From Candidatus Heimdallarchaeum endolithica (GTDB lineage: Archaea > Asgardarchaeota > Heimdallarchaeia > Heimdallarchaeales > Heimdallarchaeaceae), in contig CP084167.1 in assembly GCA_021513715.1 (NCBI GenBank), positions 768,001-832,000 on the forward strand: a DNA stretch of 64,000 bases. The letters run 5' to 3'. Made by a program: the position numbers and the translations under genes. Of this stretch, positions 1-64,000 are shown piece after piece. How positions within the stretch are numbered: the first letter of the stretch is position 1; each line of letters opens with the position of its first letter. The notes beneath the pieces were generated by a model. It did no database searches, was not told the DNA's origin, and worked only from the letters and a program-made list of their open reading frames with translations.

Positions 1-243
1 TTAAGTTTAAAAAACAAACCTAAACTTCAAAAGAAACTCAAAAATCTAGAAATACCTGTTCTTGAAACTCAAGAAATAGACACAAAATGGAAAAAGACAT
101 TAGGTGATCTTTCAAAAAACCCAGATATTTTTAAATTCAGATTTTTGCTAGATAAAGGGGGAAAGGGATACGAACCTATAGCCTACATCTTTGCTGAAAA
201 TAAAAATGAACTTGAAGCACTTCTAAATAAGGTTTTAGAGTAA
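1..243 (+). CDS. 3' end of a ThiN (thiamine-phosphate synthase)-like domain protein, 5'-truncated by the window
   Basis: Frame 1 is open from base 1 to TAA at 241-243. It translates ...PDIFKFRFLLDKGGKGYEPIAYIFAEN..., resembling the ThiN C-terminal D-x-GG-x-G-x-EP motif. Confidence 0.55.
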   Translation, partial: LSLKNKPKLQKKLKNLEIPVLETQEIDTKWKKTLGDLSKNPDIFKFRFLLDKGGKGYEPIAYIFAENKNELEALLNKVLE

Positions 244-254
244 CAAAAAGAAGT

Positions 255-380
255 TCAAGTAGACAATTCTTCTTTTTCATCTTTTTCTTTATTAGCTAAT
301 TGAAACATTAAATAGACACTAGACCCAATTATTACAATGATGAGTAAAAACAAGAAACTCCATAATATTGTAGAAATCAT
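255..380 (-). CDS. Small single-pass membrane protein (41 aa)
   Basis: The ATG at 380 gives MISTILWSFLFLLIIVIIGSSVYLMFQLANKEKDEKEELST, a TM helix plus charged tail. It avoids overlap with the divergent tsaC. Confidence 0.45.
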   Translation of the reverse strand: MISTILWSFLFLLIIVIIGSSVYLMFQLANKEKDEKEELST

Positions 381-456
381 TAAATCAATTTTAATACTCT
401 GTTTATAAAGATTCTTAAAAAACGTTATTATATCTAAAAAAGTTAGCTTTTTGCAT

Positions 457-1101
457 ATGGAAGTTGAAATCATTAAAGTAAAGGAGAAACTTGCAGATAA
501 TGAATTAATACAAGCAATTAGATATTTAGAGCAAGAAAAAACAGTTGTTTTTCCAACTGACACAGTTTATGGTATAGGAGCAGATCTTTTCAAAGAAAAA
601 GCTGTAAAAAACTTATTCGAAATCAAAAAACGCCCACTGGATAAACCAATTAATGCATTAGTTTCTTCAATGAAACAAGTAGAAATGATAGTAGAAAATA
701 TTCCTGATTCAGCAATAAAATTGATAAAAGAATTCTGGCCAGGTGGCCTAACTATAATCTTAAAGAAAAAAGATATTGTTCCAGATATTGTCACTGCAGG
801 AAGAGAAACAATTGGTGTTAGAAAACCCAATAATGAAATTATTCTTCAGATACTTGAAAAATTTGGAAAACCTCTTGCAGCTACTAGTGCCAATATTTCA
901 GGTTTATCGAGTCCAATAACTGCAAAAGAAGTACTAGAACAACTAGGAGAAAAAAGTTATCTACTTATTGATGGAGGAAAAACAATAGAAAAACAACCTT
1001 CGACTATTATTGATTTATCTTCGAAAAAACCTCAAATTCTTCGTAAAGGAAGTGTAAGTGTAGAAAAAATAAAGGAGATATTACCTTCTATTATAGAATG
1101 A
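457..1101 (+). CDS. tsaC: L-threonylcarbamoyladenylate synthase (TsaC/YrdC domain only)
   Basis: Motifs VFPTDTVYGIGA, K-x-RP-x-DKP, FWPG-x-LT, TSANISG and PSTIID. There is no C-terminal SUA5 domain. ATG at 457. Confidence 0.92.
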   Translation: MEVEIIKVKEKLADNELIQAIRYLEQEKTVVFPTDTVYGIGADLFKEKAVKNLFEIKKRPLDKPINALVSSMKQVEMIVENIPDSAIKLIKEFWPGGLTIILKKKDIVPDIVTAGRETIGVRKPNNEIILQILEKFGKPLAATSANISGLSSPITAKEVLEQLGEKSYLLIDGGKTIEKQPSTIIDLSSKKPQILRKGSVSVEKIKEILPSIIE

Positions 1102-1141
1102 ATTTATAAATGAAAAAGATAATAATATAGCTTGAATTAAG

Positions 1142-1810
1142 ATGACATCAAGTGAGAAAGAGAAAGTAACAACTATTTTTTGGGATGTTGACACACAGAG
1201 AGACTTTATAGAACCAAATGGAAAACTATATATAAAAAATGCAGAATTGATCAAGCCAAATTTAGAAAAGTTAACACAATATTCAAGAATGGCAGGAATT
1301 AGAGTACTAGGCTCTGTAGACTGGCATGTTATCGGTGATGAAGAGATAGTAGAAAATCCAGAAGAAGCAGATTATGAGAAACATTATCCTCCTCATTGTT
1401 TGAAGGGTGATCCAGGCTCAGAAAAGATAATGGAAACTCGATCAGACACAGCTATTTTTGTAGACTATATTCCTTATAATGAAGAAAGAATAAATGAAAT
1501 AGTAAACAGTAACGCACCGATTTATTTCAGAAAAAAAGAGTTTGATGTTTTCACAAACCCTAACGTATTACCAATCTTGAATAAGATTAACCCCAAAAAA
1601 ATTGTGGTTTACGGTGTTGCAGCAGATGTGTGTGTCAAATATGCAATAGATGGTCTTGCAATGAGAGGTAACGCAGAAATCTATCTTGTTATTGATGCAA
1701 TAGAAGGAATAAACGAAATAGAAACAAAAAGACTAGTTCATGCATGGCAAGTAGTTGGAGTGATACCGATTACAACAGAACAAGTTCTAAAAGGAAATTG
1801 GATTAAATAA
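1142..1810 (+). CDS. Isochorismatase-family cysteine hydrolase (nicotinamidase/pyrazinamidase-like)
   Basis: Motifs DVDTQRDF, DWH, PPHC and GVAADVCV. Confidence 0.85.
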   Translation: MTSSEKEKVTTIFWDVDTQRDFIEPNGKLYIKNAELIKPNLEKLTQYSRMAGIRVLGSVDWHVIGDEEIVENPEEADYEKHYPPHCLKGDPGSEKIMETRSDTAIFVDYIPYNEERINEIVNSNAPIYFRKKEFDVFTNPNVLPILNKINPKKIVVYGVAADVCVKYAIDGLAMRGNAEIYLVIDAIEGINEIETKRLVHAWQVVGVIPITTEQVLKGNWIK

Positions 1811-1953
1811 TTTGAAATATTTCACTTTTTTGAAAAAATTCTATAAAAACTATATTTAGTTTACTTTTTTCTCAAAATACCAAAACTAACATTTCAAGGT
1901 ATGCTAGTATGTTCTATTTTCAATGAAGTTTTAAATTATAAAAAAAAATCATT

Positions 1954-3969
1954 CTATTTTTTTCTCTGAATGTAAACCATAGAGAGGGATAGTAAACTTA
2001 GCAATAACACAGAAAAAGCCCATCTTGACCCCAATGGGAATGTTGATGATGTATTAGGGCTAGTCTCTGTAGGAGTAGTCTCTGTAGGAGTAGTCTCAGT
2101 AGGAGTAGTCTCAGTAGGAGTAGTCTCAGTAGGAGTAGTCTCAGTAGGAGTAGTCTCAGTAGGAGTAGTCTCAGTAGGAGTAGTCTCAGTAGGAGTAGTC
2201 TCAGTAGGAGTAGTCTCAGTAGAAGTAGTCTCAGTAGGAGTAGTCTCAGTAGGAGTAGTCTCAGTAGAAGTAGTCTCAGTAGAAGTTTCTGTTGTAGTTT
2301 CATACTCTAGATTATATCCTGCTTGTTCCATTAATTGTCTAGCAAGTTCAATATCATAACTATAAGGTTGAAGAGTTTTGTCAAAACCTATACACCCATC
2401 TGGCATAGGAGAAACTCCTTGCAATCCGAGTCCATCTAAGATTTCATTAACTATGTATTCTCTAGGAACAATATGACTAATAGCTTTTCTGATACAACGT
2501 GCTGCTTCTGCAGTTCCTAGAGGAGTGAGTTCACCTGTACCAATTATAGGATGAAGCATATTTATAGCCATTTCTTGTTCTATTAAGGATTTTGTAAAAA
2601 CCAGATTTGCCTTAACTCCAGTATAATCAGATTCAACTGCACCATATCTAGAATCTACTATATCAACTGCTCCACCTGAAAGAGAATTAATAGCTGTTTC
2701 TTTATCATTAACATAAATGAAGAATAAAGCATCTAGTAAATCATCAGTTGTTATAGCCCAATAAGGATTGGGGTACAATGTAACAGCATCATCATTAAAG
2801 TCATTTACATCTAACATAAATGGACCACAACTAGTTAATAAAGCTTGATCTAAAACTCCCATATCATAGCCATTTATGGCAATGTAATTTTGGACTAAGT
2901 TCTTGTTGATTATATCAAGACTTAAGAGATTTAAAGCTAAGGAATAAGGTTGACTTAAAGTAAATTGAACAGTGTCATCATCTAAAGCCACAATAGAATC
3001 ATTATTCTCAAAGTAGGTTGTTAAATAATCATAATGTCTTGATTTAACTGAAGGTGTCATGTGTAGCTCATAAGTATAATCAACATCATAAGCAGTTACA
3101 GGATCTCCATTACTGAAATAAGCATTAGGATTAATGTCAACAGTAAAGGTTAAGTTATCGTCAGAGATACTGTAACTTTGGGCAATAACTGGTTCCAGTA
3201 AATGGTCGCTTTGATTTCGTTCAAATAAACCATAATAAACACAATTCATCCATAAGCCATCATAATCCGATTCTTGAACAAAGATATTATATTCTGAAAA
3301 TAGAGCTGGTTCAGCATAAGTAATATTGTTTTTCATTGAATTTCTCCATTTTTCTGCTCGATGATTATTCATTTGGACTAACTGAGTGTCTATTCCACTA
3401 ATTGAACTATCTAATCCAAAAAGGCATCCAGGATAAACAATAGAAATGGCAGGTAAATCTTGATAAAGGATAGCTTGCATTTCTTTTCCTATAGCAATAT
3501 GATCAATTTCATCAATTTCAGTATTGTATCTAGCTACTTTTGAGTCATAGGTAAGATTACTATATTGGTACATATTGACTCCAGCAGGAACAATACCACC
3601 TGTATCAAAAAGACCTAAGGGTTCCCAGTCAAAGAACCATGTCCAACCAACAAAAAAGATATCATAACCACCTTCTTCATATGTTGGAATATGATCATAA
3701 TATCCTTCTTCACCCACAGGATAAGAAAATGTACGAGGAAAAATATTTGACCAAGTAGTGGATTCATGATAAGATATTCCTATACCTATTTTTGGAAATT
3801 GTTCTTCCATTAATAGAGCCCATTCATTTCTTTCTGGGACGGTGTTTGGTGATAATAAATTCAAATAAAAAACAGGAATTGGATTTTCACTTGTACTTTG
3901 AGGAACATAAGTAGAAACAAAACTGAAACAGAGTATAATTGAGATTGAGATTAAAAATTTAATTTTCAT
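1954..3969 (-). CDS. Family-5 (Opp/Dpp-type) ABC solute-binding protein with Thr-rich repeat stalk and C-terminal TM anchor
   Basis: Signal peptide, FSNGDPVTAYDV, GPF and RKAISH motifs, (TETTP)n linker and a C-terminal hydrophobic helix followed by RKK. Confidence 0.88.
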   Translation of the reverse strand: MKIKFLISISIILCFSFVSTYVPQSTSENPIPVFYLNLLSPNTVPERNEWALLMEEQFPKIGIGISYHESTTWSNIFPRTFSYPVGEEGYYDHIPTYEEGGYDIFFVGWTWFFDWEPLGLFDTGGIVPAGVNMYQYSNLTYDSKVARYNTEIDEIDHIAIGKEMQAILYQDLPAISIVYPGCLFGLDSSISGIDTQLVQMNNHRAEKWRNSMKNNITYAEPALFSEYNIFVQESDYDGLWMNCVYYGLFERNQSDHLLEPVIAQSYSISDDNLTFTVDINPNAYFSNGDPVTAYDVDYTYELHMTPSVKSRHYDYLTTYFENNDSIVALDDDTVQFTLSQPYSLALNLLSLDIINKNLVQNYIAINGYDMGVLDQALLTSCGPFMLDVNDFNDDAVTLYPNPYWAITTDDLLDALFFIYVNDKETAINSLSGGAVDIVDSRYGAVESDYTGVKANLVFTKSLIEQEMAINMLHPIIGTGELTPLGTAEAARCIRKAISHIVPREYIVNEILDGLGLQGVSPMPDGCIGFDKTLQPYSYDIELARQLMEQAGYNLEYETTTETSTETTSTETTPTETTPTETTSTETTPTETTPTETTPTETTPTETTPTETTPTETTPTETTPTETTPTETTPTETSPNTSSTFPLGSRWAFSVLLLSLLSLSMVYIQRKK
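2061..2285. repeat. Intragenic tandem repeat, 15 x 15 bp (TAGTCTCAGTAGGAG), encoding TETTP/TETTS on the minus strand
   Basis: Counted directly: 15 units with only A/T and G/A variants. Confidence 0.97.
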
Positions 3970-4180
3970 GTAATCAACTCTTTTATACAGCTTAAATTAA
4001 AGTAAAAGAAGTATTTTAATATTAGTACAACTTTCAAGTTTTTATTGGTGAATTAACAAATGTAATGATAAAGTAGCTAAATAAAGATACTAAAAAATAA
4101 CATGCTAACAAAAAAATTATACCTAAATCTAGGAAGTCACAAACATATAAGAAGCATTATAAAAAAAATAAAAGATTGGA

Positions 4181-6022
4181 TTATCTTTTTCTTGAATTAT
4201 AGACAATAGATGAACATACTAAACTAAGCAAGAATAAAGGGATAACCCACTTAAAATCTAAACTAAATGTTAAGTTTGGATTAGCATTTGTTTCTGTTGG
4301 ATTAGATGTATAAGATGTAACTGATGAGGATGATCCAGTAGTGTTGAGATATTCTGAAGAATAACCAGCTTGTTCTATTAATTGTTTAGCGAGAACAAGA
4401 TCATAATTATAAGGTTTTAGAGTGTTATCAAAACCTACACATCCATCAGGCATAGGTGAGACGCCAGGAGCTCCAACCCCTTCCAAAATCTCATCTACTA
4501 TTGTCTCTCTAGGAACAGCATGGCTTATGGCTTTTCTAATTAACTTTGCTGCATCTGCTGTACCTAAAGGAGTGAGTTCTCCTGTTCCTATGATAGGATG
4601 AAGCATATTAACTGCCATTTCTTGTTGTGATAAATATTTTGTATTTAGTACAAGAGCATCAATACCTTCGAAATCTGATTCAACAGGAGAATATTGAGCA
4701 TCAACAATATCTACTGTTCCATCAGCGAGAGCACCAATTGCTGAGTCTTTTTCAGCAATAAATGTGAATATCAAACTATCTAGTAAATCATCATCTGTTA
4801 TAGTCCAATAAGGATTGGAATGTAAAGTAACAGTACTAGAAGTTGTATCAAAATCATCTATATCTAACATAAATGGACCACAACTAGTTACTAATGCTTG
4901 ATCTAGAGCATTCATATCATAACCATACGTACTTATATAATTTTGAACCAAATTCTTGTTAATTATCCCATAACTCAACAGATTTAAAGCAAAAGCATAT
5001 GGTTCTTTAAAATTAAATTGAATAGTATCGTCATCTAAAGCCACAATAGAATCGTTGTTGTCAAAGAAGGTTGTTAAATAACCATAAGAACTGGATGCAA
5101 CTGCAGGAGTCATGTGTAACTCATAAGTGTAGTCAACATCATAAGCGGTAACTTTGTCTCCATTACTGAAATAAGCATCATGATTAATGTCAACAGTAAA
5201 GGCCATTTTATCTTCTGAAATAGAATAGTTTTTTGCAATAACAGGCTCCATTAAATGAGTATCCGGATTTCGTTCAAATAAACCATAATAAACACAACTC
5301 ATCCATTTTCCATCATAGTATGATTCTTGAACAAAGGTATTATATTCTGTAAACTCTGCAGGTTGAACATAAGTTATACTATCTTTCACCGAATTTCTCC
5401 ATTTTTCTGCACGATGCTCATTTTTAGATAATAGTAGTGAATCAACTCCACTTATGGATTTAGACAATCCATAAATCTGTCTTCCATAAACAATTGAAAT
5501 TGAAGGTAGATCTTCATAAAGGATAGCTTGTAATTCTTTAGCTCTAGCGATACGAACTGTATCATTAAGTTCAGTAATGTATTCTCCAAGTTTTTCATCA
5601 AAAACATGATTGCAATATTGGTACATATTGTCACCGTAAGGAACAATACTGGGTGAAGCAAAAAGATTACTTGGATCCCAGTCTAACCCCCAACTCCAAC
5701 CTACAAAAAGTATGTCATAACCTCCTTCTTCATATGTTGGGATATGATCATAATAACCTTCTTCACCAACAGGATATGACCATACACGAGGCATAATATT
5801 TCCCCAACCAGTAGATTCGTGATAAGCTATTCCAACACCTATTTTTGATAGTTGTTCTTCGATCAACGAAGCCCATTCATTTCTTTCTAGCAGTGTATTT
5901 GGTGATAATAAACTAATGTAGAAATATGGAGTAGTTTCGTCACTATTACTTTGAGGAATATAAGTAGAAGCAAAACTAAAACAGAGTATTATTAAAATAG
6001 AGATAATGAACTTTATTTTCAT
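4181..6022 (-). CDS. Family-5 ABC solute-binding protein, paralog 2
   Basis: Colinear with 1954-3969 and carries the same motifs. Short S/T linker and TM anchor. Confidence 0.88.
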   Translation of the reverse strand: MKIKFIISILIILCFSFASTYIPQSNSDETTPYFYISLLSPNTLLERNEWASLIEEQLSKIGVGIAYHESTGWGNIMPRVWSYPVGEEGYYDHIPTYEEGGYDILFVGWSWGLDWDPSNLFASPSIVPYGDNMYQYCNHVFDEKLGEYITELNDTVRIARAKELQAILYEDLPSISIVYGRQIYGLSKSISGVDSLLLSKNEHRAEKWRNSVKDSITYVQPAEFTEYNTFVQESYYDGKWMSCVYYGLFERNPDTHLMEPVIAKNYSISEDKMAFTVDINHDAYFSNGDKVTAYDVDYTYELHMTPAVASSSYGYLTTFFDNNDSIVALDDDTIQFNFKEPYAFALNLLSYGIINKNLVQNYISTYGYDMNALDQALVTSCGPFMLDIDDFDTTSSTVTLHSNPYWTITDDDLLDSLIFTFIAEKDSAIGALADGTVDIVDAQYSPVESDFEGIDALVLNTKYLSQQEMAVNMLHPIIGTGELTPLGTADAAKLIRKAISHAVPRETIVDEILEGVGAPGVSPMPDGCVGFDNTLKPYNYDLVLAKQLIEQAGYSSEYLNTTGSSSSVTSYTSNPTETNANPNLTFSLDFKWVIPLFLLSLVCSSIVYNSRKR

Positions 6023-6250
6023 GTTATCAACTCTTTTTTTTTAATTAAGTTGAAATAACTATTTTAATGTTTTTACTAGTTATTAATATTTTTTAATTTA
6101 TTATTATAAATGATAAAACATATCAAGATATTTATAATTCATTAGATTATGAGAACTGAAATGCAAAAAGAGTCTATAAATAAGTATATGCAATAATCTC
6201 TAAGGTATAATCATAACTGAAATCTCAATATAAATTCTGATAAAAAATGA

Positions 6251-6295
6251 AAAATTGTAATTAGAAGAATTGTAATTAAAAGAATTATAATTAAA
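6251..6295. repeat. Three imperfect 15-bp AT-rich tandem units just 3' of SBP paralog 3
   Basis: aaaattgtaattaga / agaattgtaattaaa / agaattataattaaa. Confidence 0.6.
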
Positions 6296-6299
6296 GTTT

Positions 6300-8111
6300 T
6301 TAGATGCCCTTTCTTTCTTTTCTTTTGTTAATTATAGAGACTGATATTACACAAATCAAAAGAACAGAAAGAGTAGAACCTATATCATAGGCTGTTGAAC
6401 TTATATTATCTGTATTTTCACTTGACATTGTTGTATTATATTCTAAATTATAACCTGCTAGTTCCATAAATTGTCTAGCAAGATAAATATCATAGATATA
6501 AGGCTCAAGACTGGCATCAAAACCAATACAGCCTTCAGGCATAGGTGAAACACCTTGTGCTCCAAGCCCTTCTAAAATCTCTTCAACTATAATTTCTCGA
6601 GGGACAGCATGACTGATAGCTTTTCTAATTAACTTTGCTGCGTCTGCAGTGCCTAGAGGAGTGAGTTCTCCTGTACCAATTATAGGATGACGCATATTGA
6701 TTGCCATTTCTTGTGTAGATGTTAGTTTTGTAATGACCATATTAACATCGATTCCCTCAAAATCTGATAGATGAAATGCATATTTAGCATCAACAATGTC
6801 AACTGACCCTCTTTTGAGAGCATCAATTGCCATGCTTTTAGATGGAATATAAGTGAATATTAAACTATCCAGTAAATCATCATCTGTTAAGGTCCAATAA
6901 GGGTTAGAGTGAAGGATTACTGTACTAGAAGTGATATTATAATCGCTTACATTGAGCATATATGGACCACAACTTGTTACTAAAGCTTGATCTAAAACAT
7001 TCAAGTTATAACCATTTGAATCGATGTAATTTTGGACTAGATTCTTGTTAATTATACCATAACTCAATAAACTTAAGCTAAAAGCATATCTTTTTTTGAA
7101 AGTAAACTGAATAGTATCTTCATCTAAAGCTTTGATAGATTCGTTATTTTCAAAGTAAGTCGTTAAGTATTCATATAATATGGAATCAACAGCAGGGGTC
7201 ATGTACAACTTATAAGTATAGTCAACATCATAAGCAGTTACAGGTTCTCCATTACTAAAGTAAGCATTAGGCTTAACATCCACTGTAATGGTTAATTTAT
7301 CCTCTGAAACACTATAATTCTTTGCTATAACTGGCTCCATCAAATGTTTATTTTGACTACGTTCAAAAAGTCCATAATAAACACAACTCATCCATAGAGC
7401 ATCATAATACGATTCTTGAACAAAGATGTTATATTCATCTAATTCTGCTGGTTGAGCATAAGAAATATTGTTCCTTAATGAATTTCTCCAATTTTCAGCT
7501 CGATGAGCACTATCACTTAACAAGAGTGTATCAATTCCACTAGTTGATTTATTCAACGCATATATCTCTCTTGGATACAATATTGTTATAGCAGGTAAAT
7601 CATCATAAAGAATAGCTTGCAGTTCCTCACCTTTTGCAATACGTGCATTCTCATCAAGTTCTGTGATATATTCTTCAAGTTTTTTATCAAATTCTGGATT
7701 GTTGTATTGATACATATTGTCTCCAGCAGGAACAATACTAGCTGAATCAAAACACCATGTTGGATCCCAGTCTAATAACCAATTCCAACCTATAAAGAGT
7801 ATATCATAACCTCCTTCTTCGTATGTTGGGATATGATCATAATATCCTTCTTCACCAACAGGATATGACCACACACGAGGCATAATATTTCCCCACCCTG
7901 TGGCTTCATGTCGAGCTATTCCAATTCCAATTTTTGGTAACTCTTCTTCCATTAGAAATGACCATTGATTTCTTTGAGTACAAGTTATCGGTGACAGTAA
8001 AGTAATATAAAATAAAGGTAGAGGGTCTTCATTTGCTTGTTGAGGAATAGAACTAGTTAAAAAAGTAAAACAGAGAGCTATTGAGAAAAAAACTATTTTT
8101 CTCTTTCTCAT
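6300..8111 (-). CDS. Family-5 ABC solute-binding protein, paralog 3
   Basis: Colinear with the two paralogs. Start set at MRKRK (ATG at 8111), preceded by AAGGAG. Confidence 0.88.
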   Translation of the reverse strand: MRKRKIVFFSIALCFTFLTSSIPQQANEDPLPLFYITLLSPITCTQRNQWSFLMEEELPKIGIGIARHEATGWGNIMPRVWSYPVGEEGYYDHIPTYEEGGYDILFIGWNWLLDWDPTWCFDSASIVPAGDNMYQYNNPEFDKKLEEYITELDENARIAKGEELQAILYDDLPAITILYPREIYALNKSTSGIDTLLLSDSAHRAENWRNSLRNNISYAQPAELDEYNIFVQESYYDALWMSCVYYGLFERSQNKHLMEPVIAKNYSVSEDKLTITVDVKPNAYFSNGEPVTAYDVDYTYKLYMTPAVDSILYEYLTTYFENNESIKALDEDTIQFTFKKRYAFSLSLLSYGIINKNLVQNYIDSNGYNLNVLDQALVTSCGPYMLNVSDYNITSSTVILHSNPYWTLTDDDLLDSLIFTYIPSKSMAIDALKRGSVDIVDAKYAFHLSDFEGIDVNMVITKLTSTQEMAINMRHPIIGTGELTPLGTADAAKLIRKAISHAVPREIIVEEILEGLGAQGVSPMPEGCIGFDASLEPYIYDIYLARQFMELAGYNLEYNTTMSSENTDNISSTAYDIGSTLSVLLICVISVSIINKRKERKGI

Positions 8112-8273
8112 ACTAATCTCCTTACTTAATAAAAATAAGTAAAAAAACAATATAAGTATTCTCTTTTCTAATTCTATTAATCTTTGATTTTTATATTTCT
8201 GATTTAGAATAAAAAACACTACTGTTTTTCGTTTCCGAAATCTTTTAAATGTGCATAACTCTTTTTTTACAGA

Positions 8274-9716
8274 ATGGAAGATATAATAAATTTTGCATTA
8301 AAGAAAGCAGAATCTAAGAATGTTAATTTTGCTGAAGTTAGAATCTTTGGTTATGACAGTGAAGTGATAGCCTTAAGAAATAGTGAAATTGACCAAATAG
8401 GAAGAGCTTACAATACAGGTTATGGTGTAAGAGTAATTAAAAATGGTGCTTGGGGTTTTGCTAGCTCTGCAGATATAAGTAAAGAAACAATAGATGAAGT
8501 AGTAAATAATGCAATTAAGGAAGCTGAAGCTACAAGTAAAGTAATTAAAAGACCAGTAGAGTTGTCAGAGGAACCAATAATAAAAGATCACTATAAAACT
8601 CCTTTCAAGATTGACCCTTTTGAAGTTGATTTTGAAGAAAAATTAGAGATCTTGAAAAAAGCTGATGAAATAATTGCAGAGAAAGGTGATGTAATTAAAG
8701 TAAGGCAAACAAATATGAGTTTTTATAAAGTATATCTAAATTATGGAAACACTGATGGAACTAGAATAGAACAAGAAGAACTTTTTACAGGTGCAGGTGT
8801 CTCAGCAACTGCAATTGCTAATGATAACCAGAGAAGAGAGATTAAACTTTATGAGATGAGAGGATTTGAATATATTGATATGTATAACTTTGAAGAGAAA
8901 GCAGAGAAAGTTGCTCAAGAAGCAATAGTTCTTGCTACTGAAGCAGTTGCTCCTAAACAGCAAAAAACTGCTTTTATCTTGGAACCCTTTCAACTAGGAT
9001 TAACTATTCATGAAAGTTGTGGTCACCCAACAGAACTAGACAGAGTATTAGGTTGGGAAGCTGATTTTGCTGGAACAAGTTTTCTTACTTTAGAAAAACT
9101 TGGCAAAAACTATCAATATGGTTCTGAAAAGGTTAATCTTGTCAACGACCCCACAATTCCTTATGTTTTAGGACATGAAAAATATGATCATGAAGGAGTA
9201 GAAACAAAAAGATTCTATGTAGTTAAAAACGGTATTTTCAACGATTACCAAACAGATAGGCAAACAGCTAAAATTATTGGAAAAGAACACAGTAATGGAA
9301 ATGCAAGAATTGCAAGATATAATCGAGTACCTCTTGTTAGAATGAGTAACTTGTATCTTGAAGCTGATTCTGAAGGACCAAAGGATATTGATGAATTAAT
9401 TGCTGAAACTAAAGAAGGAATCTATGGAATTAATTGGAAAAGTCATTCTATTGATGATAAAAGAACTAATTTTCAGTTTAGTGTTCAATTAGCTTATGAA
9501 ATAAAGAATGGAGAGTTAGGAAGACCTCTAAAAAACACTATCTATCAAGCAGTTACTCCAGAATTCTGGGGAGGTCTTGATTTAATGACTAAAGAATGGA
9601 GAATCGAAGGTCTTGGACCAAGCTGTGGTAAAGGAGCTCCTCACACGCAAGCAATGTGGGTAAGTCATGGAGGACCTTATGCTCGTTTCCAAGGAGTGAA
9701 TATCTTTTCAGGATAA
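8274..9716 (+). CDS. tldD: TldD metalloprotease
   Basis: GYGVRV..GAWGFA, HESCGHPTELD (HExxGHxxE), RMSN and C-terminal CGKG motifs. Confidence 0.92.
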   Translation: MEDIINFALKKAESKNVNFAEVRIFGYDSEVIALRNSEIDQIGRAYNTGYGVRVIKNGAWGFASSADISKETIDEVVNNAIKEAEATSKVIKRPVELSEEPIIKDHYKTPFKIDPFEVDFEEKLEILKKADEIIAEKGDVIKVRQTNMSFYKVYLNYGNTDGTRIEQEELFTGAGVSATAIANDNQRREIKLYEMRGFEYIDMYNFEEKAEKVAQEAIVLATEAVAPKQQKTAFILEPFQLGLTIHESCGHPTELDRVLGWEADFAGTSFLTLEKLGKNYQYGSEKVNLVNDPTIPYVLGHEKYDHEGVETKRFYVVKNGIFNDYQTDRQTAKIIGKEHSNGNARIARYNRVPLVRMSNLYLEADSEGPKDIDELIAETKEGIYGINWKSHSIDDKRTNFQFSVQLAYEIKNGELGRPLKNTIYQAVTPEFWGGLDLMTKEWRIEGLGPSCGKGAPHTQAMWVSHGGPYARFQGVNIFSG

Positions 9717-9728
9717 AAGGTGAATAAA

Positions 9729-11102
9729 ATGAGTCTAGAAGAACAAAAAAATCAAGTTTTGGAACTAACAGAAATAGCGCTTGAAAAAGCCAGAGCTCTT
9801 AATTGCGGTGCTTCAATAAATGTGAGTGTAGGAAAAGAGTATGCTACACGTTTCTCAAATAGTGAAATATTACAGAACTATGTAGATTTAAGAAGAATAA
9901 TGGAGATAACAGTAGTTTATAAAGACAAACAACGTGCTGCTTCAACTACAAACACTTTCACAAAAGAAAATATAGTCAATCTTGTTGAGTTTTTAGCTAA
10001 AGTTGCTAAATCTGTTTCACCAGACCCTGCTTACCCAGGAATAGTTAAAGAAAAACATAATTATCCTAGTTTAAAGTTAAATGACCCTAAAGCATCACGA
10101 GTTGACCCTGATTACATTGCAGATAGAATTGATGCAACTATTAATGCTGGTGAATCAATTGATAAGAGGATAGGAGGAGTATCTGGAAACTTACTTTTCT
10201 CTGATGGTTTTGAATATCACAAGTCTACTGCAGGAAACGAGCTTTTTTATCCTTCTACAGTAATTGAATCAACAATCAATATTAACGCTCTCAGTGGTGG
10301 AGAAGAAAGTAGATCAAACAGTATTTTTGGGAACAGATTCTTTGATAAATTGCCACTAGAAAAAGAAGCAGAAGAAGTAGCAGAAAGAGCTTTAAGAGGA
10401 TTAAACGCCCAATCTATTGAACCGGGCAATTATGAAGTAATACTAGACCACCAAGCAGTAAGTACAATACTATTTTTTGTAGGATATGCAACTTCTTCAA
10501 GATTGATAATTAACAGAGCAAGTTTCCTAAATGATAGAATCGGACAACAAGTTTTTGATGAAGATCTATCTCTCATTAATGACCCGCATAACCCTGAACA
10601 TCTATCAGCTAGGCCAATTGACGACGAGGGATTACCTACAACTAAGTTTCCAGTGATAGAAGAAGGAATTCTTAAGAATTACTCATATTCAAGACTAGAC
10701 GCAGCAAGATTAGGAGCAAAAGCACAAGGAACTGGTTTTTCATTTATGGGTAACGCAATAGGATTTCCATTTGCTGAAACAATTCAACCTGGAGACATGA
10801 AAGTAGAAGAAATGATTGCAGATATTAAAAATGGCTTATTAGTAACTAATTTGCACTATACAAACTTTGTAAACCCACCTGTTGGAAGTATAACAGGAAT
10901 GAGTAAAGATGGATTATTCATAATTAAAAATGGAGAAATCGTTGGTTCTGCAAAAAACATGCGTTTTACTGACACAATCCCAAACATACTCAAAGAAATT
11001 GATGTAGGAAAAGAACTTAAACAACCAGGAGGAAGGTTTGCAAATATAGTTGCACCTATCAGAACTAAAAACTTTAGATTCACAAGTAAAACATCACACT
11101 AG
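9729..11102 (+). CDS. tldE: TldE/PmbA family protein
   Basis: Follows tldD. Motifs TRFSNSEI, DDEG and G..TG..DG.F.I.NGEI. It lacks HExxGH, as expected. GTG at 9720 is an alternative start. Confidence 0.85.
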   Translation: MSLEEQKNQVLELTEIALEKARALNCGASINVSVGKEYATRFSNSEILQNYVDLRRIMEITVVYKDKQRAASTTNTFTKENIVNLVEFLAKVAKSVSPDPAYPGIVKEKHNYPSLKLNDPKASRVDPDYIADRIDATINAGESIDKRIGGVSGNLLFSDGFEYHKSTAGNELFYPSTVIESTININALSGGEESRSNSIFGNRFFDKLPLEKEAEEVAERALRGLNAQSIEPGNYEVILDHQAVSTILFFVGYATSSRLIINRASFLNDRIGQQVFDEDLSLINDPHNPEHLSARPIDDEGLPTTKFPVIEEGILKNYSYSRLDAARLGAKAQGTGFSFMGNAIGFPFAETIQPGDMKVEEMIADIKNGLLVTNLHYTNFVNPPVGSITGMSKDGLFIIKNGEIVGSAKNMRFTDTIPNILKEIDVGKELKQPGGRFANIVAPIRTKNFRFTSKTSH

Positions 11103-12106
11103 TTTTTTTCTATTTTTATTTCATTTTTATTTAAAAAATTAAAAAAAAATAAGTTTTTTCAGCTTTTCAAACACTGGGAAATAATCTTATTCTTCTTCTA
11201 AGTATACTTGTTTGATTGTTTTCTCCTCTTCAGCAATTAAATGCTGTATTTTTTCATAGGGTGGAATAGTAAATATTGCTCCTTTTATTTTCTCTTTTTT
11301 CGTCCAATTATCTAATATTTCAATTAGATAATCTATTTCTGTTCTTACGATCTCTTTTGTCTTTAAGAGACCATAGACTTCAAATTCATAAATAATAAAT
11401 CTATCTCTTTTAGAATCGACTGTTCCATCTTCTAACATACTGGACTGACGTTTTACAACATTCGGAATCAGAAGTAAACCTTCAACATTTTTATTATGTT
11501 CAGTGCATAGAACAACTGCTTCTATGGGGATATTTGACGAAATACGCAGATTTTCTACACTTGTAACTAATGACTCAAATTGTATATTCTTACACAATTC
11601 TGCTAGTTTTTCTGCTTTGACGGTTATAGTATGTTCAGGTCCTAAGTGAAATTTATCGAACTGTAAATAATTAAGCATTGGAGCATTATCGAAAATATAC
11701 TCAAACTGGAAGAGAATATGATCTATTTCACCATCTAATTCACATCTAGGGCCTAATGTTGTTTTGTTGACAACTTTAAATCCATAAGGAGTAAGAATTT
11801 GTGTTATTTTTTCTAGTTCCTCTTCTTTGATAGGCATAAATCCTTTTACAAATTGCGCAAAATCATGTCGTTCTTGCTCATTTTCAAAAATAATTACTTT
11901 TCTAGAAAGTTTTTCTTTAGGTTTTTCTGTTGGAATGTATAGAGCAAATTTATATTTTAAACTCTCAATAATTTCATAAATTTTTGAACTATATGTTCTG
12001 TTATAGTATCTTTCTAATCCTTTTATAGCTAAAATAACAACTTTCTTTTGATAGTCACGTTCAAAGAATGAAGCAAGGTTTAAAATTGTTTCTTCTAAGT
12101 ATTCAT

Positions 12107-12869
12107 GGTAGTGTCTAGTTTTCTTCCGACAAAAATATTTGTGGGGACTCTAATAGTAAGATATGAAAACACAAAAACTATCTGCTCTTTTTAAGAGATG
12201 CAGAGTCCCCAAGAAAATAATAATAAAAGCTATTTATGAATATATTGGTTCAAAGAATGGGTTGAGGACAGTAGCATGGAAGAATGGTTTAACGCATCAA
12301 ACATTATGGTATTGGGTAAAGAAGTTCAGGCTCTTTAGGGAAAGTTTACATAGAGTTGTAGCAGAGAGAGGGGGAATACCAGAGATTATAGTAGTTGATG
12401 AAACAGAGATTAGGACCTCTCAAGGCTCAATATATCTGTGGTTCGCGTTAGATCCTTACAACAAGACTTTACTGGGTTTTAGTATTACTAAAGGACGGAG
12501 TAATCTTGAATGTTTACTAACTTTCCGTTATTGGTTCAAATGTTGGGGTTTTAAGCCCCGTATTATCGTTACAGATGCAGGGGTATGGTATCCTGTATTA
12601 CGTCGTCTAGGTATCAAAATCTCCGTTATCAAAGGTGGTTTACGCTCCTATATTGAACGTTTTAATGCTACTCTTAAGAGTTATCGTTGGTTTCATTCTA
12701 TTCTCCACTGCACTTGTCCTATCCGTGCCGTCTATGGTTCTACTCATCTTTCTGGTTTTCTTACTCTCTTTATGCTCCATTATAATTTCGTTCGTCCTCA
12801 TCAGAGCTTGGGACATCCTCCCCTTAGTTCCTTTTTACCTAGGAGGTGGTATAAAAACTAGACACTACC
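12107..12869 (+). mobile_element. IS6-family insertion sequence (763 bp)
   Basis: Perfect 16-bp TIRs GGTAGTGTCTAGTTTT (12107-12122, 12854-12869). Direct repeat AAGTATTCAT at 12097-12106 and 12870-12879, equivalent to an 8-bp AGTATTCA TSD with 17-bp TIRs. Confidence 0.95.
12163..12861 (+). CDS. IS6/IS240-type DDE transposase
   Basis: HTH (TLWYWV), VVDETE, YLWFALD, VTDAG, IERFN and HYNFVRPHQSL. 232 aa. Confidence 0.92.
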   Translation: MKTQKLSALFKRCRVPKKIIIKAIYEYIGSKNGLRTVAWKNGLTHQTLWYWVKKFRLFRESLHRVVAERGGIPEIIVVDETEIRTSQGSIYLWFALDPYNKTLLGFSITKGRSNLECLLTFRYWFKCWGFKPRIIVTDAGVWYPVLRRLGIKISVIKGGLRSYIERFNATLKSYRWFHSILHCTCPIRAVYGSTHLSGFLTLFMLHYNFVRPHQSLGHPPLSSFLPRRWYKN

Positions 12870-14371
12870 AAGTATTCATAGTCATAACTTGTAAGTGCAA
12901 TTAATTCTACTATTTGTGGGAAAAAGGTTTCATCAATTGAAAATCTAGGATTAGCTAAAACAGTTCGATTGATCAGAGTTCGTGTTAAATCTTTAATTTT
13001 TTCTCTATACTGGAAATTATCTGAAGTATTTGCTAAGCTCCAAATACCTGCTAAAATAAAATGAACTATATCAAAAGTTTGAGCAAAGTCAATTAATCTC
13101 CCCTCAAATTCAAATTCATTAATTTTCTCTAATAAACTTTCATTTATTTCAAAAAGAAAATCTTCGTCTAGTTTCGACGCAAAATCTGCAAGAAACTTTG
13201 AATAAAAAAGTAGAGAACCTGAAACAATAAATAGATTCTTACGTTTTATGAAATTTTGAATAAAGGATAAGACAGTTTTAAGTCCATTTTTTGCAAACGA
13301 AACAAAAACGGGTTTAGTTTCTTTGTCAGCTACTTCTCCTAAATGAAAAGCGAATGAAACCAATGCTGATGCATGAAGTTGAACAGCTTTAGGAATGAAT
13401 TCAACCTTGTACTGAAGTTGAGTTAATATAGTAGTAATTAAAACCATACTAAAGGAGTTGTTAACAACAGTTTCTAATAGAGCTGCACGAGAACCTACGA
13501 TTTTCTTATCTATGAAAGAACTTACTGTGTCAAGAATTTTAACTGTATAAAATTCCAAGAATTCACAAACTAAATCCCTAACATTACGTGATTTTGATTT
13601 ATCGCCAGAGTAAAGCAATATTTCTTCAGATGAAGCTCTCCCTAATTTTTTCCAAACAGCTACTGCAAGAATGGGAACCAATGGAATTATTTTAATGAGA
13701 GAAGTTATATCTTCTTCTCCATTTTCGATGTCAATTTTTTGAATAAGCTTGTAGAATTCATCAACTAGTTTTTCTAGGGATTTAACTTTTTTAATCCCAA
13801 AATAGGAAAAAACAGTCTTTGATGCATTTTTTGAGAGGAGATAGTCTAAAGTAGGATACCATTTCACAGTAGAAGCTAAAAAAAGGTGCCAGTAAGTAAA
13901 GTCAATAGGATACTTTTTTACTTCAAGTTTCTTTGCAGTTAGGATTATATCACTAACAATTTTTGAAAAATATGCATCTAGATGCTCATTTGTTTCTTCT
14001 TTAATTTCAAAATTATCAGAAAAGTTAGCGCTACAATTTAAACAACTAGTAGAAAAACTTTCGATTTTTTCTCCACATAAAGAACAAAATCTTTCAGGAC
14101 TAGCGAGAACAACCCCACAATTAGAACATAGTTGCCCTATTTCGAGTTTCTGATAGTTTGTTGAACCACAAGCTAAGCATTTTGAGACTCTATAAGCACT
14201 ATTCATAGAATTCAAGAATAGTGAAAGAGTTTGATATTTATACTTTACTAGTTTTTTTGCCATAAAATTGCAATTTACTCTCTATTTTTACTCCCTTAAG
14301 TTATATACTTTGTATTTCGCTTGTTTTCGCTTTAAAATTCTTTATATATCTTATTTAGTTTCTTTTTTCTA

Positions 14372-15457
14372 ATGGAGATAAACCGCCTTTATAAAATTGA
14401 TTGTATAAAAGGACTAAAACAATTAGAAGATTGTTCAATCGACCTTATTTTTGCAGATCCACCTTATAATCTACAATTGCGTAACGAACTTTATCGCCCT
14501 GATCAATCCAAAGTAGATGCGGTTAATGACAAATGGGATAAATTCTATTCTTTTGAAGAATACGACAATTTCTCTTTAAAATGGCTGAAAGAATGCAGAC
14601 GTGTGTTGAAACCCACAGGCTCTATATGGGTAATAGGGACTTATCATAATATTTTCAGGATAGGTAAAATTATGCAAGATTTAGGTTTTTGGATACTAAA
14701 CGACATAATTTGGGTAAAAACGAATCCTATGCCCAATTTTAAAGGAACAAGGTTCAATAACGCACATGAGACACTTATTTGGGCTGCTAAAGAAAAAAAT
14801 GCAAAACCAACTTTTCATTACAAATCAATGAAGATTATGAATGATAATAAACAAATGCGAAGTGATTGGTATTTACCTATTTGTATTGGTAATGAAAGGT
14901 TGAAAAATAATGGAAAAAAAGTTCATTCTACTCAAAAACCTGAATCTCTACTCTATCGTATAATTTTATCTTCTTCAAATATTGGAGATCTAGTTTTAGA
15001 CCCCTTTATGGGTACAGGAACAACTGCTGCTGTTGCTAAAAAATTGAGAAGAAAGTATATTGGTTTTGAGATTGATGATTATTACATTAGTGAAGCAGAA
15101 AAAAGAATTGCTAAAGTTTTAACTTTATCCGAAGATCTTCTAGATTACAAAATTGAAAAAAAACCTCCTAAACTATCCTTTGGTATGTTAATTGAGAACA
15201 AATACATCGATCCTGGGGATTTTCTTTATTCTAGAGATTTAAAACACAAAGCAATTGTTAAGGCTAATGCTTCAATTGAATATGAAGGAAAAGTGGGTTC
15301 TATTCATTCTATTAGTGCTTTTATTCTAAGAAAAAAAGCAAATAATGGTTGGGAATTCTGGTACTTAAAGAATAGTTCAGGTGAATTGATATCTATTGAC
15401 TCACTAAGAAAAAAATTCGCTGTTAATGAATGGGGTGAAGAATGGAATGTTGTCTAA
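14372..15457 (+). CDS. Beta-class N6-adenine DNA methyltransferase, CcrM/M.HinfI (GANTC) type
   Basis: [41 protein letters not shown] and DPFMGTGTT. The C-terminal GSIH...NGWEFW extension is typical of CcrM. Confidence 0.9.
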
Positions 15458-15520
15458 AAGAATAACCTTCAAATCACATTAAATGGAAAAGGTTATCATT
15501 AATGAAATCCATTTAGTTTT

Positions 15521-16831
15521 ATGAAGTTATCCAAGGACAAAGTCAACTACCTTATTTTTGAAGGTGGAGGAGGAAAAGGTGTTACTTATATTGGTGCTTT
15601 AGAAGCTCTTGAAGAATTAGATATCCTCAGATACACTGAAAATAAAATAGGAGAAAAGGTTGTTACTCATCTTGCCCCAGATTGCTTGAAAGGAGTAGCT
15701 GGAACTTCAGTAGGTTCACTTTTTGCTTTACTTGTATCTTTAGGTTACAACTCAAAAGAAATAAGAGAGTTGTTAAAAAGCAATTTAACGGATGAGTTTC
15801 TAGATACTATCGAATTTGGTTTCATTCAATCTATTTATAGCCAGCTTAGTGAAAAATCTTTTGTTAAAGACCCACAACTAGAACTATCCACAAATTTCGT
15901 TGAGAATAAATGGACTTCTTTTCTTCAAAAACAAGAGAAATCATTCAAAGATTTGTTTTCTTATCCTCTAAAGATGATTAAACAGGCAAATTATTATATT
16001 CTCTCAATGTTCATTAAATTTCTTCTTTATTATGAATCAAGAAAAATAAAGAATGAAAAATCATATAACGAACCAGAATCTACTTTTATTCCCACATTAC
16101 GCGACTTTGTACAATCAAAAACTCTAAAAAATGCTATCGATAAAATTTTGGATAAACCAGCTGATGCACTTAATAGTCTTAAATATGAATTCGGTTTTTT
16201 CCTTGGTAATGGGGCAAGAGAAGTTATAGATAGGTTAATTGAAAAAAAAACAGGAATAAGAAACTGTACTTTTAATCAATTTTATAACTTTTTAGGAATA
16301 GATCTTGTTATTACTTCTTTTGATTTACAAGCAAAACAAGTTGAATACTTGAGAAAAGGTTCTAAATGGGGAAACATCTGTGTAGCTGATGCAGTAAGAA
16401 TGTCAATCTCTATTCCACTAGTCTTCAAACCTGTAGTTATTAACATGAAAGACAAGTTCATTCTTCCAATTACAAATGATGTTTCTTATGCTCATTATTT
16501 CATTGATGGGGGAGCAGCTAACAACTTCCCCCTTCATGTTTTTGACAATGGAGAAGATAAACTAAATCCCAACGTTCTAGGATTTACTCTAACATATAAG
16601 AGACAATATAATCCTTTTATTGAAGAAATTACTTTCTTTGAATATTTAGAAGATGTTTTCCTTTCAGTTCTTAAACAAACAACATACTTACAATTCAAAA
16701 ATAAAGAAGAAAAAGAACAAGTAATAGAACTTAATCCAGAGTACGTAAAAGTACTTGATTTTTCATTTGATGAAATCCCAGAGGATATTATTCAAAATGC
16801 AAAGAAGAAAACCTTAGAATATTTTAAATGA
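15521..16831 (+). CDS. Patatin-like phospholipase
   Basis: FEGGGGKG, GTSVG (GxSxG), AVRMSISIPLVFKP and DGG. Confidence 0.88.
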   Translation: MKLSKDKVNYLIFEGGGGKGVTYIGALEALEELDILRYTENKIGEKVVTHLAPDCLKGVAGTSVGSLFALLVSLGYNSKEIRELLKSNLTDEFLDTIEFGFIQSIYSQLSEKSFVKDPQLELSTNFVENKWTSFLQKQEKSFKDLFSYPLKMIKQANYYILSMFIKFLLYYESRKIKNEKSYNEPESTFIPTLRDFVQSKTLKNAIDKILDKPADALNSLKYEFGFFLGNGAREVIDRLIEKKTGIRNCTFNQFYNFLGIDLVITSFDLQAKQVEYLRKGSKWGNICVADAVRMSISIPLVFKPVVINMKDKFILPITNDVSYAHYFIDGGAANNFPLHVFDNGEDKLNPNVLGFTLTYKRQYNPFIEEITFFEYLEDVFLSVLKQTTYLQFKNKEEKEQVIELNPEYVKVLDFSFDEIPEDIIQNAKKKTLEYFK

Positions 16832-16848
16832 GTATTTTTTCTTTTTTT

Positions 16849-17525
16849 TCACAGATGAATTTGAATCTTGCACACGTCTCCTCCATTCATTACTGATTCT
16901 ATTACTTCTACTTTAACTGAACGCTGAAGAATTGTTTCCCAAATATTTTGGTAAAATCCTGCACCACAATAACAATAAATTTCAAGTAATTTTTTTCTTG
17001 ATTTATAAAAACATCTCTTATTCTAGGACAATGACAATAAATTTGCCTTTGTTTGTTTTTGTCTTCTTCTTCAAACCAATTTGTAATATAAGCGCTTTTT
17101 GGTATTTTTGTAGCTATTATACTATTGTCTTCCAAATTTCCAGCTAATCCCATTTTTCTTTGTAATATTTCTTTCTTGTATCTTTTTTTAATATTCAAAC
17201 TGAATAAAAACTGATCAAATTTTTCTCGCAATTTTTTATGTACAAGTTTAATATCTTTTGTTTTAGAGTATAATGTCTTTAAATCATCAAGATCGCTTTC
17301 AGGATAATGACAAGCACAACGTAGCATTATACGTTTCTGAGTTTCTTTATCAACAGTTTTGTGAAGTTTAATTAAAGCGTTTTCAGTCCATTTAAACACT
17401 TCTTCTCTACTTGAATATTCGGATAAATCGTCACTTCTGTCTAAAATATCTTTCTTTTTTTCTTCTGTAACTTCAGATTCGACACTTGTGGAGAACTTCT
17501 TGAACCAATATTTTTCAAAATCCAT
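16849..17525 (-). pseudogene. Cys-rich DUF6144-like protein with a frameshift in an A7 run at 16990-16996
   Basis: Removing one A continues ...NQEK into LLEIYCYCGAGFYQNIWETILQRSVKVEVIESVMNGGDVCKIQIHL*, the expected C-terminus. May be an assembly error. Confidence 0.7.
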
Positions 17526-18132
17526 GAAATAATCAATCTAAAAGATAATCAAGAAGAAGAGTAATAGAAGAATTCTCTTTATCTTTAAATAGTGAATTCA
17601 CTGTAGGTTAAGCATGGTTCTAGAAGATCCAGAGAAGGATAATATTATAGAAACAATCATCTTTAACACTTTTTATGCATTCAATTCATTCGAATAGTTT
17701 TCTCTTTAATAAAATAAAAGTTTTTTCTTAAACTAAAACAACTTTTGTTTTCCTTATTTTCTTCTTTATTTGGTGTTTACTTATAATGAAAGGGTGTGGA
17801 ATATACTTTTCTTTGTATATTTAAATTGATGTAACAGATTTCAAGTTCTGGCTTTTAGTCTGATTTATTATGATATCCTCAAATATTGTTACAATTTTAA
17901 TACAATTTTCCTTCCAAAAAATTAAAGCAATTTTTATAGTTCTAATCTCTCACTCATCAATTCTCATATTTTCTGGAATTTATACGTTTTTCTCTTAAAG
18001 AAAATGTAAAACGATATCAATTGCAATAAAATGATTTTTATCTTCTCCTTGATGCTTAACGTTCTCAGAATTCTATTATTGATATTTTTAAAAGAAAAAA
18101 AGAAAAGAATGGGTATGATTGAAAAGAGTTTG

Positions 18133-19539
18133 TCACTCTTTTTCAATGTATTTTAGTTTTAGTTTCCTAAAAACAAAACTACTTATGATAAAAATCAAAA
18201 TTGCCCACAAAACAACGAGAATAAAGTCAAAAAGTAAAATAGTGATGTCCCCATTTTTTCCTAATAACAAAGCATTTTTCATAACAAGGAACGCTGGTCT
18301 AACAGGAAATATATCTAACCAAGTAAAGTTTTTCTTCAAAAAAGTAAAAGCAGGTTTAACTTGAAAGAAATATTCTCCTACAAACATAGCAAGAATAGAA
18401 CTAGAAAGGACTAATATTGGAGTTGCAGTTCGAGGTTTAATGAAACTTGTCACAAGTAAGGAAACAGTTGCAGTGATGAAACCAAGAAAAACTAAGGTCA
18501 AAATAGTCATCAACCAAGCTAATGGACCAACAGAAAAACTGAAGAATCCGAGCACAGCAGAAACAGTAATCAAAAACAGACCTTGAAGTAAAGCAATAAC
18601 TCCCCAAGCGAGAATTATACTTCCTATATATCCTCCAGCAGTAAGATTAGTCAGTTTTAATCGTTTTAAAATTTCTTTTCGCTCTTCTATTTCTGTTAAC
18701 CAAATTATTGAGATTGAAGACATTAGTATGCTTTGTATAATTTGCCCTGGGACAATATTAGAAAGGTATTCCTTTCTAAAGTTTGTAACTAAGTCTCCTG
18801 TTCCAGAATCAACAACGATAATACTATAGGTTATAGAGTTTTGAGAAGAATCATTAATTGAAGAAGAAAAATTAAATGATAAGCTGAATTCATTCTTGAT
18901 AACTTTCCAAATCTTCTCAGTATAAGAAAGAGTTGTGTTTTGAATATAGTCGTTAATTACTTGCCAAAGAACAGAGTAAGAAGTCATAGCTGTGTCGATT
19001 GCTATATTACCGTAGAAAAGTAGAGATAAATTAGCTGTTTCTTGAAGATAAGATGAAAGAGAGTTGATAGCTGCAGAAATATTAGCTGATTCTGATTCAT
19101 AAGTATTAAATTGTCTCCCAAGGAAATTAACTAAAATAAGAGAACTGTAAAACTTTGATATATTAAGCATTTGTTCAGAAAAATCAAAAGGGACTACAAT
19201 CCCTCCATCTATTTTTCTGTTGTTGATATCATTTTCCAAAGAATCAACTTCTGTATAGTTATGTATCTCGAAAGTTTTAATTTTATTTTCTAAATAGTGC
19301 TTATTCAAGAAATCATAGAATACTTCATCAAACATTATTGTTTCGTTAATGATATTATCGCTAATTCCTAGATCTTCAGAAATGTATCCAATAGGAATAG
19401 TTGTCGTTTTTTGTACCCAGCTTGTACTCAGAAAACCAAATAAAATTAAGAAAAATAATGGAAAACCTATTACATAAAAGTAAAACTCTTTTTCTCTAAT
19501 TATTTGTTTTACTCTAATAATGGTAAGGTATAATATCAT
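18133..19539 (-). CDS. ABC-2 type exporter permease
   Basis: N-terminal TM helix, large external loop and C-terminal TM bundle (E.ERK..LKRL). Overlaps the ATPase gene by 4 nt. Confidence 0.85.
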   Translation of the reverse strand: MILYLTIIRVKQIIREKEFYFYVIGFPLFFLILFGFLSTSWVQKTTTIPIGYISEDLGISDNIINETIMFDEVFYDFLNKHYLENKIKTFEIHNYTEVDSLENDINNRKIDGGIVVPFDFSEQMLNISKFYSSLILVNFLGRQFNTYESESANISAAINSLSSYLQETANLSLLFYGNIAIDTAMTSYSVLWQVINDYIQNTTLSYTEKIWKVIKNEFSLSFNFSSSINDSSQNSITYSIIVVDSGTGDLVTNFRKEYLSNIVPGQIIQSILMSSISIIWLTEIEERKEILKRLKLTNLTAGGYIGSIILAWGVIALLQGLFLITVSAVLGFFSFSVGPLAWLMTILTLVFLGFITATVSLLVTSFIKPRTATPILVLSSSILAMFVGEYFFQVKPAFTFLKKNFTWLDIFPVRPAFLVMKNALLLGKNGDITILLFDFILVVLWAILIFIISSFVFRKLKLKYIEKE

Positions 19540-20516
19540 TTTCGCACCTCCAGTAAAAAATTAGAGTTGTTCCCATTCTTGTAAATTTTATTTGTAATAA
19601 AGAGAAAAGCTTCTTTTAGAGAACTTTTTTTGATGTTAATTTCATAGATGTCTTCGATAAATTTAGACGAAGAAATTACTTGCATAAGCTCTTGAACCTT
19701 TTCTCCTTTGAAGAAAAATGTTTGTTTAATTCGAATATAATCGGTTTTTTTGAGAGATTTGACTTCTTTATTAATGAAATCTTCGAATTCAGCATTTCTT
19801 TTTAAACATCCTACTTGTAGGACTTTATCTCCGATAAATTTATTAATTATATTCTCTATTTTTCCGAAAGCAACTACTTTGCCTTTGTCAATGATTAAAA
19901 CTTTTGAAGCTAGTGATTCTGCTACTTCCATTAAATGGGTGGTAAGAATAATAGTTATTCCTTCTTCTTTCAACTTTTTCAGATCTTCAGTTAATAAAGT
20001 TCTTGCTTCAATATCGAGTCCTGTAGTTGGTTCATCTAAGAATAGAAGTAATGGATCATTCATCAAAGACATAGCAATTGATAATTTCTTTTTCATACCT
20101 CCAGATAGTTTACTAGCAAGTTTATTTTGATGTTCAATCAAATTAAAATCAGTCAAAAATTTGTTTGCTTTTTCTTCAATTTGTGCTTTCTTTAATCCAT
20201 AAAGTTTTCCCATTAGAAAAATGTTCTCTTTTACTGTTAGATTGTCCCAAAGAAGATCTGCTTGTGGAACATAGCTGATACGTAATTTGTATTTACTCTC
20301 TAATAGCGACTCAACATTAATGTCAAAAATTCTAGCTGTTCCGCTATCTTGTTTAATTTGTCCTGTAAGAATCTTAAAGAGAGTTGTCTTTCCAGCACCG
20401 TTAGGTCCAATTAATGTAAACAATTCACCTTTTTTGACTTGGAAGGAAAGTTTACTTAGAATTGTTTTTCTGTTGTAAGTTTTTGTGAGATTTTTTACTT
20501 CTATAATATTTTCCAT
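19536..20516 (-). CDS. ABC-2 exporter ATP-binding protein
   Basis: GPNGAGKTT, LSGGM and LFLDEPTTGLD. Confidence 0.93.
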   Translation of the reverse strand: MENIIEVKNLTKTYNRKTILSKLSFQVKKGELFTLIGPNGAGKTTLFKILTGQIKQDSGTARIFDINVESLLESKYKLRISYVPQADLLWDNLTVKENIFLMGKLYGLKKAQIEEKANKFLTDFNLIEHQNKLASKLSGGMKKKLSIAMSLMNDPLLLFLDEPTTGLDIEARTLLTEDLKKLKEEGITIILTTHLMEVAESLASKVLIIDKGKVVAFGKIENIINKFIGDKVLQVGCLKRNAEFEDFINKEVKSLKKTDYIRIKQTFFFKGEKVQELMQVISSSKFIEDIYEINIKKSSLKEAFLFITNKIYKNGNNSNFLLEVRK

Positions 20517-20689
20517 TTTTATCTAAAAAAATCATTTAATCTAAATTATTTAAATATAACCGTATTAGGTGATGTTTATTTGATATAATTTATCAAGAGT
20601 GCTCTCATATGTTGAAAAAGAAAAAAAATTTGTTTTGAATATCTAAAAAATAAGATAATTTTTTAAAGAATGATAATTGTTTATTTCTA

Positions 20690-20941
20690 ATGAAGCCCCC
20701 AATTTGCGTTATATGTGGAAAGAGATTTTCACCAGGAACAGGAGATATTATCTATTTCAAAGAAACTGAAGAAGTTAAAGAATGGAATAAAAAAATGGAA
20801 AGAGAAGGAAGGGTTGGTCATCCAATAAATGCAGAATGGTTTTGTAATGAACATTTAGAGCAAGCTTCAAAACTCAGAGATTTACCTATTCAAGAAGCTA
20901 TGGCGAAGTTAAAGTTAATTTACTCTTCGAAGGAAAATTAA
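20690..20941 (+). CDS. Small putative zinc-binding protein
   Basis: CxxC at the N-terminus and WFCxxH, consistent with C3H ligation. Confidence 0.65.
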   Translation: MKPPICVICGKRFSPGTGDIIYFKETEEVKEWNKKMEREGRVGHPINAEWFCNEHLEQASKLRDLPIQEAMAKLKLIYSSKEN

Positions 20942-21004
20942 GAAAATCTTACTTTTCTTTCAAACTTCAAATAAAAATTTTCATTCACTAAATTAGTTTA
21001 TCTG

Positions 21005-21934
21005 TTATCTATTTAACCCATCAAATTTTTGCATTAATCTATCCATCTCTTTATCTATGTCAACATAAATTGATTGATCTATCAGCATATAATTACCTTT
21101 TATGGTGACATTCTTCAAATTTAAACCTAAAATCCACTTTTCTAGATTCATTAATTCATCAAATCCAAGAAATATAGCTAGTTTTGAAAGCTTGATCGAT
21201 ATGTATTTTTCTAGTATTTTTTTGAAAATTTCATTTCTTTGAACTTTCAAGTTTTGTTTTTTAATTTCTTGGAAATAGTATCTTAATCCACTTGACAATT
21301 GTTGATATTTTAAGTAGGAAACATCCCAGTCAGCTACTTTTTTTTCTTTTTCAGATATGTATAAGCGAACCAAATTTCTAAAACCAAAAATAGGAGTTAA
21401 ATCTAGTGATCTGAAATTATTGTTTGAAATATCTAGTTCTTTGAGCGCAACACAGAAAACTATCTTTTTTAAGTTTACAGAGGTAAGACTATTATTAGAA
21501 ATATTAAGTGTTCTTAGATTTGGGAAGAGAGAAAGAGGAGAAAGACCTATAGTTTCTAAATTATTGAAAGATAGATTTAGAGATTTAATCATTGTACAAG
21601 ATATAAGGGGAGACAAGTCAATTTCAGTAATTTTATTACTCGATAAATCCAGTATTTCAAGATTTGGACAATTTCTTAGAGGTTCTAACCTGATTTTTGT
21701 TAAATTGTTGTTTGACAGACGGAGAGAGGTTAAATTAGAACAATTTTCTAAAGGAGTTAAATCCAATCTTGATAAATTATTGTTGGATAGGTTTATTGCT
21801 TCCACGTTTGGTAAATCTTTTAAGAAATCTAAATTTATAGTCATAAGATTCATATTTGATAAGTCAATTACATGATGACTTTTTTTAATTGAAAATTCTT
21901 TTTCACCCTTTGTAGTATTAAGTTTGATTTTCAT
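21005..21934 (-). CDS. Leucine-rich-repeat protein with C-terminal helical (winged-helix-like) domain
   Basis: About 8 22-aa LxxLxLSxNxL repeats. The C-terminal domain is shared with 21944-22789. ATG at 21934 follows GGTGA. Confidence 0.85.
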   Translation of the reverse strand: MKIKLNTTKGEKEFSIKKSHHVIDLSNMNLMTINLDFLKDLPNVEAINLSNNNLSRLDLTPLENCSNLTSLRLSNNNLTKIRLEPLRNCPNLEILDLSSNKITEIDLSPLISCTMIKSLNLSFNNLETIGLSPLSLFPNLRTLNISNNSLTSVNLKKIVFCVALKELDISNNNFRSLDLTPIFGFRNLVRLYISEKEKKVADWDVSYLKYQQLSSGLRYYFQEIKKQNLKVQRNEIFKKILEKYISIKLSKLAIFLGFDELMNLEKWILGLNLKNVTIKGNYMLIDQSIYVDIDKEMDRLMQKFDGLNR

Positions 21935-21943
21935 ATTTGTCAC

Positions 21944-22789
21944 CTAAATCTTTTTTCCTAAACCAAGCTCTTCATATTCTTGGAATTTGTCAAGTAGTAT
22001 GGAAATAGCAGAAACAATATCTGAATCTTGTTCTGCTTTGTTAATAATAACAATTTCATCATCTATCTTAAACAACTTTGTCGGAAGATGCAATATCCAC
22101 CTTTCTAATTCTAAAACATCATTAAATTCTAAAAGAGGAGCAAGATCATGAAGAAGAATTTTTTCCTTCTCGTAAATTATCTTCTTCAGTATTTCTTCTC
22201 TTCTTCTTTTAAGATTCTCAAGAGATTCTTGAAATTGAATCCTTTCTAACTGAAGATCTATCTGTGAATCTATTTTTGAAAGAATATTGGATGTTGAGAG
22301 TAGTTTTCGAATTATTAACTCTGTCTTTTCTGAGTTTAACAGAGTGAAATATTCTCTATTTTCAAGAAACCAATCTGTAAAAGTTCTTAAAATAGAAATT
22401 AGTTCTTTTGATTCATTTTTTTGAATATTTAGTTCTTCAGTTAATTTTTCTATTGATTCGATTTTTGGATCAAAGTATTGCAAAGTTACTATTTTTTGTT
22501 GATTCTTCGAAATTATCTTAATAAGACATTGATTCAACAGAGATAGTGAATCAAGATACTTTTTTTCACCGTTAGCAAAAGAGTAGTTTAATCTTAATTT
22601 TTCTCTCTTAGCTTTAAGTTTTTTGTTGGAAAATTTTTTAGAGAAAGACGAATAAAATTGGAAAAAATAGTTTCTAAAAATCGTTAAAATCTCTTTACTT
22701 CCCATTTTTTCATTATTAAAATCATTTATTCTATTTTCTAAATCTGAAAAAAGGCTATTTAGTTGTAAGTCAATATTTTCTTTTTTCAT
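21944..22789 (-). CDS. Coiled-coil protein with the same C-terminal domain as the adjacent LRR protein
   Basis: C-terminal LAPLLEF...LERWILHLP...FKID...LLDKF matches LAIFLGF...LEKWILGL...LMQKF. Confidence 0.75.
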   Translation of the reverse strand: MKKENIDLQLNSLFSDLENRINDFNNEKMGSKEILTIFRNYFFQFYSSFSKKFSNKKLKAKREKLRLNYSFANGEKKYLDSLSLLNQCLIKIISKNQQKIVTLQYFDPKIESIEKLTEELNIQKNESKELISILRTFTDWFLENREYFTLLNSEKTELIIRKLLSTSNILSKIDSQIDLQLERIQFQESLENLKRRREEILKKIIYEKEKILLHDLAPLLEFNDVLELERWILHLPTKLFKIDDEIVIINKAEQDSDIVSAISILLDKFQEYEELGLGKKI

Positions 22790-23136
22790 TGTTCTTCTAC
22801 TCCTAATAGAATCTTCTTTAGTAAAAATAAATTTTTCGTGAGTTATTGGCCATTTATTGTATCTGTGTAAAAAAAACTATTTTTTCTGTAAAATGTGCAA
22901 TCAAGAAGATTATACAAAATATTTTAAAATAGTTGATGAAAAAAAAATTTATTCCATTGCAATGCCATTTTTAGCTGCTGTTGTATTCTTCATTCTAGAC
23001 TTGTTTCCAATAAGAAAAAAAGTTGAATCTCACGTAAAGTGGCCTATTTTTCATGGTTCAATGTTAACCAGTATTAGTGGGTTAACTTATGCATACATTT
23101 TACAAGAAAATATGATCTTTCATGATATTAAACTCT

Positions 23137-23385
23137 CTACATAATATCACTTAGTATTCCATAAAAAATAGTATCTTGAATAGTAGAATTTCCTGTACTA
23201 TTCTTACCAATAAATACTGTATATTTTATAAAATCAAAAGAATGTTCATCATACCAACAACGGATATTTTGAATTTTTATATTTTTAATTTGCGGAAAAA
23301 TCCCTTCATTATTATTGTTATAATTCTTTAAATACAAATAAAAGGATTTTTTCTCTCTTCTCTCTCTCATAATTTTTCTTAGCAA
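23137..23385 (-). pseudogene. N-terminal remnant of an ABC/SMC-like (AAA_15/OLD-type) ATPase
   Basis: IKNIKIQNIRC...YTVFIGKNSTGNSTI is the typical start of such ATPases with a broken Walker A (K to N), truncated immediately after. Confidence 0.5.
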
Positions 23386-23513
23386 TGTTAATTCTCTTAT
23401 TATCTTCTTGATTATCTATCAAACTGATAGTGTTAGATAACTCCAAATCCCTTTTTTCTTATTCAATTAATTTAGAGGGAAGAAACAAAAGAATCAACTT
23501 TGGACTTTGGATA

Positions 23514-24716
23514 TTACCAATTTAATTCAATTTTTGTAATGTAAGCTGTGCTTCCTCCAGCATTAAAGGGTAAAATTTTTATTTTTCTTAAATAAATTTG
23601 TTTCTTTTTGTCATCAAGATAAATCAAATGATCTTTAAGAAAACCAAACCATTTATCTTCATAATACAAATAAGGTGCTACTGTTTTTATTTCTTTCTTC
23701 AAACTTGGATTTTTCTTTACAGGATTTTCAAAGATAAAACCAATAATTGATTTCATATGGTGTTCTTTCTCATTTAGTCCAAATTGGTTTAAAATCAAGT
23801 CAATTGGTTCTATGATAATTTTTCCTTCTTCAAAACCAATCCCCTATTTCTTAATTTCCCTATCATCAACATAAGAATCCAAGCCACAAATTTCACATAA
23901 GGTGTCAACTCGCTTTTTTACCCAACTGGTATTATGATCTCTATTTATAAGGAATGTTGGTTCAAATTGCCTGAAGTGAAATTTTTGAATATTTTGATTT
24001 TTTTCCACTAATCTGGAATAAATCTCAAGAATAAAAAATGAATTAGTTGAAAGTAAAGGTTCAACAAATACTAGATTTTCACTTGAATGGCATTTATTTT
24101 TATCAATTGAACTATACCTTTTTTCTTGTTCCCTGAACGCCTTAATAAATGTATCTACTCCAAAATCACTCCAGTTTATTGATTCTTGACTGATACCGAA
24201 ACTTCCTTTAGCTGAAAAACCAAAAATATAATTGTAAACTGATAGTAATTTGTTCAACTTTTCTGGACAATATTTATGTTCAGTGAATAAAGTTATAGTT
24301 TCATAATCTTCATTAAGAAGATACATCGGAATAAAAACTACTGTATTTGAAACTCTTTTCTTTGGATGTGGATTATGAATAAAATATTTTAACTTTTTAC
24401 CGTTAGAGTAAATTGGCATATTCATAATTATAGGAGGTTTTAATTGTTCTAATGTTATCTCTCTATCCTTCCAAAAGGAAATTTTCCTTTCTTGCAACAT
24501 CCAAAGTTTTTCCCATAATAATTCATCTAAACTTACTTCATCATCAAGAACTGCGCAAATGTCTGACTTATCTATTAACAACAAACTTTTGTCTTGACTA
24601 CTAATTGCGTCCTCTATCGCTGGATTAGGAAAACTACTCATTGAAATATTTAAAAAGGTGATATTATTAATCAATAATGATAAAAATAACTGGAAAAACA
24701 ATTTATGGGACAACAT
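23514..24716 (-). pseudogene. Hypothetical protein split by one in-frame TAG (23844-23846)
   Basis: ...REIKK*GIGFEEGKIIIEPID-LILNQFG... continues in frame into ORF 23514-23798. Confidence 0.65.
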
Positions 24717-24768
24717 TTATTAAAAAAATAGATGGAGAAGCAGAAAAACCTACAAAAACAAATTGATT

Positions 24769-24829
24769 CTTGGGAAAAAATAATTAAAAAACTAAAACAA
24801 GTAAAATATGAAATACTTCAAGAATCAAA
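24769..24829 (+). repeat. Left copy of ~60-bp inverted repeat (partner 25943-26002)
   Basis: cttgggaaaaaataattaaaaaactaaaaca[a/g]gtaaaatat[g/-]aaa[t/c]acttcaagaatcaaa, with 3 differences in 61 columns. Looser similarity extends to ~24722 and ~26048. Confidence 0.85.
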
Positions 24830-24924
24830 TAGGAAAAACACATACTTAGTTAGCTTTCTACGATAAAATTATTTTGAGTTTTAAACTCTGATATTTTGAA
24901 AATATTAAAGGATTATTCTGAATC

Positions 24925-25839
24925 TCATTCATTTTCCGATTTTTCATTTTTTCTTTTTAATACAACTAAAAAGAGTATACCAAAAATAATTAATGAAAGA
25001 GAAAAACTCAAATATATTTTACTTTGTGTTGAAATGTTAACCCATTCTTTCAAGAAAAGAGCGGCATAAATTGTGGGAAATAATAGTACTGAAGAGTGGT
25101 AAATCGGAACAGTGACAAGTGCTTTTGCTTTTTGATAAGAAATTTGCATCAAAATTGTTGCAATATTCGCTAAAAAGGTGTTTAACCCCCCAAGCAACCA
25201 AAATTTATAATCAGTGAGATCTATATGAATTGGTGTTGAAAAATATATACTCCAACCCTTCATTGTTATTACAGCAAGAGACATAAATATTCCAGCAGTT
25301 AAAGTATTAGGAATACCACTATAAGCAGGGTTTAAATTAAGCGAAAACTCTACAATAAGAAGTATTAAAGCAACAAATAGGAGAGAAAATTGGAATAATA
25401 CAGAAGTTCTAAAAGTAAAAAGAGACCAAAATTCATCTACAGTAGATTGAGTATTTGTTTTTGAAGAAAACAAACCAGATAAAACTACTCCTATTATAAT
25501 TAAAATGAAACTAATTACCTCTTTTAGATTCAATTTCTCTTTTAAAATAAAATATGAAAAAATAGAAAGAAACATTAAGCCAGAACCATTTATACTAGCA
25601 ACTAAAACAATATTTCCATAAGCATAAGCAAATATTGATGCGACTGTAGAAAGAAGAGTTAAAAATAAGCCTGTTAACCAAATAGGATTAGTAAGAAAAT
25701 TTCTAATATTCTTTTTTAATTTTGTTTTTTCTATGGGATCCATTTTTACAATAGCTTTCTTCTGTAAAACGTAACCTAACATTACAGAAGCATTTCCAGC
25801 TAAAGCTATAGGGATCGCTAAAATGGAAACATTAATCAT
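24925..25839 (-). CDS. DMT-superfamily transporter, NIPA (Mg2+ transporter)-like
   Basis: G..LQKKA, NP.WL.G.FL, AYAYG...LVA and FILKEKL motifs, with about 9 TM helices. Confidence 0.7.
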   Translation of the reverse strand: MINVSILAIPIALAGNASVMLGYVLQKKAIVKMDPIEKTKLKKNIRNFLTNPIWLTGLFLTLLSTVASIFAYAYGNIVLVASINGSGLMFLSIFSYFILKEKLNLKEVISFILIIIGVVLSGLFSSKTNTQSTVDEFWSLFTFRTSVLFQFSLLFVALILLIVEFSLNLNPAYSGIPNTLTAGIFMSLAVITMKGWSIYFSTPIHIDLTDYKFWLLGGLNTFLANIATILMQISYQKAKALVTVPIYHSSVLLFPTIYAALFLKEWVNISTQSKIYLSFSLSLIIFGILFLVVLKRKNEKSENE

Positions 25840-25942
25840 AAAAAAAGTTATGTAAAGAAAGTTAAAAGTGTTTTTAAAGTTCAAAAGGCTATATTTTGCT
25901 TTTCTTGGATATGAACAAAGGAAAAAATGAAGTGTTCACCAT

Positions 25943-26215
25943 TTTGATTCTTGAAGTGTTTATATTTTACCTGTTTTAGTTTTTTAATTATTTTTTCCCA
26001 AGTACCAAATTACTGTTGTAGTTTTTCCAGAGTTTCCTCTATTTTTTCCTTACTCGTTGTACTAAACAAAATATATTCTCTGTCTACAGTTATAGCATAC
26101 TCTTCAGGAAACTGATATAGCCAATGTAAAAAAGCGTCTTCATTTGTAAACCCTAATAACGAGATAACTTCTCTATAGCTATACTCTTTGTACGTTTTAT
26201 TACTTGTTGAAGTGT
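25943..26215 (-). pseudogene. Relic of the shared C-terminal helical domain, including the right copy of the inverted repeat
   Basis: Reads YKEYSYREVISLLGFTNEDAFLHWLYQFPEEYAITVDREYILF...IEETLEKLQQ*FGTWEK. It has no start codon and an internal stop. Confidence 0.65.
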
Positions 26216-26319
26216 TTGTAACCTCTCTTATTTAAATTTAATTCTTATATAATGTTTATGTTCTTAATAACTGAATTAGTTTTTTCGCTTTCTTGTTATT
26301 TTTTTCAGTTTATTTCTGT

Positions 26320-27162
26320 TTATTCTCTAACTACCCTCTTAACCTCTGGGTCGATTAAAACGTCCAACAGACCTTTATCTATAAATTCTTTCAATGGTGT
26401 AAGATCAATTTCTTGCAAACAATTGAAAGACAAATCCAATACCGATAAACTTGTACATTTCTCAAGCGGAGTTAAATCTATTTTTTCCAACTGATTTGAC
26501 CATAAATGCAACTTGTCTAGGTATTTACATTTTTTTAGCGGGGTTAAATCAATGTCTTTCAATTGATTATTGTCTAAATACAATTCTATTAAATTTATAA
26601 ATTTTTCCAGTGGGATTAAATCTATTTCCTTTAGCTGATTGTCTGATAAAGATAAACATGTTAGATTTTTACATTTTTGTAGAGGGTTTAAGTTAATGTC
26701 TTGTAATTGATTGGAAAACAAACCTAACCATGCTAGATTTGTACATTTCTCTATGGGGCTTAAATCTATTTTTTTCAACTGATTATCGTTTAAAGAAAAA
26801 TTCATCAAATTTGTACATTTTTCTAATGGAGTTAAGTCTATTTTTTTCAACTGATTATTATTCAAAAACAAAATTGTTAGGTATGTGCTTTTTTCCAAGG
26901 GAGTTAAGTCTATTTCTTTTAACTGATTATTATTCAAAAACAAAAATGTTAGATATGTACATTTTTTCAAGGGAGTTAAGTTTACTTCTTTCAACTGATT
27001 ATTTGCTAAAGACAAAAATATTAAATTTGTACATTTCTCTAGAGGAGCTAAATCTATATCAACCAACTGATTGAACGCTAAAATCACCTCTTTTGCATCT
27101 TTATTTATTTCTTTAACAAATGTTGTACCATCAGTTTTTTTTCCTCTTATCTGTATTGTCAT
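26320..27162 (-). CDS. Leucine-rich-repeat protein, 10 regular 22-aa repeats
   Basis: NQLKEIDLTPLEKCTNL..L.L repeated with 66-nt periodicity. Confidence 0.92.
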   Translation of the reverse strand: MTIQIRGKKTDGTTFVKEINKDAKEVILAFNQLVDIDLAPLEKCTNLIFLSLANNQLKEVNLTPLKKCTYLTFLFLNNNQLKEIDLTPLEKSTYLTILFLNNNQLKKIDLTPLEKCTNLMNFSLNDNQLKKIDLSPIEKCTNLAWLGLFSNQLQDINLNPLQKCKNLTCLSLSDNQLKEIDLIPLEKFINLIELYLDNNQLKDIDLTPLKKCKYLDKLHLWSNQLEKIDLTPLEKCTSLSVLDLSFNCLQEIDLTPLKEFIDKGLLDVLIDPEVKRVVRE

Positions 27163-27210
27163 TATCAGTTAGTCTTATATCTTCTTTTCTTTTAAGTTTT
27201 TTTTAATTAT

Positions 27211-28482
27211 TTAAAGAAATATTTCCTTAGTCTTTTTATTCATTGAATATACTAGAGTTGACCAACCAAAAGATTTAGCTCCCATACCTTTCCCTGTAAA
27301 TGGATTATAAAATTCTCTAAAACCACTTTTTTTAATTATTGCTATAGTTCTTTCAGCAACTTTGCCTGCAAGTTCGAACTCTTTTTGTTTATTTAATCCT
27401 AACCAAATTAAAAAATTTGTATTTACCCACGTTGGACCTCTCCAAAGAAGTTTGTCTTCAGTGGGAGAAAAAGTTGATTCATCAGCTGCAACAGAAGGAA
27501 TAGGATAAGGAAGCCAATATTCACGAGGATTGATTAGATGTTTAATAAGCGAGTTTTTAACAACTGCTGGAATATCTAATAATAGAGGAGTAAGAGAACC
27601 AACAGTTTTTACTTCAATCTGTTTAAACTTGTCTGTTCGTACATCCAAATCAAAGAATATTTTCTTATCATTGTTCCAACAATACTTAATTAGACTTTGT
27701 GTTATTTCACTTGATTTTTTATCGTATTGAAGCGCCAAATCGTCTAAACCCAATTTTTTAAGTACTTCAGCATAATTTTTTAAAGAAAAAGCTAATAGAG
27801 AATTAGTAAGTACGTCTTTAATTCTGAAAGAAGAATACTTGCAAATTTGTTCTTGTTCCCAAAAATATCGCTTTTTAAAGTCCATTAATAATTTCCGAAA
27901 TCGTAATCGTGCCTTGAGTCCGAAAAAAGGTTTATCTTTAAGTTCTAAGTCATAGCTTGGAAGGCTGTCAAGTCCGCTTTCCCAAGGATGAACAATACTA
28001 ATTAATCCTGTCTTTTCTGGGTCTCTTGTTTTTAACAAATATTGATAATGCTGATTTGTATTAGTAATTAACCTATCTTCCTTGTTAAACTCCCAACCAT
28101 TTTTACTTAAAATAAAAAGTGAATAACCGATTATTGGGGGTTGAATAAGTTCAGAATATTGTTTAGAGGGAAATAATCTATCTGTAAAAAACCACCATTT
28201 ATCCTTTTTCTGCTTCCAAAAGATCATATGAGGAAAAAATTCTTTCTCTTTTTTTCCAATAACTAAACTTTCCAACTCAGCTACTGCTCTTTTGTTATAT
28301 CCCATATTACTCCAAACAATAGAATGAAAACAACTATCCCAAAACCATTGTTGGTTGTATACTCCGGGACCAGGAGCAGTAAATACAACTTCATACTTTC
28401 TATTATCTGTAGATATTATTTTTTTAACGGAGTTTGTTGTCAAAATTTCTTTAACTTTAGAAGATAAATCAAAAGAGATCAT
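27211..28482 (-). CDS. GH63-like (mannosylglycerate hydrolase MGH1-like) glycoside hydrolase
   Basis: QWFWDSCFH, QPP, HPWESGLD, WRGPTWVNTN and GFREFYNPFTG.G.GA..FGWS. Confidence 0.85.
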   Translation of the reverse strand: MISFDLSSKVKEILTTNSVKKIISTDNRKYEVVFTAPGPGVYNQQWFWDSCFHSIVWSNMGYNKRAVAELESLVIGKKEKEFFPHMIFWKQKKDKWWFFTDRLFPSKQYSELIQPPIIGYSLFILSKNGWEFNKEDRLITNTNQHYQYLLKTRDPEKTGLISIVHPWESGLDSLPSYDLELKDKPFFGLKARLRFRKLLMDFKKRYFWEQEQICKYSSFRIKDVLTNSLLAFSLKNYAEVLKKLGLDDLALQYDKKSSEITQSLIKYCWNNDKKIFFDLDVRTDKFKQIEVKTVGSLTPLLLDIPAVVKNSLIKHLINPREYWLPYPIPSVAADESTFSPTEDKLLWRGPTWVNTNFLIWLGLNKQKEFELAGKVAERTIAIIKKSGFREFYNPFTGKGMGAKSFGWSTLVYSMNKKTKEIFL

Positions 28483-28555
28483 TTCATTAAATCAAAAGAT
28501 AAAAGACGTTTAAGTTTTTTTACATTTAAAGAAAAGCAAGGAAGAAAAAGTAAGT

Positions 28556-30232
28556 TTATTTTATAGGAATTAATTCCAATAATTGAATATTTACTCCAGT
28601 ATAAATTTCTCTAGGTCTAAAATTTCCACCGATTATTGGAGCATAAGACGGGGTTGTCAGAAAATTTGGAGGAGGAAAAATATGACCAACTTCGTTTTTC
28701 GTTGTCAAACCAAATGCATAAGGTAAAAAGATGTTCCACTTTGTTGGGTTATATGGATTAAATGGAACTTCTGAATTAATATTTATTCTCTTAACTACAT
28801 AAAACGGACCTGAATACTTTTCTAGAATTGCAGTATAGTTAGAACTAAGATATATTTCCAATTCAAGAACATACTCTACCCAGTATCTCAAATCGGAATC
28901 AACATTTATTATCACTCCATCTTTGCTAATTAAAGCTGGAATGAGCTTCTTTATCTCTAACAGTTCGAGATATTCATCTTCTGTTATTGTAGGACCCATA
29001 CCACTTGAAAAGAAGAAAGCACTAAGAAAACCAGATAAACCAAATAAAATCACTAGAGAGTATGAAAAGATTTTTTCCTAGCCTTCTTTTCTGTTTATCT
29101 AATGAAATGTTAAAGTTAGAGAAAACTAATTTCACAAAATCTTCAAGAATAATTAAACTACCAGGAGTTATAAGCGAAATAGGAACAAAAGCGAGAAGAA
29201 CAAATCGCATTCCCCATTCACTTGGAATAAAAGGTAAGGTAAGGAAAAATAGGATTACAGCCATAGATAAGACTAGAAGAGAAGAAAAGAAATATTTTCG
29301 AAATGTTTCAAAAAGAGATTTGTTTATGTTTTTAAGAGATTTAGTGAACATTTTGATGAAAAAAATAAGTCCAAAAATGTAAGGAAAAGTAAGAAAAATA
29401 ACAAAATTTGCTCTTGTTTGTTGAGTTGTAATTGTTGATGACGAAAAAAGATCCTTGATGAAACTTCTAACTTTATTGAAAGTATAAAATGTAGTAGGAA
29501 AAACAAAGTATAGAACTGTTAAGACAATCACCGTAGTCAATAGAGAAACGATAAGGATAAGACAAGTCTTTTTAGAAATTGTTTTCTTTCAATTATTACA
29601 AAAGAGAAAAGACCAATAAAGAGAAGCACTATTCCAAAAGCAGCTGTATAAAGATGAGTTGCAATGGTTAAAATAAAAGAAAAAAATGCAAGAAATACAT
29701 TTTTTTTCTTCATAAAACTTTCTTCAAGAGTAAGAATAAAGAAATAAAGAAAAAATAATAAAAAGAACACTCCAGCTAGATTTTACATAAAATCCTCGAT
29801 CATTCTAAGATAGTACCAATTAAAAACAGATAGAAAACTCCCAAGCAAACTAAATATTGTGGAATGGCTGTGCTTTTTTTCTAATATGTGATTAAGTATC
29901 AGAAATGTAGGAACAGCAATGAGAGAAGAGATTAAACTCATTGCAATCTTTATACCAAGAAATGAACCAAAAGTAACAACAAAAGGAACCATATAATAAT
30001 AAACAAAGGGGGGGTCATTAGAAGCAGTAGAACCTGTTTGTAAAATATTTTTTACTTGAATATCATAGTAGGGACCATCACGTCCGTAGGAAAGATTATA
30101 CTTAGTTAATAGTATCAAATCGAAGATAAAGGAGAAAATGACTAAAATAGATAAACTTATCCATTTATACTGTAATAATTTTTTTATATTTGATTTTTTG
30201 TCTGAGAACGAACCACTCTTGCTAGATAGCAT
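28556..30232 (-). pseudogene. Multi-TM GT-C-like membrane protein (putative glycosyltransferase) broken into four ORFs
   Basis: N-terminal GRDGPYY...NDPP loop. In-frame TAA at 29783-29785 (FM*NLAGVFF) and frameshifts at A-runs near 29569-29573 and 29071-29076. Confidence 0.65.
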
Positions 30233-30602
30233 GCTTTTTTTTTAATTATAACTCTTATAAAGTCTTATGTACCTTTGGTTTATAGTGAAAAAGCGATAAG
30301 AAAGGAAGATATGTTGATAGAAGGATTTTCTACTAGGTGTTTTCATTACATTGTGGAACCTTTATTTCAAAAGTCACATTCCCTTCTTCGTTTGTTACTA
30401 AATCGATAGTTCCATTTAATTGATAAAGCAGTTTTCTTGAGATCAATAAACCCACACTATTATGATTCTCTTTCTGAAAAGTCTCTTTAAATAATAACTG
30501 CACTATTTCGTCTTCTATTTTTGAACCATTGTTAGATATTTTTAAAACACAATTTTTGTTTCTTGAAAAAATTTGGATAAAAATTTTGGTTGCTTTTCCA
30601 TG

Positions 30603-30977
30603 AGTTGAAATTTTACGTAATTTCTTCAGGACTCTCCCCAACCAACCAACAAACTTAGCGAAAGTTGTGAAGACTGGATTAAGAGAACATGAAAGACACA
30701 GTCTTAATTAAGTTCTCCAAGGGGTTCATCTCCTTACCCCGGGCACTCATAACTCCCAAAGGGAAGCCCGGGTGTCGTAGGAATGAAACCTACGTCTTTA
30801 AGCATCTAGCTCAAGACACTAGATAAATGAGAATTAAATATATAAAGATAGCTGAAAAGTTGTGACACTCCCTAATATCTTGTATGTATTCTTTATTTAA
30901 GCAAATGTGTTTCAGGTTGTTATTGGTCTAATAACTCCACAAATTAAAAATTTAGTTTTTTACGTAAAAAAGTATCT
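30603..30977. mobile_element. 375-bp non-autonomous (MITE-like) insertion with a structured non-coding core
   Basis: CATG at both junctions (30599-30602, 30978-30981). 18-bp imperfect terminal IRs (13/18) with a perfect inner TTTTACGTAA. Removal restores the kinase frame exactly. Confidence 0.88.
30630..30825 (-). ncRNA. Candidate ~200-nt structured RNA inside the 375-bp element
   Basis: GC-richer than the flanks, with several stems (CCCGGGC/GCCCGGG, CGTAGG/CCTACG, AAGACTG/CAGTCTT, GAGAAC/GTTCTC, ATCTAG/CTAGAT). A TATA-like TTTATATATT lies at ~30837-30846 upstream on the minus strand. Strand and expression are unproven. Confidence 0.4.
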
Positions 30978-32399
30978 CATGCTTGATAGCATTAGAAATC
31001 ACATTATAAACGACAGAAATTAAGGTTCTATTTGCTTTTGCACAGCAGTTTCCTTAAATAATAAATTCTGTTTTAAATTGTTTTTTCAATTTATGTATTT
31101 CTTTTTTGAGATTGATAGAATAAGATGAAGCAACAAAGTCTTGATTAATCAATGCTGTAAGATTTTCAAGTTCAATGGAAGCAATATTTAAGTTCTCTTC
31201 TAAATTATCACAATATTTGTCATCCCTTTCCAGTTTGTATAATTCTAAAAAACCAATCATTGAAGTTATCCTATTAGTTAAATCATGTTTAATTATTGAA
31301 TAAATAGCTTGAGAAGTTTTATTTAGCTGTTCTACCTTATTCTTTGTTGTTATTAATTCATTTAAGATTAGATTGTATGGTTTCATTATTCCTTCTTTAA
31401 TCAAAATGTAGAAGAGAACTGATACACTCAAAAAAGCAAAAAAATGGCCGAAAACATTGGATATTCCGTAAACACTTACGTAGAAAGTAAAGAATAGTTC
31501 ACTTAGTGCCAAAAAGAATAAGTGAAAAAAGAAAAAAATACGAATGTTTTTTGCAAAAAAACTCCCTTTATAGACAAAGTAAGCCGATATAAGAAAAATA
31601 GATGAAACAAAATATTCACTAATTTTTTTGAAAACCGTTAATCCTACTCCTTCTATATAACATACAGGAAAATATCCTGCAAAAACTAAATATAGCATTA
31701 TTCCTGTAAATACTGTATAAAGAGAAACAAAAACTGTAGAGTTAATATCTCGTTTATAAAATATGAATAACAAAATTAGAGTTAAAGCATCAATATATCG
31801 TGCCAAGATCCATAAACAACTAGGTAAATTAGCATCATAACTTGGAAAAATATTCATTCCCTTGTACGCTAGTGTATGAAGGAATTCCACTAGACCAACA
31901 AAAATTTTTGATATCCCTAGAAGAACAACTAGATAAGAAGAAAGATAATTTTTACTAGCCAAAGCAATAACAAAAACAAAGATAAGTGTTACGATTATTG
32001 AAAATTCAATTAAAGTATGAAAAAAAAGGAAATTCAAGTTACTTAATAAAAATAATCCAATTAAAATGGAAAGAAATAAGACAAAAATAAGAATATATTT
32101 CAAAATTTAATTTAGTTTTATATTGTTAATGTTCAATGTGATACAATTGAAAACAATTTAATAAATTTGTTGCTAAAAAATCAGTTTATTGCTTAATTAT
32201 TTTTTCTTTTATTCACACATTACTTCTAATAAGGCCAGTCCTTTATTCCAATAAGTTAGCTTATTAGATAGGAGACATTATTAGAAAAGAGCCATTTAGG
32301 TCTCTTTAAACTATAAGTTTACTTAAATTCAATAAAAAAATTAATTCAAAGAAAGAAATTAAAATAACTTTATTTCACTTATTTTGAGTTATCTTTAAT

Positions 32400-33866
32400 T
32401 CATTTCTCTTTCTTTTCCTCCCATAAAGGAATAAGCAACGAAACTAGCAATCCTGAAGGCTTGTTATCAGAAAAATACAACTTTCCACCTAAAGATTCTA
32501 TTGTTCTTCTAGCTAAGGATAAACCTACCCCTCCTGAATTTGTTCTTGGGAGTTCTGATTGTAAAACAGATTCTTTTTCTTCATCAGTCATTCCTTTTCC
32601 ATTATCTTTTATTTTTATATGAGCAAAACTATTTTCTACAAAACACTCAATTTCAACTTTGGTTGTTTTTTCTCCATGAATAAAAGCATTTGAAATTATA
32701 TTATAAATAATTAAATTTAATAACTTATTTCCTCTCACAAAAATCTTCTTTTTTGGCAATTTAACTGAAACATTATTAAAAAGATATGAAATATTTGTAA
32801 TAAATGAGATAGGGATTTTCTGTATTTCTATATTTGATAGTATATCTTTTGTTGATATTTGTTTATTTATTCTACTTTCAACTTCCTTTATCCTGCTATC
32901 CAACAAATCTAAAAATTGTTTATCTCCAGTTTCTCTATACAATTCAAGTGAAGAACTTAATACAACAAGATCATTATTTAAATCATGTCTAAAGAATTTA
33001 TTTAGAATAACTAAAAAGTGAACAAGTTCTTCCGTTTCTTTATACAACACACTGAGTTCCTCTTTTTCTCTTTCAATTTCAGTAAGGGTTTTTACTTGTG
33101 GTTTCGGATAAATAAAAGAAAAAATGATAATGGTAATGAAAATGTAAATAAAGAAAATACTACTGAATTTTGAAGTCTTAACAATATTGAAATATTCAAG
33201 GATAGAAAACAAGTCAGACAAATATAAGAATATTACAGATATCATTCCCATTGTAAAAATATTAAACTTCTTTTGCTGATAATAGATACTAAAAAGCGAT
33301 ACAGTAAGAGATAAAATAGCAACATCTAAAGAAATTTTTACAAACAGATAATTGAAATAAAATACATCATATTCAGATAGCAGAAAGGATAGAATAGTTT
33401 GTTTGAGACTAAATACTGAAAAAATAAGAAAAGAAAAAAGAATTAGCCCTGGCAATAAAGAATAGAAGGTTAAAAATTCCCTATCTTTGTATATACGAGT
33501 TAAAATGAGAAAAAAAAGTGGAAAATAACCAGAGAGTATCATAGAAAAGAAGATTATATCAGCATTTTCGATAAAAGGTGAAATAATTATGTAGAAAAGA
33601 ATAGTAATTGCAATGATAACTATAATCACTATTAAAGTGTAAAGCATTCTTCTGATCTCGTGTGAAAATTGATTTTTAAAAAAAAGCAATAAAAAAACTA
33701 TCAAAAAACAGAGTGAAATTTCGATAATTTTAAGGAATAATTCAAAAGTTTCTTCATTTTTAATGAAAACGAAAAACAATGGAAAAATTGCTAAAAATAA
33801 ACCTAATAAATATATATGTTTATTAAAATTAACTTTCTTTATAAATGATTTTCCTCTTAAATTCAT
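32400..33866 (-). CDS. Membrane-bound sensor histidine kinase
   Basis: About 8 TM helices, H-box RHDLNN, N-box NAFIHG, DNGKG and GVGL. Confidence 0.88.
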   Translation of the reverse strand: MNLRGKSFIKKVNFNKHIYLLGLFLAIFPLFFVFIKNEETFELFLKIIEISLCFLIVFLLLFFKNQFSHEIRRMLYTLIVIIVIIAITILFYIIISPFIENADIIFFSMILSGYFPLFFLILTRIYKDREFLTFYSLLPGLILFSFLIFSVFSLKQTILSFLLSEYDVFYFNYLFVKISLDVAILSLTVSLFSIYYQQKKFNIFTMGMISVIFLYLSDLFSILEYFNIVKTSKFSSIFFIYIFITIIIFSFIYPKPQVKTLTEIEREKEELSVLYKETEELVHFLVILNKFFRHDLNNDLVVLSSSLELYRETGDKQFLDLLDSRIKEVESRINKQISTKDILSNIEIQKIPISFITNISYLFNNVSVKLPKKKIFVRGNKLLNLIIYNIISNAFIHGEKTTKVEIECFVENSFAHIKIKDNGKGMTDEEKESVLQSELPRTNSGGVGLSLARRTIESLGGKLYFSDNKPSGLLVSLLIPLWEEKKEK

Positions 33867-33931
33867 AGTAATCTAACAAATTTTTTTATTGAAAAAAATT
33901 AAGAAAAGGATAAAAGTATTACTCTTCTACC

Positions 33932-34228
33932 CTATTTTGCATGTTCATTTAATGCACTTTGGATCATGTAAACTCCAATTGGGTTGAAGATTATAAGAGC
34001 TAAAAATAGAGCAAATGCACTTTTTCCTGTTGCTTTTCCATATCCAACAATATATTTAATTATCCAATATATGTTTAGAATAGGAATGAATACAAAGATG
34101 TAAGATGGGATATCAGCGCCTAGTTCATTTAACTCGTTTTTAGTCCAATAATACCAAAATAGTGCATAAATTCCAAAAGTTATCATTATCAAGATAATAA
34201 CTAGTATGGGATTTCTTTCTTTAACCAT
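33932..34228 (-). CDS. DUF4234-like small membrane protein
   Basis: R.PILVIIL.ITFGIY..FWYY and Q..LN motifs. Confidence 0.75.
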   Translation of the reverse strand: MVKERNPILVIILIMITFGIYALFWYYWTKNELNELGADIPSYIFVFIPILNIYWIIKYIVGYGKATGKSAFALFLALIIFNPIGVYMIQSALNEHAK

Positions 34229-34345
34229 AGTAATTCTTTACTTCTATCAGTTTCTTATAAATATTTTCTATAAGAAAATAAAAATAAGTAATTAAGTTTT
34301 CGTTTTTAATTAACTGAAAAGTTAGTTTTCTTAAGAAAAGTATGA

Positions 34346-36139
34346 TTAAATCTCACCCTTCCAAATTCTTTGCATTTCTTCAGATTTAGTAAGCAATTCA
34401 TCTAATTTTCCTATTTGTTCTATTTTACCATCTTTAAGTAGTATTATTTTATCTGCTTTTTTCAGCATCATTTTTCTATGTGAAACAGCAAAACAAGTCA
34501 TTTCTTTATAACTAAAAATTCTTCTCCATAATTCTTGTTCAGTTTTTACATCAAGTGCACTTGACAAATCATCAAAAATATACAAATCAGATTTTCTTGC
34601 AAACATTCTTGCTGTGGCTAATCTTTGTTTTTGTCCTCCTGAAAGTTTCACTCCTTTTGGTCCAATCAGAGTTTCACTCTTTTTCTCAAACTTTTTTATT
34701 TCATCTTCTAATACCGCTAGTTTAAGTGCTTTTTCTATCTCGATGTTATTTTCTTCTAAGCCTAGGAGTATATTCTCTTTTATAGTATCACTAAACAAAT
34801 GCGGAACTTGAGGAGTATAAGCTGTTCTTGGAGGAATAAAAAATGAAGAACAGTCTTCTATTTTTTTGTTATTCCAACTTATTTCTCCTGATTGCTTATC
34901 GTATAATCCTAAAAGAGTCCTTAATAAGGTTGTTTTCCCAGAACCAACGCGTCCTGTTAAAACTGTAAGTGTTCCTCGTTCTATTTCAAAAGACACATTT
35001 TCTATTCCTTTATTAGAATCAGGAAAAATATAAGTTAAATTCCTAACAATTAGTTTTTGTAAAGTTCCGTAATTTTCATTTAAATCAGATTTTTGGCTGG
35101 TATAGGACTTATTAATGTACACAGGTCCATAATTAACAAGTTTTTCTTCTATTTTCTGATAACTCTCTCTTTTTCTTCCTCGTACCAATTTGAATATTCT
35201 TGAATAAGACACTTTTGTTCTTAAATAACGGGGAATGAAGTCTCCAATGTCCCAAATAAAATCGGCAAGAGAATTTAAGATCCCAACAAATAAAGCCAAG
35301 TCTCCAATAGTAAATGTGTTATTGGTTAAGCTATTTCCAACGATGTAAAGAACTATTCCGATTCCTACAGAAACAGTGATTCGGTATATTGAATTTAATA
35401 TGGCTACAAATAATTCATCTTTGATTTCAGCTTTTCTTCTCTTTTCATTTATACTGTCAAAATACCTCAAAACTCTTTCTTCAGAATTAGTAATTTTTAT
35501 AGCTTGAATAGAATGATAAATCTCTCCTATTGCTCTTGTTACTGCGCCTGCAGCTTTTCTTCTTGTTTTTCTTAACTCAATAATCTTCTTCTTTGAAAAA
35601 AGAACTAAAAAGATCATTATAGTAAAAGGAATAGATAGATAGGCAGTGACTTGCCAATTTATTTTCTGCATTACAAGAAATGAGAATCCTGCAAAAACTG
35701 CAATAGAAAATTTCTGTGTAATTTCATAAGTAAACCAAATTGCTTCCTCCACATCACCCCTAAATCGTGAAACAGACTCTCCTGCAGTATCTGTTAGAGC
35801 TTCTGCACCAGGCAAGCTAAAAATTTGAACAAGCATATTTTTTCTTAACAATATTTGTGCTTGTTTAACATAAGGCATCATTGTAACAAAAAATATAGCA
35901 TCTGCTAGAAAATTAAATGCTCTTGCTAAAGGAATTAAGAGAAGAATTAACACCCAAATACTAATATTAAAATTCGAGACATGCTCTATTTTATTAAATA
36001 TTTCACGAATAATTAAACTTAGCATTAAAGGAGTTAAGAAGAATAAAATATCTGATAAGAAACCAAAAAACACTAATACAGGTTTAAATTTTAGCAATTT
36101 CCAGCTTAATTTCAAAACTCTGATTTTTTCTTCTTTCAT
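34346..36139 (-). CDS. ABC exporter half-transporter (TMD+NBD)
   Basis: GRVGSGKTT, LSGGQKQR and DDLSSALD. Confidence 0.92.
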   Translation of the reverse strand: MKEEKIRVLKLSWKLLKFKPVLVFFGFLSDILFFLTPLMLSLIIREIFNKIEHVSNFNISIWVLILLLIPLARAFNFLADAIFFVTMMPYVKQAQILLRKNMLVQIFSLPGAEALTDTAGESVSRFRGDVEEAIWFTYEITQKFSIAVFAGFSFLVMQKINWQVTAYLSIPFTIMIFLVLFSKKKIIELRKTRRKAAGAVTRAIGEIYHSIQAIKITNSEERVLRYFDSINEKRRKAEIKDELFVAILNSIYRITVSVGIGIVLYIVGNSLTNNTFTIGDLALFVGILNSLADFIWDIGDFIPRYLRTKVSYSRIFKLVRGRKRESYQKIEEKLVNYGPVYINKSYTSQKSDLNENYGTLQKLIVRNLTYIFPDSNKGIENVSFEIERGTLTVLTGRVGSGKTTLLRTLLGLYDKQSGEISWNNKKIEDCSSFFIPPRTAYTPQVPHLFSDTIKENILLGLEENNIEIEKALKLAVLEDEIKKFEKKSETLIGPKGVKLSGGQKQRLATARMFARKSDLYIFDDLSSALDVKTEQELWRRIFSYKEMTCFAVSHRKMMLKKADKIILLKDGKIEQIGKLDELLTKSEEMQRIWKGEI

Positions 36140-37917
36140 TTAAGAACCTCTTCAATTTTTCCAGTTTTTAACAGTTGATAAAAATAAGAATTTTTATCTT
36201 TTACAAGCTTCTTTCTTTCTCCATATTCAATCACTTTTCCTTTATCAAGTACTAAAATTTCATCTACATTATCTAAGGTCTCTAATCTGTGAGCAATAAT
36301 TATTGCTGTTCTATTAACTAGCAATTTATCAATAGCAGCTTTGACCAAATTCTCTGTTACAGGGTCAAGGCGAGAAGAAGCTTCGTCTAGGATAACTAAA
36401 TTTGGTTTTTTCAAAAAAACACGAGTTAATGTCAAAAGCTGAGCTTCTCCTGCAGATAATCCTTGTTCATCAGAACTTATTATTGTATCTAAACCATCAG
36501 GTAATCGTTTAAACCATTCTTTTAGACCTAGATCAAACATAATATGGATAATTTTTTTATCAGAAATCCTGTTATCAAAAAATGTTATATTGTTTCTTAA
36601 TGAAGCTTGAAATAATTCAATATCCTGAGTAACATAAGCGATATTACTTCTAAGGTTTTTGATATCATATTCTTTGATATCTATATTATTAATCTTTATT
36701 CTCCCATTTCCTTCATTAATATCATAGAGTCTGAAAATTAATCTTGAAAGAGTAGTTTTACCAGAACCAGTATGACCTACTAGACCTAATTTTTTCCCTT
36801 TATTAAGTTTAAATGAAACACCCTTTAGAACAGGTTCAGTATCAATATAGGAGAAGTTTACATTTTCAAATTCTAATTCTATAGCTCCAGGAGCTATTTT
36901 CTTAGTTCCACTTGCTTTGATCTCAGACTTAATATGGAATAAGTAAGTTATCCTTCTAATTGAAGCAGCTGCCTTTTGAAACTGTTGAACTTGCCTAATA
37001 ATACGATAAATTGGAAGAATTAATATTCCAACAATCATCTGAACAAAAAAAATTGTTCCTAAAGTTATTTTTCCATTTTCAAAAAGCAGAAATGAAGGAG
37101 AAAAAACTAAGATATCAGCTAAAGAAAGTAAAATCCAACTTCCAAATAGTATGTACAATTCTTTAAATAGTGCATTCATGAATGTTTTATAATTGTATCT
37201 CGATTTATCAAAGAATTTATTTAACGTGAAGTCTATTGCATCATTTGTTTTTATATCTTCAATTGCATTCAAACTTTCTTCAATAACACCAAAAAGTTCA
37301 GAACTTGATTGCCTTTCTTTTTCCCAATTTTGGACAGAAATATCTCTAAGAAAATAAATTAGAATAAATGCAAAAATTGTAAAACCAAAAAACACCAGAC
37401 CAATAATCCAATTTTTAATAAATAAAACTGTTATAATTCCAATAATTAACAGAAATGAGGTTAGTAATTGAACTGAAAATTGGGAGAAAAATTGTGCTAA
37501 AGTATTTATATCACCGTCTATTCTTTCTATCATTTCTCCAGCTTTAAATCTATTATGAAAAGACATATCTAAGTTAATTGTATGAAAAGTAAGATCATAT
37601 CTGAGTTTATTGGTAGTTGACCAAGCTAGATCTTGACCTATGTAAACTGTTCCTAAATAAATAGTAAATTGCAACAGAGAGAGAATAATGTATAAAAAAG
37701 CATAGAAGTTAAGTGTTTTTTTAGTACTTGAAAATAGTATTCTACCAATATTTTCTGTTGCTAAATCAATATACCACTGAATTAGAAAAGGAGAAAATAC
37801 TTGGATAATTGTCATTGAAAGTAGTAACAAACCCAATAATATAACTTTGATAAAATGAGGTTGTAAATATTTCTTTTGCAAATTCCAATAATCTGACATT
37901 TGAATTTGAGATTGCAT
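36136..37917 (-). CDS. ABC exporter half-transporter (TMD+NBD), heterodimer partner
   Basis: GHTGSGKTT, LSAGEAQ (degenerate signature) and LDEASSRLD. Confidence 0.92.
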   Translation of the reverse strand: MQSQIQMSDYWNLQKKYLQPHFIKVILLGLLLLSMTIIQVFSPFLIQWYIDLATENIGRILFSSTKKTLNFYAFLYIILSLLQFTIYLGTVYIGQDLAWSTTNKLRYDLTFHTINLDMSFHNRFKAGEMIERIDGDINTLAQFFSQFSVQLLTSFLLIIGIITVLFIKNWIIGLVFFGFTIFAFILIYFLRDISVQNWEKERQSSSELFGVIEESLNAIEDIKTNDAIDFTLNKFFDKSRYNYKTFMNALFKELYILFGSWILLSLADILVFSPSFLLFENGKITLGTIFFVQMIVGILILPIYRIIRQVQQFQKAAASIRRITYLFHIKSEIKASGTKKIAPGAIELEFENVNFSYIDTEPVLKGVSFKLNKGKKLGLVGHTGSGKTTLSRLIFRLYDINEGNGRIKINNIDIKEYDIKNLRSNIAYVTQDIELFQASLRNNITFFDNRISDKKIIHIMFDLGLKEWFKRLPDGLDTIISSDEQGLSAGEAQLLTLTRVFLKKPNLVILDEASSRLDPVTENLVKAAIDKLLVNRTAIIIAHRLETLDNVDEILVLDKGKVIEYGERKKLVKDKNSYFYQLLKTGKIEEVLK

Positions 37918-37971
37918 AAGATTGCCCTTTCCTAACGATTTCTAAGATAACTATTTCAAAATATGTTTCAG

Positions 37972-38880
37972 CTATATTTCGATTTCGATGAAATTAGAAA
38001 TTAGTCCTATAGATTCTGGGCCTAAATGTGAGAGAACAGAACCATAAGATCTTGCTACTTCAATTTTGATAGAACTATCCCATTCTTTTATATAATCAGC
38101 TAGTTTTTCTGCGTAATCAAGTCTTGTTCCATAAACAATTGAAAATTCTTTTGGTCTATTTTGTAAATTGTTTGTACTCAAATCTAAAAGAGCTCTTAGT
38201 CCCTCGTCAACTTCTTTTACTGCTTTTAAAGCTTCTACTTCTCCTTCTTTATTCATTGTTATGATAGGCTTTCTCCTTAACATATTTCCGATTAAAAATT
38301 TAGTTGTAGATAAACGTCCTCCTTTCCATAAATATTTCAAAGTCGGAAGAAGAATATGAGTTTTGATATTTAGAGCTTGTTCTCTTAATATTGATGCTAT
38401 TTCTTCACCTGTATTTTTGTTTTTTTCTATCAACTTTAAAGCTAGTCTGATTAAATGCATCTCTGGAAAAGAAGCAGACTTACTATCAATAATGTGAATA
38501 TTAACATCTTTGTATTTTCTTGAAATGTTTTTAGCTCCTAATCTCGCACTGTTAATTGTGCCACTTAATCCTTTCGTCACATGAATTGAAATAATCTCCT
38601 TTGCACCTTCTTTAATTAGAGACTCGTAAGCTTGGTAAAATTCTCCAGGAGAAGGTTGTGAGGTCTTTGGAACAAAAGAGAATAATTTCAACTTTGGTAT
38701 ATGGAAATAAGCTTTTTCTTCTTCAAATAACCTATAATAGGCATCATAATCGAAATTTTCATCTTCTTTATACACTTTTTCATGAATAATTATAGACAGA
38801 GGAACAACTTTGATTCCCTTTTCTTTGGCAAAAGACCAAGGTATATCTGAAGTTGAATCAGTTACGATTCTAAAAGACAT
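37972..38880 (-). CDS. DegV/FakB family fatty-acid-binding protein
   Basis: IVTDSTSDI, PKTSQPSP, LSGT, L.YL.KGGR and HLGP. Confidence 0.9.
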   Translation of the reverse strand: MSFRIVTDSTSDIPWSFAKEKGIKVVPLSIIIHEKVYKEDENFDYDAYYRLFEEEKAYFHIPKLKLFSFVPKTSQPSPGEFYQAYESLIKEGAKEIISIHVTKGLSGTINSARLGAKNISRKYKDVNIHIIDSKSASFPEMHLIRLALKLIEKNKNTGEEIASILREQALNIKTHILLPTLKYLWKGGRLSTTKFLIGNMLRRKPIITMNKEGEVEALKAVKEVDEGLRALLDLSTNNLQNRPKEFSIVYGTRLDYAEKLADYIKEWDSSIKIEVARSYGSVLSHLGPESIGLISNFIEIEI

Positions 38881-39024
38881 AAATATATTTCACATTTAAA
38901 TTTTAAAAAATTATTTATCTTGGATAATAAAAACAAACACTGATTGAGAAGTTAACGAAGAATTATAACATATCATTATCTATTTGAATATAAAAATTGA
39001 TTATAAGTCTCCAGTATAATTTAT

Positions 39025-40254
39025 CTAAAGGATTATTAGAATAGAAAAAAGAACCAGAAAACTTGTAGAGATAAGATCTGCCAATGTGCTTAGCACTGGA
39101 ATGACAATATTATCAGGATTAAAACCATATTTATAGGTTAAAACAGCAGTCAAAAAAGCTAATGAACTTACAATTAAGTAAGAGATTAAATTAGATGAAA
39201 TCAGTACTAGCAACAACGAAAAATAAAGTATTAATGATATGTTTATGGGATATATTGCAACAGCTAAAAGGCTGTAAATTATAGACATTAAGATACCTAC
39301 AGTACCAAAAGCACAAAAAGGGAGAAGAAGTTCTTTTGACTTGATAAAACTTATTTTTGGTTCCAGTGTACCTAAATGTAATTTCGTTGTAGTTGTATTT
39401 GCAATAATCGAATTTTGTGCTCCTACAGTGCTGAGTACAGAAGGAAGAACAACTAAAACAATAGGAACTGCTTGCAATAGATTTTCAAAGGTAACAAGGA
39501 TACTACCTGTTCCTGCTGCAATAATTGTTGTAACAAGAAGAGGAGGTAAACTTTGTTTTAACCCAAGTTTTATGAAACCATTTTTTATCCAATATACTTG
39601 TAGGAACATAATTAAAAGAAAAATAAAAGATACAAGAGGGAGACCTGCATATAAAGATAATTTTGTTTTCCATGGTCTATAAAAGATACATGTTAAAAAG
39701 AAAACTATAGTGATTATAATATCATTAACTGTACTCATAATTGGATAAGTATAAACATCAGGGTCTCCATTATGATTAAAAACAAAAAATGAAAAAACAA
39801 CTGTTAAAAATAAAGAAATAACAGTTCCAATAAAAAAAGTTGTAATCGTGATTACTAAAATTGATAAGAATTCCATTGAAATTTTCATTATCAAACAAAT
39901 AAGAGTAGAAATTATTGTGACAAAAACAGAATCATAAAAAGACAACATTAGAATTAATGATAAAAGTTCGTAAAATCTTTTTGTATTTTGCCTAAATGAG
40001 GGTTTAATTGTACCTAAATGAAGAGAGGTACCCAAATTTCCAGTTAATATTCCACTAATATCCCCTCTTACAGTTAAAAGGAGAGGAAATATTAGAAAGA
40101 TCCAAGGTAAAAAGGGTTGAATCTTGTTTAACAGTACAGCTGTTCTACCTGCAAAGATTCCTCCAATATTAAAAACAATAGCCCCAAACGCAGAAATCAC
40201 TAAAGCACTATATTCTGTTAATAGAGATTGACGTTTAGGAAAGCGTCGAGGCAT
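39025..40254 (-). CDS. MgtE/SLC41-type divalent cation transporter (tandem membrane domains)
   Basis: Duplicated RG.I.G...L.TSLHLG / TTKLHLG and DPD..YP...D / NPDN..IP...LAD motifs. Confidence 0.82.
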   Translation of the reverse strand: MPRRFPKRQSLLTEYSALVISAFGAIVFNIGGIFAGRTAVLLNKIQPFLPWIFLIFPLLLTVRGDISGILTGNLGTSLHLGTIKPSFRQNTKRFYELLSLILMLSFYDSVFVTIISTLICLIMKISMEFLSILVITITTFFIGTVISLFLTVVFSFFVFNHNGDPDVYTYPIMSTVNDIIITIVFFLTCIFYRPWKTKLSLYAGLPLVSFIFLLIMFLQVYWIKNGFIKLGLKQSLPPLLVTTIIAAGTGSILVTFENLLQAVPIVLVVLPSVLSTVGAQNSIIANTTTTKLHLGTLEPKISFIKSKELLLPFCAFGTVGILMSIIYSLLAVAIYPINISLILYFSLLLVLISSNLISYLIVSSLAFLTAVLTYKYGFNPDNIVIPVLSTLADLISTSFLVLFSILIIL

Positions 40255-40328
40255 AAGTAGATTAATTTTAAATAAATTATTAAAGTTGTTGTCAATTTCT
40301 AATAGCTAAAAAGAGAAAAAAGAAGAAA

Positions 40329-40913
40329 TTAATATTCTTCACATTTTAGTTCAAAATAATTGTATGGATGTGCACAAACTGGACATTTCTTAGGCGGTTC
40401 TGTTCCTTCATGAACATAACCACATTTTTCACAGACCCAATAGTACTTCTTTTCTTTTTTAAAGACAGTTTTAGCTTTAACTTCTTTCAAGAGCTTTGTA
40501 TAGCGTTCTTCATGATGAACTTCTGCTCTTCCAATTGCCCTTAACTTAATGGCTATTTTCTGTAATCCTTCCTCCTCTGCGACTTTAGCAAACTCAGGAT
40601 ACATTATTGTATTTTCATAATGCTCTCCATCAATAGCTGCCTGTAAATTCTCCTCTGTTGAACCAAGAACAGTTGGAACAGCAACATCTATTTCTAGTTC
40701 TTTTAGATCGATTTTTTCTTTATCTAATAACTCATTTAATAATTCAAACAAAACCTTTGCATGTTCTTTCTCGTTCATAGCTGTAATTTCGAATAATTGT
40801 GCAATCTGCATATAACCTTCTTTCTTTGCAACTTTAGCATAAAAAGTATATCTGTTTCTAGCTTGACTCTCTCCAACAAAAGCCTTTGCTAAATTTTTTA
40901 TTGTTTCTTTCAT
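40329..40913 (-). CDS. rbr: Rubrerythrin
   Basis: AFVGESQARNRY, EKEHA, E..HEERY and C-terminal CxxCGY...CPVC. Confidence 0.93.
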   Translation of the reverse strand: MKETIKNLAKAFVGESQARNRYTFYAKVAKKEGYMQIAQLFEITAMNEKEHAKVLFELLNELLDKEKIDLKELEIDVAVPTVLGSTEENLQAAIDGEHYENTIMYPEFAKVAEEEGLQKIAIKLRAIGRAEVHHEERYTKLLKEVKAKTVFKKEKKYYWVCEKCGYVHEGTEPPKKCPVCAHPYNYFELKCEEY

Positions 40914-40941
40914 TGTACTAGAAAATAAAGAAATGTTTTTT

Positions 40942-41097
40942 TTAAATATATTCATCTATCTTTTTTTTTATTGTAAAATCGTAATGGTTAAGATCAATTG
41001 AACAACCAGTACAGTTAGAGCAATCAAAATTGCATTTTCTAGTTTTCCTTCTATAATCGTTATATAATTTTCTTAGAAAAGAAAAAAATTTGCTCAT
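40942..41097 (-). CDS. Small Cys-rich protein downstream of feoB (FeoB-associated)
   Basis: MSKFF...KCNFDCSNCTGC, located between feoB and rbr. Confidence 0.55.
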   Translation of the reverse strand: MSKFFSFLRKLYNDYRRKTRKCNFDCSNCTGCSIDLNHYDFTIKKKIDEYI

Positions 41098-41105
41098 AAA
41101 ATCAC

Positions 41106-43202
41106 TTAAACAATTAATCTCAATATCTGATAAACTATTGTAGTTATTAGAGTAGTTAAAAATAGTGGCCATAAAATGCTAAATAAAGACCATTTATAGC
41201 TATTAGTTTCAGATTTCACAGCAGCAATTGTAGCAAAACATGGAGCATAGGTTAACTGAAAAAGAAGAAAAGATATCACTTGTGGCAAAGACCATAAGTT
41301 CAGTAAAACTGTTTTCAGATCTCCAGAAGCGTATATTACTCCTAAGGCAACAATTATTGTTTCTTTGGCTGCAAAGCCAAAAACAAGTGGAGCAATCATC
41401 TCCCAAGATAACCCCATTAAAGGATAAGTAATGAAAGAGAAAACTTTTCCTAAATACCCCAAAATTGTGAATTCTGGAGAAACACCATAAGGCAAGTTAC
41501 TTAGTATCCAAATAAATATAGAAGCGGAAAAAATGAATGTTCCTGCTTTTTTCACAAAAACTCCTGCTCTACTCCATGTTAAATAATAGATATTTTTTAA
41601 GATTGGTTTCCTATATTCTGGCATTTCAAGGATTAAAGGCAATGGTTCTTCTTTTTCCATGAAAAGTCGTAGAATACTTGAAGAAATGAGTGTCAAGAAA
41701 ATACTGAAAGCATACAGCCCCAACATAATTAATGATGCTTTCCAAGGCTCAAAAAATATTCCTGTTATAAAAGCAATAACTCCTAAAGTAGCAGCACAAG
41801 GGATGAAAGAAAGAGAAACTATCATTCTTATTCTATCTTTAGGATTTTTTATTATTCTTGTTGCTAGGATACCTGCAGCATTACAACCAAAACCCATCAC
41901 TATTGAAAGAAAAGCTGTTCCTTGTAGACCAAATTTGTTCATAAATCTATCCATTAAATAAGCAGAACGAGCTAAATAGCCTGAATCTTCCATGATAGCA
42001 ACAAGGGTATAAAAAATTATTATCAAGGGTAGAAACAAAAGAAAAGCACTAATTCCAGCAATAATTCCATCAACTACAAAACTTGTTATTATTTCTGGTG
42101 AACTAGATTGAATCATTAAAGAACGAATATATTCTGCAAATAAATTGAGTAAATAAGACATTCCTTCTATTATTGGAGAAGAAATAGAAAAGGAAATGAA
42201 GAAAAATAAAGCATAAATCAATATCAAAATAGGATATCCAAATATCGGATGCAAGACTATTTTATCAATTTTATCACTTATTGTTTCTTTAAACTCAAGA
42301 TCACCTTTAACTGACTGTGTTACAATAGTATGTAGACCTGAATATTTTGTCTTTGCAATTTCTACTTTAGGATTAATACTTTCTTTTTCTTTTATCTCTT
42401 CTAAAGTTTTGAGCAGAGTCTCTAAGTCAAATTCTTTTGATAACTCACTTCTAGTCCAGTTATCTCCTTCTAACAATTTTATAGCAATCCAGCGTACAGG
42501 ATATTCCTTTAGAACCTTTCTATCAGCTATTTGCTCCGAAATTTTTCTAATTATAGCTTCAATTTTACTTGAATAAAGTATTTTAGCAGGGTGGAAGTCA
42601 TATTTATCAGTATGAATAGCATCATAAATAAATTTCTTGAGTTCAATAAGAGAGGAATCCCTTAAAGCACTAACTAAAATTACAGGTACTCCAAGCAAAC
42701 TCGCCAATTTCTTTCTACTAATTTCTAAATTATGTTTCTCAGCAACATCAATCATATTTACAATAATTGCAACTTTATCAGTTAACTCAAAAGCTTGTAG
42801 TGCCAGATATAGTGTTCTTTCTAGTCTCATTGCGTCAGCAATAACACATACCAAATCAGGTCTTTCTTGCACAATAAATTCTTCAGTTATTATTTCTTCA
42901 TCTGACCTCCCAGAAAGTGAATATGTGCCAGGCAAATCTATAACTGAAAAATATTCATCAGCTAAAATAAAATGACCTTCTTTCTTTTCAACTGTTTTTC
43001 CAGGCCAGTTTCCTATATGTTGATGACTCCCAGTTAATTCATTAAAAAGAGATGATTTTCCTACATTGGGATTTCCCAAAAAACCAATAACATGTTCAAT
43101 TGAATGGTTTTTTGAGGAATAATATTTCTTTCCTTTCCTTTTTTTCAATCTTTTTTTTTTCCTGATATTTCTAAATCTGCCTTGATCATCTGAAGAATGC
43201 AT
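41106..43202 (-). CDS. feoB: Ferrous iron transporter FeoB
   Basis: GNPNVGKS, GNWPGKTVE, DLPGTYSL, EDSGYLAR, GFGCN and LEMPEY. Confidence 0.96.
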   Translation of the reverse strand: MHSSDDQGRFRNIRKKKRLKKRKGKKYYSSKNHSIEHVIGFLGNPNVGKSSLFNELTGSHQHIGNWPGKTVEKKEGHFILADEYFSVIDLPGTYSLSGRSDEEIITEEFIVQERPDLVCVIADAMRLERTLYLALQAFELTDKVAIIVNMIDVAEKHNLEISRKKLASLLGVPVILVSALRDSSLIELKKFIYDAIHTDKYDFHPAKILYSSKIEAIIRKISEQIADRKVLKEYPVRWIAIKLLEGDNWTRSELSKEFDLETLLKTLEEIKEKESINPKVEIAKTKYSGLHTIVTQSVKGDLEFKETISDKIDKIVLHPIFGYPILILIYALFFFISFSISSPIIEGMSYLLNLFAEYIRSLMIQSSSPEIITSFVVDGIIAGISAFLLFLPLIIIFYTLVAIMEDSGYLARSAYLMDRFMNKFGLQGTAFLSIVMGFGCNAAGILATRIIKNPKDRIRMIVSLSFIPCAATLGVIAFITGIFFEPWKASLIMLGLYAFSIFLTLISSSILRLFMEKEEPLPLILEMPEYRKPILKNIYYLTWSRAGVFVKKAGTFIFSASIFIWILSNLPYGVSPEFTILGYLGKVFSFITYPLMGLSWEMIAPLVFGFAAKETIIVALGVIYASGDLKTVLLNLWSLPQVISFLLFQLTYAPCFATIAAVKSETNSYKWSLFSILWPLFLTTLITTIVYQILRLIV

Positions 43203-43227
43203 AGTTTAACACATCTTTTTTATTTAT

Positions 43228-43446
43228 CTATTTAACTAAAATTTTTTGTGCAAGACCACGACCAATTGCTACTCGTGTATTCTTAACTTCTAAAATTATA
43301 GGCCCATAATCGTTCTTTACTACACGGACCTTTTCTCCCTCATGAATTCCTAGATCTGCTAAAAAATTATGTGCTTTAAAGCCAGCATTAATTGAGAAAA
43401 TGTCTACTTTTTCTCCTGCTTTTACATCAATTAACGCTTTAGTCAT
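43228..43446 (-). CDS. feoA: FeoA
   Basis: L.DLGI..G..V...GPI.....RVAIGRGLA.KI.V, upstream of feoB. Confidence 0.93.
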   Translation of the reverse strand: MTKALIDVKAGEKVDIFSINAGFKAHNFLADLGIHEGEKVRVVKNDYGPIILEVKNTRVAIGRGLAQKILVK

Positions 43447-43473
43447 TACTCCTTTATTTATTACAAAGGTTTA

Positions 43474-43500
43474 TAAAATTTTGGTTACCCGAAAATTTTA
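43474..43500. promoter_or_regulatory. Palindromic operator in the feoA promoter (DtxR-like candidate)
   Basis: TAAAATTTT-N9-AAAATTTTA with core TTTGGTTACCCGAA (about TTAGG-N4-CCTAA), abutting the TTTATAAA TATA box. Confidence 0.5.
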
Positions 43501-43648
43501 ATAAATATTTAATTAAATTTGAGAAAAAACATAATATAGACATTAAACAAGTTAATGAGAGATTCAAAAAGATTAATTTTAAGCATAAGAGAAAATTTAG
43601 ATATAAAAAGAAATACTGAAAAAAAATTGTTTAAGAAACAGAATTAAA

Positions 43649-44728
43649 CTAAGATTGACCTACCTTCACAACAGGAACATAAAGAACGATACGTGTGCCT
43701 ACTGTTTTCCCAGAACGGCGAATATTTTCCACTTTTATATTTATCATGTATCGCTCTAACAAAGTTTGAATTACAATAAGATCTAATTTCTTTATTGAAG
43801 GAAATTCGACTAGTGTTTTACTCATTAAATCTCTTTTTTGTTCATCACTTAAAACTGCATCTTCAAAGTGCAAAATAATTGTTGCTTGTTCTTTATTATA
43901 ATCAGGCTCTTCAACCGTTATTTCCACATCAATTTTATGAGAAACCCACTCATAAACTGACAAAATAAGATTTACGAAAATTCTATAATAGTAGTCATCT
44001 CCAGGAATATAAAAATTAGCCATTCTAATTATTTCTATATTTAGTATTGAATAAAAAAATGATTTCAAATATCTTACTGCATGATTAACAGCATCACTAA
44101 TATTTTGATTAGTTAATTCTTCAAAGTCTCGAAGCATTAACATGATATTTATATTTTGGACTAAGTAAATGTTACGGACAGTTAAATCTCTTACTTTTTC
44201 AATTAATTGTAAGGAGGATTCAGTAAGTTCAGAGTTTATTCCTGCTATTTGTTTAAAGAAATCGATAAAACCTATTTCAGCATGTAGTTTATTTAATAAA
44301 TCGTGTTGAAACAATTCATATAGAAATTTTCTTTGCGCATCAGATTGTGCTAGTTCATGGACATCTTTACATATGAAAACAAGATAACTTGCTTTTTCGT
44401 CTCCTATTTTAGTTATTGTTACATCAAATAACCTTATTCCTTGACTTGGTGTATCAAGAGATAATCGCTGGATTGTATATCCTTCCTTCATTACTATTTC
44501 AATTAAGGATTTAAGTTTTCTTGATTCCACACACCAATTGCAAAAGTTTTTTCCCCTAATTTGGTTTAAAGTTGTTCTAAAGTATCTAAGAGTTTTGATA
44601 TTAGCATCAGCAATACTACCTTGTAAATCAGTCAAAAGGATTAAATCTGGGCTATTTTGAAATATTACATCAAAGGTATCTCGAAGGATATCAAACTCTT
44701 CTTTACGAATATCTGAAATATAAAACAC
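43649..44728 (-). CDS. PAS-domain histidine-kinase-like protein with degenerate ATPase domain
   Basis: PAS motif (IFQNSPD.I...D..G.I..AN) and H-box QHDLLN. No DxGxG or GxGL boxes. The start may lie upstream across an A7 run at ~44747-44753. Confidence 0.7.
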   Translation of the reverse strand: MFYISDIRKEEFDILRDTFDVIFQNSPDLILLTDLQGSIADANIKTLRYFRTTLNQIRGKNFCNWCVESRKLKSLIEIVMKEGYTIQRLSLDTPSQGIRLFDVTITKIGDEKASYLVFICKDVHELAQSDAQRKFLYELFQHDLLNKLHAEIGFIDFFKQIAGINSELTESSLQLIEKVRDLTVRNIYLVQNINIMLMLRDFEELTNQNISDAVNHAVRYLKSFFYSILNIEIIRMANFYIPGDDYYYRIFVNLILSVYEWVSHKIDVEITVEEPDYNKEQATIILHFEDAVLSDEQKRDLMSKTLVEFPSIKKLDLIVIQTLLERYMINIKVENIRRSGKTVGTRIVLYVPVVKVGQS

Positions 44729-45008
44729 CTCTTTGAATATACTATCTTTTTTTCATATTTTACTCATTATCAATTTTACTTGTCTATTAATTTAAAAACA
44801 TATCTCTTCTACTTATTAAGAAACAAAAATAAAGTTTTAAACCTCAAATAATAAAGTGTAAACATTTACAAAAAGATATTTTTCTTACTTTTTTTTGAAA
44901 CCTTACTTTGTGAATTACAAATATTATTCTAGCAAAATCAACCCAATAATTATTCAAATTAATAAAAACACTATTTTTTTGCTTAAGAAAATCCTTGAGA
45001 GCTATATT

Positions 45009-46012
45009 AAGCATGTCCAAAAATTAATTTTTATTAATGTGGGGGTTTATGTCGGAAGTATGAATTTCTTTCAGATCATAGACCCCCACAAAGCAAGAGA
45101 ATTCATAATCATTAATGAACCTTTCCTTAAGAAACTGGTGAAAGAGGAACCGAGAGAAAGCAAGAGAGGGAGAAAGAGAATAGCAGAAAGATGGGTGATA
45201 CTGGCTTTAGCAATCATTGCTAGAATAGAAGGGATAGCTTGGAGGAAGTTAGAGGAAAAGTTGTCTTTATGCGATTTTTTGATAGAAGAGGGGTGGATGA
45301 AGAAGATTCCTTCTAAATCTACTTTTCATGCAGTGTGGAGAGCGACAGAAAGTAAAATCTTAGAGCAGTGGATAATAGATTTAGGTAGGGAAATAGTGAG
45401 GAAAAAAGGCTTGAAAGCTATGGCAGTGGATAGTTCAGGGTTTAAAATCCGTCAAGCTTCTGTTTGGCGTTTTCTCAAATGGTCAAGAGGGACACTAAAG
45501 AAAACCTCTAAACTTTTCTGGAAGATACACCTTATAGTTGGTTTACCCTCTCGAGCTATAGTCTCTCTCGCTCATTCTGCTAGTAACACTCACGATAGTA
45601 AAGTCTTCGGTTTACTCTGGCAGAAACTTCCTTCTGCACTCTTGAGACCTTTCTTGCGATTTTATGGAGACTGTGCCTACTGGACAGAAAATATCGTTGG
45701 ACTTCTTAGCCAACATTCCTTTTTTCCTGTTATTCCCCCAAAAAGTAATGCTCGTTATCCCTCTCCTCCTCCCCTCGGACCAATAGTTCAAGCTCATCGT
45801 CTCTACCCTGGTCTGTATCGTCGTAATCATCATCCCGAGTATCGTAGTAGTATTGAACACGTCTTTGGTCTCCTTAAACTCTCTCTTCCCCCAATCCTTG
45901 ATCGTTTACCCTCCACCATCCTCTCTACCTTGTACAGTTCTCTTCTCTGTTACAACTACCTTTTACTCCTTCGGACCGTTTAGTAGGTGAAAAAGAATTT
46001 TTGGACATGCTT
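45009..46012 (+). mobile_element. IS5-family-like insertion sequence (1004 bp)
   Basis: Perfect 17-bp TIRs AAGCATGTCCAAAAATT (45009-45025, 45996-46012) and a 6-bp TSD TATATT (45003-45008, 46013-46018). Confidence 0.92.
45060..45983 (+). CDS. DDE transposase (DDE_Tnp_1, IS5-like)
   Basis: PSKST, AVDSSGF, WKIHL, HDS, GDCAY and YRSSIEHVF. The start must be inside the TIR, so ATG at 45060. Confidence 0.88.
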   Translation: MNFFQIIDPHKAREFIIINEPFLKKLVKEEPRESKRGRKRIAERWVILALAIIARIEGIAWRKLEEKLSLCDFLIEEGWMKKIPSKSTFHAVWRATESKILEQWIIDLGREIVRKKGLKAMAVDSSGFKIRQASVWRFLKWSRGTLKKTSKLFWKIHLIVGLPSRAIVSLAHSASNTHDSKVFGLLWQKLPSALLRPFLRFYGDCAYWTENIVGLLSQHSFFPVIPPKSNARYPSPPPLGPIVQAHRLYPGLYRRNHHPEYRSSIEHVFGLLKLSLPPILDRLPSTILSTLYSSLLCYNYLLLLRTV

Positions 46013-46059
46013 TATATTAACTTAAAATTTTCATTTTACAGAAAATTTATCTAGAAAAA

Positions 46060-46776
46060 CTATTCTGAACTATTGATAAGTATCTTCTTTAGAACTTTTT
46101 CAGCAGCCTTTTTCCTTGCTATTTTTTTCTTTTCACCAACTGCTCTTTCACTTATTACTTCGCGTCCTAAATTTACCTGGCATTCAATTTCAAATTCAGG
46201 TTTGTGTTCTTCTCCTCGTTTTTCAATTAGAACAAATTTAGGCATATCAATCTTATTTTTTTGACAATATTCTTGTAATTCATTTATTGGATTTTGTTCA
46301 CATACAGATTGTTCAAGTAATTTTTCTAAACCTTCTTTAGTTCTACTTTGTTCTTTAATAGTTTCAAACTTTTCCTCAAAGATCATAAATATAAATTTTT
46401 CTGCTTCTTCTGCTCCTTTACTAATATATATTGCTCCACATATTGCTTCAACACAATCTTCAATATCTGAATCTAGTATTTGGTAATCTTGAGCTGTTAA
46501 GATGTATTTTGATAGTTGTAATTTTTTTCCTACTTCTGCAAGAGATTCCGTTCTAACAACAATCGAACGAAGTTTTGTTAAGATTCCTTCTTTTTCACTA
46601 ATATTTTGATATAACCATTTAGCAACAACTAAATCAATGACAGCATCTCCTACAAATTCAAGTCTTTCATAATTGGGAATAGGAGATTGATCGGAGTAAC
46701 TAGGATGTAAAAAAGCTTCAGTAAGTATTTTTTCATCAAGTTTTAGAATTTCTTTGAGGTAAGAAAATATTTCCAT
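46060..46776 (-). CDS. rnc: Ribonuclease III
   Basis: AF.HPS, YERLEFVGDAV, EG.LT.LRS and D.VEA..GAIY, plus a C-terminal dsRBD (NP...LQEYCQ, H.P.F, G..KK.A...AA). Confidence 0.92.
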   Translation of the reverse strand: MEIFSYLKEILKLDEKILTEAFLHPSYSDQSPIPNYERLEFVGDAVIDLVVAKWLYQNISEKEGILTKLRSIVVRTESLAEVGKKLQLSKYILTAQDYQILDSDIEDCVEAICGAIYISKGAEEAEKFIFMIFEEKFETIKEQSRTKEGLEKLLEQSVCEQNPINELQEYCQKNKIDMPKFVLIEKRGEEHKPEFEIECQVNLGREVISERAVGEKKKIARKKAAEKVLKKILINSSE

Positions 46777-46867
46777 AAAAACAGGATTTTTAATACAAAA
46801 AAAAAGGTTTTGCTTAAATCCCAAAATATTTAGAAATTTTTATTTAGTTTAATGTTCCATTATTCTC

Positions 46868-47806
46868 ATGTACAAAATTATTGATACACATATGGACTCA
46901 TTTGTAAGTGGTAATCAATATGCTCCAAGAGATTTTGGAAAAAAAACCAATATAGGACATGTAGACTATTATAGACTCAGGGAAGGAAATGTTGCTGCAG
47001 TTTTTTTTGCAGTCTATCCAGCATACAGTGATTTTCTATTAAACTGGGGTACAAATTTATGGTTTGAAATATTAGAAAATTATTCTGAATATTTTTATCA
47101 AATTAAGAAAGTTGAGAATTTAAAAAAAATACAAAATAGTGAAAAAGTTGGAGCAATATTTCATTTTGAAGGAGCAGGAGGAATAGACTCAGAGTTTAAT
47201 AATTTGAAGAATTTTTATCGGCTAGGATTAAGGAGTATGGGAATAACTTGGTCTAATAGCAACAGATTCGGAACAGGAGTAGGAAAAAATAAAGAAAGAG
47301 GATTGACTGCTGAAGGAAAAGAATTAGTACAAGAAATGAATAGATTAGGGATTATTGTAGATGTTAGCCATTTAAATGAAAAAAGCTTCTGGGATGTTAT
47401 TGAAGTCAGCAATAAACCAGTTATAGCTTCACACAGTAATGCTTGGAAAATTTGTCATCATGACCGTAATTTAAAAGATGATCAGATCGAAGCAATTAAA
47501 GAGTCTGGAGGAACAATAGGGTTAAACCTTTGCATAAGTTTTCTAAAAGAAGGAGCAGAAAAACCTGAAAAAGTTGGGTTCAAACAAATTATTAAGCACA
47601 TTAACTATATTGTGGAAAAAGCTGGAATCGATCATTTAACATTAGGTTCAGATTTTGACGGTGCCCGTGTTCCTGAAGTCATAAAAGATGTAAGTTATTA
47701 TCCCAACTTGTTAAGAATTTTAGAAGAAGAAGGTTTTTCTTCAGAAGATATTGAAAAGATAACACATAAGAACATCGAGAGAGTCATAAAAAAAGTGTGG
47801 AAATAA
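46868..47806 (+). CDS. Membrane dipeptidase family (peptidase M19)
   Basis: DTHMD, EG, DVSH, ASHSN, RNL.D and GSDFDG. Confidence 0.9.
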   Translation: MYKIIDTHMDSFVSGNQYAPRDFGKKTNIGHVDYYRLREGNVAAVFFAVYPAYSDFLLNWGTNLWFEILENYSEYFYQIKKVENLKKIQNSEKVGAIFHFEGAGGIDSEFNNLKNFYRLGLRSMGITWSNSNRFGTGVGKNKERGLTAEGKELVQEMNRLGIIVDVSHLNEKSFWDVIEVSNKPVIASHSNAWKICHHDRNLKDDQIEAIKESGGTIGLNLCISFLKEGAEKPEKVGFKQIIKHINYIVEKAGIDHLTLGSDFDGARVPEVIKDVSYYPNLLRILEEEGFSSEDIEKITHKNIERVIKKVWK

Positions 47807-47808
47807 TT

Positions 47809-48267
47809 CTACTTATTTTCCTCTTTTTTATTTATTTTTATTCTTCTACCAAACCCTTCGTCATCTTCGATTAACAGTCCCTTAGAGAGAAGTTTATCTA
47901 CTCTTTCTCTTATTATTCTTCGAGAAGCAGTACCTCTTTCTTTTCTAACTGCTTCTGTAAGTTGAGATAAATTCATAGATCCTTTTCTTTCTAATGCTTT
48001 AATTATAACTCTGGATATTTCATCATACTTCAAGAAAGGATTCTTTTCAACTATCTTTTGGGTTAAACTTTTTGTTTTCCTATAAACAGAGAAAGGAGCT
48101 TGAGAGAGTTGTAGTGTGTTTACTACAACTTGAAGTAAATTCAAAATATTATCGATATCTTGCCCCTGCTCTTTTAAGCTGTTGACTTGTTGCATAAGTT
48201 CATTTATCTTTTTCTCCATTGCATTTAACTTGTCTTCAATTGGATTGTCATCTGTCAACAGTTTCAC
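47809..48267 (-). CDS. Coiled-coil plus winged-HTH protein
   Basis: N-terminal heptads and C-terminal MNLSQLT...SRRIIRERVDKL...GL. Confidence 0.7.
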   Translation of the reverse strand: MKLLTDDNPIEDKLNAMEKKINELMQQVNSLKEQGQDIDNILNLLQVVVNTLQLSQAPFSVYRKTKSLTQKIVEKNPFLKYDEISRVIIKALERKGSMNLSQLTEAVRKERGTASRRIIRERVDKLLSKGLLIEDDEGFGRRIKINKKEENK

Positions 48268-48274
48268 CTTATAT

Positions 48275-48556
48275 TCAAATGCTTTTATTAATTTCTAAGT
48301 TTCTCAAATTTCTTATTTTAAAGGAACCAGTGATATCTTTATATTGCTTTACCAAGTCTTTTCTTATATTTCTTGGAACATCATAAGATATCAAAGTTCT
48401 TTTTAGTCTAAATATAGCTATCCTTTTTATGAAGAAATTTCGTAGCGAAATATAAACAAGAAAAGGAAGAGAAAAGAGTAGGATCTTAAGAATATAGTAA
48501 ATAGAAACAAGAATTTGACCTACTTTTTTCAGTCGCTGCTTTAGCATCCTAATCAC
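48275..48556 (-). CDS. Small basic membrane-associated hypothetical protein
   Basis: Tightly spaced in an operon, with one hydrophobic helix. Confidence 0.5.
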   Translation of the reverse strand: MIRMLKQRLKKVGQILVSIYYILKILLFSLPFLVYISLRNFFIKRIAIFRLKRTLISYDVPRNIRKDLVKQYKDITGSFKIRNLRNLEINKSI

Positions 48557-48582
48557 AGTTTTTCTTTTATGTCTTTAGAGAC

Positions 48583-48918
48583 TTAATCTTCTTCATCTTC
48601 TTCGATGTGTTTCTCAATTCTTACTTTCTTTCCAGTTTCTGATTTAATAGCATCTCCAATAATATTTATTGAACTAGCATATCTCATTACTATTTCTCTA
48701 ATCATATCTTCAGGTAATCCTTGTTCCTTAAGTTGTTTGTATAGTTGTCCTACACCTTTTCCATATTCTTGAGCTATATCTGCACTATATAAAGAGCTGA
48801 AAATGTTTTTAATTAAAGCTGGGACTTCTGTTGAGACAACAGAAAGTATTTCTTTAACTTCCTCTGCATCAGTATTTCTTTTGCCTTTCTTCATTTCAAA
48901 TTTTTTTTCGTTTTCCAT
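48583..48918 (-). CDS. Helical hypothetical protein
   Basis: ATG at 48918 follows AGGAGGT. Contains LYS...GKGVGQLYKQLKEQGLPE. Confidence 0.65.
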   Translation of the reverse strand: MENEKKFEMKKGKRNTDAEEVKEILSVVSTEVPALIKNIFSSLYSADIAQEYGKGVGQLYKQLKEQGLPEDMIREIVMRYASSINIIGDAIKSETGKKVRIEKHIEEDEED

Positions 48919-49032
48919 AATTATTACCTCCTTTTGTTCTAATAAAATATTATCATTGGTCACTGTTTTTTTACATTTTGAAAAGAAGTGAACAAAAAAT
49001 GGTCAGTTCAGTAAAAAAAAGAATACCTTTCC

Positions 49033-50295
49033 TTAAATCTGTTTTTGTTTTGTTCCAACATGCTTTTTTATAAAAACAAAAAGAGCTATAGAAAAAATGA
49101 ACGCAACGATTGAAATATAGAAACTTATTTTTAACATAGAAATTATAATCAAACTTTTATCAGCAACTATTCCCAAAAGTATCACTCCTGCAATTATACC
49201 TAATATTCCTATAGAGTTAAAAATTCCATAAGCTGTAGCTCTTCTTTTTTCATTAGATAAGGATGTAACTATCCAATAAAATGATATGTTATAAATAGGA
49301 TACATCGGTACACTGTATAGTATTAAGTTCAATACTGAATTATAGGGATTGAAAGTCATAATTCCAAAAATTACTACTTGGATTAATGAAAAAATCATAA
49401 TCAAAATAGCATTTTTAAAATCAGTTTTCACTTTTCCTAAAAGATAAGAGACAAAAATACCTAATATAGTTACAACAACAAGAAAGTTTGAATAGACCCT
49501 GGCTTTGATTTCTAGAAAGTCTATAAAGTATAGTGTATTAAAAGACCAAAATCCTCCAGAAGCTGCTTGAAAAACAAAACTTAAGGCAATAAAGATAACA
49601 AAAGGAGTAACAAATTCAGTAATTTTTTCTTTGTCTTTTAAGGAGTTAACATCTGTTTTTTCTTTTTCTTGCTCTTGTTCTTTATATTCTTTGACAAACA
49701 ATACAATCAGTAGAGAAATTAAACAAGAAATAGAAGCTATGCTCATTTGGATTTTGTAAGAATTATCCATTGTATCAAAAATCTTCCCTGCAATAGGACT
49801 CATAATCAACCATGATAAACTCATTACAATTGATATCTTACTTAATACTACTTCCTTTGTCTTTTTTGTGCTTTTTGTAGCTAATGCGTAGATATTTCCA
49901 GTTTGTGCTGAACCAAACAAAAAGCCAATGAAAATTACAATTAGAAAAAAGGTAGAAGAGTTAGAAAAAACAAGAGAAAAATACATTAAAGACAAAGACC
50001 CTATTCCTAAAAGAACAAATTTTTTTGGTTGAAAAATGTCAGCTAATCTTCCCCATATTGGCGTTCCAACAACGATCATTGCATTAGTTATAATACTAAT
50101 AGCTCCTAAAGCTAAATAACTGTTAACACTAAATATCTCTTTTAAGTAAACAGGAGCATAAGGTGAAAAGTTAGCAAACGAAAGAGAAGTAAAGAATATC
50201 GCTAACAAGATTAAAATCTCATTTCTCTCAAAGTGGTAAATAGGGTAATCTTTTTTCTTCTCTTCACCACTAGAAGAAGAAGTTAGCGATTCCAT
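49033..50295 (-). CDS. MFS transporter
   Basis: About 12 TM helices, WGRLAD motif A and RRATAYG. Confidence 0.88.
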   Translation of the reverse strand: MESLTSSSSGEEKKKDYPIYHFERNEILILLAIFFTSLSFANFSPYAPVYLKEIFSVNSYLALGAISIITNAMIVVGTPIWGRLADIFQPKKFVLLGIGSLSLMYFSLVFSNSSTFFLIVIFIGFLFGSAQTGNIYALATKSTKKTKEVVLSKISIVMSLSWLIMSPIAGKIFDTMDNSYKIQMSIASISCLISLLIVLFVKEYKEQEQEKEKTDVNSLKDKEKITEFVTPFVIFIALSFVFQAASGGFWSFNTLYFIDFLEIKARVYSNFLVVVTILGIFVSYLLGKVKTDFKNAILIMIFSLIQVVIFGIMTFNPYNSVLNLILYSVPMYPIYNISFYWIVTSLSNEKRRATAYGIFNSIGILGIIAGVILLGIVADKSLIIISMLKISFYISIVAFIFSIALFVFIKKHVGTKQKQI

Positions 50296-50473
50296 AAAGG
50301 CAAGATTAACTGATTAATATTAACTTTTCTAAGCAAAATTGAACGCAATTAAAATACATATTGATTAAGTCTAAAACTTTTTAACTTTTTTAGAAATAAC
50401 TGATCACTTTCAAGTTGTAGCGAAAAATTGATATTCTTGTTTTTTTTATATGAGATTGAGTGTTTGATTATAA

Positions 50474-51640
50474 ATGACTAACGCAAGTAGTGTTAAAGAA
50501 ATTCTTATAGAAATGAAGACACTTTCAGAGATATGTATCGACTTAGCTTTTGCTTCCTTAATGTATTCAGACGAGTTAGTAGCAAAGCAAGTTTTTTTCA
50601 TAGAAAAAGAAATTGATGATCTTTACAAGAAACTTCTTACCCACCTTTCATTATCAATAAAAAGTACATCTATGGCTCAACAATTTCATATTTACTTTAC
50701 CATCGGAGAGGCAACTAATATTATCTCTGATTCTGCAGCAGATATTGCTTCGTTAGTTCAAAGAAACATCGTTGTTGATGATGAAATAAAAGAATTACAA
50801 AATCATATGGAGCAAGTTGTAGATTTAGTGCGAATAAATGAAAAGTCTATTCTTATAGGAGAATCTGAACTTTCTTCTGATATACATGATGTCATTGGAG
50901 TAGATATTGTTGGGATAATTAGGCCAGAAGAGGGGTTCTTTACTGAATATAACAAAATAATGAAAGAAGGAGATCTAGTAATTTTTCGAGCTCCATTAGA
51001 ATGTGCAAATGCTTTTATAATGCTTGCTAATGGAGAGATAACTTCTGTTGATGAAGCAAGAGTAAGAATAATTGAACAAAAAGAGAAGGAACCTGAAAAG
51101 AAACTAAGAAAACATCAAGAATTACTAGTAGATATGAAAGAAAAAGCAGAACTACTCGTCGACTTTTCTTATATCCTTGCTCTTGAAGACCTCCCAAGTA
51201 TTAAGAATCTTATTATTCAAACAGAAGAGGAAATAGATGATTTTCAATACAAGATTATTGAAGAAGTACTATCTCTGTATAAGAATGATAAAATATCAAA
51301 AAATACTTTAATTGCCTACTTAAGAATGGCAGACTCTTTTGAAGAGATAGCTGATGCAGCAGTGAAAATAGCTTTTGGTATAGCTACAAAACACAAACCT
51401 TACAGAATTTTAGAAGCTATAGTAGATGATTCTTCAGAAGCGCTCTATTTTATTTCAATAAACACTGACTCTCCTTACCTTAATAAAACTGTTAGAGAAG
51501 CAGAACAAACAGGAGACTATTTCCAGATTTTAGCACTCAAAAGAAAAGGAAAAATGATCTTTGAACCTGAAGGAGATGTGATAATAAGAAAAGGAGATGG
51601 ATTGATAGTTAAGGAATTTTCTAGTCCAGAAGACGAGTAA
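50474..51640 (+). CDS. Tandem PhoU + TrkA-C (RCK-C) domain protein
   Basis: Two copies of EMK...DLAF/S...E.EID...I.D.A..IA, each followed by an RCK-C segment. Confidence 0.8.
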   Translation: MTNASSVKEILIEMKTLSEICIDLAFASLMYSDELVAKQVFFIEKEIDDLYKKLLTHLSLSIKSTSMAQQFHIYFTIGEATNIISDSAADIASLVQRNIVVDDEIKELQNHMEQVVDLVRINEKSILIGESELSSDIHDVIGVDIVGIIRPEEGFFTEYNKIMKEGDLVIFRAPLECANAFIMLANGEITSVDEARVRIIEQKEKEPEKKLRKHQELLVDMKEKAELLVDFSYILALEDLPSIKNLIIQTEEEIDDFQYKIIEEVLSLYKNDKISKNTLIAYLRMADSFEEIADAAVKIAFGIATKHKPYRILEAIVDDSSEALYFISINTDSPYLNKTVREAEQTGDYFQILALKRKGKMIFEPEGDVIIRKGDGLIVKEFSSPEDE

Positions 51641-51652
51641 AAAGGAAATAAG

Positions 51653-52483
51653 TTAGCAGAGTGACTCAATCCATTGAATCATATCTTCAATAGCGCCTTT
51701 ACTATCCTCAAATATTTCATTATATATCTCATGTTTGCAATTCACATAAATTATTTTCTTTTTATTTTTTGAACCAAAGGAATTAAACAATTCTTCTTGC
51801 CCAGTCATAGTTTGATCGTCTTTTCCATATTGCATTAAAATTGGGATATTAATCTGCTTAAGTTGTTCTCTTACTTTTTTATAGTGCGTAATAAAATTCT
51901 TTCCTAATGCACAAGTAGCTGTCTTGAAATTAACTAGGGGATCATTAATATACTTCTCCACATTTTCTTTGTTATAGGATAAACCATTAGGATCTAACAT
52001 TGAAGGTAATTGCAACTTTGGAGCAATAGTACCTAAAAATATAACTATAGGATTTAAAATAACTGGATTTGTACTGTTTCTCGTTCCTGTTCCAGAAAGT
52101 ATCATCCCTTTTATTTTATCTTGATACTTAATAGCATAAGAATAAGCTATTATACTTCCCATTGAATGTCCTAATATAAATAAGGGTAAATTTCCACTTT
52201 CTTTTGTCACTAAATCTGTCAATATTTTTTCATCTTCTACATAATCAAAGAAACTTTTTGCATGATTTCTTATTCCTTCACTTTTTCCATGTCCTCTATG
52301 ATCATTTGCAACTACAACGAAACCTCGATAATTAAGTTTCTCTGCCACATGTTGATATCTTCCAGAATGTTCCCCAAACCCATGAATTATTTGAACAATT
52401 CCTTTAGGGTTTTCAACTTCCCAAATTCGATAAAAAATATTTAATTTATCTTTTGTTTTAAATGAACCTTCTTTATAACTCAT
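51653..52483 (-). CDS. Alpha/beta hydrolase, lysophospholipase/monoacylglycerol lipase type
   Basis: HGFGEHSGRY, DHRGHG.S.G, GHSMG and HEI.NE. Confidence 0.9.
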   Translation of the reverse strand: MSYKEGSFKTKDKLNIFYRIWEVENPKGIVQIIHGFGEHSGRYQHVAEKLNYRGFVVVANDHRGHGKSEGIRNHAKSFFDYVEDEKILTDLVTKESGNLPLFILGHSMGSIIAYSYAIKYQDKIKGMILSGTGTRNSTNPVILNPIVIFLGTIAPKLQLPSMLDPNGLSYNKENVEKYINDPLVNFKTATCALGKNFITHYKKVREQLKQINIPILMQYGKDDQTMTGQEELFNSFGSKNKKKIIYVNCKHEIYNEIFEDSKGAIEDMIQWIESLC

Positions 52484-52518
52484 AATAAAAGAAAGAAGAA
52501 AGATAAAAATAAACTTTT

Positions 52519-53433
52519 TTAAAAAGAATTTTTGTGTATAATTTTTAGCTTTTCCAAGATTAATTTAGCAATGTTTTCTATCATTTCTTGAATATCTGTT
52601 ACAGATTTATCTTTAGAGTCTATTTCAACAACTGTTTTCTTCTCTATCATCGCTTGGGTAAAGATGTGGTTATGCGGAATCTTAGCAATTATTGGAAACT
52701 CTTTTCCAAACTTTTCTTCAATTTCATTGGTTATATCCATGTTTATATCACTTTTATTCACAACTATAAAACCAGGAATATTGAATTGTTTAAGCAATTC
52801 AAGCACTCTTTCCAAGTCGTGTTTTCCAGAAACTGTTGGCTCACATACAACTATAGCCATGTGGCTTCCTGATAAAGAACTTATTACTGGACAGCCTATA
52901 CCTGGAGAGCCATCAATTAAGACTAATGATTTGTTGTCTTCTTTTGCCACTTCTAAAGCTTTCTTTCTTACTTCAGCTACTAACAACCCGCTACTTTCTT
53001 CTCCAGGAACAAGTTTTGCATGCACCATTCGTCCTATTCTTGTGTCAGAAACAAAGTAATTACCACTAACTCTTTCAACCATCGTTATTGCATCTACAGG
53101 ACATACATGCTTGCATAACCCACACCCTTCACATCGTACTATTTCTATATTTATTTCTTGATCAATTGCTCCATAACGACAAGATTCATAACATTTCATA
53201 CATTTGGTGCATTTATCAAAGTCTATTACAGCTTTTTTTGTTCCATAATACTCTGTTTCTTCTGATTTTTCAGGGGGGAATATAAGATACAAATCAGCTG
53301 CGTCAACATCAGCATCTGCAAGTATAGTATAACCTTGAAGTAAGAAAGCCAAAGAAGAGATTAATGATGTCTTTCCTGTTCCTCCTTTACCACTTATCAC
53401 AGTTACTTGTCTTATTTCAGTTTTGTCATTCAT
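52519..53433 (-). CDS. MinD-like P-loop ATPase with inserted 2x[4Fe-4S] ferredoxin
   Basis: SGKGGTGKT, DADVDA, two CxxCxxCxxxC motifs and DGSPGIGCPV. Confidence 0.9.
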   Translation of the reverse strand: MNDKTEIRQVTVISGKGGTGKTSLISSLAFLLQGYTILADADVDAADLYLIFPPEKSEETEYYGTKKAVIDFDKCTKCMKCYESCRYGAIDQEINIEIVRCEGCGLCKHVCPVDAITMVERVSGNYFVSDTRIGRMVHAKLVPGEESSGLLVAEVRKKALEVAKEDNKSLVLIDGSPGIGCPVISSLSGSHMAIVVCEPTVSGKHDLERVLELLKQFNIPGFIVVNKSDINMDITNEIEEKFGKEFPIIAKIPHNHIFTQAMIEKKTVVEIDSKDKSVTDIQEMIENIAKLILEKLKIIHKNSF

Positions 53434-54271
53434 TTTTTACTTCCTCCGTAATCTCTTTTATTATCTTCTGGAATTTTCCTTTCCATTCAGGAAATGTTTT
53501 TAGCAAATTATTGCCAACAGAATAAGACTTGGCTATCTTCAGATCAAAAGGAATGCGTAAAAGAATAGGAATACCTTTTTCTCTACAATAGTTTTCTAAT
53601 TCTTCATTACCTATTCCTTTCTTATTTATTATCACTCCAAATTTTTTATTTAATTGATACAAAGTTTCTACTACAACTTTCATATCAGAGAGTCCAAATG
53701 GAGTGGGTTCTGCAACAACTATCACATAATCTACATCAATTACAGCTTCAACCATTGGACAAGCGGAACCAGGAGGAGAATCAAATATAACATAATCCTT
53801 CTCTTCATCAATTTGCTCTTTTAAAGTTGAAATTATAGGTGTTGACAGTTCTTCTCCAACAATAAGTTCACCATAGTCAAACCTTCTTTTCTCATTTGTT
53901 CCTGAAAATATTTTACCTAAACTCCTGTTTTTTTCAGTTATTGCTTCTGTGGGGCAAACGACAGAACATACACCACAGCCATGGCAAATCCTATCAAAAA
54001 CCAATATTTGATTAGGTAAATTTGCTAAAGCGTTGTATTCACAATTTTTCACACACTCACCACATAAAATGCATTTAGTGCTATCTATGACAGGAATAGG
54101 AACTTGTGCATCTTTTACATACTCTGTTTTTATGTCCAAGAATAGAGAACAATTAGGTTCATCTACATCTGCATCGATTAGTTGTGCGTTTTCTAAAGAT
54201 AAAAACAAACTTGTGGCAAGAGTTGTTTTTCCTGTTCCCCCTTTACCTGACACTACTGCTATTGAAATCAC
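53426..54271 (-). CDS. MinD-like P-loop ATPase with inserted 2x[4Fe-4S] ferredoxin
   Basis: SGKGGTGKT, DVDEPN, two ferredoxin motifs, DSPPGSACP and EPTPFG. Confidence 0.9.
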   Translation of the reverse strand: MISIAVVSGKGGTGKTTLATSLFLSLENAQLIDADVDEPNCSLFLDIKTEYVKDAQVPIPVIDSTKCILCGECVKNCEYNALANLPNQILVFDRICHGCGVCSVVCPTEAITEKNRSLGKIFSGTNEKRRFDYGELIVGEELSTPIISTLKEQIDEEKDYVIFDSPPGSACPMVEAVIDVDYVIVVAEPTPFGLSDMKVVVETLYQLNKKFGVIINKKGIGNEELENYCREKGIPILLRIPFDLKIAKSYSVGNNLLKTFPEWKGKFQKIIKEITEEVKNE

Positions 54272-54343
54272 TTTTTCTACCTTCCTAGAATTTTATTAAA
54301 ATAAAAAAAAATAATCAAGAACTCATCTATACTTGAATTAATG

Positions 54344-54706
54344 TTAGTGGTAATGGTCGTGATGCCCACATCCATCAGTTTTTGAAGCTAACCTCAATTT
54401 TCCTTCTTTAAGATTTTCAATTACATTTTTCACTGTTCCTTCAGCTCCAACATATACACCAAGATTGAGTTCTTCTGCTAATTGAATAGCTCTTGCACCT
54501 ATACCTCCACAAAGAATAGCATTACAATGTTTAACTAAAAATTCAGCAGGCATCCCTACTCCGCCAAAATGATCGCTTGCATTATCAATTACTTTCAGTT
54601 CGTTAGTTTCTTCATCCCATATAGCATATAAAGGAGCTCTTCCAAAGTGTGCTGATACAGGAGAGTCCCACCCTTTATCTTCTTCAACTGGAATTGCGTA
54701 TTTCAT
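54344..54706 (-). CDS. NifB/NifX-family (FeMo-co-binding fold) protein
   Basis: HFGRAP, GGIG, and a C-terminal CGHHDHYH. Confidence 0.85.
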   Translation of the reverse strand: MKYAIPVEEDKGWDSPVSAHFGRAPLYAIWDEETNELKVIDNASDHFGGVGMPAEFLVKHCNAILCGGIGARAIQLAEELNLGVYVGAEGTVKNVIENLKEGKLRLASKTDGCGHHDHYH

Positions 54707-54717
54707 CTTTTATCCTC

Positions 54718-55047
54718 CTAAACAGTTTTTATTTTGTTTTTTTCTAACTTTTCTATCAAGTTCTTCCAAGGTTCTATTTGTCCTTTATAAATTGTAATAT
54801 TTGAAGTCCTTAGCACTTGCTCTGCATTAGGTCCTACTCTTGGAGCAATAACTGCTTTTACTCCTTGTGATGCAAGAAATTCAGAAGCTTTCACTCCTGC
54901 TCCTCCTCTTGCCATAGCAGAGGGATTTTCATGATATTCATATTTCTTAGTTTCTAAATCGTATATTAAATAATATAACGCTCTTCCAAATCTACTTGAT
55001 ATTGGAGCATCTTCAGATCTTTCATCTATTGGTATTCCGATTTTCAT
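54718..55047 (-). CDS. NifB/NifX-family protein
   Basis: RFGRA, NP....GGAG and VGPNA. Confidence 0.85.
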   Translation of the reverse strand: MKIGIPIDERSEDAPISSRFGRALYYLIYDLETKKYEYHENPSAMARGGAGVKASEFLASQGVKAVIAPRVGPNAEQVLRTSNITIYKGQIEPWKNLIEKLEKNKIKTV

Positions 55048-55352
55048 AAAATCACTTCTTTCTTTTTGTCTAATTCTGGTTCAGAGTCGAATTTTATTGC
55101 TTGATTCTCAAATAAAGCTGTTGCTATTTTTTTTCTTGCAATTCTTAAATCTCGACTACAACTTGACTGTGATATACCCATCTTTTTAGCTGCTTCAACT
55201 TGTTTTAACCCAAAGTAATCTGCATAGTACAACACTGTTACTTCTTCTTTTGTCAGTAACTGTGTCTCCAGCTCTTTAAATGGTATAGCCACGGGTTTGA
55301 ACACATGTTCATTCACATCTATACAACAACGTTTTATCTTCCTCTGAACCAT
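55044..55352 (-). CDS. DUF134 HTH protein
   Basis: FKP, L..EE...L...D..GL.Q.EAA..MGISQ and ARKKIA.AL. Confidence 0.85.
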   Translation of the reverse strand: MVQRKIKRCCIDVNEHVFKPVAIPFKELETQLLTKEEVTVLYYADYFGLKQVEAAKKMGISQSSCSRDLRIARKKIATALFENQAIKFDSEPELDKKKEVIL

Positions 55353-55394
55353 ACATCAGACATTTTTCTAATTGATTATATAAACATTTAGTTA

Positions 55395-55408
55395 TGAATA
55401 ATTATTCA
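55395..55408. promoter_or_regulatory. TGAAT-N4-ATTCA operator, site 1
   Basis: Perfect palindrome TGAATAATTATTCA, 10 nt upstream (minus strand) of TTTATATA at 55377-55384. Confidence 0.6.
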
Positions 55409-55468
55409 CATGGTTCTGTTTTTGTAAGAAAAATAAGAAAATTAGAGAGAAAAAAAGAAAAGAAGAAA

Positions 55469-55900
55469 TCATTCAACTACTTCAATTTCTAGTAGATTAT
55501 GATTAATAATAGAATCGGCTATTCTTTTTCTAAGACCTTTAAGATAACGCCAAACACTTGTTTGAGAGATACCTAATTTTTCAGCTATCTCTTTTTGAGT
55601 GAACTCTTCAACATCAGCCATTTTTAAAATCTCTAGTTCAAAACTAGAAATAACTAAAATATTATGAGCTTGATTAATTCGACGATTAATGGGTATAGAA
55701 TAAGCCACAGGAGGACGTCCTCTTCTAAAATGCTTTCTACCCATACCACGCTGCCCATGCATTCCACCTCTTCGCATTCCAAGTCTAGGCCCACCTCCAA
55801 TGCTTCTTCTTGGAGAAAAGAATTGATTATCAAAATTAGATTTTTCTTTTTCTTTTCCTTTTTTTCCTTCGTTTGATGAATCATCACTCATAATATTCAC
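55469..55900 (-). CDS. DUF134-like HTH protein with Arg/Gly-rich N-terminus
   Basis: RGG-rich stretch, GRPP, and E.EIL..AD.E..TQ.EIA.KLGISQ. Confidence 0.75.
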   Translation of the reverse strand: MNIMSDDSSNEGKKGKEKEKSNFDNQFFSPRRSIGGGPRLGMRRGGMHGQRGMGRKHFRRGRPPVAYSIPINRRINQAHNILVISSFELEILKMADVEEFTQKEIAEKLGISQTSVWRYLKGLRKRIADSIINHNLLEIEVVE

Positions 55901-55937
55901 TCTTTGAAAAAAGAAAAAAACAAATAAAAAAGTGTTT

Positions 55938-56291
55938 TTACTTATTCAATTTCTGTTTTTCTTCTTCTAGTAAAGATATTTCCTTTTGAAGGTACTCTAT
56001 TTGCTTTTCGATTAATGAAATCTCATAATCTATTGCATCATCATTAGATGGTTTTCCATAAGGATCCCATTGCGCATTTGTTGGAGGATTTTCAACTCCC
56101 TGATATTCAGGCATTGCCCACCAACCACGTGGTCTGTCTGGGAAAAAGTCACAATTTGGACTTACCCACCTACGTCCACCAAATCCTGCACCAAATCCTC
56201 TTCTAAATCCGAAACCCCGGCCATAACCAAATCCTCTGCCATATCCATATCCTGGTCCGTATCCATATCCATATCTTCTGTAATATACCAT
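55938..56291 (-). CDS. DUF5320-like Gly/Arg/Tyr-rich protein with C-terminal coiled coil
   Basis: GYGPGYGYGRGFG repeats, C...P..PRGWW and C-terminal heptads. Confidence 0.75.
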   Translation of the reverse strand: MVYYRRYGYGYGPGYGYGRGFGYGRGFGFRRGFGAGFGGRRWVSPNCDFFPDRPRGWWAMPEYQGVENPPTNAQWDPYGKPSNDDAIDYEISLIEKQIEYLQKEISLLEEEKQKLNK

Positions 56292-56311
56292 TTTTTCACC
56301 TCAATCATTAT

Positions 56312-56378
56312 TGAATTATTATTCAAAATATATTAAACACCCCCAATATATAAAGATTATGTTTTGAGTTATAATTCA
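56312..56378. promoter_or_regulatory. Two TGAAT-N4-ATTCA sites flanking the TATA box of the DUF5320 gene
   Basis: TGAAT-TATT-ATTCA at 56312-56325 and TGAGT-TATA-ATTCA at 56365-56378, with TATA at 56347-56354. Confidence 0.6.
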
Positions 56379-56450
56379 AAATGTGTTTTTAAAAAATACA
56401 CAACTACAAATTTAAAAAAGGTAGAATTGGAAATAAGTCGGTAGATAAAT

Positions 56451-57728
56451 ATGGTAGACGTAAAACCTTTTCGAGGGATAAGATATACTAAAAAAGCAGG
56501 AAATATAGCAAATTTAATTGCGCAGCCATATGATAAAATAGATGAAGAAATGCAGAAAGAATACTATGAAAAATCTGAATATAATTACTGTAGACTAACA
56601 TTACCTATAGAAGAAGACAGGTATAACATAGCAAGGAAAAGATTGGAAGAATGGTTAACTAATGAGATTTTACAAAAAGATGATAAACCAGCTTTTTATG
56701 TTTATTTCCAAGAATTTCAACTTTTTGGGAAAATGTATATCCGTAAAGGCTTTATTGGAGCTCTAAGATTGCACCCATTTGAAGAAAATATTGTTCTTCC
56801 TCATGAAAAAACTCACAAAGGACCAAAAATTGACAGATTAAACATGCTAAAAACAACAAAGCACACTCTAGAACCTGGATTTATCCTTTACTCTGATAAA
56901 GATAAAGAAACAATTAGAATTTTTGAGGAATTAACTCAAAAAGAAGAACCAATAATTGATGTAGGAGATAGTTTAGGAGCTAGAAATAGAGTATGGAAAC
57001 TAACAGACCCAGAACAAATCAAAAAGGTTCAAGAAATTTTCAATGGACAACAGCTAGTTATTGCTGATGGACATCACAGATATGAAACTGCTTGCACTTA
57101 CAGAGATATGAGAAGAGAGGAAAAGAAAGATTGGGATGAAAATGATGCTTTTAACTTCAGAATGACTTACTTAGTTCCTGTAGAAGATGAAGGATTAGTA
57201 GTACTTGCCACTCACAGATGTTTAGCTAAAGAAAAAGTTACTCCTGAACAAGAAGAAACATTCAAGAAATATTTTGATATAAATAAAATTTCAAAAGAAG
57301 AAATTCCTGAATTCTTGGAGAAAAACATTGGTAAACATGTTTTTATTTATTATCAAGACGGAATAGCTAAATCTATGATTATAAAAGACCCCTCTACAAT
57401 TAATGAATTTGTTCAAGATAGGAGTAATGAATATAAGAAACTTGATGTTGTAATTCTTCGAGATATGATCTTTCAAGGGATAATGGGACTTTCAGATCTA
57501 AAGATAGATGATGATATTTTCTATGAGAGATGGTGGAATGAAGCTATTCAGAAAGTTGATGAAGGAAAATACAAAGTAGCTTTCATTCTTAATCCCACAA
57601 GAGCAGAACAAGTTTTAGCTGTTGCTAAAAATCATGAAAGAATGCCACAAAAATCTACAGATTTCTATCCTAAAATGATTAGTGGACTTACAATGATGAG
57701 TTTAGAAGATGGAGAAAAATTAAATTAA
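56451..57728 (+). CDS. DUF1015 family protein
   Basis: PFRG.RY, PYD, LPHE.T, IADGHHRYE and MPQKST.FYPK..SGL. Confidence 0.9.
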   Translation: MVDVKPFRGIRYTKKAGNIANLIAQPYDKIDEEMQKEYYEKSEYNYCRLTLPIEEDRYNIARKRLEEWLTNEILQKDDKPAFYVYFQEFQLFGKMYIRKGFIGALRLHPFEENIVLPHEKTHKGPKIDRLNMLKTTKHTLEPGFILYSDKDKETIRIFEELTQKEEPIIDVGDSLGARNRVWKLTDPEQIKKVQEIFNGQQLVIADGHHRYETACTYRDMRREEKKDWDENDAFNFRMTYLVPVEDEGLVVLATHRCLAKEKVTPEQEETFKKYFDINKISKEEIPEFLEKNIGKHVFIYYQDGIAKSMIIKDPSTINEFVQDRSNEYKKLDVVILRDMIFQGIMGLSDLKIDDDIFYERWWNEAIQKVDEGKYKVAFILNPTRAEQVLAVAKNHERMPQKSTDFYPKMISGLTMMSLEDGEKLN

Positions 57729-57761
57729 AAAATACCAAGCTCATTTTTTTCTTCATTTCAT

Positions 57762-59546
57762 TTAGGCAACTTTAATTGTATATCTTTTTTCTGCTTCATC
57801 AGAGTAGATTGTTAAGAGTTTATCGAATGTCTCTTTTTCTAGGAAGCCATGTGCTGTCATCATTTCTGTAAATCTTTTTGGGAATCTTTGATACGCTTCT
57901 ATGAGACTAAAACCTTCAGCGTACTTAAATTGCAATCTCTTTCTCTGTATTTCCATCCCCATTTTCAGTAGCTCTTCTTCAGTTCTATTAATTTTTAAAC
58001 TATCTAAAGCCTGAATTGTTGTGTTTATATCGTATACTCCTCTAGCAAAAAGGCAAATTACCATGCTATTTAGAACATTTCTCCACTCTTCTTCATTTAT
58101 TAAAGAATTAATTCCTTTTTCTAAAGTAATTGGTTTGTTTAATATTTTTTGATCTAATGAATAACCAGCGTTGTCTAGATGACTGTGTCTTCCACCAATG
58201 AGAAAACCCATAATAGCATAATATCCAGTTCTATAACCTGCAGGTTCTAGTTTTGCTACTCTTATACCAAAATCATTTCCTCCATATTTCTCCACAAGTT
58301 CTTCTACTCCCTTTGAAGCTGAATAATAAAGTTCGCTTTCTTCTGTAGCTTTAGATATTTTTTTGATAATAGACAAGAAATCATCTACCCTACCAAATCT
58401 AATTAATTCTCCTTCTGTATCTTTAGGACTAATTAAGTTTCTTTCATATGCTTCAGCTAACCAAGCAAAAACAACCCCTATAGATATAGCGTCCATTCCT
58501 TCTTTCTCAATTGCTTCAATTAGTTTTAAGATATCTTTAGCATTACCTATCTTAAGATTTGAACCAAGAGCATAGATAAGTTCATAATCGTAAGATACAG
58601 CAATAGAGTGAATATCAGCTACAGTTCCTTTTTCCCATCTTTCTCTTAAGATTGCTAAATGAATACAACCTATTGGACAACCTCCACAAGCCACTCTCTT
58701 GCCTAATAACTCTGAAGCGAAATATTCACCAGAGATATTTTCAGCTTCTTCAAAGTAACTTTCTGCAAAGTTCCTGGTAGGTAAGGATTTAAGAGCATTT
58801 AGAGGTAATATTCCTGCAGCTGTTCCAAGTATATGGTATTTAGCCATTAGATTTGTTTCAGTAGTTTTCTTATATATTTCTCTAAATACTCTTCTATATT
58901 GTTTATACTTAGTATTGGACTCTAAGGAAATGGGTTGATCTCCAATAATAGCAAAACCTTTAACATTCTTGCTCCCTAAAACAGCTCCTAAACCTGTTCT
59001 ACCAAAATGTCTAGTTCTGTCTACAGTCGCACAAGCATAAGGAATCAATCTTTCTCCAGCTGGACCAATTGTTACAACAGAACGATTACCTGGATGACCT
59101 ATCTTTTCTCTTATTATTCTACCAGTTGTATTAGGAGACATATACATCAAAGGTTTAGCATTAAAAAATTGAACTCCATCTTCATAAGAAACAAAGTAAA
59201 TAGGTTCAGGAGACTTACCCTTTAAAATTAAAGCTCCTAAGTTATTAAAGCGCATTGCTGTTGATAATCTTCCTCCAGCATAAGATTCACCTAAATTACC
59301 AGTTAAAGGACTCTTGAAAACTGCACAAGTTTTAGAAGCAACTGGAAAATATGTATTCAGAGGTCCAATAGCAAAAATTACAACATTTTCTGGAGAAAGA
59401 GGATCTACTCCTGTTTGAAGATGTTGATTGAGTAATTCAATACCTACACCTATTCCACCCATATACTTATCAAAAAGATTCTCTGATTCATAAATTTCGA
59501 ATGAGAGATCACTTAAATTAATTTCTAAAATATTTGGATATAACAT
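57762..59546 (-). CDS. Aldehyde:ferredoxin oxidoreductase (AOR/WOR) family tungstoenzyme
   Basis: KSPLTG..GES.AGG, IGPAGE, GR.GLGAV.GSKN.K, CxxCPIGC and G.D.IS. ATG at 59546 follows GGTGAG. Confidence 0.92.
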   Translation of the reverse strand: MLYPNILEINLSDLSFEIYESENLFDKYMGGIGVGIELLNQHLQTGVDPLSPENVVIFAIGPLNTYFPVASKTCAVFKSPLTGNLGESYAGGRLSTAMRFNNLGALILKGKSPEPIYFVSYEDGVQFFNAKPLMYMSPNTTGRIIREKIGHPGNRSVVTIGPAGERLIPYACATVDRTRHFGRTGLGAVLGSKNVKGFAIIGDQPISLESNTKYKQYRRVFREIYKKTTETNLMAKYHILGTAAGILPLNALKSLPTRNFAESYFEEAENISGEYFASELLGKRVACGGCPIGCIHLAILRERWEKGTVADIHSIAVSYDYELIYALGSNLKIGNAKDILKLIEAIEKEGMDAISIGVVFAWLAEAYERNLISPKDTEGELIRFGRVDDFLSIIKKISKATEESELYYSASKGVEELVEKYGGNDFGIRVAKLEPAGYRTGYYAIMGFLIGGRHSHLDNAGYSLDQKILNKPITLEKGINSLINEEEWRNVLNSMVICLFARGVYDINTTIQALDSLKINRTEEELLKMGMEIQRKRLQFKYAEGFSLIEAYQRFPKRFTEMMTAHGFLEKETFDKLLTIYSDEAEKRYTIKVA

Positions 59547-59557
59547 TTTCAACTCAC

Positions 59558-59989
59558 CTACCATTCTCCTGTAGCTTCTTCCATCACTAAAACACCAGTG
59601 GAACAATATTGCACACAAGCTCCACATTGACGACAAACTATTGCTTTATTGATATCAACATCAATATGTATTGCTCCAGGAATGGGACAAGCTTCAATAC
59701 ATTCTTGGTTGCATTTAGTAGCGTCACAAATTTCTCTGTCAACAATAACCCCTCCACCTTCTCTTGGTTTTATTGCTCCAGGAATAGGGCAAGCAGGAGC
59801 GCAAGGAGGAGATCTACACCCTCTACATACTACAACAACATAATTACGTTCTATTCCTCCGCTTGCTTTAACTGCTATTGCGCTACGATAGTTGGATAAT
59901 AATTTTTCATTTGTCCTAGAGCAAGCATAAACACATTCTAAACAACCAATACATCTGTCTAGGTTCTTGACTCTTAATCTTTTTCCCAT
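59558..59989 (-). CDS. 4Fe-4S ferredoxin-like subunit of the AOR
   Basis: Four Cys clusters (CIGCLEC..AC, CRGC..PPC..ACP, C..ACP, CRQCGAC..YC). Confidence 0.9.
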   Translation of the reverse strand: MGKRLRVKNLDRCIGCLECVYACSRTNEKLLSNYRSAIAVKASGGIERNYVVVVCRGCRSPPCAPACPIPGAIKPREGGGVIVDREICDATKCNQECIEACPIPGAIHIDVDINKAIVCRQCGACVQYCSTGVLVMEEATGEW

Positions 59990-60184
59990 AATTAAAATAT
60001 TTCTTTAAACATTAAAAAATGAATTGGTTCATTTTCTATTATTATGATTTATTTGTAAATAGACTTGGAAATAAAAAATTAGATTTAGTGTTTGAAGTAT
60101 TTTATTAATTTTAAAAACTAAACAAAGTTTAAATTCCTTTATCTTTCATTGTCTATCATCATAGAACAAATTAGTTGAATACTA

Positions 60185-61513
60185 ATGCTTAAAGTAAAAA
60201 TATCAGTAATTACATTAATAATTGTTATAATTTCAGCAATTCTTTCTACTAATAGCTTAATAATAAATGGCCAAATTGAAGGTGAATTAAATTTTAGGAG
60301 TTCGATAATCAATTCTTTCAATGCCACAGCTTCTGACAACTATTTTAATGAAACAAAAGATCCAAGGTATTATTTAGTTAACAGACCTTTAACACTTCTT
60401 TACTACCCAAATAAAGGTTATCCTATAATTACAGAGTATTCCAAACCATTTTCGATTAAAGTTTCAGCACCAGAGGATACTACAAGATGGAATCTAAGTT
60501 TGGTTTCAGATACAACTAATGTTTCTTTAAGTATTTTAAAGACAAAATATGATTCTGAAAGGAATCAATGGGTAATTGAAGTATTTGTAGAAAAAGAAAT
60601 TCAAGGTTTATTTGATTTAAAGCTTGTTTGCAGTGCTGGTAATGATTATCAAACTCATTCTGTAAAACTTGTAAAAAAGTTTAGCTACCCGTTTACATTT
60701 GTTCAAATTAGTGACAGTCACTTTCCTGGTTATGCTCCAGATATTAACACTACAGCAGTTAATCTTGAAGTTATACAAAAAGTCAAAGATTTAAATCCTG
60801 ATTTTGTAATTCATACAGGAGATGTTATTGATGGACCTAACACTGTTTTTGTTGACCCTAAAACTGGAAAAACCTTAGCAGCAGAAGTTCAATTGAAACT
60901 TGGTTTATGGGCTTTAGATAAACTTGATGCTCCTGTCTTCATTATAGCTGGAAATCACGATTTTGATAAAAGTAATTTACTTCCAGACGATCCAGAAGAA
61001 GTATGGAACAAATATTTTGGGTATAGTCGCATTCAAAACTTTAGTTTCTTAGATTGGGATTTTACTGGATATAGCGCTTCCTTTGAAGGATTATCAGAAT
61101 ATTTCGAAACTTCATTAAGAGAACATCTAAAAGGAACAAGTAATGGTTCAGATGTTTTGTATTATCACTATGATTTCAAAGAACAAGCAACTAAAATTCT
61201 AAAGAAGTATCATATAGAAATAGCTTTATGGGGGCACGAACATCGTGAAAGATTTTTCTATTCACAAGGGACTTTATATCACTGTCAAGATGCAATGTTC
61301 AAGAATTCAGATAGTTTTACTTTATTTACAATGGAAAGTGAAAATATCTTTTCTGTAAAAGAAGAAACATTCAATACTTCTACATTTAAAATTGAAAATA
61401 CAAATGAAATTCAAACCACTAAAACTCCATTTTCTACAATTTCAACACTATTCATCTTTTTCTCTGCTATTACAGTACATATGATCAAAAAAAGAAAGAA
61501 AAAGACTGATTAA
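60185..61513 (+). CDS. Secreted, C-terminally anchored calcineurin-like metallophosphoesterase
   Basis: Signal peptide, DSH, GDVID, GNHD and GHEH motifs, and a TPF + TM + KKRKKK tail. Confidence 0.85.
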   Translation: MLKVKISVITLIIVIISAILSTNSLIINGQIEGELNFRSSIINSFNATASDNYFNETKDPRYYLVNRPLTLLYYPNKGYPIITEYSKPFSIKVSAPEDTTRWNLSLVSDTTNVSLSILKTKYDSERNQWVIEVFVEKEIQGLFDLKLVCSAGNDYQTHSVKLVKKFSYPFTFVQISDSHFPGYAPDINTTAVNLEVIQKVKDLNPDFVIHTGDVIDGPNTVFVDPKTGKTLAAEVQLKLGLWALDKLDAPVFIIAGNHDFDKSNLLPDDPEEVWNKYFGYSRIQNFSFLDWDFTGYSASFEGLSEYFETSLREHLKGTSNGSDVLYYHYDFKEQATKILKKYHIEIALWGHEHRERFFYSQGTLYHCQDAMFKNSDSFTLFTMESENIFSVKEETFNTSTFKIENTNEIQTTKTPFSTISTLFIFFSAITVHMIKKRKKKTD

Positions 61514-61593
61514 AGAAGTAGAACATAGAATTCTCTCTTTCTCTCTATTTTTATTACTAAGATATAAATACATCAAAGGCTTTTATTATTCAA

Positions 61594-62079
61594 ATGAGCA
61601 ATAACATGGATTTAAGTCCTTTATCTCACCCATCTACATTAAAAATATTTCTGTATGCAAAATCCTGTTATCCTAAAGATTTTGGAGTAAGAGAAGCAAA
61701 AAGAAAACTAGAATTTCATAGTATAAGTAATGTTGCTTGGCACTTAAACAAACTTGAAGAAGCAGGTTTAGTGGAAAAATTACCCTCAAACAGATATAAA
61801 TTACTTGAAACTAGTTTAAAGATAAAGGAACTAGAAGTTCCAGTAACATTAACAGCGCAACTAATTAGAGATGAAATAATCCCAAAAAAAGTTTTTTTGT
61901 TATCTTTTATGGTTACAGCAACATTAGCGACAATAATTGTAGCCTTCTTTAATCCTTTAATTGCAGCATTAAATGGTATTTTCTTATTAATAATTAACTG
62001 TATTTTTTATTTAGAAGAATATATCTCAACTAAAAAACAACTTTCTTTTTATAAATGGAAAGAAAAAAAGAGAGATTAA
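61594..62079 (+). CDS. Winged-HTH protein with two C-terminal TM helices
   Basis: GVRE..R.L...S.S....HL.KL...GLV.K followed by two hydrophobic helices. Confidence 0.75.
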   Translation: MSNNMDLSPLSHPSTLKIFLYAKSCYPKDFGVREAKRKLEFHSISNVAWHLNKLEEAGLVEKLPSNRYKLLETSLKIKELEVPVTLTAQLIRDEIIPKKVFLLSFMVTATLATIIVAFFNPLIAALNGIFLLIINCIFYLEEYISTKKQLSFYKWKEKKRD

Positions 62080-62157
62080 AGAAGAAAACAAGTGTACTAG
62101 CTATTGAACAATAGTGTTCTCGTTCTAGTTTTATAAGTATTAACAATCAATATTTAT

Positions 62158-64000
62158 ATGATTATAATGAAATTCAAGAATCCAAGTTTAACAGGAATAA
62201 TAATGGCACTAATTGTTAGTTCTTTTGCTATTGGAGGATTTTTCCTAGTAAGATACAATTTTTCAGGAAACAATGGATTTGAGGGAAATATTCAACAACA
62301 AGTCCCCTTATCGATTAATACTACCTTTTCAACTTATAATCTTCAAGGATTAAATTATTCGCCGTCCATTATCCCAACAAAAATTAAACCAGGTTTAATG
62401 AATGTAAATTTGCAAGGTTTAAATGACGAATTGACTCCTGAAATAAAAAAAGATTTAGAAAAATATGGGTTTGCTCTTGTAGACAAGAGGATTGAAGACA
62501 TCTATGAACCAATGGATTTTGACATGAATACAGAAACACCAATGTATATTACCACTGATCTATGCCTTCACACTCTTCATTCGTTATTCGACAACTATTT
62601 ACGAATACTGGAGTATCACTACTTTAACGAATATTTTGCCAGCATGATAAGTACTCTAAGAGATAATCAGATGGCTTTATATGAAGATACTGAAGTAGAA
62701 CAATCCCTTAAACCAATAATAGAAAAAAATATAGCTTACCTAACAGTGATAATAAGTTTATTAAATAATGAAACAATTATCCCCAACTACGTAGAGAACC
62801 TGGTTAACACTGAATTAGAAAATATTAATTTAGGAATGCCTACCTACTCTTCTATTTTCGGTTATTTAGAAGACTTTTCACAATATAAACCTAGAGGACA
62901 CTATACAAGAAATGAAGAACTAAAACAGTATTTCCAAGCGATGATGTATGCAGGAAGAATGAAATTCATTTTAGATGACAAAACAGAAGAAAACACTTTA
63001 GGAATTGAACAAACAAAAATGGCTTTACTATTAGTTTATTCTCTCTCTGCAAAAATAGATAACCAAGTTATTTGGGATTACTGGGATAAAATAGTTAGAA
63101 CAACAAGTTTTCTTGTAGGTGTGAGCGACGATCTTACTCCAAAAGAATACTTTGAAGTATGGTTAAACCAAACAGAAGAAAATATTACTCTCTCTCCATT
63201 AATAGATGACAACTTTGTGAAAGAACTAATAGCAAAACTGCAAGAATTACGCGCTCCAAAAATAAATTCGAGGTTTACAGCAACTTTTGAAGGAGAAGAG
63301 AACTCAGAAAAAGGAATGAGTCTGTTTGGTCAAAGTTATACTCCAGATGCATATATTTTCCAAGAACTAGTTTATGACAATCTACCTACTCGAATGTTTC
63401 CAAAGGGTTTAGACATCTTCTCTGTTTTTGGAAGTAAAAGAGCAGAATATCACCTAGCTTCTGAAAAAGAGTATGAAGGATATGAAGACAAGATAACTGA
63501 ATTACGTGATGAATTTGGCAATTTATCTTTTAGCGACTGGACGCAGAATTTCTATTGGCAGTGGCTTTTTACCTTACTTCCTTTACTTGAAGAAAAAGGA
63601 GAAGGTTACCCAGGTTATATGCAAAATGATGCTTGGACAGATAAATCGCTAATGACAGCTTTAGCTTCTTGGGCTGAATTAAAACATGACACTATCCTCT
63701 ATGCAAAGCAAGCTTATGCTGCTAAACTAGCTTTACCAGAGGGAACATATAATTATGTTGAACCCTATCCAGAGATATACTCAAGAATAGCTGCAACAAT
63801 ATCTATGTTAAAAGAAGGTTTAGAAAGTAGAGGATTATTATATTCTGACACATATAATGATTTCGAGTCAAAGTTTGATGACTTGATAACAATTATGAAC
63901 AATCTTACTACAATTAGCATTAAAGAACTTGAAAATCAGCCAATTACAGAATTTGAACAATATTTTATAAGAACAACTGGCAAAAATTTATTGTATATTT
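62158..64000 (+). CDS. DUF3160 family protein, 3'-truncated by the window (absent from the ORF track)
   Basis: ATG at 62158/62167, N-terminal TM helix, and motifs YITTD..LH..H, EDFSQYKPRGHYT, YF.AMMY.GR, LASWAELKHDTILYAKQ and YVEP.P. Confidence 0.88.
   Translation, partial: MIIMKFKNPSLTGIIMALIVSSFAIGGFFLVRYNFSGNNGFEGNIQQQVPLSINTTFSTYNLQGLNYSPSIIPTKIKPGLMNVNLQGLNDELTPEIKKDLEKYGFALVDKRIEDIYEPMDFDMNTETPMYITTDLCLHTLHSLFDNYLRILEYHYFNEYFASMISTLRDNQMALYEDTEVEQSLKPIIEKNIAYLTVIISLLNNETIIPNYVENLVNTELENINLGMPTYSSIFGYLEDFSQYKPRGHYTRNEELKQYFQAMMYAGRMKFILDDKTEENTLGIEQTKMALLLVYSLSAKIDNQVIWDYWDKIVRTTSFLVGVSDDLTPKEYFEVWLNQTEENITLSPLIDDNFVKELIAKLQELRAPKINSRFTATFEGEENSEKGMSLFGQSYTPDAYIFQELVYDNLPTRMFPKGLDIFSVFGSKRAEYHLASEKEYEGYEDKITELRDEFGNLSFSDWTQNFYWQWLFTLLPLLEEKGEGYPGYMQNDAWTDKSLMTALASWAELKHDTILYAKQAYAAKLALPEGTYNYVEPYPEIYSRIAATISMLKEGLESRGLLYSDTYNDFESKFDDLITIMNNLTTISIKELENQPITEFEQYFIRTTGKNLLYI

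Follow-up and report, generated by a model that had tools for sequence, protein, structure and literature searches.

We found that a 377-bp insert without an open reading frame, located at positions 30602 to 30978 of the 64,000-nucleotide stretch of DNA analyzed here (hereafter 'the window'; positions are those of the window unless 'genome' is stated), is best read as a non-autonomous element that derives from an Asgard TnpB transposon and has lost tnpB. This miniature element, or 'mini', appears to have kept the ends, a TATA box and the whole omega-RNA scaffold, and from sequence comparison we give this reading a probability of about 0.8. Its functional sense is the minus strand. The host replicon, from Candidatus Heimdallarchaeum endolithica, is a single contig of 3,326,783 bases with 31% GC, and its nearest relative is Ca. 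Heimdallarchaeum aukensis PM71. The initial annotation had proposed a deletion derivative of a larger transposon with a guide RNA moved in trans; this proposal is supported, except that the mini descends from a TnpB element and carries an omega-RNA rather than a bridge or seek RNA.

The further copies that the annotation expected were found by BLAST analysis: about 18 near-full copies in the host genome with 83–97% identity, several partial ones, and 11 matches at the DNA level in H. aukensis. There was no convincing DNA-level match among the other 59 relatives, and a metagenome scan gave six further minis and no parent element. The mini is a real, mobile and multicopy element that has been active recently. 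Its core has a GC content of 45%, against 25–28% in the surroundings, and folding of the insert beats that of shuffled sequences on both strands (z-scores of -3.1 for the plus and -2.3 for the minus strand). The insert and its coordinates, the GC-richer core, the minus-strand TATA box and the double occurrence of AAAGTTGTGA were all found as annotated. Across 27 copies the first 245 nt are conserved, and the adjoining spacer (30847–30959) is not, being shortened or replaced in several of them. Truncated minis retain the window-left end, and truncated TnpB copies mostly retain their 3' end, which points to the minus strand as the sense strand.

Some individual copies deserve mention. Many of them split host reading frames. 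In a partial copy at genome 314437–314815, the 3' part of the RNA is replaced, and an IS6-like end sequence lies nearby. A metagenome copy (L108:3018–3391, read on the minus strand) carries an inversion of its first 149 nt, with endpoints at the terminal AT and at the AT of the internal pseudoknot loop; this may be a true recombination or an assembly artefact. A TnpB element of the 452-aa type lies inside a mini at an internal C-AT-A (L017/L078; G001:C1:2602597 onward). A term search of the main text of PMC8813620 turned up neither TnpB nor IS607 nor miniature elements.

The boundaries follow from multicopy BLAST alignments, the length between the AT cores and orthologous empty sites. The insertion had been placed precisely at CATG, but the empty sites share AT only and CATG is not duplicated, which rules out a 4-bp CATG duplication. 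For the mini, a filled TATG...CATC corresponds to an empty TATC, and for related TnpB elements a filled CATG...CATA corresponds to an empty CATA; overall, empty sites read T-AT-C, T-AT-G, C-AT-A and G-AT, and filled sites TATG...CATC, TATG...TATG and CATG...CATA. Since AT is all that empty and filled sites have in common, the element comprises the 377 bp between an AT core at its left junction (30979–30980, 5' in the sense of the RNA) and another at its right junction (30600–30601, 3' in the sense of the RNA). AT was invariant in all 25 reconstructed targets; its presence at both ends fits either a 2-bp duplication or a 2-bp core, which sequence cannot tell apart. The four-base flanks are often unequal between the two ends. 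The target consensus, (c)C-AT-G(a/g), is palindromic, with G at +1 in 14 of 25 targets (p 2e-7). At the 5' junction, the first base of the mini equals the +1 base of the target in 19 of 25 copies (permutation p 7e-4), although the TnpB elements indicate that this base is not part of a duplication. On the minus strand, positions 30979–30982 read GCAT here (family consensus VCAT, often CCAT), and flank tallies make this a candidate transposon-adjacent motif.

Both annotated subterminal 10-mers are present, at 30960–30969 (left end) and 30611–30620 (right end, inside the RNA), but these inverted repeats lie 9 nt inside and not 8. The motif or its TTGTACAA variant also occurs on the resident TnpB elements, and in a circular form of the mini both 10-bp repeats would flank a central AT, at a distance of 9 nt on either side. 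Elsewhere in the window, 20121–20420 is the empty site of a 483-aa TnpB insertion carried by H. aukensis (L096), and 12102–12871 (IS6-like) and 45002–46017 (IS5-like) are multicopy elements with ends unrelated to those of the mini.

The insert interrupts a MASE3 sensor histidine kinase gene on the minus strand, with the 5' part at 30982–32103 and the 3' part (HATPase_c) at 30333–30599. Removal of 379 bp restores the kinase N-box (NAIKHGKA) in frame, as the annotation had claimed. The gene has a second lesion, however, and this separate in-frame TAA at 31054–31056 indicates that it has decayed beyond the insertion of the mini.

We next describe the RNA. The TnpB omega-RNA scaffold of about 219 nt occupies 30600–30818 on the minus strand, as delimited by matches of a covariance model (R1, below) to tnpB 3' ends over positions 1–221 and by a joint alignment. 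It begins with a 5' hairpin (30794–30818) that is homologous to the last tnpB codons (V-L-S-Q-W-L) in the model alignment and in tblastn analysis of the minis. An outer CCCGG/CCGGG stem (30738–30772) follows, with an inner hairpin and an unpaired pseudoknot loop, ATGAGT (30745–30750). A long helix (30722–30736 with 30626–30639) then closes the region 30626–30736 around stem-loops at 30682–30718 and 30642–30677; the region is supported by C-G/G-C pairs that compensate each other when minis are compared with tnpB elements. The terminal ACTCAT (30600–30605), the 3' strand of the pseudoknot, is invariant in 20 mini and tnpB sequences and can form six of six pairs with the loop; its last two bases are those of the right AT core. 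The counterpart in the resident 483-aa TnpB elements is the compensated pair ATGATT/AATCAT, and in the 445-aa family it is TCAAC/GTTGA or TCGAC/GTCGA. Such a pseudoknot is required for the activity of an IS607 TnpB (PMC10711439). The scaffold thus ends at the right end of the element in an invariant ACTCAT followed by variable flank, and by analogy with TnpB omega-RNAs the predicted guide would be read from the flanking kinase sequence at 30580–30599.

The joint alignment of minis and tnpB elements contains 19 cells changed on both sides, a value reached in none of 500 shuffles, although this signal comes from few group-level changes among related sequences. Two helices show compensatory pairs in it, and covariation among the minis alone did not rise above shuffles. 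G-U changes outnumber A-C changes by 19 to 7 in favor of the minus strand (p 0.03). Several structural claims of the initial annotation can be judged from these data. The stems it listed are present in the insert, but ATCTAG/CTAGAT is not conserved. It had also proposed a pseudoknot or switch in which AAGACTG/CAGTCTT forms a crossing pair; a pseudoknot is supported, but it is ATGAGT/ACTCAT, and homologues keep a local AGAC-TGT-GTCT hairpin in place of the crossing pair (ACAC-TGT-GTGT in tnpB elements). The noted resemblance of the loop segment TTATGAGT to the junction does exist, because the loop base-pairs with the mini's own end. The segment is invariant across differing targets, however, and is therefore not a target-recognition guide.

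To characterize the origin of this RNA, we used the model R1, which was built from minis alone, on 52 test loci. It matched 25 of them over the full 221 positions, all at the 3' ends of tnpB genes of the type with a rearranged RuvC-II and all in sense. The E-values, which are rough, were 1e-11 to 2e-3 in sister genera, 1e-7 to 2e-5 for the Heimdallarchaeum 483-aa genes and 8e-4 for the 504-aa element with filters off. There were no matches at the 445-aa TnpB, IS605-type or Thorarchaeota loci of the test set, and an Rfam scan of the insert matched no family. In sister genera, the motifs of the mini recur in unchanged order in the tnpB 3' regions of the 483/504-aa clade, which terminate in AACTCAT. 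The homology between the core of the mini and the 3'-end RNA of tnpB genes with a rearranged RuvC-II extends to both sequence and structure. The closest homologues of the RNA are in other genera and the RNAs of the resident TnpBs score only 19–35 bits, so that the cognate nuclease may be gone.

The end architecture of the mini is also found around three TnpB-only families in the host genome, of 483, 445–452 and 504 aa. A longer parent with the same ends had been anticipated, and these resident elements share the architecture, but no transposase with the mini's ends was found. The resident 483- and 504-aa TnpBs keep the catalytic D241, an alternative E399 and D433, with a glycine near the usual RuvC-II position; a RuvC-II rearrangement with an alternative E has been described (PMC10691335). 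A second mini of about 357 bp is 77–81% identical over its last 160 nt to the 3' end of the 445-aa element. It occurs at genome 699974–700330 and at least six more sites, with copies 98–99% identical, and it retains the 445-aa family's 3' RNA together with a promoter-like TTTAAATA. R1 also detects minis without tnpB in four further genomes, which belong to two genera; in these sister genera, clean deletions of the open reading frame have fused the left end and promoter directly to the RNA. Guide-only minis thus exist for two TnpB families, and in three genera. A sister TnpB clade (L185–L192, L204–L206) lacks the inverted left end; its 5' leader, about 330 nt long, is conserved and structured.

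The mini is mobile but encodes no protein, and we therefore asked which enzyme moves it. No transposase with the mini's ends was found in the host genome, in H. aukensis, among the neighbors of TnpB homologues or in viral contigs. On Heimdall and Thor contigs, no transposase lies in the neighborhood of the TnpB homologues, and viral contigs gave no TnpB relative and one unrelated pattern match. Neither Heimdallarchaeum genome yielded an IS607 TnpA, and the ends of the true IS607s of sister genera differ from those of the mini. The host genome has one tyrosine recombinase gene, and the 20-bp gap between the repeats does not suit a dif site. Four strong, canonical-scoring Cas1 matches occur in the host genome, none near the mini or the TnpB elements. 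Two stand-alone serine recombinases at genome 316731–317450 and 405384–406091 have an intact-looking catalytic motif and are not flanked by element ends. Of 30 genomes of the family, 28 contain such recombinases, and the same query gave no match outside the family. We regard host recombinases of this kind as the best candidates, at tentative strength and somewhat below even odds; the link is drawn from the 2-bp core and from family-level co-occurrence, an overlap that kinship alone could explain. In such a case, excision and insertion would take place at a symmetric 40-bp junction centered on AT. The two genes also share an upstream motif resembling TATTAC(G/A/T)TA.

We also considered the possibility that a DDE transposase acting in trans duplicates AT, with the same RNA, as in DDE-linked TnpB elements. 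The inverted ends and the palindromic target would suit such an enzyme, a 2-bp duplication and a 2-bp core look alike in sequence, and DDE-associated TnpBs have inverted terminal repeats (PMC10691335). However, the terminal bases are unequal between the ends and between families, and the IS630 domain is absent from both Heimdallarchaeum genomes. The resident IS5-, IS481-, IS6- and ISH3-like elements have ends unrelated to those of the mini; the annotation had correctly set the insert apart from nearby IS, as its ends match none of these four multicopy DDE families. The contig inverted between two AT cores would suit a conservative recombinase, unless it is an assembly artefact. A DDE mover therefore seems unlikely to us, and the same holds for an enzyme that is neither a serine recombinase nor a DDE or Y1 transposase.

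Next, we looked for signs that the RNA is used. The TATA box TTTATATA (30839–30846, minus strand) lies 20 nt upstream of the first hairpin of the RNA, and the gap is 20 nt in nine of nine cases, namely this mini and the eight tnpB-less minis of the four other genomes. The mini's own end reads TCAT followed by the guide, so that a nuclease using this RNA must not accept TCAT. Targets with T (TCAT) make up only 2 of 25 for the mini, against a background of 0.365 (p 0.001), and 1 of 18 for the 483/504-aa elements. For the 445-aa family and its mini, whose own ends read TGAT, 17 of 18 targets are TCAT. Insertion sites thus follow the nuclease family, which is what one would expect if the persistence of an insertion were decided by a cognate TnpB; the same pattern could also arise if the mover had targeting preferences specific to each family.

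A different reading is that the element derives from a TnpB transposon but that its RNA is a mere passenger in a MITE copied via its ends and guides no nuclease. Some copies at precise sites comprise no more than the final 89 nt of the RNA, one helix pair is broken in recent copies (7/20), and the RNAs of the resident TnpBs have diverged from that of the mini. Against this, the RNA and TATA box are conserved while the adjoining spacer is deleted or replaced, the gap to the TATA box is fixed across genera, and the target flanks show the TnpB-family-specific pattern described above. We therefore consider a passive relic improbable. For an RNA still in use, transcription would run from about 30820 through the right end into the flank, and the flank beyond that end would serve as the guide. 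A resident TnpB of the 504-aa or 483-aa type would bind this RNA in trans and cut the element-free allele, and repair from the filled copy would restore the element. By analogy with known systems, we think this cycle reasonably probable: cutting of the empty allele with recombination restoring the element has been demonstrated for IS200/IS605 (10.1101/2023.03.14.532601), and standalone omega-RNAs acting in trans have been documented (PMC10691335; 10.1101/2023.03.14.532601; PMC10432273). Because the mini kept a promoter and the full scaffold, it probably gains a new guide with every insertion.

Among known systems, the PATEs and standalone omega-RNAs of IS200/IS605 (10.1101/2023.03.14.532601; PMC10691335) resemble the mini in being protein-less, mobilized and TnpB-derived with an omega-RNA at the right end, and action in trans is predicted or shown for them. 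PATE ends, however, are hairpins read by Y1, whereas the mini has symmetric subterminal repeats, an AT core, a palindromic target and its own TATA box at a fixed distance from the RNA. An ordinary PATE with the same RNA, moved as single-stranded DNA by the Y1 (HUH) transposase of IS200/IS605, would account for the CAT that ends both flank and element, as at Y1 cleavage sites, and for truncated copies that retain one end, and the host genome does have a Y1 gene. An old mini copy (85%) at genome 925509–925884, inside an otherwise complete IS605, disrupts codon 2 of this sole gene, and younger copies (95–97%) spread later; no Y1 was found in H. aukensis. The IS605 at genome 925 kb, tried as a parent, is in fact a target, and the ends of the resident IS605 are unrelated to those of the mini. 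Given also that the mini's ends are loop-less palindromes with inverted repeats and that its target has dyad symmetry, a Y1 mover is quite improbable.

The Fanzor1 Spu-1 'ghost' elements (PMC10432273) likewise lack a nuclease gene and have an omega-RNA that overlaps the right end; no transposase was found in their genome, and they have inverted ends of about 30 nt and a CAT-type adjacent motif (CATA in Spu-1). They differ in being eukaryotic with an RNA of 75–90 nt, compared with the archaeal RNA of about 219 nt, and Fanzor1 RNAs lack a pseudoknot (PMC10711439), whereas one is predicted here. IS607 elements (PMC6188088; PMC10711439) share the 2-bp core without larger duplication, imperfect subterminal repeats, tandem motifs and junction bases built into an RNA pseudoknot; their core is GG, however, and not AT (25/25), the mini's repeats are equidistant from both ends, and no HTH-serine TnpA with matching ends was found. 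Like IS1341-type elements, the mini's parents encode TnpB alone; DDE-linked TnpB elements (PMC10691335) also have inverted ends, but for the mini's clade no linked transposase was found. The annotation had favored an IS1111/IS110-type element whose bridge or seek RNA guides recombination, which would share the subterminal inverted repeats, 2-bp core and structured RNA; this is largely refuted and very improbable, as the RNA, with its homology to tnpB 3' ends, is a TnpB scaffold, its loops do not vary with targets, and neither a DEDD recombinase nor a match to the IS110 domains PF01548 and PF02371 was found in the host genome and four relatives. An IStron or self-splicing intron was rejected as well, given the lack of an Rfam match, the mixed orientation (6 sense and 12 antisense to the longest frame) and unfit junction bases.

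Elements of this kind are already known as PATEs, standalone omega-RNAs and Fanzor ghosts; what is new is the symmetric ends, the AT core, the lack of a transposase that could be found and the Asgard host. Both complete genomes contain TnpB elements that have an AT core and symmetric ends, yet neither yielded a matching transposase, which raises the question of what mobilizes these elements. We may speculate, with considerable doubt, that several TnpB families of the Heimdallarchaeaceae and their guide-only minis form one superfamily without a transposase of its own, moved at the AT core by domesticated host serine recombinases, and that the minis act in trans as a genome-wide guide repertoire, a counterpart of Fanzor ghosts in archaea closely related to eukaryotes. 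The minis are active mutagens. In addition, for an Asgard-associated TnpB clade that is uncharacterized in the literature searched, the mini defines the scaffold, its boundary, the promoter and a likely adjacent motif, and thus makes the clade's nuclease directly testable.
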